Below, piece after piece: positions 1 to 14,765 of a stretch of DNA of 14,765 bases. The notes beneath the pieces are model-generated. The model searched no databases. It was not told the DNA's origin and was given only the letters and a program-made list of their open reading frames with translations. The DNA lies in the NCBI GenBank assembly GCA_013329175.1, contig DUKR01000077.1, positions 1 through 14,765 of the forward strand. Direction: 5' to 3'. Position numbers and translations under genes: made by a program. How positions within the stretch are numbered: position 1 is the first letter of the stretch; the number at the start of each line of letters is the position of its first letter. The stretch is from Candidatus Woesearchaeota archaeon (lineage in GTDB: Archaea > Nanobdellota > Nanobdellia > Woesearchaeales > UBA11716).

Positions 1-7
1 AAGAATT

Positions 8-730
8 CTAAGGGGATCTGGAGGCACCCTCTATAAGTTGTGCTTTGATATCTTCAATTTGTTTCTTTATATCCTGCTCATCACTTTCACATAACTTATC
101 AATTCTGGCTTCCATTTTCGTCTCGCCGTCAATGGCTCCATGCTCCCGAGAAAACAATTCATTTAACTCTTTAAGCTTTTGCTTCTCTTGCTCAACAGCC
201 TTTATTTCATCCTTGAGGAGAGGCAGGAGTTGCTCTTTAATTCCTTTCCGCAAATTATTTATGTTTGTGAGAATGCTGGATAATGACTCAATGCTGGCAG
301 ATATTTGCTTTTTCCACTGGCTTCCCCTAAACCATCTGCCGAATTTATCGCCGTATTTTTTTATGCCAAGGCCATGCAATGCTCTAAGCTCAACAAGCAA
401 CTCATCGTGAGCAATTCGTACAAGAGTAGTAATCTCTTCCATTTGCTGCTTGGCAAGTGCATCAAACCTAGCCATTCGCTCCCTTCTCAATGCAACAAGC
501 TTAGCAAGATCCTCCATGAGTTTTCCCTCATTACTGCTAAACTGGAACTCACGCTGTGCGTTATTAATCTCTTTCTCGGTTAAGATCCTCAACTTGCTGA
601 AATTGCTCAAACCTTTTTGTATATCATACGCCCTACCATTTACCCTTTGTTCAACATCCCTTCTTGCATACACAAGCCTCCCCGCCTTAGTGGGATAATA
701 GTTGCGAAGATGCTTACTCCACCATGCCAT
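8..730 (-). CDS. Hypothetical coiled-coil protein of 240 aa. Helical and rich in charged residues, with no TM segment. Its start codon overlaps the stop of the upstream small basic protein gene (ATGA).
   Basis: The ORF is intact across 723 nt. The sequence has long heptad-like stretches (KEQLLPLLKDEIKAVEQEKQKLKELNELF), which I infer are coiled coil. The 4-nt overlap with 730-960 indicates an operon. I recognise no family. Confidence 0.55.
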   Translation of the reverse strand: MAWWSKHLRNYYPTKAGRLVYARRDVEQRVNGRAYDIQKGLSNFSKLRILTEKEINNAQREFQFSSNEGKLMEDLAKLVALRRERMARFDALAKQQMEEITTLVRIAHDELLVELRALHGLGIKKYGDKFGRWFRGSQWKKQISASIESLSSILTNINNLRKGIKEQLLPLLKDEIKAVEQEKQKLKELNELFSREHGAIDGETKMEARIDKLCESDEQDIKKQIEDIKAQLIEGASRSP

Positions 731-960
731 TATCTCTTCGCCTCTTGCTCAGCATGGGCTGCCATAGCCTTCAATTTAGAAAGAGCGCCAATAAAATTCG
801 TTATATGCTTGCACAACTCCTTTTGCTTCTTCGCAGAATGGTGCCTCGACAACGCCAGGGCCCGGTCAACAAAAGGCTCAGCCTTGTCGTGAAGGGAGTC
901 TATTTTTTTGATAAGATGCCTCTTTTTTGCAGAAGAAGTCTTTTTGCTCTTCGTAGGCAT
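730..960 (-). CDS. Small basic protein of 76 aa. It has a Lys/Ser-rich N-terminal tail (PTKSKKTSSAKKRHLIKK) followed by helices. It may bind nucleic acid.
   Basis: The ORF starts at the ATG at 960, right next to a TATA-like box (plus-strand 983-994, read on the minus strand as AAAATATATTAA) placed for leaderless transcription. It is translationally coupled to 8-730. The composition is histone-tail-like and basic. No family recognised. Confidence 0.45.
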   Translation of the reverse strand: MPTKSKKTSSAKKRHLIKKIDSLHDKAEPFVDRALALSRHHSAKKQKELCKHITNFIGALSKLKAMAAHAEQEAKR

Positions 961-1329
961 TCACTTTTTTTCACTGTGCAGATTAATATATTTTTCGGTG
1001 GCCAAGAAAATAAAAAAAAGTATCTGTTAATAAATAAACATATTAAGTATTAAATTTAATGCCGCATTGATAAAAAAATAAATATAAAAAATAAGATTTC
1101 CATTTATAAATACTAAACCTTATTAGTTATAGCGCTTATCTAGATAACATGGAACACTTATTTAAAATAAAACTAGATATATTATTATTTAATAAAAATA
1201 ATTATTAATTAACCAAAAAAGCTAGCGTATTTATTAATGAACGTTTTTTATTAATATTATTTAGTATAACTAAAAAATCAAAAACCTTAAATAGTAATTA
1301 TAATAATAGATAGATAAATTTACTAACAA
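961..1329. promoter_or_regulatory. Divergent, extremely A/T-rich intergenic control region. It has TATA-like boxes about 27 nt upstream of both flanking start codons. It carries a perfect 12-bp palindrome TTATCTAGATAA (1136-1147). TAGATA recurs at 1141, 1174, 1307 and 1311. TTATTAAT occurs three times (1203-1210, 1231-1238, 1248-1255).
   Basis: Read directly from the sequence. The stretch AATTATAATAATAG at 1296-1309 is centred about 27 nt before the ATG at 1330. The stretch TTAATATATTTT at 983-994 (read on the minus strand) is centred about 27 nt before the ATG at 960. This spacing matches archaeal TATA-box/BRE architecture and leaderless transcripts. Confidence 0.4.
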
Positions 1330-1872
1330 ATGAGTAAAAAAATATCCACTTACACCATTGCAGGGCTCTTTACCCATGATTTCTCCAGAAGATATTATCT
1401 TAAAGAGATGGCTGATGCCCTTGGAAAACCTCATCAGACCCTCAAGCCCTATATCGCTGAGCTTGTGAAGCAAAGCATACTTATGGAGGAGAAGCGTGGG
1501 AATCTTCTCGAATACACACTCAACACAGGAAGTCCGTTGGTGGTAGCGTACTTGGCCATCGCAGAGCAAGAGCAAGCGTTAGAGCAAGCGAAAAAGGAGG
1601 GCTTCCTTGTTGAGCTGTTCTCTCTTGGAAGGGAGATGAAGGGGGCGATCATCGCCGCACCCATAGACAAAGAGCGATGGCACGTGGTGCATGTCGGGGG
1701 TGGGGTAATCAATAGGGAACACCCCCGATTTTCTTTTTCTCACTATGGGCAATTTGAGGAGATTCCCTTGGAGGAACTGAAAGGGCTCTATCGCGTTCAC
1801 GTGATATTCAGGGGAGTTGAAGAGGTTGTCAGCGAGTTTGTAAGGAGGTATGCACTGCATGGAATCGCCTAA
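1330..1872 (+). CDS. Hypothetical protein of 180 aa. The N-terminus looks like a winged helix-turn-helix (MADALGKPHQTLKPYIAELVKQSILMEEKRGNLLEY). The C-terminal roughly 90 aa are an unknown domain. I propose it as a candidate transcriptional regulator of the downstream operon.
   Basis: Intact ORF with probable leaderless start. The N-terminal residue pattern resembles MarR/ArsR-type wHTH recognition helix plus wing (inference from memory, not searched). The stop lies 14 nt inside the next gene. Confidence 0.5.
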   Translation: MSKKISTYTIAGLFTHDFSRRYYLKEMADALGKPHQTLKPYIAELVKQSILMEEKRGNLLEYTLNTGSPLVVAYLAIAEQEQALEQAKKEGFLVELFSLGREMKGAIIAAPIDKERWHVVHVGGGVINREHPRFSFSHYGQFEEIPLEELKGLYRVHVIFRGVEEVVSEFVRRYALHGIA

Positions 1873-3316
1873 GGATGAACGCAGAAAGGCAATGCCTGCT
1901 GTAACCTTCCTGCTGCTCATGGCGCTGGCCTTCATCGCAACGGTGCCAGAGCTATCTCTTGCTGCCACTGATGACGGATTGCTTGGAGTGATTGAGCCCA
2001 TCAGCAACCTTTTTGGGCCTATCATTGAACAGCTGAATTCAGTATGGGGGGGAAGTCCGGACGACTCAGCAATCTTTGTTGCCAAATTCGTGCTCTGGAT
2101 ACTTTTGTTTGCTTTACTCTACTACCCCTCAAACATGATTTTCAAGGATGCTGGCAAGGGAGTCAAGGTAGCCATTCCTTTTGTGCTTGCGCTGCTGGGC
2201 ACTGCGCTGATGCCTGCAGAGATCCTCATCAACGTCATGCAGACCTATGCGCTTGCCGGAGCTTTAATCCTGTGGATAATACCGATAGCCGGGACATGGT
2301 TCCTCATGCACAGGGTGCCGCAGGAGGGTGCATGGAAATTTTTACGCCTCATCCTTTACATCATCATCATTTACCTGTTGATGAACATTAGTGAATCAAT
2401 TACTTTCATGCTTGGCGATCTGCCTGAGTGGCTAAGCTATCTTAATCTTGTCATCGGCATCGTCACCATTATGTTCCTCAAGGAGTTGCTTACTATTTTC
2501 AGAGGTTCTGAAGCAGGGGGGGATGGAGGAAGTGGGGGTGGCGGCCTCTTTAACTGGTGGAAGAAAAAAATACCTTCCAGCCCTCAGGCCTTACCAGATG
2601 AAGTTGCAACGGCCCTCCAGGGAGCACAGAAGGCAGAGAAGCTGAGCAAAAAAGAGCAATATCTGCTCCAAGAAATCGAAAATCTTGAAAAACGGGAGAT
2701 TACCAAAACCGAAATGATAATTAATGATATCAACAAAATTGAGTCGGCTTTGCGAACTGGAAAACTAGATGAGCCTGTCAAGACAACCCTTGACAGTATG
2801 GCACGCTACTACAATGAAACAAGAACCATTGAGGATTATATTGAGCGTGAATTTAATCAGGTTCTAAACGATCTTGAACAGGAATATCAAGCGTTACGTC
2901 CACAGAAAGATCTTGCTAAGAGATTAATCAAAGTTGCCAACATAAAATTCCCCTTGAAGGCAGAAAAAGTCAAAAGGTACATTTCCACTATCAATAAGGA
3001 TATCACTAATTATATTCGCCAAATAAGAGAAAAAATAGAACTATATCAAGGAAAGCTAAAACGCCAGTTATCCCTCTTTAGGCAATTCATGCAGCTGGCA
3101 TATCAGCAACTTAATGGATTTGGCAATAGGGGTGCGGCACTAAGCTATCTCAATGATGCAAAAACTACAATGAATCTCATTCATGCTGACTTAGAAGGCA
3201 AGTTAAAGCCACTTACTGAGAAAATAAAAAATGACGTAGGAGGGGTTATCAGAAAGATTAAAGCGATGGAAAATGGAGACAAGAAGCTATTGCTAGGTAA
3301 AATAAACAGGTTTTGA
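1859..3316 (+). CDS. Exported polytopic membrane protein of about 485 aa. It has a Sec signal peptide (cleavage likely after SLAA), about 5 TM helices, a Gly-rich linker (GSEAGGDGGSGGGG) and a roughly 230-aa cytoplasmic coiled-coil tail. It is a paralog of 3328-4329.
   Basis: The ORF track gives 1850. I prefer the ATG at 1859 because a perfect SD AAGGAGGT (1842-1849) lies 9 nt upstream. The ATG at 1892 is also possible. Hydrophobic segments: FVAKFVLWILLFALLYY, VAIPFVLALLGTALMP, ALAGALILWIIPIAGTWFLM, LRLILYIIIIYLLMNI, LVIGIVTIMFL. The C-terminal half is charged and heptad-like with no Pro or Gly runs. Confidence 0.7.
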   Translation: MESPKDERRKAMPAVTFLLLMALAFIATVPELSLAATDDGLLGVIEPISNLFGPIIEQLNSVWGGSPDDSAIFVAKFVLWILLFALLYYPSNMIFKDAGKGVKVAIPFVLALLGTALMPAEILINVMQTYALAGALILWIIPIAGTWFLMHRVPQEGAWKFLRLILYIIIIYLLMNISESITFMLGDLPEWLSYLNLVIGIVTIMFLKELLTIFRGSEAGGDGGSGGGGLFNWWKKKIPSSPQALPDEVATALQGAQKAEKLSKKEQYLLQEIENLEKREITKTEMIINDINKIESALRTGKLDEPVKTTLDSMARYYNETRTIEDYIEREFNQVLNDLEQEYQALRPQKDLAKRLIKVANIKFPLKAEKVKRYISTINKDITNYIRQIREKIELYQGKLKRQLSLFRQFMQLAYQQLNGFGNRGAALSYLNDAKTTMNLIHADLEGKLKPLTEKIKNDVGGVIRKIKAMENGDKKLLLGKINRF

Positions 3317-3327
3317 GGTGCAGATAG

Positions 3328-4329
3328 ATGGTCATGGGAAAAAGCAAATCGAAAAAAAGAGGAGCAGCCAAATGGATAAGAATTGTAGCTGGAACAACTA
3401 TCTTATTCACTCTGTCAATTCCTTCAGCACTTGCCGCAACAGGCGACGTATCCTATGACTTAGGCTCAGTGCTCTACCGCATCATGGGCTGGCTCTTTGT
3501 TGATTTCTCTGACTCTGCCGGAAGCCTGCTCTATGAATTCTATCTCAAGTTTGCCTTGTTTGTGCTGGTCTTCGCCCTCTATTTCTTTGCAGCTACCAAA
3601 GCATTCAAGGGCGATGAGCACAAGAGCATCAGGATAACCATTGCCTTTGTTTTTGCCCTGCTCAGCGTTGCGCTCATTCCTCATCCCATCCTTGCTTCCA
3701 TTGCAGAGGGCTACAAGCTTGTCGGAACCGTTGTTTTCTTCCTGATTCCCGCTATTGGCTTTATCCTGCTCAACCATTATGCCTTTTCAGTCAAGGCGCG
3801 GGCGTACTATGGGGTGAAGGCCATCGTCTACTATGTCATTGCCATGCTCTTCCATAACATGTCAGCAGCAGGAGCTTCCTTTGCCTTTAATTTTCAGCAG
3901 CTTTCAAGCTTTGCTGAAGTCATTTTCATCTTTCTTGCAATTGCCAATCTCTTCATGGCGCTTACCTCAGGCGACGGAGTGGAGGGAGAGGAGGAAGGTG
4001 CTGGAAAATATGATGGCAGCAGCCCCATCTGGAAAGCGCTTGGAGGGCATGAGGATGGCCATGATGATAAAAAGGTGAAGCATGCGGAAAAGGAGGATGT
4101 TGACCATGAAGATGAGGCAAAGAAAAGAAAGCGGGAAGAGGCAGCTGAAGACTTAAAGACGCTGGAAGGCATCAGGGAAAGGATACGCTCGGAATTTAAC
4201 CATCTGGTGACTGCTCTGGATGAAACTGAAAATGACGCAAGAGAAAGGCTCAAGAGGCTTGCAGAGCGCATACGTGAGCTTGATGCAATACAGCGGAGGA
4301 TTAATGCATTGTCCCAGCAGCAAGCATGA
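3328..4329 (+). CDS. Exported polytopic membrane protein of 333 aa. It has a Sec signal peptide (ALAA|TGD), 4-5 TM helices, an acidic His/Asp/Glu/Lys-rich linker and a short cytoplasmic coiled-coil tail. It is a paralog of 1859-3316.
   Basis: SD GAGGTG at 3315-3320 lies 7 nt before the ATG and overlaps the upstream stop. Alignable blocks with the upstream gene: SDSAGSLLYEFYLKFALFVLVFALYFF vs DDSAIFVAKFVLWILLFALLYY, and FKGDEHKSIRITIAFVFALLSVALIPHPIL vs FKDAGKGVKVAIPFVLALLGTALMPAEIL. Both have an LIP..G...L.H motif after TM3. Confidence 0.7.
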   Translation: MVMGKSKSKKRGAAKWIRIVAGTTILFTLSIPSALAATGDVSYDLGSVLYRIMGWLFVDFSDSAGSLLYEFYLKFALFVLVFALYFFAATKAFKGDEHKSIRITIAFVFALLSVALIPHPILASIAEGYKLVGTVVFFLIPAIGFILLNHYAFSVKARAYYGVKAIVYYVIAMLFHNMSAAGASFAFNFQQLSSFAEVIFIFLAIANLFMALTSGDGVEGEEEGAGKYDGSSPIWKALGGHEDGHDDKKVKHAEKEDVDHEDEAKKRKREEAAEDLKTLEGIRERIRSEFNHLVTALDETENDARERLKRLAERIRELDAIQRRINALSQQQA

Positions 4330-4871
4330 CCATGGCTCAGGCAACCCTTTCTCAGGTGCGCAAGGCGTATGAGCAGCTTGTACTATCCATACTCAACGAG
4401 CTAAGAAAGACTATCGAGGATCTCCAGAGGGAAAGAAAAGAGCTTGAGTACAGCCTAAAAGCAGTACTTGAAAAAATCCACGATGAAAAGTTGCAGGAGA
4501 TTTTTAATAACCTCAGTGAGGAAAAAAAAAACGAACATCGAGCAAAAGTTGAGAATTTCAAAAAGCTTCGAAGCACAGGCATAGCAGTAAGCAGGCAGGA
4601 TGAGAAAACTGCTCACACCATCCTTCGTGAAATAAGCCAAAATATAGTTGTCCTTGAGAGCATGGTAACCACGTTGACGGGCATCATGAGGGAATCAAAA
4701 AACCTGTACCATCTTGATACCAATGCATTGTATCAGGGCATTTTAGGTGTCCATGAATCCCTCAAGAAAAGAGAAAAAGTTATCCTCCAAGAGATTGAGC
4801 CGCATGTAACAAGCTTTTTTAATTACTTGGAGCAGGCAAAGATAGAGTTGCTTGCTCAGGTTAATTCCTAA
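4326..4871 (+). CDS. Soluble coiled-coil protein of 181 aa. It is a paralog of the N-terminal domain of 4885-6429.
   Basis: ATGA overlap with the upstream gene indicates translational coupling. Charged heptad-like sequence. It shares blocks with the next gene: SQVRKAYEQLVLSILNELRKTIEDLQRERKEL vs AQLKKKYEELALFIFNQIEQTITELLDERKLL, and NLYHLDTNALYQGILGVHESL vs ALYNLNTNELYSKIMLVHDAI. Confidence 0.65.
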   Translation: MTMAQATLSQVRKAYEQLVLSILNELRKTIEDLQRERKELEYSLKAVLEKIHDEKLQEIFNNLSEEKKNEHRAKVENFKKLRSTGIAVSRQDEKTAHTILREISQNIVVLESMVTTLTGIMRESKNLYHLDTNALYQGILGVHESLKKREKVILQEIEPHVTSFFNYLEQAKIELLAQVNS

Positions 4872-4884
4872 AGGAAACACTATC

Positions 4885-6429
4885 ATGGCAGACCAGCAAC
4901 TGGCACAGCTCAAGAAAAAGTATGAGGAGCTTGCTCTCTTTATCTTTAATCAGATTGAGCAAACGATAACGGAATTACTGGATGAGCGAAAGCTTTTGCA
5001 GCAGAAGGGAAAGGCTGGCATAACCATGCTGCATGTAAACAAAAAGGCAGAAGCGATTGCTTTGAAGGCAAAAATAGCTCTTTCTGCTGATATTCAACAG
5101 CGTTATGATGCTGCTTTGCAGCAATTTGATGCACTTTTGAATAAGGCAACCATTCTTGAGCATCAGGAAGAGCACGCAGTTAAAACCATTCTGCAAAGGC
5201 TTGATACTGAGATTGCTGAACTTCAGGCGTTGGCTAGTCAGGTCACTGCAGCCCATCAAACGAGACCTGCGTTGTATAACCTTAACACAAACGAGCTCTA
5301 TAGTAAAATTATGCTTGTCCATGATGCAATAACCAAGCAGCAGGAGCACGAGCAGAAGTTTAGAGCAGCAAGACAAGAATTTGAACAAGAGCTTGGCCAA
5401 AAAATTCATGAAATTGAAGCTATCCTGAGTGAGAAAGCTATTGCTACTATTGCAACTCCAGTAGTACAAGGTAATACTATTACTACGTCTCAGGGAAGTG
5501 TTCAACCATTAGCCATAGCTCCTGGAGGGCAAAGTGGAGTTATTGGACATGATGAAAAAGATTCAGTCGTGCAGACTGTAAAAATCGACCTGAACAATCT
5601 TGAGCATGCTGATAACATCATTCAATTCCAGCGCAGTGACAGGGAAGTTAGGAAAGCTTTTCAAGTGCTGGAAAAGAAAAGAATGGAAGGTCAGTTGCTG
5701 AAGGCAAAGAAAGCTATAAAGGCAGTCACCACTAAAATTAATATGTATGGACCAAAATACAACAGTGGAGAGTATAAACTGGCATTTATGACAAATGTTG
5801 TCGACCAGTATATGGAGTATATGTATGGGGTACTGTATAGCTATCTTCTTCATGTGGATGAAGCATCGGAATTTATTGCAACCTTATATAGCAGGCTGGA
5901 GACTATTGAAAGCACTAAGCTCACTAAATTTCAAAAAGAGAAAGTTGCAATTATTGCTCACCTCGTGAAGATTGCAGGAGAAACAGACGACAAAAGACCA
6001 GGAAACCTAGGAAAAAAAGGTAAAATTCCTCGGGAATTGCCTGCAAAGATTGATAGCTATGTTACTAATGAACTAAAGATTCTTGAACAAGATACACCAC
6101 CAGGCAGAATCCAAGTAGATATTGACAGGTTACAACTCTTAATTCTTCAGCTTGAAAAAAAACTAAAGAAAGCTATGCATTTAGCTGAACAAAGGATAAA
6201 AGCCTCTTACTTTGCATGGACAAAACGTGGCTATCAAGGGGCTGTAGGGCATCTGAATACCCTCAACATCCTTGTTGATGAGAAAATAAGGTTAGTGAAA
6301 CAAATGATGGATATTGAGCAGCAGATTAGCACAAAGCTTGAAAACCATATCTTCAATTATCTTAATGACAATAAAAAGCTAAAGGACCTTCAAAAGCTGC
6401 TAAGAAAGATACATCTTGGCGAAATTTAG
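4885..6429 (+). CDS. Coiled-coil protein of about 514 aa. The N-terminal roughly 190 aa are homologous to 4326-4871. A Thr/Gly/Gln-rich linker follows (ATPVVQGNTITTSQGSVQPLAIAPGGQSG), then a roughly 300-aa C-terminal domain of unknown function.
   Basis: The ORF track start at 4852 would overlap the upstream gene. The alignment with its paralog begins at MADQQ (ATG 4885), and AGGAAA lies 8 nt upstream, so 4885 is preferred. No TM segment. I recognise no family. Confidence 0.65.
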   Translation: MADQQLAQLKKKYEELALFIFNQIEQTITELLDERKLLQQKGKAGITMLHVNKKAEAIALKAKIALSADIQQRYDAALQQFDALLNKATILEHQEEHAVKTILQRLDTEIAELQALASQVTAAHQTRPALYNLNTNELYSKIMLVHDAITKQQEHEQKFRAARQEFEQELGQKIHEIEAILSEKAIATIATPVVQGNTITTSQGSVQPLAIAPGGQSGVIGHDEKDSVVQTVKIDLNNLEHADNIIQFQRSDREVRKAFQVLEKKRMEGQLLKAKKAIKAVTTKINMYGPKYNSGEYKLAFMTNVVDQYMEYMYGVLYSYLLHVDEASEFIATLYSRLETIESTKLTKFQKEKVAIIAHLVKIAGETDDKRPGNLGKKGKIPRELPAKIDSYVTNELKILEQDTPPGRIQVDIDRLQLLILQLEKKLKKAMHLAEQRIKASYFAWTKRGYQGAVGHLNTLNILVDEKIRLVKQMMDIEQQISTKLENHIFNYLNDNKKLKDLQKLLRKIHLGEI

Positions 6430-6435
6430 GTAACC

Positions 6436-7098
6436 TTATCGGGAAAGTTTTTTTTGAGTAATAGTAGCAGTGTATACAGGACCAGCTGACCGTGCTCCCG
6501 CTGCGCCAGTAACATAGCTTGGAATCAGTAAAGAGGAGGATGGATTATTAATGATCTCAGCAATCACTGCATTTAACTGGCTTACATTCTCTGGAAAGGG
6601 CTTGCTGGGGTCAACTTTTATAACTGCTGTGTTGCCTGCTGCATCTTGAAACATCTCTACGTTATCACCTAGTGGGACTATTGCATTAAGATACGTTTGA
6701 TCATTTGGACCTTTAATTAATTCTAGTTTAGGTCCAAGATTCTGAGCTGGACCAATTACTTGAACATAGTCAGCTGTTACCCTAAGAAAATCCGCTAAAT
6801 TATCCCTTCCTTCAACTGTGACATATTTACCTACCGTATTCCTTACTTTAAGAGCAGTGTTGTAGCCATCAGTTATAACATTCTCACCTAGCTTAGTAAC
6901 AGAGTTAGCAGCATCCCACTTATCCTCCCCATATTTAATAACACTACTTACTCCACTTACTATGTAAGGTAGGGAATAAAGGGCAAGGGCACCGGCAGCC
7001 ATAAATTTAATAATCTTGCCTGCCTTTCTTTTTGACTTTTGTGGTGCTATTAAATCTTGTAGAGTTTTGGACATTTCCATAGCAAATCCAGAAAGCAT
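6436..7098 (-). CDS. Membrane-anchored exported protein of 214-220 aa. It has a single N-terminal TM/signal anchor (IIKFMAAGALALYSLPYIVSGV) and an extracytoplasmic beta-rich domain. It sits immediately downstream of the SPFH gene.
   Basis: Intact ORF. A perfect archaeal TATA TTTATATA (minus-strand reading of 7105-7112) is centred about 27 nt upstream of the in-frame ATG at 7080 (MEMSKTL). The true start may therefore be 7080 with a leaderless mRNA, or the gene is co-transcribed with SPFH. I recognise no family; the position is analogous to NfeD partners of SPFH proteins. Confidence 0.55.
   Translation of the reverse strand: MLSGFAMEMSKTLQDLIAPQKSKRKAGKIIKFMAAGALALYSLPYIVSGVSSVIKYGEDKWDAANSVTKLGENVITDGYNTALKVRNTVGKYVTVEGRDNLADFLRVTADYVQVIGPAQNLGPKLELIKGPNDQTYLNAIVPLGDNVEMFQDAAGNTAVIKVDPSKPFPENVSQLNAVIAEIINNPSSSLLIPSYVTGAAGARSAGPVYTATITQKKLSR
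6448..6455 (+). terminator. Oligo-T tract (T8) 19 nt downstream of the stop of 4885-6429. It is a candidate archaeal intrinsic terminator. It lies inside the last codons of the convergent minus-strand gene.
   Basis: The T8 run is read directly. Archaeal RNA polymerase terminates at oligo-T tracts (established). The assignment of function here is inference. Confidence 0.3.
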
Positions 7099-7147
7099 GA
7101 CTAGTATATAAATCTTCCGATTTGTAACTATCAGTAAGTAGTTAATT

Positions 7148-8425
7148 TTACAGGTTTGTGGTTGTATTTTCTGCAGAATATATAGACTTTGTGGGTCTTA
7201 TAACACCCTTATTTGGACTCAGGTACGCCCCCAATTGGTTTGCAAGAGCATCAAGAACATTTCCCCCAAAATTTGTCATTTGCAAGTTTAATTTCTGCTC
7301 CTGGATCATACTGATAAGGGCTGCATACCGCCCGCCATCCTTTGCTATTTCAACACTAATCTTTTGTATTGTCTCTGCCTGTGCTTCTGCTAACTTTTTC
7401 ATTGCATTAGCATCTGCTTCCCCTTTTGTCATGATTGCATAAGCAGTGGCATCGGCATCTTTTTTTTGTGCTTCATATGTTGCTTGTGCAGCATATTTTA
7501 GCGCAGCGGCTTTAGTGACTTCTTCATCTGGAGTAATACGTTGAAAGCTCACTGAAAGAATTTCCAGTCCTAAATTGTTATATGTTTGGTTAAGCCCACT
7601 GATCATCTGATTACCAACGTTATGCTCAGCATTAATCTCATCAAACGTATGGCTCCCAATGTATTTTCTTACAAGTGCGCTTGCTTCAGCCCAGACCTGC
7701 CCTATAGGGTCGTTTGCTCCGTACAGCGCCTGCCTGACTGATTTGTAATCATCACCGATCTTTATGCTAATAACAGCATCAATGGTAGTTGAAAGCCCAT
7801 CCTTAGTTACAATGCCTTCCTCTTGCTGAAGGTCAATCTGGGTGATGCTGGTGTCAACCACATCCCACTGGGTAAAAATTGGAACCCTTAAGTGCAGCCC
7901 AGCTCCATGCATTTTTTGCTCACGCTCATTCCAAAGCATGGCAAGCCCTTTAGGAATATTCCACACAGACCATGCGTTTTCGCTGTTGTCTTGAGGAGTT
8001 GGGCTATATCCAGACAGATATTTTCCTACCTTTTGGTAGCCTCCAACTGATTGCACCACACTGTGCGCTCCATAGCCAAGAATAGCAAACGGAGCTATTG
8101 CAGAAACTGTGGAACCAATAAAGGGAAGATAGGAAGCAGGAGCAGTGGCCAACGGAGAAACTTTCCATACTGCCCATGTAGCAAGCGCCCTTAGCACAGG
8201 ATTCTGTTTCTGGGGCCTGCCAAGGGTTTTTGGTATTGCCCGCTGGTCAGGCTCAAGCATTGCTGCTGGTGAATATATGCTTTGCCAACCGGGCATTAGG
8301 CTGTTAAAATAATTTTTATGAATAAGAAGCTTTTCTGCAATAGAATCGACTACGGCTTCTAAATCACCCGCTTCAGAAGTAGTCGCCTCACCTATTCCAA
8401 CTGGTATGTACTCATCGTCTGCCAT
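7148..8425 (-). CDS. SPFH/band-7 (stomatin/prohibitin/flotillin/HflKC) domain protein of 425 aa. It has a roughly 170-aa N-terminal extension that includes a hydrophobic hairpin-like segment. The C-terminus is an Ala/Lys/Glu-rich helix.
   Basis: Core SPFH signature blocks are present: GLHLRVPIFTQWDVVDTSITQIDL, VTKDGLSTTIDAVISIKIGD, ALVRKYIGSHTFDEI and LGLEILSVSFQRITPDEEV, followed by AQATYEAQKKDADATAYAIMTKGEADANA. This is typical of the family from established knowledge. A TATA-like TTTAAATA (minus-strand reading of 8496-8503) lies upstream. Confidence 0.85.
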   Translation of the reverse strand: MADDEYIPVGIGEATTSEAGDLEAVVDSIAEKLLIHKNYFNSLMPGWQSIYSPAAMLEPDQRAIPKTLGRPQKQNPVLRALATWAVWKVSPLATAPASYLPFIGSTVSAIAPFAILGYGAHSVVQSVGGYQKVGKYLSGYSPTPQDNSENAWSVWNIPKGLAMLWNEREQKMHGAGLHLRVPIFTQWDVVDTSITQIDLQQEEGIVTKDGLSTTIDAVISIKIGDDYKSVRQALYGANDPIGQVWAEASALVRKYIGSHTFDEINAEHNVGNQMISGLNQTYNNLGLEILSVSFQRITPDEEVTKAAALKYAAQATYEAQKKDADATAYAIMTKGEADANAMKKLAEAQAETIQKISVEIAKDGGRYAALISMIQEQKLNLQMTNFGGNVLDALANQLGAYLSPNKGVIRPTKSIYSAENTTTNL

Positions 8426-8539
8426 GCCGCATCACATTTGTGTATAGCCTTCCCAGGCATCATTATGTTTACTGCAAGATGGAATAGGCAGCACTATTTA
8501 AATATTATTATTTTTACTACTTTAGGAGGGTTAAAAAGT

Positions 8540-9208
8540 CTACGCAAACGCTGTCGCAGGAGTCCTGGCGTAAGGCTGCGCAGGAAGATAGTCTCCTGCT
8601 ATGCGTTTTACCCTGTCAAGAACACGCCTGGACATAGGCTTTTTTGCTTTGTACAATCCCTGCTCCTTGAGGAACTCGGTAACTCCTTCCGAAATAGCCT
8701 TTTTGCTGGTAATTCTGGTCATGACATTGTAGTCAAGACTTAGGCAGATAACAGGAATCAACCATGCTATTGCTTTTGAGCCAAGCCAGTCTGCAGCTCC
8801 ATACACATCCCATGTCTCACTCAGATAGCTGTAGAGGGATGGCAATTCCAGCGCCGCTTTTCCTCCTACAAGCGCTGCCTGAAACAGCCCAAAGTCACCA
8901 AACGGAGTGCCTTTAAGAAAATGGTAGGCATCATTGACAATCGCTCCAATACCTGTGCCCTTCGTAGCAGCGCTGGTAAGCATACCAAGATGCTTTTGAT
9001 GATGATCAACCCTGCCCTGTATTTTCTGCTCAAGAGAGGAATATAATTGCTGCTTCTCTTCATCAGTCTTGCCTGCAAACAATTGCTTACTAATGTCAGT
9101 TGAAAGATAGTTCCTGATGCCATCCGCTACAGGCTCAAGAGGCGTGTAAGGTCGGGAGCAATACGGCAATTCACCCTTCTTCCTAATCTTACACTTCTGG
9201 GCTACCAT
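8540..9208 (-). CDS. Hypothetical protein of 222 aa from the ATG at 9208 (the ORF extends to 9340, 266 aa). It contains one or two hydrophobic segments (AIAWLIPVICLSLDY).
   Basis: Long ORF in a region that is not A/T-rich and so is likely coding. The first 44 codons of the 266-aa version overlap a more protein-like plus-strand ORF, so I prefer the shorter start. No family recognised. Confidence 0.4.
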   Translation of the reverse strand: MVAQKCKIRKKGELPYCSRPYTPLEPVADGIRNYLSTDISKQLFAGKTDEEKQQLYSSLEQKIQGRVDHHQKHLGMLTSAATKGTGIGAIVNDAYHFLKGTPFGDFGLFQAALVGGKAALELPSLYSYLSETWDVYGAADWLGSKAIAWLIPVICLSLDYNVMTRITSKKAISEGVTEFLKEQGLYKAKKPMSRRVLDRVKRIAGDYLPAQPYARTPATAFA

Positions 9209-9256
9209 TGGGAGACCATGTGCATTTCCCTCAAAACGTTTGACATCAGCCACGAG

Positions 9257-9505
9257 ATGAGGTTTAAGGAGTATATCTCTGACAGGCCGGCAGTCATCAG
9301 GGCAGTCAAGGTTCTTGGCAACTGTGACCTCATGCTGCACATCGCAACAAAGGATGCTTCAGAGCTTCACAAGACTATCAAAGGCATCTATAAGGCATTT
9401 GTTGATATCATCACAGGCTACCAGGCATGGGGAGCCTACAAAGAGCACTTTTTCACAATCTTTCCTGCTGTTGTTTCTGACAAAGAAAATGCAGAGCAGA
9501 AGTGA
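9257..9505 (+). CDS. Small protein of 82 aa (95 aa from 9218). It has a possible beta-alpha-beta ACT/RAM-like pattern (AVIRAVKVLGNCDLMLHIATKDASELHKTIKGIY). It may be co-transcribed with pth2.
   Basis: The amphipathic periodicity is protein-like. It has the same orientation as pth2 and gpmA, with only 48 nt and no TATA box before pth2. The resemblance to Lrp/AsnC ligand-binding domains is weak and from memory only. Confidence 0.35.
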   Translation: MRFKEYISDRPAVIRAVKVLGNCDLMLHIATKDASELHKTIKGIYKAFVDIITGYQAWGAYKEHFFTIFPAVVSDKENAEQK

Positions 9506-9553
9506 AACAAAAACCACATAAAGGGAAGCGATTTTCAGCACCAGTGAACAGCA

Positions 9554-9898
9554 ATGCCGCATAAACAAGTCATCCTGATACGGGCGGACCTGAAATTGCC
9601 CAAAGGAAAAGCCGCAGCACAGGCAGCTCACGCATCAGTAGAGGCTGCACTCAAATCAAAAAAGGAAACAGTGCAGGAATGGCGCAGCGAAGGGATGAAG
9701 AAAATCGTTCTCAAGGTAACTGGCGAAAAAGAGCTGCTTCTTTACCAGCAGAAGGCAAAGGAAGCTAAGCTTGTTGCTGCCCTTATCACAGACGCAGGCA
9801 AAACCGTTGTTGAGCCTGGCACCATGACTGCATTGGGAATAGGCCCTGATGATGAGCAGAAGATTGACAAGGTGACAGGCAGCCTGAAGATGCTCTGA
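9554..9898 (+). CDS. pth2: Peptidyl-tRNA hydrolase, archaeal/eukaryotic type (PTH2 family), 114 aa.
   Basis: The diagnostic N-terminal block VILIRADLKLPKGKAAAQAAHASV is present. The size is about 115 aa and the C-terminus (GSLKML) is typical of PTH2. Bacteria use the unrelated Pth (established). Confidence 0.88.
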   Translation: MPHKQVILIRADLKLPKGKAAAQAAHASVEAALKSKKETVQEWRSEGMKKIVLKVTGEKELLLYQQKAKEAKLVAALITDAGKTVVEPGTMTALGIGPDDEQKIDKVTGSLKML

Positions 9899-9918
9899 CT
9901 ACTGCCCCACCCTGGGCA

Positions 9919-9963
9919 ATAAATATAAAAACAACGTCCTAAAGGCCTTAAAGCAGCGAGGTG
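9919..9963 (+). promoter_or_regulatory. Promoter and RBS for gpmA. It has a TATA-like AATAAATATAAAAA (9919-9932) and an SD GAGGTG (9958-9963) 7 nt before the ATG.
   Basis: Read directly from the sequence. The spacing is consistent with a TSS near 9952 and a short SD-bearing leader. Confidence 0.4.
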
Positions 9964-9970
9964 CTAACTG

Positions 9971-10714
9971 ATGACATACACGGTAGTCTTTCTCCGCCAC
10001 GGCCAAAGCGAATGGAACCTGGCAAACAGGTTCACCGGATGGACTGATGTCTCACTCACCCCAAGAGGAGAGCAGGAGGCCCACGAGGCAGGAAAAGACC
10101 TCAAGAAGGCAGGCTTTGCCTTTGACCTTGCCTTCACCAACATGCACAAGCGGGCAATCAGAACCCTCTGGATTGTGCTTGAGGAGCTTGACCTGATGTG
10201 GATCCCCCAGACCGTTGACTGGCGCCTTAACGAGCGCCATTATGGAGCCCTCACCGGAAAGAACAAGGCTGAAACCTTAAAGCAGTATGGCGAGGAGCAG
10301 TTCACCATATGGCGCAGGGGCTATGCTACCCCTCCACCAGAGCAGGACAAGGATGATGCGCTTTACCCTGGCAATAATCCAACGTATGCGTGGCTCAAAG
10401 ACAATGTCCCGACAACAGAGTGCCTGAAAGATACGGTAAATCGGGCAGTTCCGTGCTGGAATGGCGTGATAGCTCCAGGGATTAAGGAAGGAAAAAGGGT
10501 AATCATTGCGGCATCAGGCAATTCCCTTCGGGCAATAGTCAAGCATCTTGACAAGGTATCTGATGACGACATCGTCCATCTCAACATCCCCACAGGCATC
10601 CCGCTTGTGTATGAGCTTAACAACAGCCTTAAGCCGATGAGGCACTATTATGTGGGTGATAATGAAAAGATTAAGCGAGTGACTGAAGAGGTCGCAAGCC
10701 AGGGAAAGAAGTAG
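9971..10714 (+). CDS. gpmA: 2,3-bisphosphoglycerate-dependent phosphoglycerate mutase (dPGM), 247 aa.
   Basis: The canonical histidine-phosphatase dPGM motifs are present: LRHGQSEWN, RFTGWTDV, KRAIRTLWIVLEELD, WRLNERHYGAL, WRRGYATPP and GNSLRA. It is nearly colinear with bacterial GpmA at about 250 aa. Confidence 0.92.
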   Translation: MTYTVVFLRHGQSEWNLANRFTGWTDVSLTPRGEQEAHEAGKDLKKAGFAFDLAFTNMHKRAIRTLWIVLEELDLMWIPQTVDWRLNERHYGALTGKNKAETLKQYGEEQFTIWRRGYATPPPEQDKDDALYPGNNPTYAWLKDNVPTTECLKDTVNRAVPCWNGVIAPGIKEGKRVIIAASGNSLRAIVKHLDKVSDDDIVHLNIPTGIPLVYELNNSLKPMRHYYVGDNEKIKRVTEEVASQGKK

Positions 10715-12124
10715 GGATATTCATGCCGCCCATTGGCATCGTAATCGTTCACTATCATGAAGCTTTTTCTTCATTCTCCTCCGCCTCAATCCATGCGTTC
10801 CATGGCGGCTCATTCCAGAAAAACGGGCCATTACCTGGGGCTTCCTGCCACAAGCGTCGCTTCTGTTCTCTCTGTTTTTGCCAGACGTAACATTGCTATT
10901 TACAATTCCGTCATGCACTGTATAGTCCCTCATCCTTCATACACGCTCGTGCAGCGCACTGACTTTTGCCAATGGCTGCGTGCATTTCTGTCTTCAGCGT
11001 TTTTCACCCGTTACAGCAGAAAACCTGTGTGCCGTCAATTACGCGAGCATTGGCAGTGTTGTGGTGGCGAAGGTCGTGGGGGGTTGTCCCTTACGGGGGT
11101 GCGACCTCATCGTCCCGCTTCATCTCCATGCGAGCCGACGGCACACCAATGGTTTTCTGCTCGAGTGAAAAACGCTAAGGAAAACGCCAAGGCCTTCATC
11201 ACCTCCAAAGAGAAATGCAGCAACAATCGCTTCAGGAAAGTGAACAATTATGGAGAAATGCATTGATATTGTGACACCGCGATGGATTGCGTCTGCTGAC
11301 ACCTCTCCACGCATTTCGCCTATTGAATAATTGCGGCTACTGTCACATAAATACCGCAATTATCCATACTTGGCATCCCGACAAACCCTAAGCTCCGCCT
11401 CTTCGCCTGCATCAACGACAGGAGACAGGAAGAGGCAACAATGGCATCCTGCGCTCCCCCGCATCACGAGGGCTGATGTGAAGGAACTCAAGCGCTGGGT
11501 GCTAAGGCAGGGGCATGCCCGCAACATCTTCGCCACCGCAACCAGATGCATGGGCTTCTGTAACGATGAATCAAGAAGTATAGGCAGCAGGCCATCGCCT
11601 ATTGCGTACTCCTTCACTTTCTTGAAAAGCCCTGCCCGGGAGGAAGGATACAGGCTCGCTGGATAGCCATGAGTTAAGGCTTTGAGGGATATTGGCAGGC
11701 AGGCTCGTGGAAAGCTGGCATTCCCAAAAAACTCAGTAGAAAAAAAGGCATTAGCCATGCCTCCCGTCGCATCCACACTCAATTCGTAACTCCCTTCTTT
11801 TCGTTTCAGGCAATCCACTCAATGCACAATCCGAGGTAAACAAAAAAGCCTCAGCTGGCCAGCAGGGCATGTGTTGCAGCCATTGCCGCAGTGTAGCGCG
11901 CTGCACCGTCAGGCATGGAGGATGGGCGCTGGCAGCAGTGCACGACGGAATTTCCATCATCAGGATTTGCAGCACAAACAGGGGAGGGAGGAAAAATAAA
12001 GGGATGGGATGAGAAAGAAGCCACAGGCAATGAGCTTTTAGGGAATGCCTTTTCGGGAGCGATGCCCATCACAGTTACAAAGAGGCAGGCAACTTCATAA
12101 AGGTGAAGTACTACCCTATTGCCC
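10715..12124. other. A 1.4-kb region with no credible protein-coding ORF on either strand. It could be a decayed pseudogene remnant or a long structured ncRNA.
   Basis: All six frames are broken into ORFs of at most 169 aa with junk-like Cys/Arg/Ser/His-rich translations that overlap each other on both strands. The region is not A/T-rich like true intergenic DNA here. Confidence 0.3.
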
Positions 12125-13609
12125 TCATCTTACCTCAACACAATCCTCACTGATCATCTCGACGGCATACGCTAGCTTATGCTTAGCCTGCGCATAGAGC
12201 GTAAAGAGCTTATCCCCTTCCTTCACTCTGCAGCCAACATGATGATAGAGGTACATCCCCGCTCCCTTGTCGGCAGGGGCACCTGCAATGCGTGCAATCC
12301 TGGAAATCTCTTCATTGGATATTGCTGCAACCTTGCCGCTCTTTTTGGCATGATAGGTATGGGTATACCTCCCGACTGCTATGTTGTCAGGCGTGATGGT
12401 AGGCTTTCCCCCCTGTGCCTTTATAATCTCCCTGAACTTGACGTAGGCCTTGCCTGAATCAAGGATTCGCTTTGCCCGCTTTCTTCCCCCTGCTACCCCT
12501 GCAAGCGCAAAGAGCCTGTCTGCCATGTCAAGGCACTTCTCCTCCAAGTCCATCGGCCTGTCAGCATCTCGGCGGAAAATCTTGAGCACGTCCCGCGCTT
12601 CAAGGCAGGGACCGATGCCGTTGCCTATGGGCTGCGATCCATCAGAGATATAGACGTCAACTTTTTTCCCCAAAGCCTTCCCAATCAGCAGGAACTTCTT
12701 TTTCAGCTTTTCTGCTGCTGCACGTGAGCGTATCTTGCCTCCTGCAGAGATGGGGATGTCAAGCAGGATGTGCGTTGAGCCTGCAGAATACTTCTTTGCC
12801 ATGATGGAGGCTATCAATTGCGACTCAGCGTCTATAGCAAGAGGCTTTTCCACTTGGATTATCTTATCGTCAGCAGGAGCAAGATTGAGCGCTCCTCCCC
12901 ACACCATGCAGGCACCAACCTTTCTGACGACCGAGCGAAGCTTTGGGATGGGAAATGAGACTGGGCACAGCACTTCCATGGTGTCAGCGGTCCCTGCTGG
13001 AGAGGTTATCGAGCGTGACGAGGTCTTTGGGAACAGGAAGCCTGCAGCAGCCAAAATGGGCACAAGCACAAGCGTCGTTCTGTTGCCTGGCACACCCCCA
13101 ATGCAATGCTTGTCAAGCACTTTTCTCTTCCCAAAAGAAAGGATGTCTCCCTGCTCAGCTATGGCTTTGGCAAGCATCACGGTCTCCTGCGTGCTCATGG
13201 CATTGGTATAGCACGCAGCGACAAAATAGGTCAGCTCAATGTTGGAGAGCTTGTTGTGGACAATGTCCCAGACTATCTGCTCAATCTCCTTTCTCGTCAG
13301 GGTAAGGCCATCAAGCTTCTTCCTGATGAACTGCAGCGAAAGCGGCTTTCGTGCAGGAATTAATTGGACAGTCTCACCATTCCTTAACCGAAGAGAAGAA
13401 ATCACCTCCTCAAATGCTCCGATATGGCCATCTGGCACGGTCTTTCTTCCGTAGGCGATGTCAACGACAGCTGTCTCTTCCCTGCTCCCTCTGCGTATCT
13501 TGACCCTATCCAGGTGATGAAGATCAATCTTCCTTGCGTCATGCTCATTGACCGCTACCACAAGGACGCCGCCTGTCGAGATGTCAATGTCCCTGACCTT
13601 CAGCTTCAT
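12125..13609 (-). CDS. deoA: AMP phosphorylase, 494 aa. This is the archaeal thymidine-phosphorylase-family enzyme carrying the extra N-terminal domain.
   Basis: The N-terminal MKLKVRDIDISTGG...VAVNEHDARKIDLHHLDRVKI pattern and the total length of about 500 aa are typical of archaeal AMPpase. Glycosyl-transferase family 3 core blocks are present (DKHCIGGVPGNRTTL, ITSPAGTADTME, KKYSAGSTHILLDIP), recalled from established family knowledge. Confidence 0.82.
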   Translation of the reverse strand: MKLKVRDIDISTGGVLVVAVNEHDARKIDLHHLDRVKIRRGSREETAVVDIAYGRKTVPDGHIGAFEEVISSLRLRNGETVQLIPARKPLSLQFIRKKLDGLTLTRKEIEQIVWDIVHNKLSNIELTYFVAACYTNAMSTQETVMLAKAIAEQGDILSFGKRKVLDKHCIGGVPGNRTTLVLVPILAAAGFLFPKTSSRSITSPAGTADTMEVLCPVSFPIPKLRSVVRKVGACMVWGGALNLAPADDKIIQVEKPLAIDAESQLIASIMAKKYSAGSTHILLDIPISAGGKIRSRAAAEKLKKKFLLIGKALGKKVDVYISDGSQPIGNGIGPCLEARDVLKIFRRDADRPMDLEEKCLDMADRLFALAGVAGGRKRAKRILDSGKAYVKFREIIKAQGGKPTITPDNIAVGRYTHTYHAKKSGKVAAISNEEISRIARIAGAPADKGAGMYLYHHVGCRVKEGDKLFTLYAQAKHKLAYAVEMISEDCVEVR

Positions 13610-14751
13610 GGTGTTGCTGCTCCTGCTTTTTCTTCCTCATATATCTGCACCAAGGTAGTGAAGATAGCAAGGGCAATAGGCCCTAAGAATATGCCAACAA
13701 AGCCAAAGAGATGTAATCCTCCAAGGACTCCTATAAGGACAAGGATGGGATGCACCTTCCCCCTCTCGCCGATAAGCTTTGGCCGCAGGATATTGTCTAT
13801 AGTTGAGACAATCAGCCAGCAGTAGAGAAGAAAAAATACCCCCTTGGTGAGAAGCACAGCATTTCCTGTCGTCGCTGCCGTGAATATCATGAGCAGCGCT
13901 ACAGGAAGCCAGACTATTGCGGTCCCCAGAAAGGGGATTAGGGCAAAGAATGCCATCACGATGCCCCACAGAATCGGCGAAGGGACTCCAAAGAGGAAGA
14001 AGCCTAATGCTCCCAGTGCACCCTGGATAGCTGCAATAAGCAGATGGCCAAAAAACACGGCATAGGTGATGCTCTTGAAGTTGTCAATAATCCGCTTGCG
14101 ATGGCTTTTCTTGAACGGGAGGAGTTCCTCCAGCTGTGCCATGATGCGCTTGCCGTCACGCAGGAGATAGAACATGGTGAAGAAGGCTATGAATGCCCTC
14201 AAAACAACGGCAGGAATTGAGAAGATGATGTCTGAGACTTTGTTTGCGATAGTAGTGCTTATCCTCTGCGATGCTGTGTCAATATAGTAGAGCACCTCAG
14301 GCTCGGTGAGAATATCCCGCAGCCTGTTATAGAGTGAGCAGATAAAGCCTGTTGTTGTGCATTCAGATTCAAAAAGGCCACCGATGACAAGCTTCTGCCT
14401 GACAAAGACATAGCTTGCATATGCCTCAGTCCTGATGGCATTAAGCGAGAGGATGATAGGAATTGCAACAAGCAGCAGGATGAGAAAGACAATGAGCAGC
14501 GCCGATACTGTTTCGAACCTCACCTTAGGGGTGAGCCACGCGTGGAGCGGATAGGATATGAATGCTATCAATGCTCCTGTAAGCATAGCCACGATGTAGG
14601 GCTTTGCAATGAAGAAAGCAAGGACGCAGACAGCAAGGCTTATTGCTATGAGGATGTATTCTCCCAACTTGTCAAGATTGATAGCCCCAATCATTCTACC
14701 CCAAATTGCCGTGGAGGAAACGTATATAAATGTTTGTGACCAGAGTGACAT
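13606..14751 (-). CDS. AI-2E family (UPF0118/PerM-like) membrane transporter of 381 aa with about 8 TM helices.
   Basis: Polytopic hydrophobic profile. The C-terminal family blocks ILWGIVMAFFALIPFLGTAIVWLPVALLMIF and HPILVLIGVLGGLHLFGFVGIFLGPIALAI are present. Its stop overlaps the deoA start (ATGA at 13606-13609). Confidence 0.78.
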   Translation of the reverse strand: MSLWSQTFIYVSSTAIWGRMIGAINLDKLGEYILIAISLAVCVLAFFIAKPYIVAMLTGALIAFISYPLHAWLTPKVRFETVSALLIVFLILLLVAIPIILSLNAIRTEAYASYVFVRQKLVIGGLFESECTTTGFICSLYNRLRDILTEPEVLYYIDTASQRISTTIANKVSDIIFSIPAVVLRAFIAFFTMFYLLRDGKRIMAQLEELLPFKKSHRKRIIDNFKSITYAVFFGHLLIAAIQGALGALGFFLFGVPSPILWGIVMAFFALIPFLGTAIVWLPVALLMIFTAATTGNAVLLTKGVFFLLYCWLIVSTIDNILRPKLIGERGKVHPILVLIGVLGGLHLFGFVGIFLGPIALAIFTTLVQIYEEEKAGAATP

Positions 14752-14765
14752 CCAAATACTTGAGT

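What the first reader, a model, noticed from the sequence alone, without database searches (positions are those of the whole stretch)
8..960. Divergently transcribed pair: Lys-rich small basic protein coupled to a coiled-coil protein
On the minus strand, a 76-aa protein with a histone-tail-like N-terminus (PTKSKKTSSAKKRHLIKK) overlaps by ATGA the start of a 240-aa coiled-coil protein. Both share the A/T-rich control region with the plus-strand operon, so they are probably co-regulated with it and may belong to the same system. The small protein could be a nucleic-acid-binding regulator or a membrane-surface-binding basic tail.
Basis: partly seen in the sequence, partly recalled or inferred. 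Interest (0 to 1): 0.55.

Follow-up and report, generated by a model that had tools for sequence, protein, structure and literature searches.

The report
Orphan two-gene helical-protein operon, Woesearchaeota
Two back-to-back genes in a groundwater DPANN archaeon look real and encode all-helical proteins (a small basic hairpin and a 240-residue helical-bundle protein), but neither has a detectable relative anywhere, so their function and their link to the neighbouring membrane operon cannot be shown.

Summary
Both ORFs are where the finding says: p76 at 730-960(-) and p240 at 8-730(-). The junction is TAATG, a 1-nt overlap, not ATGA. The contig is from a Candidatus Woesearchaeota (DPANN) MAG from groundwater. 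NCBI does not annotate p76 and starts p240 at a GTG 57 nt downstream (221 aa).

p76 looks like a real gene. GC falls from 45.5% to 18% at its ATG. Its frame has the best codon score of the six. A BRE/TATA-like element is centred about 28 nt upstream. AlphaFold gives a two-helix hairpin at pLDDT 82.

Both proteins are strict orphans. They match only themselves among 5.8 billion clustered proteins, and p240 also among 1.84 billion representatives by full HMMER. Pfam, NCBIfam, PHROGs, PADLOC, PDB, phage, plasmid and viral-contig searches gave nothing significant. The neighbouring p485 is an orphan too. All contigs are 99.9-100% identical over the pair, so conservation and synteny cannot be tested.

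The predicted folds are generic coiled-coil hairpin and four-helix bundle, not HTH, RHH or histone. An IS66 element abuts window position 1.

Best guess, at low confidence: a co-translated helical complex acting as a cytoplasmic adaptor, not a DNA-binding regulator. Interest is low to moderate.

The parts
730..960 (-). p76: a 76-aa basic protein (pI 10.3). It has a Lys/Ser/Thr-rich N-terminal tail of about 8 residues, followed by a predicted antiparallel two-helix coiled-coil hairpin (H9-40, H43-75).
   Evidence: ORF. Codon score is best in this frame. GC steps down at the start codon. AlphaFold single-sequence model, pLDDT 82. Heptad a/d hydrophobic occupancy 0.78/0.89 against 0.22/0.29 elsewhere. 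Matches only its own cluster. Not annotated by NCBI.
8..730 (-). p240: a 240-aa soluble all-helical protein with four long helices. It has aromatic/basic patches at residues 1-15 and 119-141 and an acidic stretch at 201-220. An alternative GTG start at window 673 gives NCBI's 221-aa form.
728..732 (-). TAATG stop/start junction: the p76 stop TAA (732-730) overlaps the p240 ATG (730-728) by one base. This arrangement suggests translational coupling.
   Evidence: Read directly from the sequence. Overlapping junctions are the norm for operons in this window: -14, -4, -4.
982..998 (-). BRE/TATA-like element CCGAAAAATATATTAAT, centred about 28 nt upstream of the p76 ATG. No Shine-Dalgarno sequence lies between them, so p76 is a candidate leaderless first gene.
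   Evidence: Upstream sequences. The same CCGAAAA-TATA-about-24-nt-ATG layout precedes the small ORF of the adjacent IS66 element. Archaeal TATA boxes lie about 28 nt upstream of the transcription start (PMC8553660), with an A-rich BRE (PMC5316973). The word CCGAAAA is not enriched in the window, so this is a positional argument only.
961..1329 (.). 369-nt spacer of 18.2% GC between the divergent p76 and p180 genes. It contains the candidate promoters of both. A TATA-like TTATAATA lies at about 1297-1306, centred about 28 nt upstream of the p180 ATG.
   Evidence: Composition. No motif or palindrome exceeds chance. No Rfam or tRNA hit.
1..7 (.). The last unique bases 3' of the p240 stop codon. 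A multi-copy IS66-family element begins immediately to the left of window position 1 (GTATGTATTAAGCTCCC... in gene orientation).
   Evidence: Contig ends. The same sequence occurs in four other contexts with different flanks. The IS encodes a 438-aa transposase (PF03050, E = 3e-38) and a DUF2080 small ORF (E = 1.3e-7).
1330..1872 (+). p180: the divergent neighbour and first gene of the plus-strand operon. Listed as context only. It is a possible winged-helix regulator.
   Evidence: Weak matches of residues 13-80 to PADLOC PDC-M05A (E = 7.5e-4) and of residues 22-63 to CasR (E = 5.9e-3). No Pfam or PDB hit.

Best explanation
p76 and p240 form a genuine two-gene transcription unit in a groundwater Woesearchaeota (DPANN) archaeon.

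Transcription probably starts from a BRE/TATA-like promoter about 28 nt upstream of the p76 ATG, giving a leaderless or near-leaderless mRNA. p240 is probably translated by coupling at the TAATG junction, so the two proteins would be made together.

Both are taxonomically restricted orphan proteins made only of long amphipathic helices. p76 is a basic coiled-coil hairpin with a short Lys-rich tail. p240 is a soluble protein of four long helices, with aromatic/basic patches and an acidic C-terminal part.

The most likely mechanism is inferred, not shown. The p76 hairpin docks onto p240, or the two co-oligomerise, into a helical-bundle complex. That complex would act as a cytoplasmic structural or adaptor component. 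It possibly sits at the membrane, next to the cytoplasmic coiled-coil tails of the neighbouring membrane proteins p485 and p333. It would not act as a sequence-specific DNA-binding regulator.

Shown: gene-like sequence statistics, helical predictions, orphan status and genomic context. Inferred: transcription and translation coupling, complex formation, location, and any link to the operon.
For: Gene reality:
- GC steps from 45.5% to 18.2% at the p76 ATG.
- The p76 frame has the best codon score of six frames, equal to neighbouring genes.
- A chance ORF of this size appears in 3.5% of shuffles.
- The BRE/TATA-like element is centred at about -28 (PMC8553660, PMC5316973).
- The stop/start overlap is typical of operons in this genome.
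- Independent gene callers call both genes.

Folds:
- p76 is a hairpin at pLDDT 82, with heptad a/d positions 78-89% hydrophobic.
- Its best, non-significant structural neighbours are hairpins that work by pairing: ESAT-6/CFP-10, designed heterodimers, Rop.
- Neither protein has a predicted membrane helix.
- There is no DNA-binding family signal.

Context:
- p485 and p333 are paralogous polytopic membrane proteins with coiled-coil tails.
- p181 and p525 are paralogous soluble helical proteins.
- An SPFH/Band 7 protein lies nearby.
- So the neighbourhood is rich in membrane and coiled-coil proteins.
Against: - There is no evolutionary evidence at all. No homologue exists, and the population is effectively clonal here, so purifying selection cannot be shown.
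- The only three SNPs in the pair all change the protein: p76 R14S, p76 F30C, and a nonsense change truncating p240 to 195 aa in one contig. This is compatible with weak constraint.
- NCBI's pipeline does not call p76 and uses a different p240 start.
- The p240 model has low confidence (pLDDT 61). Amphipathic helices are easy to predict and say little about function.
- Complex formation, membrane association and any connection with the operon are untested.
- There is no paralogy with operon proteins.
- TATA-like words are common in an 18% GC spacer.
Confidence: 0.35

Rival explanations
1. One reading: p76 is a small basic nucleic-acid-binding protein that regulates the divergent promoters. Under this reading the pair is co-regulated with the plus-strand membrane/coiled-coil operon and belongs to the same system.
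For: - p76 has pI 10.3 and net charge +12, with +8 in the first 20 residues.
- It sits next to an unusually long (369 nt), 18% GC spacer shared with the operon.
- The spacer holds a 12-bp palindrome, TTATCTAGATAA, and five TAGATA words that could be operators.
Against: - No HTH, RHH or histone signal appears even at Pfam E <= 10.
- The predicted fold is two 32-33-residue heptad helices, unlike known small DNA-binding folds.
- The palindrome and motif do not exceed chance, p about 0.15 and 0.12.
- The operon has its own, weakly supported, winged-helix candidate, p180.
- The putative core promoters are about 310 bp apart.
- Co-occurrence cannot be tested because there are no homologues.
Confidence: 0.15
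2. The pair is a real but independent accessory module, unrelated to the operon. It would be strain-specific cargo of unknown role, for example an addiction-type or conflict-type pair, or a remnant of a mobile element. It happens to lie between an IS66 insertion and the operon.
For: - It is strictly strain-restricted, with no relatives.
- A multi-copy IS66 element lies directly 3' of p240.
- It has its own promoter-like element, and there is about 310 bp between the putative core promoters.
- It shares no paralogy with the operon.
- A truncated p240 allele exists in the population.
- A small upstream protein plus a larger partner is a layout shared with many two-gene modules.
Against: - No match to any PADLOC defence model beyond a coiled-coil composition hit (LmuB, E = 0.0075).
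- No PHROG, phage, plasmid or IMG/VR relative.
- No integrase, tRNA or repeat boundary is seen.
- The pair lies outside the IS boundary.
- Its GC3 (0.44-0.53) is close to that of housekeeping genes (0.52-0.60).
- The operon genes are orphans too, which fits one shared lineage-specific island as well as it fits independence.
Confidence: 0.25
3. p76 is not a gene. The 231 nt are a 5' leader or untranslated remnant, and the only gene is p240 starting at the GTG, as in NCBI's 221-aa annotation. Alternatively, both ORFs are decaying, non-functional sequence.
For: - NCBI does not annotate p76 and starts p240 at the GTG, which is preceded by a strong GGGGAGG.
- No homologue exists.
- Both p76 SNPs are non-synonymous, and p240 carries a nonsense variant in one contig.
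- An ORF of this length arises in 3.5% of shuffles.
Against: - The sharp GC boundary falls at the p76 ATG, not at the p240 start.
- The codon score in the p76 frame equals that of neighbouring genes and beats the other five frames.
- The promoter-like element is positioned for the p76 ATG.
- The hairpin is confidently predicted with clean heptads.
- The stop/start overlap fits the operon style of this genome.
- The ORF is intact in every contig examined.
Confidence: 0.15

Closest known systems
Small helical-hairpin proteins that function by pairing into four-helix bundles (WXG100 ESAT-6/CFP-10, PE/PPE pairs, Rop)
   Same: p76 is of similar size and is predicted as an antiparallel two-helix hairpin with a heptad seam. 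It is encoded immediately upstream of, and probably co-translated with, a helical partner. ESAT-6/CFP-10, EsxB and Rop are among its top structural neighbours, though none is significant.
   Different: Foldseek E-values are all above 1. There is no W-x-G motif at the turn, no sequence similarity, and no secretion system in the context. The host is an archaeon. The PE/PPE comparison rests on my own knowledge, not on a test.
Long antiparallel four-helix-bundle or coiled-coil domains (STAT coiled-coil domain, syntaxin Habc/SNARE bundle, SPX, ClyA-type)
PspA/Vipp1/ESCRT-III membrane-remodelling proteins
   Same: Similar length (220-260 aa), all-helical, a long N-terminal helical hairpin, an aromatic/basic N-terminus and an acidic C-terminal region. 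The neighbourhood holds membrane and SPFH genes. This resemblance was recalled from memory and served only as a lead.
Small basic archaeal or bacterial DNA-binding proteins (ribbon-helix-helix such as ParG/CopG, histone fold, HTH)
   Same: Small size, high pI and a flexible basic N-terminal tail. ParG is also 76 aa with such a tail (own knowledge). The gene lies next to a long AT-rich spacer.
   Different: No beta-strand or HTH is predicted, and the helices are 32-33 residues long. There is no Pfam or NCBIfam hit to any RHH, HTH or histone family.

Membership tests
Ribbon-helix-helix / HTH / histone-fold DNA-binding proteins (for p76) | Significant match to a family profile (Pfam RHH_*, HTH_*, CBFD_NFYB_HMF and similar) | tested here: not met
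   Pfam at E <= 0.1 and at E <= 10 gives no such family; the only hit is DUF3896, E = 0.31. NCBIfam gives only a spurious D-aminoacyl-tRNA deacylase fragment at 18 bits against a cutoff of 272.
Ribbon-helix-helix / HTH / histone-fold DNA-binding proteins (for p76) | Characteristic secondary structure: an N-terminal beta-strand plus two short helices (RHH), three short helices (HTH), or a long central helix flanked by two short ones (histone fold) | tested here: not met
   The AlphaFold model has two equal long helices, H9-40 and H43-75, no strand, pLDDT 82.
WXG100 / ESAT-6-like hairpins (for p76) | W-x-G motif at the hairpin turn, and a significant structural or sequence match | tested here: not met
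   p76 has no W-x-G and no Trp at all. The best Foldseek hit, 1wa8_B, has E = 1.1 and TM 0.38.
PspA/Vipp1/ESCRT-III (for p240) | Match to PF04012 (PspA_IM30) or PF03357 (Snf7) | tested here: not met
   Absent from the Pfam results at E <= 10.
PspA/Vipp1/ESCRT-III (for p240) | ESCRT-III fold: alpha1-alpha2 hairpin with alpha3-alpha5 packing | tested here: inconclusive
SMC/Rad50/LmuB-type coiled-coil ATPases (for p240; weak AAA_23 and LmuB hits) | Walker A/B ATPase head domains flanking the coiled coil | tested here: not met
   There is no G-x4-G-K-[ST] motif. The AAA_23 hit (E = 0.004, 18.2 bits, cutoff 27) and the LmuB hit (E = 0.0075) cover only coiled-coil regions.
Known anti-phage defence or toxin-antitoxin modules | Match of either protein to a PADLOC, Pfam or NCBIfam model of a defence or TA component | tested here: not met
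   PADLOC gives nothing for p76 and only the LmuB coiled-coil hit for p240. Pfam and NCBIfam give none.
IS66 element accessory genes (TnpA/TnpB-like) | Location inside the element's boundaries, moving together with it | tested here: not met
   The IS boundary (GTATGTATTAAGC...) lies 7 nt after the p240 stop. The four other copies of the IS have unrelated left flanks.
Same system as the plus-strand operon (p180-p485-p333-p181-p525) | Co-occurrence or synteny in independent genomes, or paralogy or interaction with operon proteins | not testable with these tools
   No homologues of p240, p76 or p485 exist in the databases. All contigs come from one population. Paralogy was tested and is absent.

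The most novel reading that the evidence does not exclude
p76 and p240, the divergent operon (a possible winged-helix regulator, two paralogous polytopic membrane proteins with cytoplasmic coiled-coil tails, and two paralogous soluble helical proteins) and the adjacent SPFH gene together form one Woesearchaeota-specific apparatus. It would be a membrane-anchored coiled-coil assembly built entirely from protein families with no known relatives, for example a cortical scaffold for cell shape, division or attachment to a host cell in an episymbiotic DPANN archaeon. In this reading p76-p240 is its soluble adaptor pair.
Probability: 0.1. Interest if true: 0.6.

Novelty: new member of a known kind. 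Interest (0 to 1): 0.22.

Why it matters
If the pair really is part of a membrane-anchored coiled-coil apparatus, it would give a handle on the cell biology of DPANN archaea, where attachment, division and envelope organisation are poorly understood.

As the evidence stands, this is one more example of the strain-restricted, all-helical hypothetical proteins that fill DPANN genomes. The useful outcomes here are practical:
- p76 is a probable unannotated gene in the NCBI record.
- The p240 start is ambiguous.
- The contig ends at an IS66 junction.
- Neither synteny nor homology can currently say anything about function.

The novelty label means 'another taxonomically restricted helical orphan pair'. 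It does not mean membership of any named family, because every family tested was not met.

Tried and rejected
**Sequence homology**
- Word-indexed search of 5.8 billion proteins for p240, p485 and p76: self only.
- Full HMMER of p240 against 1.84 billion representatives: self only.
- Pfam, PHROGs, NCBIfam and PADLOC: nothing above noise.
- PDB sequence and profile searches for p240, p76, p180, p485 and both paralogue alignments: nothing.
- tblastn of p240 against phages and plasmids: none.
- IMG/VR scans for p240, p180, p514 and p76: none.
- GTDB genome scans with two exact DNA patterns: no match.

**Conservation and selection**
- I hoped to use strain variants. All contigs are 99.9-100% identical over the pair and carry only three SNPs there.
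- The apparent second-strain 'variants' of p333 and p181 are only different start calls.

**Structure**
- afdb50 was unavailable.

**PspA/ESCRT-III idea.** No profile or fold support; rejected as membership and kept only as a loose analogy.

**RHH idea for p76.** No strand is predicted and there is no profile hit.

**Paralogy and duplication.** There is none between the pair and the operon, none inside p240, and p76 resembles no part of p240.

**Operator motifs in the spacer.** TAGATA x5 and TTATCTAGATAA are not significant after correction. No k-mer is enriched.

**Foreign-island idea from GC.** GC3 of the pair (0.44-0.53) is near that of housekeeping genes, and there is no integrase or tRNA. 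Not supported.

**Bacterial promoter and terminator scan.** Uninformative for an archaeon.
Full report
**1. What is there**

The ORF listing and direct reading confirm two minus-strand ORFs at the stated coordinates: p76 (730-960, 76 aa, MPTKSKKTSSAKKRHLIKK...) and p240 (8-730, 240 aa). The junction reads AGA-TAA-TGG in gene orientation. The p76 stop (732-730) and the p240 ATG (730-728) therefore overlap by one base as TAATG, not ATGA. Overlapping junctions are the usual operon style in this window: -14 at p180/p485, ATGA at p333/p181, and ATGA at AI-2E/AMP phosphorylase. The pair faces the plus-strand operon (p180, p485, p333, p181, p525/514) across a 369-nt spacer (961-1329) of 18.2% GC. That is the longest and most AT-rich intergenic region in the window; the others are 27-47% GC.

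**2. Source and context**

- Exact look-ups place the sequence in groundwater metagenomes and in two NCBI TPA MAGs named Candidatus Woesearchaeota archaeon. The window equals the 14,765-bp contig with locus tags HA361_03665 onwards. A second MAG contig, DUHB01000102.1, is identical over window 1-5085.
- Archaeal markers in the window agree with this: AMP phosphorylase (TIGR03327, E = 4e-173) and Pth2.
- NCBI annotates p240 as a 221-aa protein starting at the GTG at window 673, and does not annotate p76. Other pipelines call both genes.
- Both candidate p240 starts have SD-like elements: GAGG at -15..-12 for the ATG, and GGGGAGG at -10..-4 for the GTG.
- Every contig carrying the pair breaks 7-150 nt past the p240 stop. 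The cause is a multi-copy IS66-family element whose end (GTATGTATTAAGCTCCC...) starts 7 nt after the stop codon, exactly at window position 0/1. The same element occurs in four other contigs with unrelated left flanks. It encodes a DUF2080 small ORF and a 438-aa DDE_Tnp_IS66 transposase. The native 3' neighbour of p240 is therefore unknown. The pair lies outside the IS.

**3. Is p76 a gene?**

For:
- GC falls from 45.5% in the ORF to 18% at its ATG.
- Under a codon model trained on the other genes of the window, the p76 frame scores 0.197 bits per codon. That is the best of six frames and the same as p240 (0.188), p180 (0.176) and p181 (0.182).
- Only 3.5% of shuffles of window 701-1000 give an ORF this long.
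- CCGAAAAATATATTAAT (982-998, minus strand) looks like an A-rich BRE plus TATA box centred about 28 nt before the ATG, with no SD in between. This is the geometry expected for a leaderless archaeal mRNA. TATA boxes lie about 28 nt upstream of the transcription start (PMC8553660), with an A-rich BRE (PMC5316973). The small ORF of the IS has the same layout.
- AlphaFold predicts a hairpin from a single sequence at pLDDT 82, with clean heptads.

Against:
- There is no homologue and no NCBI annotation.
- Both population SNPs in p76 are non-synonymous (R14S, F30C).

I judge p76 probably real, at about 80-85%.

**4. Relatives**

None were found.
- p240 matches only itself in the word-indexed 5.8-billion-protein search, in a full HMMER scan of 1.84 billion representatives, and in IMG/VR, phage and plasmid searches.
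- p76 matches only its own cluster, even at E <= 1, and nothing in IMG/VR.
- The operon protein p485 is likewise an orphan. p180 and p514 have no IMG/VR relatives.
- Pfam, NCBIfam, PHROGs, PADLOC and PDB give only sub-threshold coiled-coil noise: AAA_23 at 18 bits against a cutoff of 27, and LmuB at E = 0.0075.
- Thirteen contigs compared over the pair region are 99.9-100% identical there. Three SNPs are seen in total, one of them a nonsense change that truncates p240 to 195 aa in L011.
Selection cannot be measured either.

**5. What the proteins look like**

p76:
- pI 10.3 and net charge +12, with no membrane helix.
- About 8 disordered Lys/Ser/Thr-rich residues, then helices 9-40 and 43-75.
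- Heptad a/d positions are 78-89% hydrophobic.
- Foldseek finds no significant match. The top neighbours are pairing hairpins (ESAT-6/CFP-10, designed heterodimers, Rop, EsxB), not DNA-binding folds.
- It has no W-x-G motif.

p240:
- pI 9.4 and soluble. Aromatic/basic patches at residues 1-15 (MAWWSKHLRNYYPTK) and 119-141 (GLGIKKYGDKFGRWFRGSQWKK). An acidic stretch at 201-220.
- AlphaFold gives four long helices at low confidence, pLDDT 61.
- Foldseek finds nothing below E = 0.046.
- There is no Walker motif, no internal duplication, and no similarity to p76.

**6. Relationship to the operon**

- Inside the operon, p485 and p333 are paralogues in their N-terminal signal-peptide-plus-polytopic domain (E = 4e-17). 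p181 is paralogous to the N-terminus of p525 (E = 4e-18).
- Neither p76 nor p240 is related to any of them, by blastp or hhalign.
- Simple hydropathy suggests a cleaved signal peptide (conserved LAAT-D) plus about five membrane helices in p485 and p333. That would put their coiled-coil tails in the cytoplasm with p76, p240, p181 and p525. This is an inference and only.
- A TATA-like word is also centred about 28 nt before the p180 ATG, so the two putative core promoters are about 310 bp apart.
- The spacer shows no significantly enriched word or palindrome.
- p180 has a weak winged-helix-like match and is a competing candidate regulator.
- The link between the pair and the operon thus rests on adjacency and shared orphan status.

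**7. Interpretation**

The best-supported reading is a genuine, co-translated pair of lineage-restricted helical proteins that assemble with each other. They would serve a structural or adaptor role, possibly at the membrane with the neighbouring coiled-coil-tailed membrane proteins (confidence 0.35). The rivals are:
- a DNA-binding regulator role for p76 (0.15);
- an independent strain-specific accessory module beside an IS (0.25);
- p76 not being a gene, or the pair being non-functional (0.15).

None can be excluded with sequence data alone. The decisive data are transcript and peptide evidence, multimer prediction, and simple binding assays.

**8. Comparison with known systems, and verdict**

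Functionally, the nearest analogies are hairpin-plus-partner helical assemblies (WXG100, PE/PPE, Rop-like) and generic four-helix-bundle adaptors. Membership of each named family that I tested was not met or was inconclusive: RHH/HTH/histone, WXG100, PspA/ESCRT-III, SMC-like, defence/TA modules, and IS66 accessory genes.

Strain-restricted all-helical hypothetical proteins are, to my knowledge, common in DPANN genomes, so the finding is not surprising to a specialist. Interest is 0.22. The most novel reading not excluded is an all-orphan, membrane-anchored coiled-coil apparatus that includes this pair. I put it at about 10% probability, and it would merit about 0.6 if true.

Noticed in passing
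window 1 (left edge); L001 10731-10869; L012-L015: A multi-copy IS66-family element abuts the window's first base. It carries a DUF2080 small ORF and a 438-aa DDE_Tnp_IS66 transposase. It explains why every assembly breaks 7-150 nt after the p240 stop. Just inside the IS end is a sequence (CCCTCTAAGAATTCTT) that closely resembles the flanking target (CCCCTTAGAATTCTT).
   Followed up: yes
window 1859-3316, 3328-4329, 4326-4871, 4852-6429: The plus-strand operon contains two paralogue pairs. p485 and p333 share a signal-peptide-plus-polytopic membrane domain (E = 4e-17) followed by coiled-coil tails. p181 matches the N-terminal 160 residues or so of p525 (E = 4e-18). p485 has no relatives in 5.8 billion proteins. 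A weak PADLOC hit of the p485 tail to ZorA (E = 0.007) is probably coiled-coil composition.
   Followed up: partly
window 5144-5720 (middle of p525): Nearly all sequence variation between population variants is concentrated here (L003-L005, L016 against the window): about 30-40 differing positions per contig, substitutions plus small indels. Flanking genes are identical or nearly so. This is a local hypervariable linker in an otherwise clonal locus.
   Followed up: partly
window 10715-12124: A 1410-nt stretch at 51% GC, which is coding-like, lies between the His_Phos_1 and AMP phosphorylase genes and has no convincing gene. Its ORFs are at most 169 aa and have no Pfam hit. It has no tRNA and no Rfam family; the only Rfam hit is a chance-level C/D-box match (E = 0.71). 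It could be a pseudogene remnant, unknown genes or an unrecognised RNA.
   Followed up: partly
window 145 (L011): One groundwater contig carries a G>T change (gene orientation) that turns p240 codon 196 (GAG) into TAG, giving a 195-aa product. Another cluster member (P0001) has an in-frame change that gives 239 aa. Both p76 SNPs (919, 872) are non-synonymous.
   Followed up: yes
window 1136-1147, 1174-1179, 1307-1316: The spacer holds a perfect 12-bp palindrome, TTATCTAGATAA, and five TAGATA words. They are plausible operator candidates for p180 or p76 but are not statistically enriched (p about 0.15 and 0.12).
   Followed up: yes
window 7148-8425 (-) and 6436-7098 (-): An SPFH/Band 7 protein (E = 5e-20) has a 160-residue N-terminal extension. 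It is followed by a single-pass membrane protein with no family match. Both converge on the end of the plus-strand operon. NfeD-type partner not identified.
   Followed up: no
window 9257-9505 (+): An 82-aa protein matches only the Lrp/AsnC ligand-binding (RAM) domain (PF01037) and has no HTH. It is a stand-alone RAM-domain protein upstream of Pth2.
   Followed up: no

Follow-up and report, generated by a model that had tools for sequence, protein, structure and literature searches.

Genomic context of the divergent spacer

The region studied here occupies positions 961-1329 of a 14,765-nucleotide stretch of DNA, referred to as the window throughout, from a Candidatus Woesearchaeota archaeon (DPANN); the 180-aa protein encoded directly to its right has an identical match in a GenBank entry for Woesearchaeota and in contigs of groundwater metagenomes. 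It is an intergenic region between divergent genes, 369 bp long and with a G+C content of 18% (A170, T132, C36 and G31) versus ~46% in the coding sequence of the window, which bears out the A/T-saturated divergent region proposed in a preliminary description of this DNA made from the sequence alone. Among the spacers of the window it is the longest and the richest in A/T, the others measuring 6-306 bp with 27-52% G+C. To its left, on the minus strand, lies a unit starting with a gene for a 76-aa basic ORFan (730-960), which is followed by a gene for a 240-aa ORFan (8-730). To its right, five tightly coupled plus-strand genes extend from 1330 to 6429, the first encoding a 180-aa winged-helix protein with a degenerate minimal-nucleotidyltransferase-like domain (1330-1872), the others a pair of membrane paralogues and a pair of coiled-coil paralogues. 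The window also encodes an archaeal PTH2 and a protein of the glycosyltransferase-family-3/pyrimidine-nucleoside-phosphorylase type, which we read as an archaeal AMP phosphorylase.

The spacer is identical to that of the window in every same-population contig spanning it (L001, L002, L004-L007, L009, L010, L035 and L036). Three partial contigs (L003, L008 and L034) agree with the window over their extent. In L033, a short variant contig, everything left of 1241 is replaced by unrelated sequence, which there adjoins the right promoter; the distal spacer could accordingly be dispensable, or the contig could be chimeric. Searches among 5.8 billion proteins and in the GTDB species genomes yielded no close relatives of the 180-aa, 485-aa and 240-aa proteins. 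All flanking genes tested are ORFans; they include two of the right unit and the 240-aa gene of the left one. As regards a viral or plasmid island, a candidate we rejected, relatives in IMG/VR were lacking and a 181-aa protein gave only three weak PHROG matches of unknown function (E 0.001-0.007).

Core promoters on both sides of the spacer

Both flanking ATGs are preceded by an A-rich BRE and an 8-bp TATA box centred ~27-28 nt upstream, in agreement with the preliminary description, which had placed TATA-like boxes about 27 nt before both starts. On the minus strand the left TATA box ATATATTA (984-991) occupies -31 to -24 relative to the ATG at 960 and directly follows the BRE-like sequence CGAAAA (992-997), a geometry as in the family consensus promoter introduced below. 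On the plus strand the right TATA box TTATAATA (1298-1305), which is the one named in the preliminary description, occupies -32 to -25 relative to the ATG at 1330, a distance fitting a leaderless transcript, and spans 1293-1305 together with the BRE-like AGTAAT. An alternative, family-like BRE/TATA on the same strand, AAAACC-TTAAATA (1281-1293, TATA at 1287-1293), resembles AAACCTTTAAATA of the family promoter L017 and AAACCTTTATAAA of L014. No GGAGG-like Shine-Dalgarno sequence occurs before 1330 or 960; the operon-internal gene at 1859 has the Shine-Dalgarno sequence AGGAGG. Judged by these distances, the transcripts of both units are probably leaderless, as had been proposed, with the reservation that the alternative element on the right side would give a leader of ~14 nt if used.

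These elements make it most likely that the spacer is an ordinary divergent archaeal promoter region. The two core promoters are ~295 bp apart, a stretch which the promoter model leaves unexplained. Scans for bacterial sigma-70 promoters and for terminators are uninformative in A/T-rich archaeal DNA. As for an RNA gene or structure within the spacer, which we rejected, we obtained no Rfam match at the gathering threshold or at E<=1, no tRNA and fold z-scores of -0.83 and +0.37.

The downstream winged-helix protein and its family

A word-index search with the 180-aa protein returned no sequence other than itself, and 43 relatives with 28-52% identity, mostly 180-210 aa in length, were retrieved when 1.8 billion representatives were scanned exhaustively with HMMER. 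In an alignment of 41 sequences, comprising the window protein and 40 relatives, the Pol-beta/NTP_transf_2 minimal nucleotidyltransferase families are matched by 23 sequences, and several relatives match the HTH families IclR, HTH_20, TrmB, MarR or ArsR within their N-terminal 100 residues. The window protein itself matches no Pfam HTH family and no Pfam nucleotidyltransferase family. Its homology to the family spans the N-terminal winged helix, its alignment-based AF2 model has a pLDDT of 91.7 and displays a canonical winged helix, and a PDB profile search yielded Lrp/AsnC and ArsR regulators as well as nucleotidyltransferases. The wHTH-like protein which the preliminary description had placed directly downstream of the spacer is thereby confirmed, both by the HTH matches of the family and by the model.

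By sequence, the window protein is a divergent member of a ~196-aa family of DPANN archaea combining a wHTH with a minimal nucleotidyltransferase. It is 16 residues shorter than its ~196-aa relatives and lacks the catalytic motifs hG[GS] and Dx[DE], the family sequence FGS...DIDLL being replaced by LGR / AIIAAP...IDKERWHVVHV. The recognition helix PHQTLKPY is unchanged in comparison to relatives using GGTAA/TTACC. In 17 of 22 family loci a gene for a 155-aa HEPN-like protein, highly conserved between phyla, lies directly downstream with an overlap of ~22 nt; a profile search of the six-frame translation of the window revealed no match to, or remnant of, this partner.

A conserved twin-palindrome cassette in the family promoters

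We aligned the family promoters without gaps, using 22 loci from genomes (Woese-, Pace-, Nano- and Aenigmarchaeota) and 43 from metagenomes, 53 of them non-redundant. The alignment reveals a near-invariant cassette composed of a/gAAAg (BRE), TTTATAAA at -31 to -24, aaGTAAnTAAanTTACCAa and ATGGTAAAAAAAaTTACt, in which the position of the TATA box implies, as far as sequence can tell, a leaderless transcript. The cassette contains a 16-bp palindrome, RGTAA-N6-TTACY, at -18 to -3, termed operator O1, which is exact in 43 of the 53 promoters, and the same palindrome again at +3 to +18, within codons 1-6, termed operator O2 and exact in 49 of 53. The centres of O1 and O2 are 22 bp apart, and the family promoters work within ~45 bp. 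When the 22 genome loci (~130 kb) were scanned on both strands with a position weight matrix (PWM) of O1, the only other strong matches were to O2 (+2 to +19 of the same gene); the element is therefore gene-specific and no general promoter feature.

At the start of the family genes, all 51 Val codons at codon 2 read GTA (background 30%). Codon 5 has the form NTT throughout, though the residue varies (I, V, F or L), and Thr at codon 6 is encoded by ACT or ACC in all 52 cases and never by ACA (background 47%). By this pattern O2 is under selection at the DNA level, which constrains codons 2-6. A limited literature search found no prior description of such a twin-palindrome operator.

A putative operator vestige at the right promoter

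Within the spacer the O1 PWM has its best match, AGATAGATAAATTTACTA, at 1308-1325 on the plus strand, with the conserved core TAAATTTAC at 1315-1323. It scores 11.8 bits versus 1.9 for the runner-up, with P=0.014 if any position in the spacer is allowed and P=0.0002 if the match must fall within the 11 offsets beside the ATG. A composition-corrected nhmmer search of the whole window with the family promoter profile was not significant (E=2.7), and the claim of promoter homology therefore rests on the position-restricted PWM test. Kept from the cassette are TAAATTTAC with a following T at 1315-1324, also written TAAATTTACT, and, after the ATG, AGTAAAAAAA at 1333-1342. The left half of O1 is GATAG in the window (1309-1313), which is part of TAGATAGATA and ends 6 nt before TTAC (1320-1323), and O2 has lost its right half, where ATATCC stands instead of ATTACC. 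Across the start codon an inverted repeat TTTACT-N8-AGTAAA (1319-1338, plus strand) takes the place of the TTACC-N4-GGTAA found in the family, the spacing of the half-sites being N8 versus N4. The exact sequence RGTAA-N6-TTACY occurs nowhere in the window, and matches with one mismatch are at chance level; the retained recognition helix is therefore without a canonical operator there.

The preliminary description had regarded the TAGATA motifs and the other repeats of the spacer as candidate operators of the downstream protein, possibly autoregulatory. Autoregulation is plausible by homology, and the tandem overlapping TAGATA repeat TAGATAGATA (1307-1316, plus strand), present where it had been reported, occupies the left-half slot of O1; the conserved element of the family is RGTAA-N6-TTACY, however, and not TAGATA. 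The proximal repeat is plausibly a site in the ancestral, degenerate operator slot between TATA box and start.

Palindromes and repeats in the spacer compared to chance

All chance tests used shuffles of the spacer in which the dinucleotide composition was preserved. At 1136-1147 the perfect 12-bp palindrome TTATCTAGATAA is present as previously described; it is preceded by AGCGCT, both together covering 1131-1147. Its centre at 1141.5 is 3.5 bp off the midpoint of the spacer and roughly equidistant from the two TATA boxes (~150 bp from each), and the palindrome is unique in the window even with two mismatches allowed. TAGATA starts at 1141, 1174, 1307 and 1311 on the plus strand, with TATCTA at 1137, and the isolated copy at 1174-1179, likewise found where it had been reported, sits within CTAGATA. 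Beyond the spacer the window has one further copy (6116), the spacer thus holding five of six. Around the central palindrome lies an imperfect inverted repeat, AAATAAGATTTCCAT (1089-1103) and ATGGAACACTTATTT (1149-1163), matched at 13 of 15 positions and with a 45-nt spacer; shuffles give it a P of ~0.018, under parameters set post hoc.

The excess of TAGATA noted in the preliminary description holds for the motif as named beforehand, with five strand-collapsed copies versus 0.51 expected and none of 5000 shuffles reaching this number, but becomes marginal once the post hoc choice of motif is corrected for, the probability that any G/C-containing hexamer reaches five copies being P=0.086 and that any reaches four copies on one strand P=0.11. 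A perfect palindrome of at least 12 bp is expected with P=0.56, or with P=0.15 when G/C is required. The three reported copies of TTATTAAT are present, starting at 1202, 1231 and 1248, the first 1 nt away from the position given earlier; their number is at chance level (P=0.67 for any 8-mer reaching three copies), as is the low-complexity A/T stretch at 1181-1255 in which they lie together with a 20-nt tandem repeat (1.9 copies). Palindrome and recurring half-site only modestly exceed chance, and do so only as a combination: a joint statistic, designed after the data were seen and demanding a G/C-containing perfect palindrome of at least 12 bp whose half-site hexamer recurs at least three times elsewhere, gives P=0.0056. 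Two further post hoc comparisons concern G/C-rich 6-bp palindromes (TGGCCA, AGCGCT and GCTAGC; 3 versus 0.30 expected, P=0.0026) and CTAG (3 versus 0.56 expected, P=0.013). None of these post hoc oddities is strong singly; as a group they are a hint of sites with dyad symmetry on an A/T-rich background. A duplication of the promoter module, considered for the D1 repeat (1051-1080 versus 1315-1344) and the octamer AAACCTTA at 1115 and 1281, was rejected, the local alignment being at chance (P=0.65) and the PWM finding no second copy.

Measured against the family operator, the proposal that the central palindrome is an operator finds no support, given the wrong orientation and spacing of its half-sites and its distance from the TATA boxes, and the same applies to TTATTAAT owing to its chance-level frequency. 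None of the 22 genome-derived homologous loci (L011-L032) contains the palindrome; orthologous clusters, upstream of which the preliminary description had suggested looking for it, were not recovered. Since the flanking genes tested are all ORFans and the recovered contigs are all identical, neither the central palindrome nor the third TAGATA has a counterpart elsewhere.

Discussion

The best overall explanation of the spacer, to which we assign a probability of roughly 0.6 from sequence comparison, is a two-way promoter the right side of which is a decayed family cassette. The spacer would serve as a shared control region of two divergent and probably leaderless units, in which the left BRE/TATA (984-997, minus strand) would drive the genes of the 76-aa and 240-aa ORFans and the right BRE/TATA (1293-1305, alternatively 1281-1293) the five-gene unit headed by the winged-helix protein. 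The right promoter would descend from the DPANN-wide cassette located upstream of a gene combining wHTH and minimal nucleotidyltransferase and paired with a HEPN-like gene. Dimers of the family product most likely occupy O1 and O2, with about two helical turns between them, and would thereby block the recruitment of RNA polymerase, resulting in an antitoxin-style autorepression. Bracketing operators and autorepression are the usual logic of antitoxin promoters. The window gene would be a diverged copy from which the catalytic motifs and the HEPN partner have disappeared while the recognition helix PHQTLKPY was kept, and its promoter would have kept the centre of the cassette, with the left half of O1 replaced by TAGATAGATA and the right half of O2 lost. 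Because part of the cassette is lost, any autoregulation would probably be weaker or differently tuned. The operator region between TATA box and start would then include the proximal TAGATA repeat. The palindrome TTATCTAGATAA in the centre and the copy of TAGATA at 1174 are lineage-specific; they may act as auxiliary sites for the window protein or another factor, or be functionless.

A possibility which we take seriously without favouring it is that the ~295 bp between the core promoters are neutral A/T-rich filler, e.g. decayed or horizontally acquired DNA, in which the palindrome arose by chance, TAGATAGATA by slippage duplication and TTATTAAT from low complexity. The tests on palindrome length (P=0.56), on any hexamer (P=0.086) and on any 8-mer (P=0.67) are all in line with this, as are the lack of a significant internal duplication (P=0.65), of an RNA structure signal and of an Rfam match, the ability of the family promoters to function within ~45 bp and the contig L033, which has nothing of the spacer left of 1241. 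DPANN genomes are compact, however, the other spacers of the window measure 6-306 bp and are not A/T-rich, and the weak post hoc signals coincide (0.0056 for the joint statistic, 0.0026 for 6-bp palindromes, 0.013 for CTAG and ~0.018 for the inverted repeat). Another reading, which we consider unlikely, takes all TAGATA half-sites, including those in TTATCTAGATAA and the copy at 1174, as operators of the 180-aa protein, distal and proximal sites cooperating, e.g. by looping, in the control of the right unit and perhaps the left. It draws on the same joint statistic, on the near confinement of the motif to the spacer, on the position of the palindrome close to the midpoint and roughly equidistant from the TATA boxes, on the resemblance of GATAA and GATAG to the family RGTAA, with the family promoter L043 having GATAA in the left half of O1, and on the right arm of the palindrome ranking fourth in the spacer by a half-site PWM. 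Against it stand the corrected motif count (P=0.086), the geometry of the palindrome (TTATC-N2-GATAA), which resembles the O1/O2 junction and not an operator, a recognition helix which is the same as in relatives using GGTAA/TTACC, the ~150 bp to either TATA box and the absence of the palindrome from the 22 genome-derived homologous loci. The least credence is given to a small transcript or micro-ORF in the centre, e.g. a 19-codon ORF from the ATG at 1149 with a TATA-like box at 1120-1131: although TATA-like box, palindrome and ATGG at 1120-1152 mimic the layout of the family promoters and the octamer AAACCTTA precedes both TAGATAA-type elements (1115 and 1281), the likeness of the two modules is not significant, no ORF of at least 20 aa lies wholly within the spacer, no RNA structure or Rfam signal is detectable and TATA-like boxes arise everywhere in A/T-rich DNA.

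A further alternative, which we regard as very improbable, assigns the spacer to replication or segregation, either as an origin, with initiator sites on both sides of an A/T-rich unwinding region, or as a centromere-like site to which the wHTH protein would bind in the manner of AspA at the pNOB8 centromere, within an integrated or chromosomal ORFan island. The extreme A/T richness together with the dyad elements, the structural similarity of the wHTH domain to AspA and TubR, among others, the ORFan nature of all island genes tested and the fact that several assemblies break within or just left of the region could be accommodated in this way. Of these, only the A/T richness fits an origin, repeated ORB-like or G/C-containing boxes being absent; the matches of the wHTH domain are of a generic kind, shared by MarR, ArsR and PadR regulators, and breaks between contigs are to be expected where DNA is A/T-rich and coverage is low. 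Moreover, the 14.7-kb window encodes no Orc1/Cdc6, Rep, ParA, ParB or integrase domain, and IMG/VR holds no relatives. An AspA/ParB/ParA partition layout was not found either, the downstream genes being membrane and coiled-coil ORFans without ParA or ParB domains.

For the decayed family cassette as the preferred reading, the window gene looks like a toxin-antitoxin component which lost its enzyme activity and its partner and was recruited to a lineage-specific cell-envelope operon. A bolder scheme, which we put forward as speculation with little expectation that all of it holds, would have the twin-palindrome operator over the leaderless start dictate the first six codons (MVKKIT) of the DPANN module, a catalytically dead copy without its partner exapted in this Woesearchaeon as a dedicated transcription factor for the ORFan membrane/coiled-coil operon, and its operator re-tooled to TAGATA sites, with the central palindrome coordinating both promoters. 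The spacer itself is ordinary, and the family-wide twin operator over a leaderless start is the more interesting by-product. The family cassette, conserved near base for base across DPANN phyla, provides a concrete cis element in organisms without studied transcription regulation, and O2, located inside the first six codons, would exemplify a DNA-binding site fixing an N-terminal peptide sequence. In principle, neither this cassette nor the recruitment of a former toxin-antitoxin component would come as a surprise.

The closest parallel known to us from bacteria is the MNT antitoxin SO_3165, which binds and represses its own promoter bearing two palindromes (PMC4621449). Common to both systems is an MNT gene with two palindromes over the core promoter, and the DPANN family also has a HEPN-like gene downstream. 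SO_3165 is without a recognisable DNA-binding domain, whereas the DPANN family has an N-terminal wHTH and, unlike SO_3165, operators which bracket a leaderless start and reach into codons 1-6; the window copy differs further in lacking the HEPN partner and the G-S and D-x-D motifs and in heading a membrane/coiled-coil operon. A DPANN-specific, unusually conserved MNT/HEPN cluster, cls.004259 (NEQ050), has been described in a 'house-keeping context' (Makarova, Wolf and Koonin 2019, PMC6393860). It resembles the present family as a DPANN-wide conserved module of MNT and HEPN but is described as an MNT-HEPN fusion, whereas the family comprises two overlapping genes and a wHTH absent from that paper, a comparison made by description only. 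Archaeal repressors of the MarR/ArsR/PadR type use palindromes between TATA box and transcription start site; in contrast to these, the C-terminal domain of the window protein is nucleotidyltransferase-derived and has no MarR-type dimerisation helix. With archaeal divergent BRE/TATA promoters of leaderless units the spacer shares the spacing of BRE and TATA and the lack of Shine-Dalgarno sequences at both starts, and it differs from them in being unusually long (369 bp) and A/T-rich for its genome. A BRE/TATA of the same type also precedes the gene for a 220-aa protein on the minus strand (7102-7120).

Conserved promoter and partner of the wHTH-MNT family

The DPANN family of wHTH-MNT genes (~196 aa; winged helix plus minimal nucleotidyltransferase), of which the 180-aa regulator is a diverged member, was compared over positions -36 to +20 around the gene start in the homologous loci L011-L032 together with L037-L078. 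The promoter is nearly invariant base by base over the non-redundant set of 53 DPANN loci: it has a BRE, a TATA box at -31 to -24 and two RGTAA-N6-TTACY palindromes, in this order, the palindromes being 22 bp apart. The second palindrome is contained in codons 1-6 (MVKKIT) of the gene and its synonymous sites (codons 2, 5 and 6) are invariant: the Val codon is GTA in 51/51 cases, codon 5 is NTT without exception and codon 6 is ACY. Located directly 3' of the wHTH-MNT gene among loci L011-L031 (e.g. L013:4569-5036) is a gene encoding a HEPN-like partner of 155 aa showing extreme conservation across DPANN phyla (...SNMWLATTKYYIEYFAVYSVLMKIGIKCEIHDCTI...LRIDNQYYLKN). Its PF05168 scores are all sub-threshold and no obvious Rx4-6H motif was seen. 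It may represent the 'house-keeping' MNT/HEPN cluster cls.004259 (PMC6393860).

Dyad elements and assembly breaks in the spacer

Within the A/T-rich divergent spacer (961-1329), the scarce G/C bases are grouped in short palindromes, i.e. TGGCCA (999-1004), AGCGCT (1131-1136) and GCTAGC (1221-1226), the three observed comparing to 0.30 expected (P=0.0026, post hoc). The tetranucleotide CTAG is also found three times (1140, 1173, 1222; 0.56 expected, P=0.013, post hoc). An imperfect inverted repeat, AAATAAGATTTCCAT (1089-1103) and ATGGAACACTTATTT (1149-1163), matched at 13/15 positions, has the central 12-bp palindrome (1136-1147) sitting between its arms (P about 0.018, shuffles, post hoc).

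All independent assemblies (ENA, JGI, NCBI, Logan) stop 0-140 bp before the left edge of the window (position 1; L001:1-139) and four more contigs start or break within the spacer, at 1189, 1215, 1241 and 1294, a pattern that points to a repeat, to heterogeneity among strains or to a drop in coverage at these positions. From 1241, within AACGTT, rightwards, the 2-kb JGI contig L033 shows no difference from the window, but its sequence to the left is unrelated (L033:1-115 versus window 1126-1240). L034, a contig from the same population, shares the protein variant of L033 and matches the window from 1215. L033 is an assembly chimera or else a structural variant lacking the central palindrome.

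Genes behind the regulator and elsewhere in the window

The unit behind the regulator (1859-6429) is made up of two paralogue pairs, the first formed by 485-aa and 333-aa proteins (E=4e-18), each with a coiled-coil tail besides a signal peptide and multiple TM segments, the second by coiled-coil proteins of 181 aa and 514 aa (E=8e-19). Of the four, the 485-aa protein is an ORFan, and the other three, scanned against Pfam and PHROGs alone, gave no curated match. Strain-level differences lie mostly at about 5085-5154 and 6506-6550, in and just past the 514-aa gene.

A clear BRE/TATA cGGAAGATTTATATA is present at 7106-7120 (-), only 7-14 nt 5' of the ATG annotated for the 220-aa gene (7098). Translation of this gene probably begins, leaderless, at an internal methionine, Met7 or Met9 (7080 or 7074). 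In the 306-bp spacer at 11819-12124 (52% G+C) no gene is called and Rfam gives no match; this spacer could harbour a small unannotated gene or RNA. The gene calls of the sister contigs include one of 82 aa at 9257-9505 (+), which has a weak AsnC_trans_reg hit and is flanked by the gene of the 222-aa membrane protein and PTH2.

What the first reader, a model, noticed from the sequence alone, without database searches (positions are those of the whole stretch)
1859..6429. Tandemly duplicated membrane-protein plus coiled-coil-protein module: candidate undescribed membrane scaffold system
Four consecutive plus-strand genes form two paralog pairs. The first pair (1859-3316 and 3328-4329) are exported polytopic membrane proteins. 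Each has a Sec signal peptide with an A-x-A site, 4-5 TM helices, a low-complexity linker and a cytoplasmic coiled-coil tail. The second pair (4326-4871 and 4885-6429) are soluble coiled-coil proteins sharing a roughly 190-aa N-terminal domain. Coupling is tight: an SD overlaps the stop at 3314-3320, the genes overlap by ATGA at 4326-4329, and a 13-nt gap with AGGAAA precedes 4885. I recognise none of the four as a named family. The architecture of membrane anchors with coiled-coil cytoplasmic arms plus free coiled-coil partners resembles a membrane-attached filament, scaffold or tether. Candidate roles include an archaeal cytoskeletal, division or vesicle apparatus, or a host-contact apparatus. 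Coiled-coil-rich surface and membrane proteins are reported for episymbiotic DPANN-like archaea.
Basis: partly seen in the sequence, partly recalled or inferred. Interest (0 to 1): 0.85.

Follow-up and report, generated by a model that had tools for sequence, protein, structure and literature searches.

The report
Undescribed DPANN membrane-anchor operon
Four unannotated genes of a Woesearchaeota (DPANN archaeon) genome are real. They belong to an operon type conserved across Woesearchaeota and Nanoarchaeota: two paralogous five-helix membrane proteins with long tails predicted to lie inside the cell, followed by soluble helical proteins; its function is still unknown.

Summary
Genes A (1859-3316), B (3328-4329), C (4326-4871) and D (4885-6429) exist with the stated junctions and form two paralogue pairs (A/B E 4e-18; C/D E 8e-19).

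- **No known family.** None matches Pfam, NCBIfam, PHROGs, PADLOC or PDB sequences. NCBI calls all four "hypothetical protein" in a Candidatus Woesearchaeota MAG.
- **A/B is a real family.** The shared N-terminal domain (signal peptide, short outside helix, five TM helices) finds 278 cluster representatives (E ≤ 0.001). Every hit whose source gives an organism name is from Woesearchaeota or Nanoarchaeota.
- **No fold relative.** A confident AlphaFold model (pLDDT 83.5) has no specific match in the PDB or in viral models.
- **The duplication is ancient.** Upstream "A-type" and downstream "B-type" genes form separate clades in six of seven tandem pairs.
- **Conserved locus.** The usual order elsewhere is A-type, B-type, a small soluble helical protein, then a PAC2 protein.
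- **C/D link.** A C/D-like protein lies directly after a family member in one other lineage.

Best reading (confidence about 0.4): A and B form a membrane platform whose flexible cytoplasmic tails bind soluble partners. No function is demonstrated. A few relatives carry papain-like peptidase or PKD domains in the tail, which sits badly with cytoplasmic tails. The division, vesicle and host-contact ideas remain untested.

The parts
961..1329 (.). Very AT-rich divergent intergenic region; likely promoter region of the five-gene + strand unit
   Evidence: Sequence read. TATA-like TTAAATA lies about 37 nt before the ATG at 1330. No gaps interrupt the genes from 1330 to 6429. Promoter function is inferred, not tested.
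1330..1872 (+). 180-aa probable winged-helix DNA-binding protein; overlaps the start of gene A by 14 nt
   Evidence: Weak PADLOC hits: PDC-M05A E 7.5e-4 and CasR E 0.006, both over aa 13-80. hhalign against the HTH_5 proteins that precede B-type genes elsewhere gives E 0.059 over the recognition helix and wing. No Pfam hit. A small HTH gene overlapping the membrane gene's start is also seen in L010, L011 and L013.
1859..3316 (+). Gene A (485 aa), A-type member of the membrane family. Signal peptide aa 1-35 (nt 1859-1963); outside helix plus 5-TM domain aa 36-214 (nt 1964-2500); Gly-rich linker aa 215-232 (nt 2501-2554); helical tail aa 233-485 (nt 2555-3313)
   Evidence: AlphaFold2 pLDDT 83.5; family search; topology; heptads; A-type clade.
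3328..4329 (+). Gene B (333 aa), B-type member. Signal peptide aa 1-36 (nt 3328-3435); 5-TM domain aa 37-213 (nt 3436-3966); Gly- and acid-rich linker aa 214-265 (nt 3967-4122); helical tail aa 266-333 (nt 4123-4326)
   Evidence: B-type clade. The weak Fzo_mitofusin hit in the tail (20.5 bits against a cut-off of 27) is below threshold.
4326..4871 (+). Gene C (181 aa), soluble helical protein without signal peptide or TM helix; a paralogue of the N-terminal domain of D
   Evidence: Heptad segments 13-58 and 90-127. Remote homologue L019 1139-2560.
4885..6429 (+). Gene D (514 aa). C-like helical domain aa 1-182 (nt 4885-5430); disordered linker aa 183-238 (nt 5431-5598); all-helical C-terminal domain aa 239-514 (nt 5599-6426)
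   Evidence: All-alpha in the AlphaFold2 model, but confidence is low (pLDDT 52.6; 185-265 below 50). In the consensus of the D-cluster alignment, unresolved positions are dense in the linker. The word-index search found no homologues.

Best explanation
The window carries a five-gene operon (probable wHTH regulator, then A, B, C, D) of a Candidatus Woesearchaeota genome. It is a lineage-specific version of a locus type conserved in Woesearchaeota and Nanoarchaeota.

A and B are old paralogues (A-type and B-type) of an undescribed family. Each has a cleavable Sec signal peptide, a short amphipathic helix on the outer face, five TM helices, a flexible low-complexity linker, and a fast-evolving helical tail predicted to lie in the cytoplasm.

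Proposed mechanism (inferred, not shown): A and B assemble into a hetero-oligomeric membrane platform. Their tethered tails act as docking arms that hold soluble helical partners (C and D here; unrelated-looking small helical proteins, followed by a PAC2 protein, in other lineages) at the inner face of the membrane. In short, a membrane-anchored cytoplasmic scaffold or adaptor.

Shown: gene structure, paralogy, family membership, taxonomic restriction among the named hits, predicted fold and topology, and conserved gene order. Inferred: physical A-B and tail-partner contacts, and any cellular role.
For: **Family**
- A profile of the A+B membrane domain finds 278 representatives at E ≤ 0.001 and 92 at E ≤ 1e-10. 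All have the domain at the N-terminus, followed by tails; total lengths are 123-927 aa.
- Named members are Woesearchaeota, Nanoarchaeota or Nanoarchaeia.

**Structure and topology**
- AlphaFold2 on 45 sequences: pLDDT 83.5, a signal-peptide helix, an outside helix and five TM helices.
- Family-wide net charge: signal-peptide n-region +2.2, outside N-terminal segment -2.2, loop 1 +1.2, loop 3 +1.0, loop 4 -0.7. This fits N-terminus outside and C-terminus inside.

**Conserved heterotypic pair**
- An A-type gene directly followed by a B-type gene, often with a 4-nt overlap, occurs in the window and in L002, L015, L008, L023, L024 and L026.
- In a neighbour-joining tree the upstream genes fall in one clade and the downstream genes in another, in six of seven pairs.

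**Soluble partner position**
- A helical protein of 154-312 aa, without signal peptide or TM segment on reading the sequences, follows in L002, L015, L008, L010, L023, L024 and L026.
- A PAC2 gene follows at no more than about 60 nt in six of these seven loci.

**C/D link**
- L019 1139-2560 (473 aa) starts 1 nt inside the end of a family member. It aligns from residue 1 with C and D.
- Smith-Waterman z is about 8.5 against 2000 shuffles, versus 1.3-2.6 for other helical controls. hhalign gives E 1.2e-4.

**Tails**
- Median length 185 aa, 31% charged residues, 0.2% Cys; 48 of 127 have no tail relative.
Against: - No experiment or co-folding supports A-B, tail-C or tail-D contacts.
- C/D-type proteins were found next to the family in only two lineages. 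The proteins in the "third gene" position elsewhere show no detectable homology to C/D or, mostly, to each other. The partner idea therefore rests on position alone.
- Two of 106 family members scanned (P0006 among them), plus L014 4891-6981, carry a papain-like peptidase in the tail. P0140 carries two PKD domains. These domains are usually extracellular, which conflicts with cytoplasmic tails.
- The most conserved residues of the membrane domain (K76, P119, Y130, P142, N176) lie mostly near the predicted outer face. The conserved function may therefore be in or outside the membrane rather than in the tails.
- Heptad periodicity is patchy.
Confidence: 0.4

Rival explanations
1. Membrane proteostasis platform. 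The A/B complex recruits proteolytic machinery to the membrane for turnover of membrane or secreted proteins: the proteasome through the adjacent PAC2-family protein, or a fused papain-like peptidase in some members. This would be loosely analogous to HflK/C-FtsH or ERAD adaptors.
For: - A PAC2 (PF09754) gene follows the A-type, B-type, soluble-protein genes at no more than about 60 nt in L002, L015, L008, L010, L023 and L024, although the membrane domains are only about 25-35% identical.
- Peptidase_C1 is fused to the tail in P0006 (27.9 bits, above the 20.7 cut-off) and in L014 4891-6981.
- LonB lies in the same neighbourhood in L005, L008 and L010.
- An SPFH protein lies next to the window operon. 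From general knowledge, some SPFH proteins regulate membrane proteases.
Against: - The window has no PAC2 gene.
- SPFH is not seen beside the family anywhere else.
- LonB is several genes away and on the other strand.
- Gene order could be inherited among related small genomes rather than functional.
- Peptidase fusions are rare (2 of 106 scanned).
- No interaction evidence exists.
Confidence: 0.15
2. The conserved 5-TM domain is the functional part: a channel, a transporter, or a lipid- or glycan-handling protein acting at the outer face of the membrane. The variable tails and the soluble proteins would be only regulatory or lineage-specific additions.
For: - Conservation is concentrated in the membrane domain, while the tails are hypervariable.
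- Nearly invariant residues (K76, P119, Y130, P142, N176) cluster near the predicted outer leaflet.
- There are sub-threshold Pfam matches to multi-pass membrane families: Yip1 in 4 of 45 members (best 24 bits), and Mem_trans and DUF5693 in 3-4 each.
- From general knowledge, DPANN archaea depend on imported lipids and metabolites.
Against: - No conserved charged or polar residues inside the bilayer that would suggest a pore or active site.
- A five-helix monomer is small for a transporter.
Confidence: 0.15
3. Membrane-linked signalling module. The membrane protein senses an envelope or contact signal and controls the small HTH protein encoded immediately upstream (for example by sequestering it on its tail), so regulating its own or other genes.
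For: - A small HTH gene overlaps the start of the membrane gene in the window (14 nt), in L010 and L013 (both HTH_5; 4-nt overlap), and in L011.
- The B-type proteins paired with an HTH gene have the largest tails (817-927 aa).
Against: - The canonical A-type/B-type/soluble/PAC2 loci have small TM proteins upstream instead of an HTH.
- The HTH proteins are of different kinds. The window's 180-aa protein is only weakly HTH-like.
- Simple autoregulation of the operon explains the linkage equally well.
- No known sensor or transmitter domains were found.
Confidence: 0.1
4. The tails are outside the cell. The family would then be a surface-display anchor presenting helical stalks, peptidases or PKD domains on the cell surface, possibly for host contact.
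For: - PKD (P0140) and papain-like domains (P0006, L014) are typical extracellular domains.
- Pro-, Thr- and Gly-rich linkers resemble archaeal surface-protein stalks.
- The segment just after TM5 is net acidic, -0.6.
Against: - Five TM helices after a cleaved signal peptide put the C-terminus inside. Loops 1 and 3 are positive and the N-terminal segment is acidic across 45 members.
- No extra TM helix lies between TM5 and the PKD or peptidase domains.
- The tails are Lys/Glu-rich.
- The co-encoded candidate partners lack signal peptides.
Confidence: 0.1
5. Cargo of a virus, plasmid or other mobile element rather than a cellular system.
For: - GC content of 1-9.4 kb (0.35-0.49) is lower than that of 9.5-14.7 kb (0.49-0.52).
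- All genes in that stretch except the SPFH gene are orphans.
- An integrase fragment lies at the edge of L010.
Against: - No PHROG hits for A, B or D; C has only weak hits (best E 0.0011).
- No relatives in IMG/VR and no viral fold match.
- No integrase, capsid or replication genes in the window.
- In other genomes the family sits among housekeeping genes: L35Ae, PAC2, PPDK, RNA polymerase and GyrB.
- The low GC is expected for Lys/Glu/Ile-rich proteins.
Confidence: 0.03

Closest known systems
Membrane-anchored cytoplasmic scaffolds of bacterial division (ZipA, EzrA)
   Same: From general knowledge: a membrane anchor, a flexible Pro/Gln- or Gly-rich linker (ZipA) or a long helical cytoplasmic domain (EzrA), which tethers soluble partners to the inner face of the membrane. 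This is the closest analogy for how the system may work.
   Different: No sequence relation: no EzrA or ZipA Pfam hits. The anchor here is an exported 5-TM domain rather than a single N-terminal helix. It occurs as a conserved heterotypic pair. No FtsZ or SepF linkage was found; SepF is about 5 kb away in L023 only.
Yip1 domain family (Pfam PF04893)
   Same: A five-helix membrane bundle of similar size. Four of 45 family members give weak matches. The best is P0047: 24 bits, residues 94-205 against profile positions 32-138 of 173.
   Different: All matches are below Pfam's cut-off of 28.6 bits, and A and B give none. From general knowledge, Yip1 proteins have a cytosolic N-terminal domain and no signal peptide, so the orientation would be opposite.
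VirB6/TrbL-type polytopic proteins of type IV secretion
   Same: From general knowledge: a signal peptide, about 5-6 TM helices and a variable hydrophilic C-terminal extension, often duplicated in tandem.
   Different: No TrbL/VirB6 Pfam hit. No VirB4 or VirD4 ATPases or other secretion genes in any of about 14 loci.
MotA/ExbB-like ZorA (Zorya defence) with a long cytoplasmic coiled-coil tail
   Same: A multi-pass membrane domain followed by a long helical cytoplasmic tail. There are weak PADLOC hits of the A tail (E 0.007) and of C (E 0.087) to ZorA tail regions.
   Different: The hits cover only the compositionally biased tail. There is no MotA_ExbB domain and no ZorB/C/D neighbours, and the loci sit in a housekeeping context.
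SPFH/flotillin-type membrane scaffolds
   Same: A membrane-associated helical scaffold. A genuine SPFH protein is encoded next to the operon (7148-8425, minus strand; Pfam E 4.6e-20).
   Different: None of A-D has a Band_7 domain. SPFH is not next to the family in any other locus.

Membership tests
Any curated protein family (Pfam-A, NCBIfam, PHROGs, PADLOC) | Whole-protein score at or above the curated cut-off, or a significant E-value | tested here: not met
   A, B, C and D have no hit above cut-off. The best is B against Fzo_mitofusin: 20.5 bits against a cut-off of 27, in the helical tail. Of 106 relatives scanned, none has a Pfam family covering the membrane domain.
New DPANN 5-TM family defined here (A-type and B-type) | N-terminal signal peptide with a conserved Ala at -1, an outside amphipathic helix, five TM helices with the AKF...LLFA, IP...TY and P142 motifs, then a low-complexity linker and a variable tail | tested here: met
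   A and B score 1.5e-115 and 5.2e-111 against their own profile. Independent members score down to 8e-36. Conserved columns; model. A falls in the upstream clade and B in the downstream clade.
Yip1 domain (PF04893) | Pfam score of at least 28.6 bits; cytosolic N-terminus followed by five TM helices | tested here: not met
   A and B give no hit at E ≤ 1. The best family member, P0047, scores 24 bits. A cleavable signal peptide implies the opposite orientation.
VirB6/TrbL (type IV secretion) | TrbL/VirB6 Pfam domain; neighbouring VirB4- or VirD4-type ATPases | tested here: not met
   No such Pfam hit. No such neighbours in any fetched locus.
MotA/ExbB/ZorA | MotA_ExbB membrane domain; a ZorB or MotB partner | tested here: not met
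   Only tail-region PADLOC hits at E 0.007-0.087. No MotA_ExbB Pfam hit. No partner genes.
ESCRT-III / PspA / Vipp1 (considered for C and the N-terminal domain of D) | Snf7 or PspA_IM30 profile match; helical-hairpin fold | tested here: inconclusive
   No Snf7 or PspA_IM30 hit at E ≤ 1. No PDB sequence hit. The fold could not be tested because the D model is of low confidence (pLDDT 52.6).
   No such hits in A-D or in 106 relatives.
Coiled-coil proteins (generic class) | Extended heptad periodicity of hydrophobic residues in helical sequence | tested here: inconclusive
   A home-made heptad test against shuffles flags only segments of the A tail, the B tail, C and D. Dedicated predictors (DeepCoil, Marcoil) were not available.

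The most novel reading that the evidence does not exclude
The A-type, B-type, soluble helical protein, PAC2 locus would be a core piece of Woesearchaeota/Nanoarchaeota cell biology with no counterpart elsewhere. It would be a two-subunit membrane platform whose tethered cytoplasmic arms organise proteasome- or peptidase-dependent turnover, or another membrane-proximal process such as division or the cell-cell bridge to the host. The window's A-B-C-D operon would be a regulated second copy with its own partners.
Probability: 0.12. Interest if true: 0.8.

Novelty: categorically new. Interest (0 to 1): 0.55.

Why it matters
DPANN archaea have tiny genomes in which a large share of genes is unannotated. 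Little is known about how these cells organise their membrane, divide or connect to hosts.

This work turns four "hypothetical proteins" into a defined family with testable properties:
- a predicted fold and topology;
- two conserved subtypes that almost always travel together;
- a recurrent operon that includes a PAC2 (proteasome assembly chaperone-like) protein.

That gives experimenters concrete targets for co-folding, pull-downs, heterologous expression and metatranscriptomics, and it gives annotators a new domain model.

The "categorically new" rating means only that no relative was found in any curated family, the PDB or viral models with the tools available. The function may still turn out to be ordinary.

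Tried and rejected
- **Word-index homologue searches.** With A, D and a 45-sequence profile they returned only self or one protein. The exhaustive HMMER search was needed.
- **IMG/VR scans.** For D and for the A/B domain: no relatives.
- **Metagenome scan with the C/D alignment.** Nothing found. The C/D relative turned up only by reading the neighbours of family members.
- **Genome-contig scan.** A 7-sequence subset gave 3 loci.
- **Fold searches of the membrane-domain model.**
  - Foldseek against the PDB and BFVD found nothing at E ≤ 0.001.
  - The afdb50 library was unavailable.
- **Structure of D.** Confidence was too low for a fold search.
- **Homology of C/D to the \"third gene\" proteins of other loci.** hhalign probabilities were 1% or less. 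phmmer linked only L002, L015 and L024 to each other.
- **Yip1 lead.** Five Pfam calls show sporadic sub-threshold hits only.
- **Mobile-element origin.** Rejected; see the rival explanations.
- **Low-GC island idea.** Explained by amino-acid composition.
- **Literature.** Two full-text searches found no description of this family. The 2019 survey of archaeal dark matter (PMC6393860) lists other DPANN-specific clusters; I could not map this family onto them.

Full report
**1. The observation**

The four + strand ORFs are present as described: A 1859-3316 (485 aa), B 3328-4329 (333 aa), C 4326-4871 (181 aa) and D 4885-6429 (514 aa).

The junctions were read directly:
- AGGAGG lies 9 nt before the ATG at 1859.
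- The stop of A overlaps GAGGTG, 7 nt before the start of B.
- ATGA overlap between B and C.
- A 13-nt spacer with AGGAAA lies before D.

Paralogy is significant. A vs B share 27% identity over 216 aa of the N-terminal region, E 4e-18. C vs D share 31% over 153 aa from residue 1, E 8e-19.

A fifth ORF, 1330-1872, overlaps the start of A by 14 nt. It follows a 370-nt very AT-rich intergenic region. The unit is therefore best described as a five-gene operon.

**2. Identity of the genome**

Exact-sequence look-up shows the window is a complete 14,765-bp contig of a TPA metagenome-assembled genome named Candidatus Woesearchaeota archaeon (locus tags from HA361_03670). All four proteins are labelled "hypothetical protein". 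A sister MAG (HA270) carries the same genes. A nearly identical JGI contig is L001. Flanking genes are ordinary archaeal housekeeping genes: Pth2, phosphoglycerate mutase, AMP phosphorylase and an AI-2E permease.

**3. No known family**

- Pfam, NCBIfam, PHROGs and PADLOC give nothing above threshold for A-D. The weak hits are in the compositionally biased helical parts.
- PDB sequence searches are empty for D, for the A/B profile and for C.
- Rfam and tRNA scans of the window are empty.

**4. A and B belong to a real, sizeable family**

Word-index searches found only self. An exhaustive HMMER search with the A+B membrane-domain profile against 1.84 billion cluster representatives found 278 proteins at E ≤ 0.001, 92 at E ≤ 1e-10 and 3 at E ≤ 1e-30. 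The domain is always N-terminal and about 200 aa long. It is followed by tails giving total lengths of 123-927 aa.

Members that carry source names are Woesearchaeota, Nanoarchaeota or Nanoarchaeia. One contig is titled "uncultured Methanosarcinales archaeon", but its gene order is that of the DPANN loci.

Pfam scans of 106 full-length members found no family for the membrane domain.

**5. Structure and topology**

AlphaFold2 with 45 family sequences gives a confident model of the A domain (pLDDT 83.5, pTM 0.60). Its elements are a signal-peptide helix 12-27, an amphipathic helix 40-63, and five helices at 69-94, 100-116, 120-152, 159-185 and 189-214. This agrees with hydropathy.

The Ala at the -1 position of the predicted cleavage site is at least 90% conserved.

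Net charge across the 45 sequences follows the positive-inside rule for N-terminus outside, five TM helices and C-terminus inside:

| Segment | Net charge |
|---|---|
| Signal-peptide n-region | +2.2 |
| N-terminal outside segment | -2.2 |
| Loop 1 | +1.2 |
| Loop 2 | 0 |
| Loop 3 | +1.0 |
| Loop 4 | -0.7 |

Only about 35 residues and two short loops are predicted to be outside.

The fold has no specific relative:
- Foldseek against the PDB and against viral models gives nothing at E ≤ 0.001.
- The AlphaFold-database library was not available.

**6. The tails**

The linkers are Gly-, Pro- or acid-rich. The tails have a median length of 185 aa, 31% charged residues and 0.2% Cys. They diverge fast: 48 of 127 have no detectable tail relative.

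A simple heptad test supports coiled-coil character only for segments of the A tail, the B tail, C and D.

D is predicted to be all-helical, with a disordered stretch at 183-238, but the model is of low confidence (pLDDT 52.6). Unresolved positions in the consensus of the D-cluster alignment are dense in that linker.

A few relatives carry different tail domains:
- Peptidase_C1 in P0006 (27.9 bits, above the cut-off) and in L014 4891-6981.
- Two PKD domains in P0140.

These are usually extracellular domains, and no extra TM helix precedes them. This conflicts with cytoplasmic tails and remains unexplained.

**7. Gene neighbourhoods**

I read about 14 independent loci.

| Locus or loci | Arrangement |
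|---|---|
| L002, L015, L008, L023, L024 | A-type, then B-type (often a 4-nt overlap), then a soluble helical protein of 164-312 aa, then a PAC2 (PF09754) protein; L35Ae a few genes upstream |
| L026 | A-type, B-type and soluble protein; no PAC2 gene is called on this 7.5-kb contig |
| L010 | The A-type/soluble/PAC2 part lies separately from an HTH_5/B-type pair |
| L010, L011, L013 | A small HTH gene overlaps the start of a B-type gene with a very long tail |
| L014 | A peptidase-bearing member is followed by a second member |

A neighbour-joining tree of the membrane domains puts the upstream genes of six of seven tandem pairs in one clade and the downstream genes in another. Window A falls in the first clade and window B in the second. 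Reciprocal phmmer scores agree: A's best match is L002-464 at 1e-35, against 1e-17 for B. The A/B duplication is therefore old, and the pair is maintained.

**8. C and D**

I found these only in this species cluster, with one exception. In L019, a 473-aa ORF (1139-2560) starts 1 nt inside the end of a family member (183-1139). In the overlapping contig L018 it is followed by another family member.

- Its first 150 residues align from residue 1 with C and D.
- Smith-Waterman scores are 97 and 88 against a null of 39±7 and 35±6 (0 of 2000 shuffles reached them). Three other helical control sequences give z 1.3-2.6.
- hhalign gives E 1.2e-4, and phmmer gives E 1.3e-5 in the small local set.
- BLASTP with composition correction is not significant on its own.

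I therefore call this a probable remote homologue.

The proteins in the "third gene" position of other loci are not detectably related to C/D.

**9. Interpretation**

Established:
- An undescribed membrane-protein family, found so far only in DPANN archaea.
- A conserved heterotypic pair.
- A conserved position for a soluble helical protein.
- Frequent linkage to PAC2, or to a small HTH gene.

The most economical mechanism is a hetero-oligomeric membrane platform whose flexible, tethered cytoplasmic tails dock soluble partners. In working principle this resembles ZipA or EzrA, but there is no homology. I give this about 0.4.

Rival explanations:
- A proteostasis platform (PAC2 linkage, peptidase fusions, the SPFH neighbour): 0.15.
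- A function residing in the conserved membrane domain itself: 0.15.
- An HTH-controlling sensor: 0.1.
- Surface display with the tails outside: 0.1.
- Mobile-element cargo: 0.03.

Direct host contact is unlikely given the small predicted ectodomain.

**10. Novelty and score**

No curated family, no PDB sequence or fold relative, and no paper in two full-text searches describes this family. On distance from known systems it rates as new.

Uncharacterised membrane proteins are common in DPANN genomes, and no function is shown here. Overall interest is therefore moderate (0.55).

Noticed in passing
window 7148-8425 (-), with 6436-7098 (-) and 8540-9340 (-): A genuine SPFH/Band_7 protein (Pfam E 4.6e-20) with an unusual N-terminal extension of about 165 aa. 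It runs convergent to gene D, with the downstream 220-aa gene ending 6 nt from D's stop, and is flanked by two orphan proteins, one with a single TM helix. SPFH was not seen beside the membrane family in any other locus.
   Followed up: partly
window 10720-12120: A 1.4-kb stretch (GC about 0.52) between the phosphoglycerate mutase and AMP phosphorylase genes. It has only overlapping, unconvincing ORFs on both strands and no Rfam match at gathering score or at E ≤ 1, apart from a chance-level C/D-box hit.
   Followed up: partly
window 8-730 (-) and 730-960 (-): A divergent two-gene unit upstream of the operon: a 240-aa charged helical orphan and a 76-aa basic protein. Neither has a family match. 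They share the very AT-rich 370-nt intergenic region 961-1329 with the operon.
   Followed up: no
L002 5364-8987; L008 1-504; L011 4009-7194: Intein-containing housekeeping genes in related DPANN loci: pyruvate phosphate dikinase with Intein_splicing and LAGLIDADG domains, and GyrB with an intein.
   Followed up: no
L008 / L016 (GCA_964459835.1, contig CAYWPA010000002.1): The contig is titled "uncultured Methanosarcinales archaeon". It carries the same LonB, TctA, L35Ae, A-type, B-type, soluble protein, PAC2 order as the Woesearchaeota and Nanoarchaeota loci, so the taxonomic label may be wrong.
   Followed up: no
P0140 (447 aa); P0006 = L011 8001-10610; L014 4891-6981: These family members have tails carrying two PKD domains or a papain-like Peptidase_C1 domain with an apparent Cys/His/Asn triad. 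No extra TM helix precedes these domains, so they are predicted to be cytoplasmic, which is unusual for these domain types.
   Followed up: partly
L002 598-1327; L015 7112-7916; L024 6454-6950: Two or three small (63-104 aa) one- or two-TM proteins are conserved immediately upstream of the A-type gene in the canonical loci. They may be further subunits of the same unit. They are absent from the window.
   Followed up: no
window 9218-9505 (+) versus 8540-9340 (-): On the near-identical contig L001, an 82-aa + strand gene with a weak AsnC_trans_reg hit is called at the position corresponding to the window ORF 9218-9505 (+). The minus-strand gene is called at 237 aa there, against 266 aa in the window's ORF list. 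The start of the 8540-9340 ORF is probably further downstream.
   Followed up: no

Follow-up and report, generated by a model that had tools for sequence, protein, structure and literature searches.

The 180-residue protein encoded by the first gene of the operon studied here descends from archaeal proteins in which a winged helix-turn-helix (wHTH) is joined to an antitoxin-type minimal nucleotidyltransferase (MNT), and we consider it reasonably probable that it is a domesticated, catalytically dead, solo descendant of that line which serves as a DNA-binding regulator. The comparisons presented below establish its membership in the wHTH-MNT family by descent, the loss of the catalytic motif, the loss of the HEPN partner, and the inheritance of the Shine-Dalgarno (SD) sequence and of the gene overlap at its 3' end.

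The gene and its surroundings

The window, that is, the whole stretch of DNA that was analyzed, is a complete contig of 14,765 nt from a Candidatus Woesearchaeota (DPANN) archaeon, the identical sequence of which is found in many groundwater metagenomes. The features considered in this work are collected in Table 1. The ORF at 1330-1872 was present just as the first-pass annotation of the sequence had described it, on the plus strand, with an ATG start, a TAA stop and 180 codons; it does stand at the head of an operon of genes in the same direction, with the SD and the start of the next gene contained in its 3' end.

Table 1. Position and basis of the features in and around the gene under study (aa, amino acids; AF2, AlphaFold model).
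Feature	Position	Strand	Basis or remarks
Intergenic promoter region, 369 nt, shared with the divergent 76-aa/240-aa genes	961..1329	.	GC 18% vs 0.45 in the window
Box CAAAAACCTTAAATAG, aligned with family BRE/TATA cGAAAcaTTTTTATA	1279..1294	+	MAFFT of 42 upstream regions; AT-rich alignment uncertain
TATA-like box TTATAATA, -32..-25 from the ATG	1298..1305	+	Family TATA distance is -31..-24
Gene under study (gene 1), degenerate wHTH-MNT protein, 180 aa	1330..1872	+	NCBI HA361_03670, annotated as hypothetical; TAA stop at 1870-1872
Winged helix-turn-helix, residues 7-64, with recognition helix PHQTLKPYIAELV	1348..1521	+	AF2, Foldseek, family profile
Linker helix, residues 69-90, AYLAIAEQEQALEQAKK	1534..1599	+	Long helix in AF2; E79 conserved almost throughout the family
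Eroded nucleotidyltransferase core, residues 95-138	1612..1743	+	pLDDT <50, no secondary structure, no significant alignment
C-terminal helices, residues 136-174, ending in ...LKGLYRVHVIFRGVEEVVSEFVRRY; homologous to the family tail KEIxKKHIILNGxExFV	1735..1851	+	HMM, hhalign
SD of gene 2, AAGGAGGT, codons V-R-R	1842-1849	+	Inside the coding sequence of gene 1
Gene 2, 485-aa signal-peptide/multi-TM protein with coiled-coil tail	1859..3316	+	Gene callers; stands where relatives have HEPN
Gene 3, paralogue of gene 2	3328-4329	+	BLASTP
Gene 4, coiled-coil protein, paralogue of gene 5	4326-4871	+	BLASTP
Gene 5, coiled-coil protein, paralogue of gene 4	4885-6429	+	BLASTP

No stop interrupts the C-terminal 93 codons of the ORF, as compared to 6 and 4 stops in its two alternative frames over the same stretch, and only 0.5% of shuffled sequences remained open (p=0.005). 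The GC1/GC2/GC3 periodicity is coding-like in both the N- and the C-terminal halves. Together with the family-profile score of the N-terminal half (103 bits, see below), these observations identify a genuine gene rather than a chance ORF. Its GC3 of 0.54 is native, being similar to that of pth2, gpmA and the AMP phosphorylase gene; as the C-terminal half is open and the composition native, the gene is neither a fresh pseudogene nor a recent import. The gene and the region upstream of it show 0 nucleotide differences among 10 independent contigs, and the sole cluster mate of the protein differs by S6F.

Orthologues at 50-99% identity were not found in an exhaustive phmmer search of 1.84 billion representatives, and a word-indexed homologue search with the protein returned only itself. 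No match was obtained in Pfam (none at E<=1), NCBIfam, PHROGs or the sequences of the PDB. As relatives are likewise absent from IMG/VR and from GenBank phages and the composition is native, a viral or mobile origin of the gene was rejected.

Further downstream, gene 2 has a charged n-region, hydrophobic residues at 9-37 and additional TM segments, so that the label of "signal-peptide gene" given to it earlier is reasonable. No homologues of gene 2 were found and it bears no similarity to HEPN. Genes 2-5 match no family in Pfam, NCBIfam or PHROG, and all four are ORFans; the two paralogue pairs that they form are supported by BLASTP E-values of 4e-18 and 8e-19.

A family of wHTH-MNT proteins and their HEPN partners

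The exhaustive phmmer search yielded 43 relatives, mostly of 180-210 aa, with the consensus LGxPHQT...(wHTH)...IAEKE...FGSxxxxxxxxxxDIDLL...KKHIILNGxExFV. When 32 of these were compared with Pfam, Polbeta (PF18765) was matched by 22 and NTP_transf_2 (PF01909) by 20, and only scattered weak HTH matches were obtained for the N-termini. A profile of the intact members found its best PDB match in the MntA antitoxin (5yep/6m6v, E 1.5e-4), across the helix-beta1-GSX10DXD-beta2 region. The PADLOC candidate PDC-M05A recognizes intact relatives over their full length, with E-values of up to 5e-18, and the protein studied here over residues 13-80 only (E 7.5e-4). The family is a winged helix fused to an antitoxin-type minimal nucleotidyltransferase, of DPANN/archaeal distribution.

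At five loci with relatives (L011-L015), a gene of 155-186 aa that is annotated or recognizable as HEPN (PF05168) comes directly after the wHTH-MNT gene and overlaps it. Across 80 loci of GTDB species representatives, an HEPN-like ORF lies adjacent and downstream in 74 of the 92 family ORFs, leaving roughly 20% without one; locus L014 contains two wHTH-MNT/HEPN modules within 4 kb. The HEPN partners carry R-x4-Y in 62 of 67 cases, while Rx4-6H is rare (9/67). Class II HEPN/MNT modules are prevalent in archaea and biochemically unstudied (Yao et al., PMC7641770), and mobile MNT-HEPN pairs were described by Makarova et al. 2009 (PMC2701414). The partners of our family correspond to both, the match to the Class II modules being indicated by R-x4-Y. 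In the window itself, a six-frame HMM search revealed no HEPN-like sequence (best E 0.23), and we therefore rejected the possibilities that an HEPN lies at some other place in the window or has been joined to one of the membrane or coiled-coil genes.

The winged-helix N-terminus

AlphaFold, supplied with a 75-sequence alignment, predicts residues 7-64 of the protein as H-H-H-strand-strand with pLDDT >90. An HMM of the family N-domain that was built without the query gives residues 1-87 a score of 103 bits (E 3e-34), and Foldseek against the PDB retrieved for the model only winged-helix regulators (AdcR, AspA, CzrA, SmtB and Sso10a-2), with a probability of 1.0. The MarR/ArsR-like wHTH that had been proposed for the N-terminus is thus well founded, both in the pLDDT and in the Foldseek matches, which span MarR, ArsR-SmtB, AspA and Sso10a. 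The reservation stated with that proposal, namely that the N-terminus might have no DNA-binding fold, was not borne out, as the profile and Foldseek both give a winged helix. The recognition helix is nearly identical to that of P0044, the closest intact relative, and the long linker helix that follows the wing probably serves dimerization. A GSx10ExE string at residues 67-81 matches the regular expression of the catalytic motif, but it sits in the wing and linker helix and is considered to be fortuitous.

The eroded nucleotidyltransferase domain

The C-terminus of the protein is what remains, in degenerate form, of a minimal nucleotidyltransferase domain (Pol-beta superfamily). BLASTP against P0044 (196 aa) gives a colinear alignment from residue 1 to 172 (E 4e-34), in which IIAAP stands opposite IIFGS of P0044, and a gap followed by WHVVHVGG stands opposite its DSDIDLLVIG. 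In MAFFT alignments the core residues are shifted slightly (LGR/PID). Depending on the alignment, therefore, GS is replaced by AA/AP or GR, and DxD by RxH or PxD. The G, S, D and D columns of GSX10DXD are invariant in 74 of the 74 other aligned sequences and are missing from our protein in every alignment. The domain has in addition lost about 13 and about 8 residues in two deletions (about 21 in total) and gained an insertion of 5 residues. A compensated frameshift that hides the catalytic motif was considered and dismissed, as the other two frames of 1330-2100 do not match the HMM of the family C-domain.

What is left of the domain can still be recognized at its end. The HMM of the family C-domain, from which the query was again left out, gives residues 88-180 a score of 11.5 bits, with an E-value of 1.4e-5 that refers to a single comparison. 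This score exceeds those of 2000 out of 2000 shuffled sequences (maximum 7.3), and only residues ~136-174 (about 38) are aligned. An hhalign comparison of the C-terminal half with the family agrees (P 1e-3). In the C-terminal helix H157 is kept, while a nearly invariant Glu of the family is now G152. In the AlphaFold model, residues 95-138 remain at pLDDT <50, and two moderately confident helices are found at 147-176. With the same alignment, P0044 is predicted with a mean pLDDT of 95 as a wHTH, a linker and an alpha/beta MNT, and Foldseek relates its model both to wHTH regulators and to MNT antitoxins (MntA 6m6u/6m6w, Legionella 8xeh/8xeo and HI0073 1no5). The failure of residues 95-138 to fold thus stems from the sequence of the protein itself rather than from the alignment.

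The two halves have evidently not diverged at the same pace. When the protein is compared with P0044 and P0002, the closest intact relatives, the N-domain identities are 48% and 46%, respectively, which lies within the range seen between intact members, while the C-domain identities are 22% and 24%. Intact pairs at comparable N-domain divergence (33-67%) share 30-60% of their C-domain residues. We take this asymmetry to mean that the wHTH has been kept under the constraint typical of the family, whereas the MNT domain has been released. In MntA, changing GS to AT or DXD to EXE abolishes AMPylation and weakens neutralization of the toxin (Yao et al. 2020, PMC7641770). The loss of all four motif residues, considered alongside these mutants, argues strongly that the domain would be catalytically dead.

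These results bear on three points raised in the first-pass annotation. The C-terminus had been viewed as a domain that could not be placed and that could sense a ligand; it is instead the eroded remnant of an MNT, and no support for a sensing domain was found. That the protein might belong to a known enzymatic family had been named as an argument against this view, and it holds by descent, since the protein comes from the wHTH-MNT family, but not for this copy, which lacks the catalytic GSX10DXD. Finally, in the profile and structural examination of the C-terminal half that had been recommended, about 38 terminal residues align with the MNT family, and residues 95-138 have no confident fold.

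The junction with the membrane-protein gene

The SD that had been reported inside the coding sequence was found exactly at 1842-1849, and the stop of the gene is indeed buried in the next gene, which starts at 1859 and overlaps by 14 nt (1859-1872). All gene callers begin gene 2 with the ATG at 1859, at a spacing of 9 nt from the SD; the in-frame ATG at 1850 abuts the SD without spacing and is implausible as a start.

This arrangement has a counterpart in the relatives. At L011, L012 and L014, the W-R(-Y) codons TGGAG(G)TAT lie 5-7 nt upstream of an HEPN ATG that overlaps the MNT stop, and AAGGAGGT is the positional homologue of these family codons, TGGAGG(TAT), which form the SD of the HEPN gene. 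Indeed, the distance to the stop is exactly equal for AGGAGGTAT of our gene (R-R-Y) and TGGAGGTAT of L014 (W-R-Y), and gene 2 starts with an ATG one codon downstream of the position of the HEPN ATG, in the same relative frame. As both the SD position and the frame of the ATG match, the buried SD and the overlap with the stop are ancestral to the MNT-HEPN module. On the grounds of this sequence comparison, we regard it as established that the SD and overlap of an MNT-HEPN module were taken over here by an unrelated membrane-protein gene, and that they would not have been built for membrane genes.

Promoter and operator

The intergenic region 961-1329 contains only low-complexity AT-rich repeats, and no tRNA or Rfam match was found in it. 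The upstream region shared by 41 relatives is far better defined, with cGAAAcaTTTTTATA placing the TATA at -31..-24, TGGTA at about -19..-15, TACCAY at -6..-1 and ATGGTAGA at the start; the promoter of L011, for example, carries TGGTA-N9-TACCATATGGTA. An SD is absent from 41 of 42 family genes, including those of L011, L012 and L014, and the position of the family TATA puts the transcription start at the ATG, i.e., on a leaderless mRNA. In the relatives TACCAT-ATGGTA forms a 12-nt palindrome that spans the start codon, and ACCAYRTGGT occurs at 37 of 92 family gene starts as compared to once in 405 kb of flanking DNA. As a putative operator, this palindrome at the start is of classical autorepressor geometry.

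For our gene the promoter can be read in two ways. If the TATA-like box at 1298-1305 is used, the mRNA is leaderless; if the box at 1279-1294 is used, which is 13 nt more distant from the ATG than its counterpart in any of the 41 relatives, the mRNA has an SD-less leader of about 13 nt. The earlier description of the gene as leaderless is therefore plausible: no SD-like motif was found within 40 nt upstream of the ATG at 1330 and the 1298-1305 box is at the family distance, while the box that aligns with that of the family is too far upstream.

The closest relatives have, as a trait of their subfamily, the palindromic operator TGGTA-N9-TACCAY-ATGGTA. Neither our promoter nor any other part of the contig contains it, although the recognition helix hardly differs from that of P0044; GGTA-N7-11-TACC has 0 matches in the window, and TACCAYATGGTA with <=3 mismatches occurs in it at chance level only. 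Inverted repeats in 961-1329, as well as TTACT-N8-AGTAA around the ATG at 1330, were examined as operators and rejected, as they are no better than expected at a GC content of 18%. As the canonical operator is absent from this promoter, autoregulation at 961-1329 is unsupported by a recognizable site.

Discussion

We propose the following course of events. The gene would originally have been the first of a leaderless two-gene module, as in its relatives, and the second gene would have been a Class II (PF05168-type) HEPN translated from the SD in the last MNT codons. In this Woesearchaeon the HEPN gene is lost and the MNT catalytic core has been eroded, with GSX10DXD gone, some 21 residues deleted and what is left of the core not foldable, while the wHTH with its linker helix, the C-terminal helices and the SD/overlap have been retained. 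Such a protein would no longer transfer nucleotides and would work only as a DNA-binding protein, probably as a dimer. Its most likely role would be that of a transcriptional repressor or regulator, the own promoter of which would now drive an operon of ORFan membrane and coiled-coil genes, and its translation would be coupled to that of gene 2.

The protein most likely still binds DNA as a regulator, and it might act on its own promoter in the remodelled form or, in trans, on canonical operators that belong to further modules of the same genome. Coupling of its translation to that of gene 2 is probable, and it is plausible that it regulates the membrane module. A new function, beyond the reach of sequence comparison and AF2, might have arisen in the middle region.

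The findings can also be read to mean that the gene is a functionless relic, a leader cistron the frame of which is kept open for one reason alone, namely that gene 2 needs the promoter for its transcription and the 3' SD/overlap for the coupling of its translation. The catalytic motif, the HEPN partner and the canonical operator have all been lost, the middle of the protein cannot be folded, the SD/overlap is the best preserved feature of the 3' end and the lineage is a singleton without orthologues. Decay of a relic is expected to be uniform, however, and here the wHTH is 46-48% identical to its relatives, just as among the intact ones, with a C-domain that is far more diverged; moreover, the whole frame of 180 codons is intact and both halves retain coding periodicity. 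We therefore consider a relic to be unlikely.

The proposal made at first, of a regulator or sensor dedicated to the membrane module, would have the remodelled C-terminus sense a ligand or contact the cytoplasmic coiled-coil tails of genes 2-5. The gene shares the operon and is probably translationally coupled to gene 2, its C-terminal half has been maintained as an ORF, and MNT domains are ancestrally binders of nucleotides and proteins, since they bind HEPN (PMC7641770). Residues 95-138, however, have no predicted pocket or fold, the residues that bind Mg-NTP are gone, the junction was inherited from an MNT-HEPN module and is not specific to membrane genes, no operator can be recognized and the membrane genes are ORFans. 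The position in the operon is the only positive evidence, and we find this proposal improbable. Its evolutionary version, in which an antitoxin that lost its HEPN and its active site was exapted, the wHTH-pseudo-MNT becoming a regulator dedicated to a membrane/coiled-coil module specific to this DPANN lineage, with the pseudo-enzyme domain as a sensor or docking surface, is given equally little credence. That the protein is still a working antitoxin, acting by sequestration rather than AMPylation against an HEPN on another contig or against a toxic downstream membrane protein, is very improbable: about 20% of the family genes in GTDB loci do lack an adjacent HEPN, DPANN genomes often carry several modules (two within 4 kb at L014) and the C-terminal helices are kept, but the 14.7-kb contig has no HEPN, neutralization in the studied systems depends on GSX10DXD (PMC7641770), and gene 2, with 485 aa, multiple TM segments and an adjacent paralogue, does not resemble a TA toxin.

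With the domesticated, solo wHTH-MNT descendant as the preferred reading, the importance of the case should not be overstated. A "hypothetical protein" with a domain that could not be placed becomes a TA-type gene minus its enzyme and its partner, with the DNA-binding head kept, and this is a modest example of gene decay or re-use rather than a new kind of sensor. The case does show how an unrelated membrane gene can adopt the region in which translation of an HEPN gene, now lost, used to be initiated, and solo, dead antitoxin derivatives of this type would be one route by which mobile two-gene modules give rise to new transcription factors in small DPANN genomes. A by-product may be more useful, namely the conserved leaderless promoter of the intact family with its palindrome at the start codon, which is a candidate operator for archaeal Class II HEPN/MNT modules.

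Comparison with known systems

With MarR/ArsR-SmtB/PadR-like regulators (AdcR 5jls, CzrA 1r1u, AspA 5k5q and Sso10a-2 4hw0) the protein shares the fold over residues 1-90, that is, a three-helix bundle, a beta-hairpin wing and a long helix, at target-normalized Foldseek TM-scores of up to 0.65. It differs from them in having no significant match to any Pfam HTH model (MarR, HTH_5, HTH_20, etc.) or to NCBIfam, and the residues with which those families bind metals or ligands cannot be made out in it. Where MarR regulators have a dimerization/ligand domain after the wHTH, our protein has the eroded nucleotidyltransferase.

The MntA/HepT type VII TA system of Shewanella oneidensis (5yep, 6m6u-w; PMC7641770) provides, in MntA, the nearest relative of the family MNT in both sequence and fold, and its gene order is that of the family, with MNT first, HEPN second and the two overlapping. 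MntA has no wHTH, in contrast to the family proteins, and its HEPN partner carries RX4HXY, whereas the partners of the wHTH-MNT family mostly carry R-x4-Y. Our protein differs further from MntA/HepT in lacking both an active GSX10DXD and an adjacent HEPN toxin.

The closest comparison is with the wHTH-MNT family itself, the members of which are annotated as "nucleotidyltransferase domain-containing protein". Relative to them, our protein has no GSX10DXD, is about 21 residues shorter and has no Pfam nucleotidyltransferase match; its gene has neither the HEPN partner nor the canonical operator, its promoter contains 13 additional nt and a membrane-protein gene lies downstream. It is, all the same, homologous to the family and colinear with it over the whole length, and has in common with it the PHQT recognition helix, the linker helix, the C-terminal helices, the SD in the late codons and the overlapping start of the following gene.

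Promoter and putative operator of the family genes

The intact wHTH-MNT genes, coding for a winged helix fused to a minimal nucleotidyltransferase (MNT), share a strongly conserved leaderless promoter. This consists of a BRE/TATA element, cGAAAcaTTTTTATA, at positions -31 to -24, followed downstream by TGGTA-N9-TACCAY-ATGGTAGA, such that the start codon is spanned by the 12-nt palindrome TACCAT/ATGGTA. The sequence ACCAYRTGGT was found at 37 of the 92 family gene starts, as compared to a single occurrence in 405 kb of background. As judged from the sequences, the palindrome is likely an autorepressor operator, and it may also be the cause of the invariant 'MV' N-terminus of the family. To our knowledge, this putative operator has not been described previously.

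In our window, the region upstream of the regulator gene is extremely AT-rich (18% GC vs 45% for the contig), and its sequence did not vary among the 10 contigs examined. Low-complexity repeats are all that it contains, and no RNA family or tRNA was found in it.

Features considered in the window and in the loci of family relatives (L numbers)
Feature	Position	Remark
Promoter region of intact family genes	L011:175-234; L012/L014:4955-5015; L016-L058	some 45 nt before the gene start in each case
SD element in MNT tail	window 1842-1872; L011:775-810; L012:5585-5618; L014:5590-5618	
Intergenic region between divergent gene pairs	window 961-1329	369 nt, unusually long
Membrane/coiled-coil operon (genes 2-5)	window 1859-6429 (+)	
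Neighbour genes	window 7148-8425 (-), 6436-7098 (-), 8540-9208 (-), 9257-9505 (+)	
Region between gpmA and AMP phosphorylase gene	window 10715-12124	1.4 kb, GC 0.51
Paired wHTH-MNT/HEPN-like modules	L014:5001-9676	

SD element in the MNT tail and downstream operon

In the family, the Trp-Arg codons conserved in the MNT tail (TGGAGG) double as the SD of the HEPN gene, and the element is kept in the window as AGGAGG. The HEPN start called at 5563 in L014 is probably too early; an alternative ATG lies 7 nt past GGAGG, giving MKSDNRNESHISWC and a 17-nt overlap.

The operon that follows the regulator gene comprises two pairs of paralogues. Genes 2 and 3 (E 4e-18) encode multi-TM proteins that have a signal peptide, Gly-rich linkers and a coiled-coil tail, and the products of genes 4 and 5 (E 8e-19) are coiled-coil proteins that are soluble. 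None of the four matched a family, and no homologue of gene 2 was found among 5.8 billion clusters. Strain variants are separated by indels across the operon, and the regulator gene is invariant among these same variants.

Elsewhere in the window, the gene for an SPFH/Band-7 protein of 425 aa, whose N-terminus carries a long extension, has an ORFan minus-strand gene on either side. These genes are adjoined by one for an 82-aa protein that consists of a lone Lrp/AsnC ligand-binding (RAM-like) domain. The region between gpmA and the AMP phosphorylase gene holds no convincing gene: the two ORFs called there, of 169 aa (+) and 152 aa (-), have odd Cys/Arg/Ser-rich translations without Pfam matches, and an Rfam search of the region gave nothing above noise.

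Motif loss and module grouping in the family

The GSX10DXD motif is also absent from P0028 and P0037, two of the 31 other representative members aligned, and the MNT domain may thus have eroded more than once within the family. In L014, a Nanoarchaeota/Woesearchaeota contig, two wHTH-MNT/HEPN-like pairs lie within about 4 kb, close to an integrase and a Schlafen/AlbA_2-HATPase gene, which suggests that such modules are grouped in mobile or defence islands.

Follow-up and report, generated by a model that had tools for sequence, protein, structure and literature searches.

To our knowledge, the structures of SPFH cages are understood in bacteria and eukaryotes, most of their clients are not known, and archaeal SPFH proteins other than the Pyrococcus stomatin have barely been studied. 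Two types of long C-terminal helix, CC1 and CC2, provide the wall and cap elements of these cages. Several described systems come close to the locus reported here. E. coli HflK (7vhp, 7wi3, 9cz2) consists of a tail of about 80-100 aa, a single transmembrane segment (TM), the SPFH domain, CC1, CC2 and a C-terminal segment. QmcA/YbbK, which falls in SPFH1 of Hinderhofer et al. 2009, has an NfeD partner, YbbJ (8z5g). The archaeon Pyrococcus horikoshii carries the STOPP operon PH1510-PH1511 (3bk6, 2rpb), and eukaryotic stomatin (9z7u, 9oh9) is inserted by an intramembrane hairpin. In the classic operon the NfeD gene is usually located upstream and the SPFH gene after it. Short-form NfeD proteins are 140-150 aa long and begin with three hydrophobic stretches, and the NfeD homologues YuaF and YqiJ, of very low sequence similarity, were identified from structure (PMC2636767).

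We analysed a contig of 14,765 nucleotides (hereafter the window) from a groundwater Candidatus Woesearchaeota genome (DPANN). Two genes on the same strand, separated by 49 nt, were the subject of this work:

7148..8425, minus strand: SPFH/Band-7 gene, 425 aa (ORF, Pfam Band_7, AF2, Foldseek)
6436..7098, minus strand: orphan single-pass membrane protein, 220 aa (ORF, no relatives)

Both ORFs are real, and their translations match exactly the sequences quoted in the original prediction, which was made from the DNA sequence alone. The pair is convergent with a cluster of five genes, p180-m488-m333-cc181-cc525, encoding a wHTH-like protein, a pair of signal-peptide/5-TM/coiled-coil paralogues and a pair of soluble coiled-coil paralogues. 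The stop codons of the two units are 6 nt apart, and this convergent arrangement excludes co-transcription. The window contains no second Band_7 protein, no paralogue of the SPFH protein and no tRNA, and no FtsH or other protease is encoded in the 14.8-kb contig. The ORF-poor stretch at 10715-12124 gave no Rfam match at the gathering threshold (the best, sR52, was at chance level with an E-value of 0.77) and no Pfam match for its ORFs. A scan for bacterial sigma-70 promoters and terminators returned shuffle-level scores, with models that have no relevance to archaea.

A highly diverged member of the SPFH superfamily

7526..7906, minus strand: SPFH α/β core, aa 174-300 (Pfam Band_7; pLDDT 90-97)
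7226..7525, minus strand: two long C-terminal helices, CC1 (aa 301-362) and CC2 (aa 366-400) (AF2, Foldseek)

A profile search confirmed the presence of a Band_7 domain (PF01145) in the 425-aa protein, with a score of 72.8 bits (cutoff 23.6) and an E-value of 4.6e-20. The match spans aa 167-326, corresponding to profile positions 15-174 of 176. The AF2 model has a mean pLDDT of 75, rising above 90 at aa 170-360, and Foldseek aligned it with the protomers of stomatin, HflK/C, QmcA, erlin, prohibitin and flotillin at E-values of 1e-13 to 1e-9. These alignments cover 300-350 columns, that is, whole cage protomers (9z7u, 9oh9, 7vhq, 8z5g, 9vvg, 8rrh and 9bq2). Conserved residues of the SPFH core include G176, P182, T207, D209, R253, G257 and G286, and the start of CC1 is about 25 aa shorter in the alignment than in the nearest relatives.

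The sequence is far less ordinary than the fold. A word-index search of 5.8 billion clusters recovered only the protein itself. Exhaustive HMMER against 1.84 billion representative proteins produced 309 matches at E<=1e-3, all of them distant SPFH cores, the best non-self match being 29% identical (E 1.4e-11). IMG/VR contained no relatives. The PDB sequences matched include HflK (E 6e-6) and QmcA (E 1.5e-5), and the score against bacterial flotillin FloT (NF058507) was 18.5 bits, below the equivalog cutoff of 700. The core had been described as canonical; this holds for the fold and not for the sequence. We conclude that the 425-aa protein is a genuine member of the SPFH superfamily, extremely diverged and restricted to its lineage. 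Rather than a new kind of system, it is an atypical representative of a familiar family, and it illustrates how far this family can drift, at no more than 29% identity among 1.84 billion representatives, while keeping the whole cage-protomer fold. Its similarity to known protomers suggests that it could assemble into a ring or cage on the membrane. The strain copies of the protein are 100% identical and therefore uninformative about constraint.

A defence or phage identity of the locus was considered and rejected: PADLOC gave no defence-system match for the SPFH protein, the 220-aa protein or the upstream 266-aa protein, and the only PHROGs match, of the SPFH protein to phrog_200 (E 1.2e-10), is confined to the generic SPFH core region.

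Comparison with described SPFH proteins

E. coli HflK resembles the 425-aa protein in its order of segments, in being its best PDB sequence match (E 6e-6) and best NCBIfam model (hflK, 2e-9), and in its fold (Foldseek E ~1e-12). The orientation of HflK, N-terminus in and SPFH domain out, is also the one suggested by the positive-inside charges of our protein. However, the scores of 37.3 bits against TIGR01933 (cutoff 159.4) and 24.8 bits against PRK10930 (cutoff 660) are below the HflK equivalog cutoffs, and the protein is therefore not an HflK orthologue. It also differs from HflK by a tail unrelated in sequence, a 37-aa insertion (or linker) near β1, a shorter CC1, and the absence of an adjacent HflC-like SPFH gene and of FtsH in the window. 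The original prediction had contrasted its N-terminus with a short single TM of HflK/C-type proteins. In the HflK model (419 positions), hits with a TM starting at residue 6-9 begin to align at positions 79-97, which leaves about 78 pre-TM positions, so that this contrast fails. The locus presents an HflK-like tail with no HflC, FtsH or NfeD nearby.

The nearest sequences (P0003, P0007, P0010 and P0012) belong to the QmcA group, P0012 matching QmcA itself at 2e-34, and QmcA shares the protomer fold as well as a small membrane protein encoded beside it. Yet identity to this clade is only about 25-29%, the archaeal members fetched (294-340 aa) lack the long N-tail, and the neighbour, unlike YbbJ, has no NfeD signature, one TM instead of three, a downstream position and its own putative promoter. 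The P. horikoshii operon offers an archaeal parallel, with an SPFH protein encoded at a membrane locus of two genes and a superposable core (3bk6; Foldseek E 2.5e-8, 22% identity), but the two are barely related in sequence (E 3e-3) and neither a ClpP-type protease nor an OB-fold partner was detected at our locus. Eukaryotic stomatin (9z7u, 9oh9) gave the top Foldseek matches (E 1e-13) and also has a cytoplasmic N-terminal region ahead of its hydrophobic segment; the hairpin proposed in the original prediction mirrors that of stomatin. In contrast to stomatin, TM-grade hydrophobicity is confined to the second half of the 48-aa stretch, the N-terminal part shows no sequence similarity, and the charges better fit a single-pass anchor.

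The N-terminal region of the SPFH protein

8201..8425, minus strand: acidic N-terminal tail, aa 1-75 (charge, AF2, exhaustive search)
8144..8200, minus strand: weakly hydrophobic helix, aa 76-94, PVLRALATWAVWKVSPLAT (Hessa scale, AF2)
8066..8137, minus strand: membrane anchor, aa ~97-120 (Kyte-Doolittle, Hessa, alignment)
7907..8065, minus strand: β1/insertion region, aa 121-173 (profile scores, MAFFT, AF2)

The tail has a net charge of -8 over aa 1-59. AF2 predicted one helix in it (aa 22-43, pLDDT ~67), the remainder staying below 50, and aa 1-105 were covered by none of the 150 listed matches of the exhaustive HMMER search (1.84 billion representatives). Behind the tail, a long hairpin-like hydrophobic segment had been proposed. 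On the Hessa scale, only aa 102-120 are of TM grade, with a sum of 4.5, whereas aa 77-95 reach 8.0 over 19 aa (the TMs of m488 and m333 range from -0.8 to 4.7), which gives a hairpin little support. The helix modelled at aa 76-94 (pLDDT ~60) is probably interfacial rather than transmembrane. The segment at ~97-120, with a Kyte-Doolittle peak of 1.5 at aa 99-120, corresponds in alignments to the TM at the N-terminus of short SPFH relatives, although its hydrophobicity is marginal. Flanking residues bring a charge of +5 ahead of this anchor (aa 60-96), compared with 0 to +2 behind it.

For aa 121-173, we favour strand β1 at ~120-135 (HSVVQSVGGYQKVGKY) followed by a 37-aa insertion (137-173). The MAFFT alignment places the strand and the insertion in this way, and fusing aa 118-136 to 174-end increased the family profile score by 6.5-7 bits, against 1.7-3 bits when aa 150-173 were retained. 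AF2 modelled strands at 113-126 (pLDDT 81-91) and a low-confidence loop at 131-158; the model is of low confidence over the whole N-terminal 170 aa save for 111-130, where the MAFFT alignment supplied may have introduced a bias. The alternative is a 30-aa linker followed by β1 at 152-168, and three relatives instead align their own β1 with aa 152-173.

The N-terminus had been presented as an extension of 170 aa. It is indeed atypically long and free of homologues, but that length resulted from the start of the Pfam envelope, whose first residue falls on profile position 15; the part preceding the TM measures about 96 aa. Judging from the alignments, long N-terminal tails are not unique to this protein: at least 80 aa precede the position aligned to query residue 152 in 21 of the 149 nearest matches, at least 100 aa in 8 and at least 150 aa in 3. 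Such an extension is not common among archaeal stomatins of the nearest clade, which are short (~294-340 aa).

The downstream membrane protein

6937..7014, minus strand: signal-anchor TM, aa 29-54 (hydropathy; Hessa sum 3.9)
6613..6852, minus strand: predicted β-rich ectodomain, aa 83-162 (single-sequence AF2)
7105..7112, minus strand: TTTATATA box, 24 nt before internal ATG 7080 (sequence; putative leaderless-type promoter)

The sole match to the 220-aa protein among 5.8 billion clusters was a 99%-identical copy. No family was found in Pfam, NCBIfam, PADLOC or PHROGs at E<=0.1, and nothing among PDB sequences at E<=10. The GC3 of the ORF, 0.27 against a GC of 0.40, points to genuine coding. 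As anticipated, the protein is membrane-anchored, with one hydrophobic anchor at aa 29-54 whose basic N-flank (net charge +4 before the TM, -1 behind) indicates an N-in, C-out orientation. Single-sequence AF2 predicted 8 strands at aa 83-162 with a pLDDT of only 42. A Foldseek search of the PDB with this model returned nothing at E<=1e-3; the best matches, small-HSP β-sandwiches with a TM score of 0.27, are not meaningful.

The TTTATATA box reported ahead of the internal ATG is present. Its only other copy in the window (14723-14730, minus strand) lies 28 nt before the in-frame ATG 14694 of an AI-2E transporter gene, and p180 has a TATA-to-ATG spacing identical to that of the 220-aa gene (TTATAATA at 1298-1305, ATG 1330). 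The recurrence of this spacing makes the leaderless promoter suggested in the original prediction plausible. From these sequence elements, the gene probably has a leaderless promoter of its own, and its true start is likely ATG 7080, giving a protein of 214 aa.

Proposed arrangement

We consider it fairly probable that the locus encodes a diverged, lineage-restricted SPFH cage protein and a separate orphan type-II membrane protein. The acidic tail of about 75 aa would be cytoplasmic and mostly disordered. It would be followed by the interfacial helix 76-94, one marginal TM at ~97-120, the SPFH domain and CC1/CC2. By analogy with HflK/C, QmcA, stomatin, erlin, prohibitin and flotillin, CC1 and CC2 would drive multimerization into a ring or dome, which could fence off a patch of membrane together with its proteins. 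The positive-inside rule weakly suggests an HflK/C-like topology with the tail inside and the SPFH domain outside, although the charge difference is small and the TM marginal; should helix 76-94 also insert, the SPFH domain would be cytoplasmic. With the SPFH domain outside, the cage and the ectodomain of the 220-aa protein would share the outer face of the membrane. The latter, of 214-220 aa, would be a separate type-II (N-in) single-pass protein with a predicted β-rich ectodomain. The adjacency of the two genes is the one indication that this protein could be a client or a partner of the cage. The SPFH protein can serve as an outlier for delimiting the essentials of the SPFH fold; by itself it raises no new question.

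Alternative interpretations and relation to the coiled-coil cluster

8495..8526, minus strand: AT-rich promoter region, TTTAAATA at 8495-8502 and motif CCTAAAGTAGTAAAAATAATAATA at 8503-8526 (sequence; putative function)
8431..8435, minus strand: Shine-Dalgarno-like GTGAT, 5 nt ahead of ATG 8425 (sequence)
1285..1316, plus strand: promoter region of p180, first gene of the convergent coiled-coil cluster (motif common with the SPFH promoter)

If translation of the SPFH gene started at M44 or M56, the N-tail would be an annotation artefact and the protein an ordinary one with a short N-terminus. This would fit with aa 1-105 being uncovered by any listed homologue, with the low AF2 confidence at aa 1-75 and with AT-rich TATA-like strings 5' of M44. 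However, at least 55 codons are open 5' of M56, and the frame closes only at a stop 2 codons before ATG 8425. The GTGAT lies 5 nt before 8425 (compare AGGAGGT ahead of m488 and GAGGTG ahead of m333), whereas no Shine-Dalgarno-like element precedes M44 or M56. The best TATA box (TTTAAATA) is located upstream of 8425, and the gene callers of three repositories all give 425 aa. GTGAT and the upstream stop thus favour the annotated start at 8425, and we regard an artefact as highly improbable. An ordinary stomatin-NfeD operon also seems to us very doubtful. The 220-aa protein would then be an NfeD diverged past recognition, acting as a β-domain partner inside the SPFH cage. Its gene has the orientation of the SPFH gene and begins 49 nt after it, and behind the membrane anchor some 80 aa are predicted to be all-β; YuaF and YqiJ provide a precedent for NfeD proteins recognised from structure (PMC2636767), and a QmcA-YbbJ complex is known (8z5g). 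Yet no Pfam or NCBIfam NfeD match was found at E<=0.1, in agreement with the original view that the neighbour does not look like NfeD, and Foldseek detected no OB-fold or NfeD, albeit with a poor model. The protein has one TM, not three hydrophobic stretches, and 220 aa, not 140-150; its gene follows the SPFH gene, in reverse of the classic arrangement with NfeD first, and has a TATA box of its own. The idea that NfeD usually occupies the downstream slot conflicts with this order (PMC2636767) and found no rule to rest on in the nearest SPFH clade: at 61 loci (query left out of the alignment), NfeD did not recur among 81 same-strand neighbours. The ORFs of 130-198 aa upstream of relatives were discarded as NfeD candidates, being heterogeneous (one example is a shikimate kinase), and the 266-aa protein upstream of our SPFH gene has no NfeD (PF01957), other Pfam or NCBIfam match at E<=0.1. 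The 220-aa protein is therefore not detectably an NfeD homologue by sequence or architecture. With this result, and with archaeal relatives of the nearest clade being short, the observation withstands the refutation proposed in the original prediction.

We then considered whether the separate SPFH and type-II proteins belong with the convergent genes. The SPFH promoter region (8495-8526, minus strand) and that of p180 (1285-1316, plus strand) are identical at 25 of 32 nt, a value reached in 0 of 300 dinucleotide shuffles, and within the window the 24-nt motif occurs at these two promoters only. The lowest GC3 values in the window are those of the 220-aa gene (0.27), cc525 (0.37) and the SPFH gene (0.37), as compared to 0.52-0.60 for housekeeping genes. 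The shared motif and the low GC3 are weak hints that tie the SPFH pair to the cluster. These genes and p180-m488-m333-cc181-cc525 could form one co-regulated membrane-organisation or cell-surface module, and p180, with weak wHTH-type matches in PADLOC (PDC-M05A 7.5e-4, CasR 6e-3), could act as its regulator through an operator common to both promoters. In line with this, sample-to-sample differences are limited to cc181, cc525 and the 220-aa gene, and the three proteins searched (SPFH, 220-aa and m488, the last recovering only itself among 5.8 billion clusters) are all ORFans. On the other hand, the units are convergent and not co-transcribed, the motif is AT-rich and defined from just two copies, the SPFH gene lacks the strain variability of cc525, and none of these genes occurs in another genome, so that conserved linkage cannot be shown. 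We regard a single module as unlikely. Its extended form, a module specific to a DPANN episymbiont lineage in which the SPFH cage organises a membrane patch around a fast-diversifying coiled-coil apparatus, co-regulated by the shared motif, is clearly less probable still. If the module existed, its role might be, for example, host attachment or conflict with viruses. Finally, the low-GC segment 1285-8526 could be a mobile or viral island with the SPFH gene as cargo: an imperfect 32-nt inverted repeat brackets exactly the two convergent units, GC and GC3 are below those of the housekeeping flank, the same three proteins are ORFans, and the SPFH protein matches phrog_200 (1.2e-10). But Pfam, PHROGs and PADLOC revealed no integrase, transposase, capsid or terminase, tRNA is absent, IMG/VR holds no relative, and the phrog_200 match concerns the generic SPFH core only. 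The repeat is more simply explained by the two promoters at which it lies, and we find an island extremely unlikely.

The neighbouring genes gave only weak coiled-coil-type matches in PADLOC (E>=7.5e-4). Among metagenome contigs, cc525 matched one identical 1.5-kb fragment and no other homologue. A diversity-generating retroelement acting on cc525 was rejected, since the window contains no repeat of 5086-5720 and no RT domain, and the substitution pattern is not AAY-codon-like. All differences between samples fall within cc181, cc525 and the 220-aa gene. The stronger lead is the adjoining coiled-coil gene cc525, which holds almost all strain-level variation of the contig (43 of 46 differences), with a pN/pS of 2.2 that is not significant.

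A diverged SPFH protein with a conserved fold

The complete 14.8-kb contig comes from a Candidatus Woesearchaeota (DPANN) archaeon of groundwater, and assemblies of the same contig were also obtained from four other samples. The source metagenomes are SRR2177951, SRR2177954, SRR5855240 and JGI 3300009296. Its central part is arranged as follows.

1330-6429, plus strand: coiled-coil cluster p180, m488, m333, cc181 and cc525, converging with the three minus-strand genes below
6436-7098, minus strand: 220-aa ORF
7148-8425, minus strand: SPFH gene, ORF of 425 aa
8540-9340, minus strand: 266-aa ORF (222-237 aa according to other gene callers)

The 425-aa protein is named 'SPFH domain-containing protein [Candidatus Woesearchaeota archaeon]' at NCBI. 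It matched Pfam Band_7 over aa 167-326 (E 4.6e-20, 72.8 bits); this match, the peptide strings and the coordinates of the original prediction all proved correct when compared with the ORFs and Pfam. An AF2 model built from 70 sequences reached a pLDDT above 90 over aa 170-360, with helices 301-362 and 366-400 coming after an α/β core. In Foldseek, this model aligned over 300-350 columns with full-length cage protomers: human stomatin, HflK/C, QmcA, erlin, prohibitin and flotillin (E 1e-13 to 1e-9). The SPFH core had been described as canonical, which holds for the fold but not for the sequence: in an exhaustive HMMER search of 1.84 billion cluster representatives no more than 309 proteins reached E<=1e-3, and the closest non-self match had 29% identity (E 1.4e-11). 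None of the 150 HMMER matches listed extended N-terminal of residue 106, leaving aa 1-105 uncovered. In a word-index search of 5.8 billion clusters the protein retrieved only itself, and no relative was detected in IMG/VR. Its nearest neighbours in sequence fall within the widespread QmcA/prokaryotic-stomatin group (one of them, P0012, matched QmcA 8z5g at 2e-34), and the protein itself matched HflK (6e-6) and QmcA (1.5e-5) equally weakly and fell far below every NCBIfam equivalog cutoff. It is a real, strongly diverged member of a known family.

The N-terminal region

A single 170-aa N-terminal extension had been proposed. The N-terminal region is indeed long, though it does not form one unit, and the real tail ahead of the transmembrane (TM) segment is about 96 aa. 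Residues 1-75 are acidic (net charge -8 over 1-59) and mostly of low confidence in AF2, with one helix at 22-43. They are followed by a weakly hydrophobic helix at 76-94, whose Hessa-scale sum of 8.0 is not of TM grade, and by a marginal TM segment at about 97-120 with a sum of 4.5. On the same scale the TM segment of the 220-aa protein scored 3.9, and those of m488 and m333 from -0.8 to 4.7. The anchor at about 97-120 aligned with the N-terminal TM segment of short SPFH relatives.

The stretch between this anchor and the core can be read in two ways. We favour HSVVQSVGGYQKVGKY (aa 120-135) as the first SPFH strand, with 137-173 as a lineage-specific insertion. Joining 118-136 straight to 174-end improved the match to two family profiles by 6.5-7 bits, keeping 150-173 instead gained only 1.7-3 bits, and AF2 placed strands at 113-126 with a pLDDT of 81-91. 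Alternatively, judging from sequence alignment, the first strand may be WSVWNIPKGLAMLWNER (aa 152-168), which three individual matches aligned with their own first strand; residues 121-151 would then be a linker. The tail ahead of the TM segment is about 96 aa under either reading, and the protein carries an HflK-like tail together with a small lineage-specific insertion or linker.

Tails of about this size are uncommon without being unique. Among the 149 nearest matches, a median of 25 residues preceded the position aligned to residue 152; at least 80 aa were present in 21 of them, at least 100 aa in eight and at least 150 aa in three. In the nearest SPFH clade, the archaeal proteins are short (294-340 aa). 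The contrast drawn originally with 'the short single TM of HflK/C-type proteins' fails for HflK, because about 78 positions precede the TM segment in the E. coli-type HflK model.

The annotated start of the SPFH gene is probably right. Its reading frame closes 2 codons 5' of this start, a Shine-Dalgarno-like GTGAT lies 5 nt ahead of it and a TTTAAATA box is found 70 nt 5'; the corresponding Shine-Dalgarno elements of internal genes in the neighbouring operon are AGGAGGT and GAGGTG.

The charges flanking the anchor (N-side +5, C-side 0 to +2) favour a tail-in, SPFH-out orientation, as in HflK/C. If helix 76-94 were also inserted, the SPFH domain would lie in the cytoplasm, as in stomatin. Beyond the fold and the gene arrangement seen at this locus, our best reading is an inferred assembly in which the SPFH protein would form a membrane-anchored ring or cage through its two long C-terminal helices, CC1 and CC2, and the 220-aa neighbour might be a client of this cage on the same membrane face.

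The neighbour is an orphan membrane protein without an NfeD match

As predicted, the 220-aa protein is signal-anchored: it has a single hydrophobic segment at aa 29-54, preceded by a basic flank (+4). Its predicted topology is N-in, with an ectodomain of about 165 aa that is β-rich in a model of pLDDT 42; Foldseek with this model gave no meaningful match. The protein had no match in Pfam, NCBIfam, PADLOC or PHROGs at E<=0.1, and hence none to NfeD, and no match among PDB sequences at E<=10. Short NfeD proteins are 140-150 aa long, with three N-terminal hydrophobic stretches and a soluble all-β OB-fold domain; their genes are typically upstream of the SPFH gene, and an NfeD-type partner is present for 229 of 353 SPFH1 members (Hinderhofer et al. 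2009, PMC2636767). The 220-aa protein differs from them in length, number of TM segments and sequence test. We also surveyed the nearest SPFH clade at 80 GTDB loci, of which 61 provided 81 same-strand flanking ORFs for a Pfam scan. These neighbours were heterogeneous and NfeD was absent from the recurring families, so that a missing NfeD is not in itself unusual here. The protein had been placed in an NfeD slot while not resembling NfeD; the lack of resemblance is borne out by the family searches, and the slot is no rule among the 61 nearest-clade loci. The neighbour of the SPFH gene is an orphan membrane protein.

A box upstream of an internal ATG had been taken to suggest a leaderless promoter of this gene. 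TTTATATA is present at 7105-7112 (minus strand), with 24 nt between the box and ATG 7080, the codon for Met7 in the called ORF. Its sole other occurrence in the window (14723-14730, minus strand) lies 28 nt ahead of an in-frame ATG within the called AI-2E transporter ORF, and p180, which leads the plus-strand cluster, has TTATAATA 24 nt ahead of its ATG. This similar spacing makes a leaderless promoter plausible for the 220-aa gene, as far as sequence can tell, and its true start is probably 7080. Both TTTATATA boxes lie within or just 5' of the called ORF starts (14694-14751 and 7080-7098, both minus strand). Their position 24-28 nt before internal in-frame ATGs suggests that the mRNAs are leaderless and that the starts were called too far upstream, that of the AI-2E transporter included, with a true start at about 14694.

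Relationship with the coiled-coil cluster

The cluster is headed by p180, a wHTH-like protein of 180 aa, followed by two paralogous pairs at 1850-4329 and 4326-6429 (plus strand). The m333/m488 pair (E 1e-15) shares a signal peptide, about 5 TM segments, a Gly-rich linker and a C-terminal coiled coil; cc181 and cc525 (E 4.5e-18) are soluble coiled-coil proteins with their first 150 aa in common. No homologue of m488 was retrieved by word-index search (ORFan), and among metagenome contigs cc525 had one identical fragment and no other relative. The stop codons of cc525 and the convergent 220-aa gene are 6 nt apart (6429-6436); their transcripts must therefore overlap 3' or each end within the coding region of the other gene.

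The original prediction joined the SPFH pair and this cluster in one larger membrane-organisation locus. Within the window, the 24-nt motif CCTWAARTAGTAAWWATAATAATA was found only at the predicted p180 and SPFH promoters. These promoters (1285-1316, plus strand; 8495-8526, minus strand) are identical at 25 of 32 positions, a match reached by none of 300 dinucleotide shuffles, and form an imperfect 32-nt inverted repeat that brackets exactly both convergent units. The repeat may act as an operator or promoter common to both units, or mark the ends of an island. The lowest GC3 values in the window are those of the 220-aa gene (0.27), cc525 and SPFH (both 0.37); housekeeping genes have 0.52-0.60. 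The common motif and the common low GC3 hint at one functional locus, a hypothesis to be held lightly: the two units converge, and the motif, itself AT-rich, was derived from two copies.

Variation among assemblies and remaining regions

The window was compared with the four other assemblies (99.6-99.97% identical; the comparison with the longest copy spanned 13.6 kb). All 46 differences fell within 4531-6915, chiefly at 5086-5720, within cc525. This gene (4852-6429, plus strand) held 43 of them, at 5086-6259, almost all non-synonymous and including a 9-nt in-frame deletion; cc181 held one and the 220-aa gene two (D62N and N73K). No difference was found in SPFH, housekeeping genes or non-coding stretches of the compared assemblies. 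The pN/pS of 2.2 was not significant (p 0.06-0.15), and variants were shared across samples in a mosaic pattern. Neither a DGR-type template repeat nor a reverse transcriptase was found in the window.

The genes to the right of the 266-aa ORF are ordinary ones: an AsnC-like regulator, Pth2, a phosphoglycerate-mutase-type phosphatase, an AMP/thymidine-phosphorylase-type enzyme and the AI-2E transporter. The AsnC-like ORF (plus strand) and the longest ORF of the 266-aa gene (minus strand) share 123 nt, at 9218-9340. Shorter ORFs are given by other callers (82-95 aa for the AsnC-like one), and the two are thus probably adjacent divergent genes whose true ORFs are shorter. A 1.4-kb stretch at 10715-12124 (GC 0.515) holds no convincing gene, its ORFs all being short, overlapping and without a Pfam match; it contained no tRNA and no Rfam family at gathering score, the best match, sR52, being at chance level (E 0.77). 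This stretch showed zero differences across the compared samples and may represent a gene in decay or an RNA not yet described.
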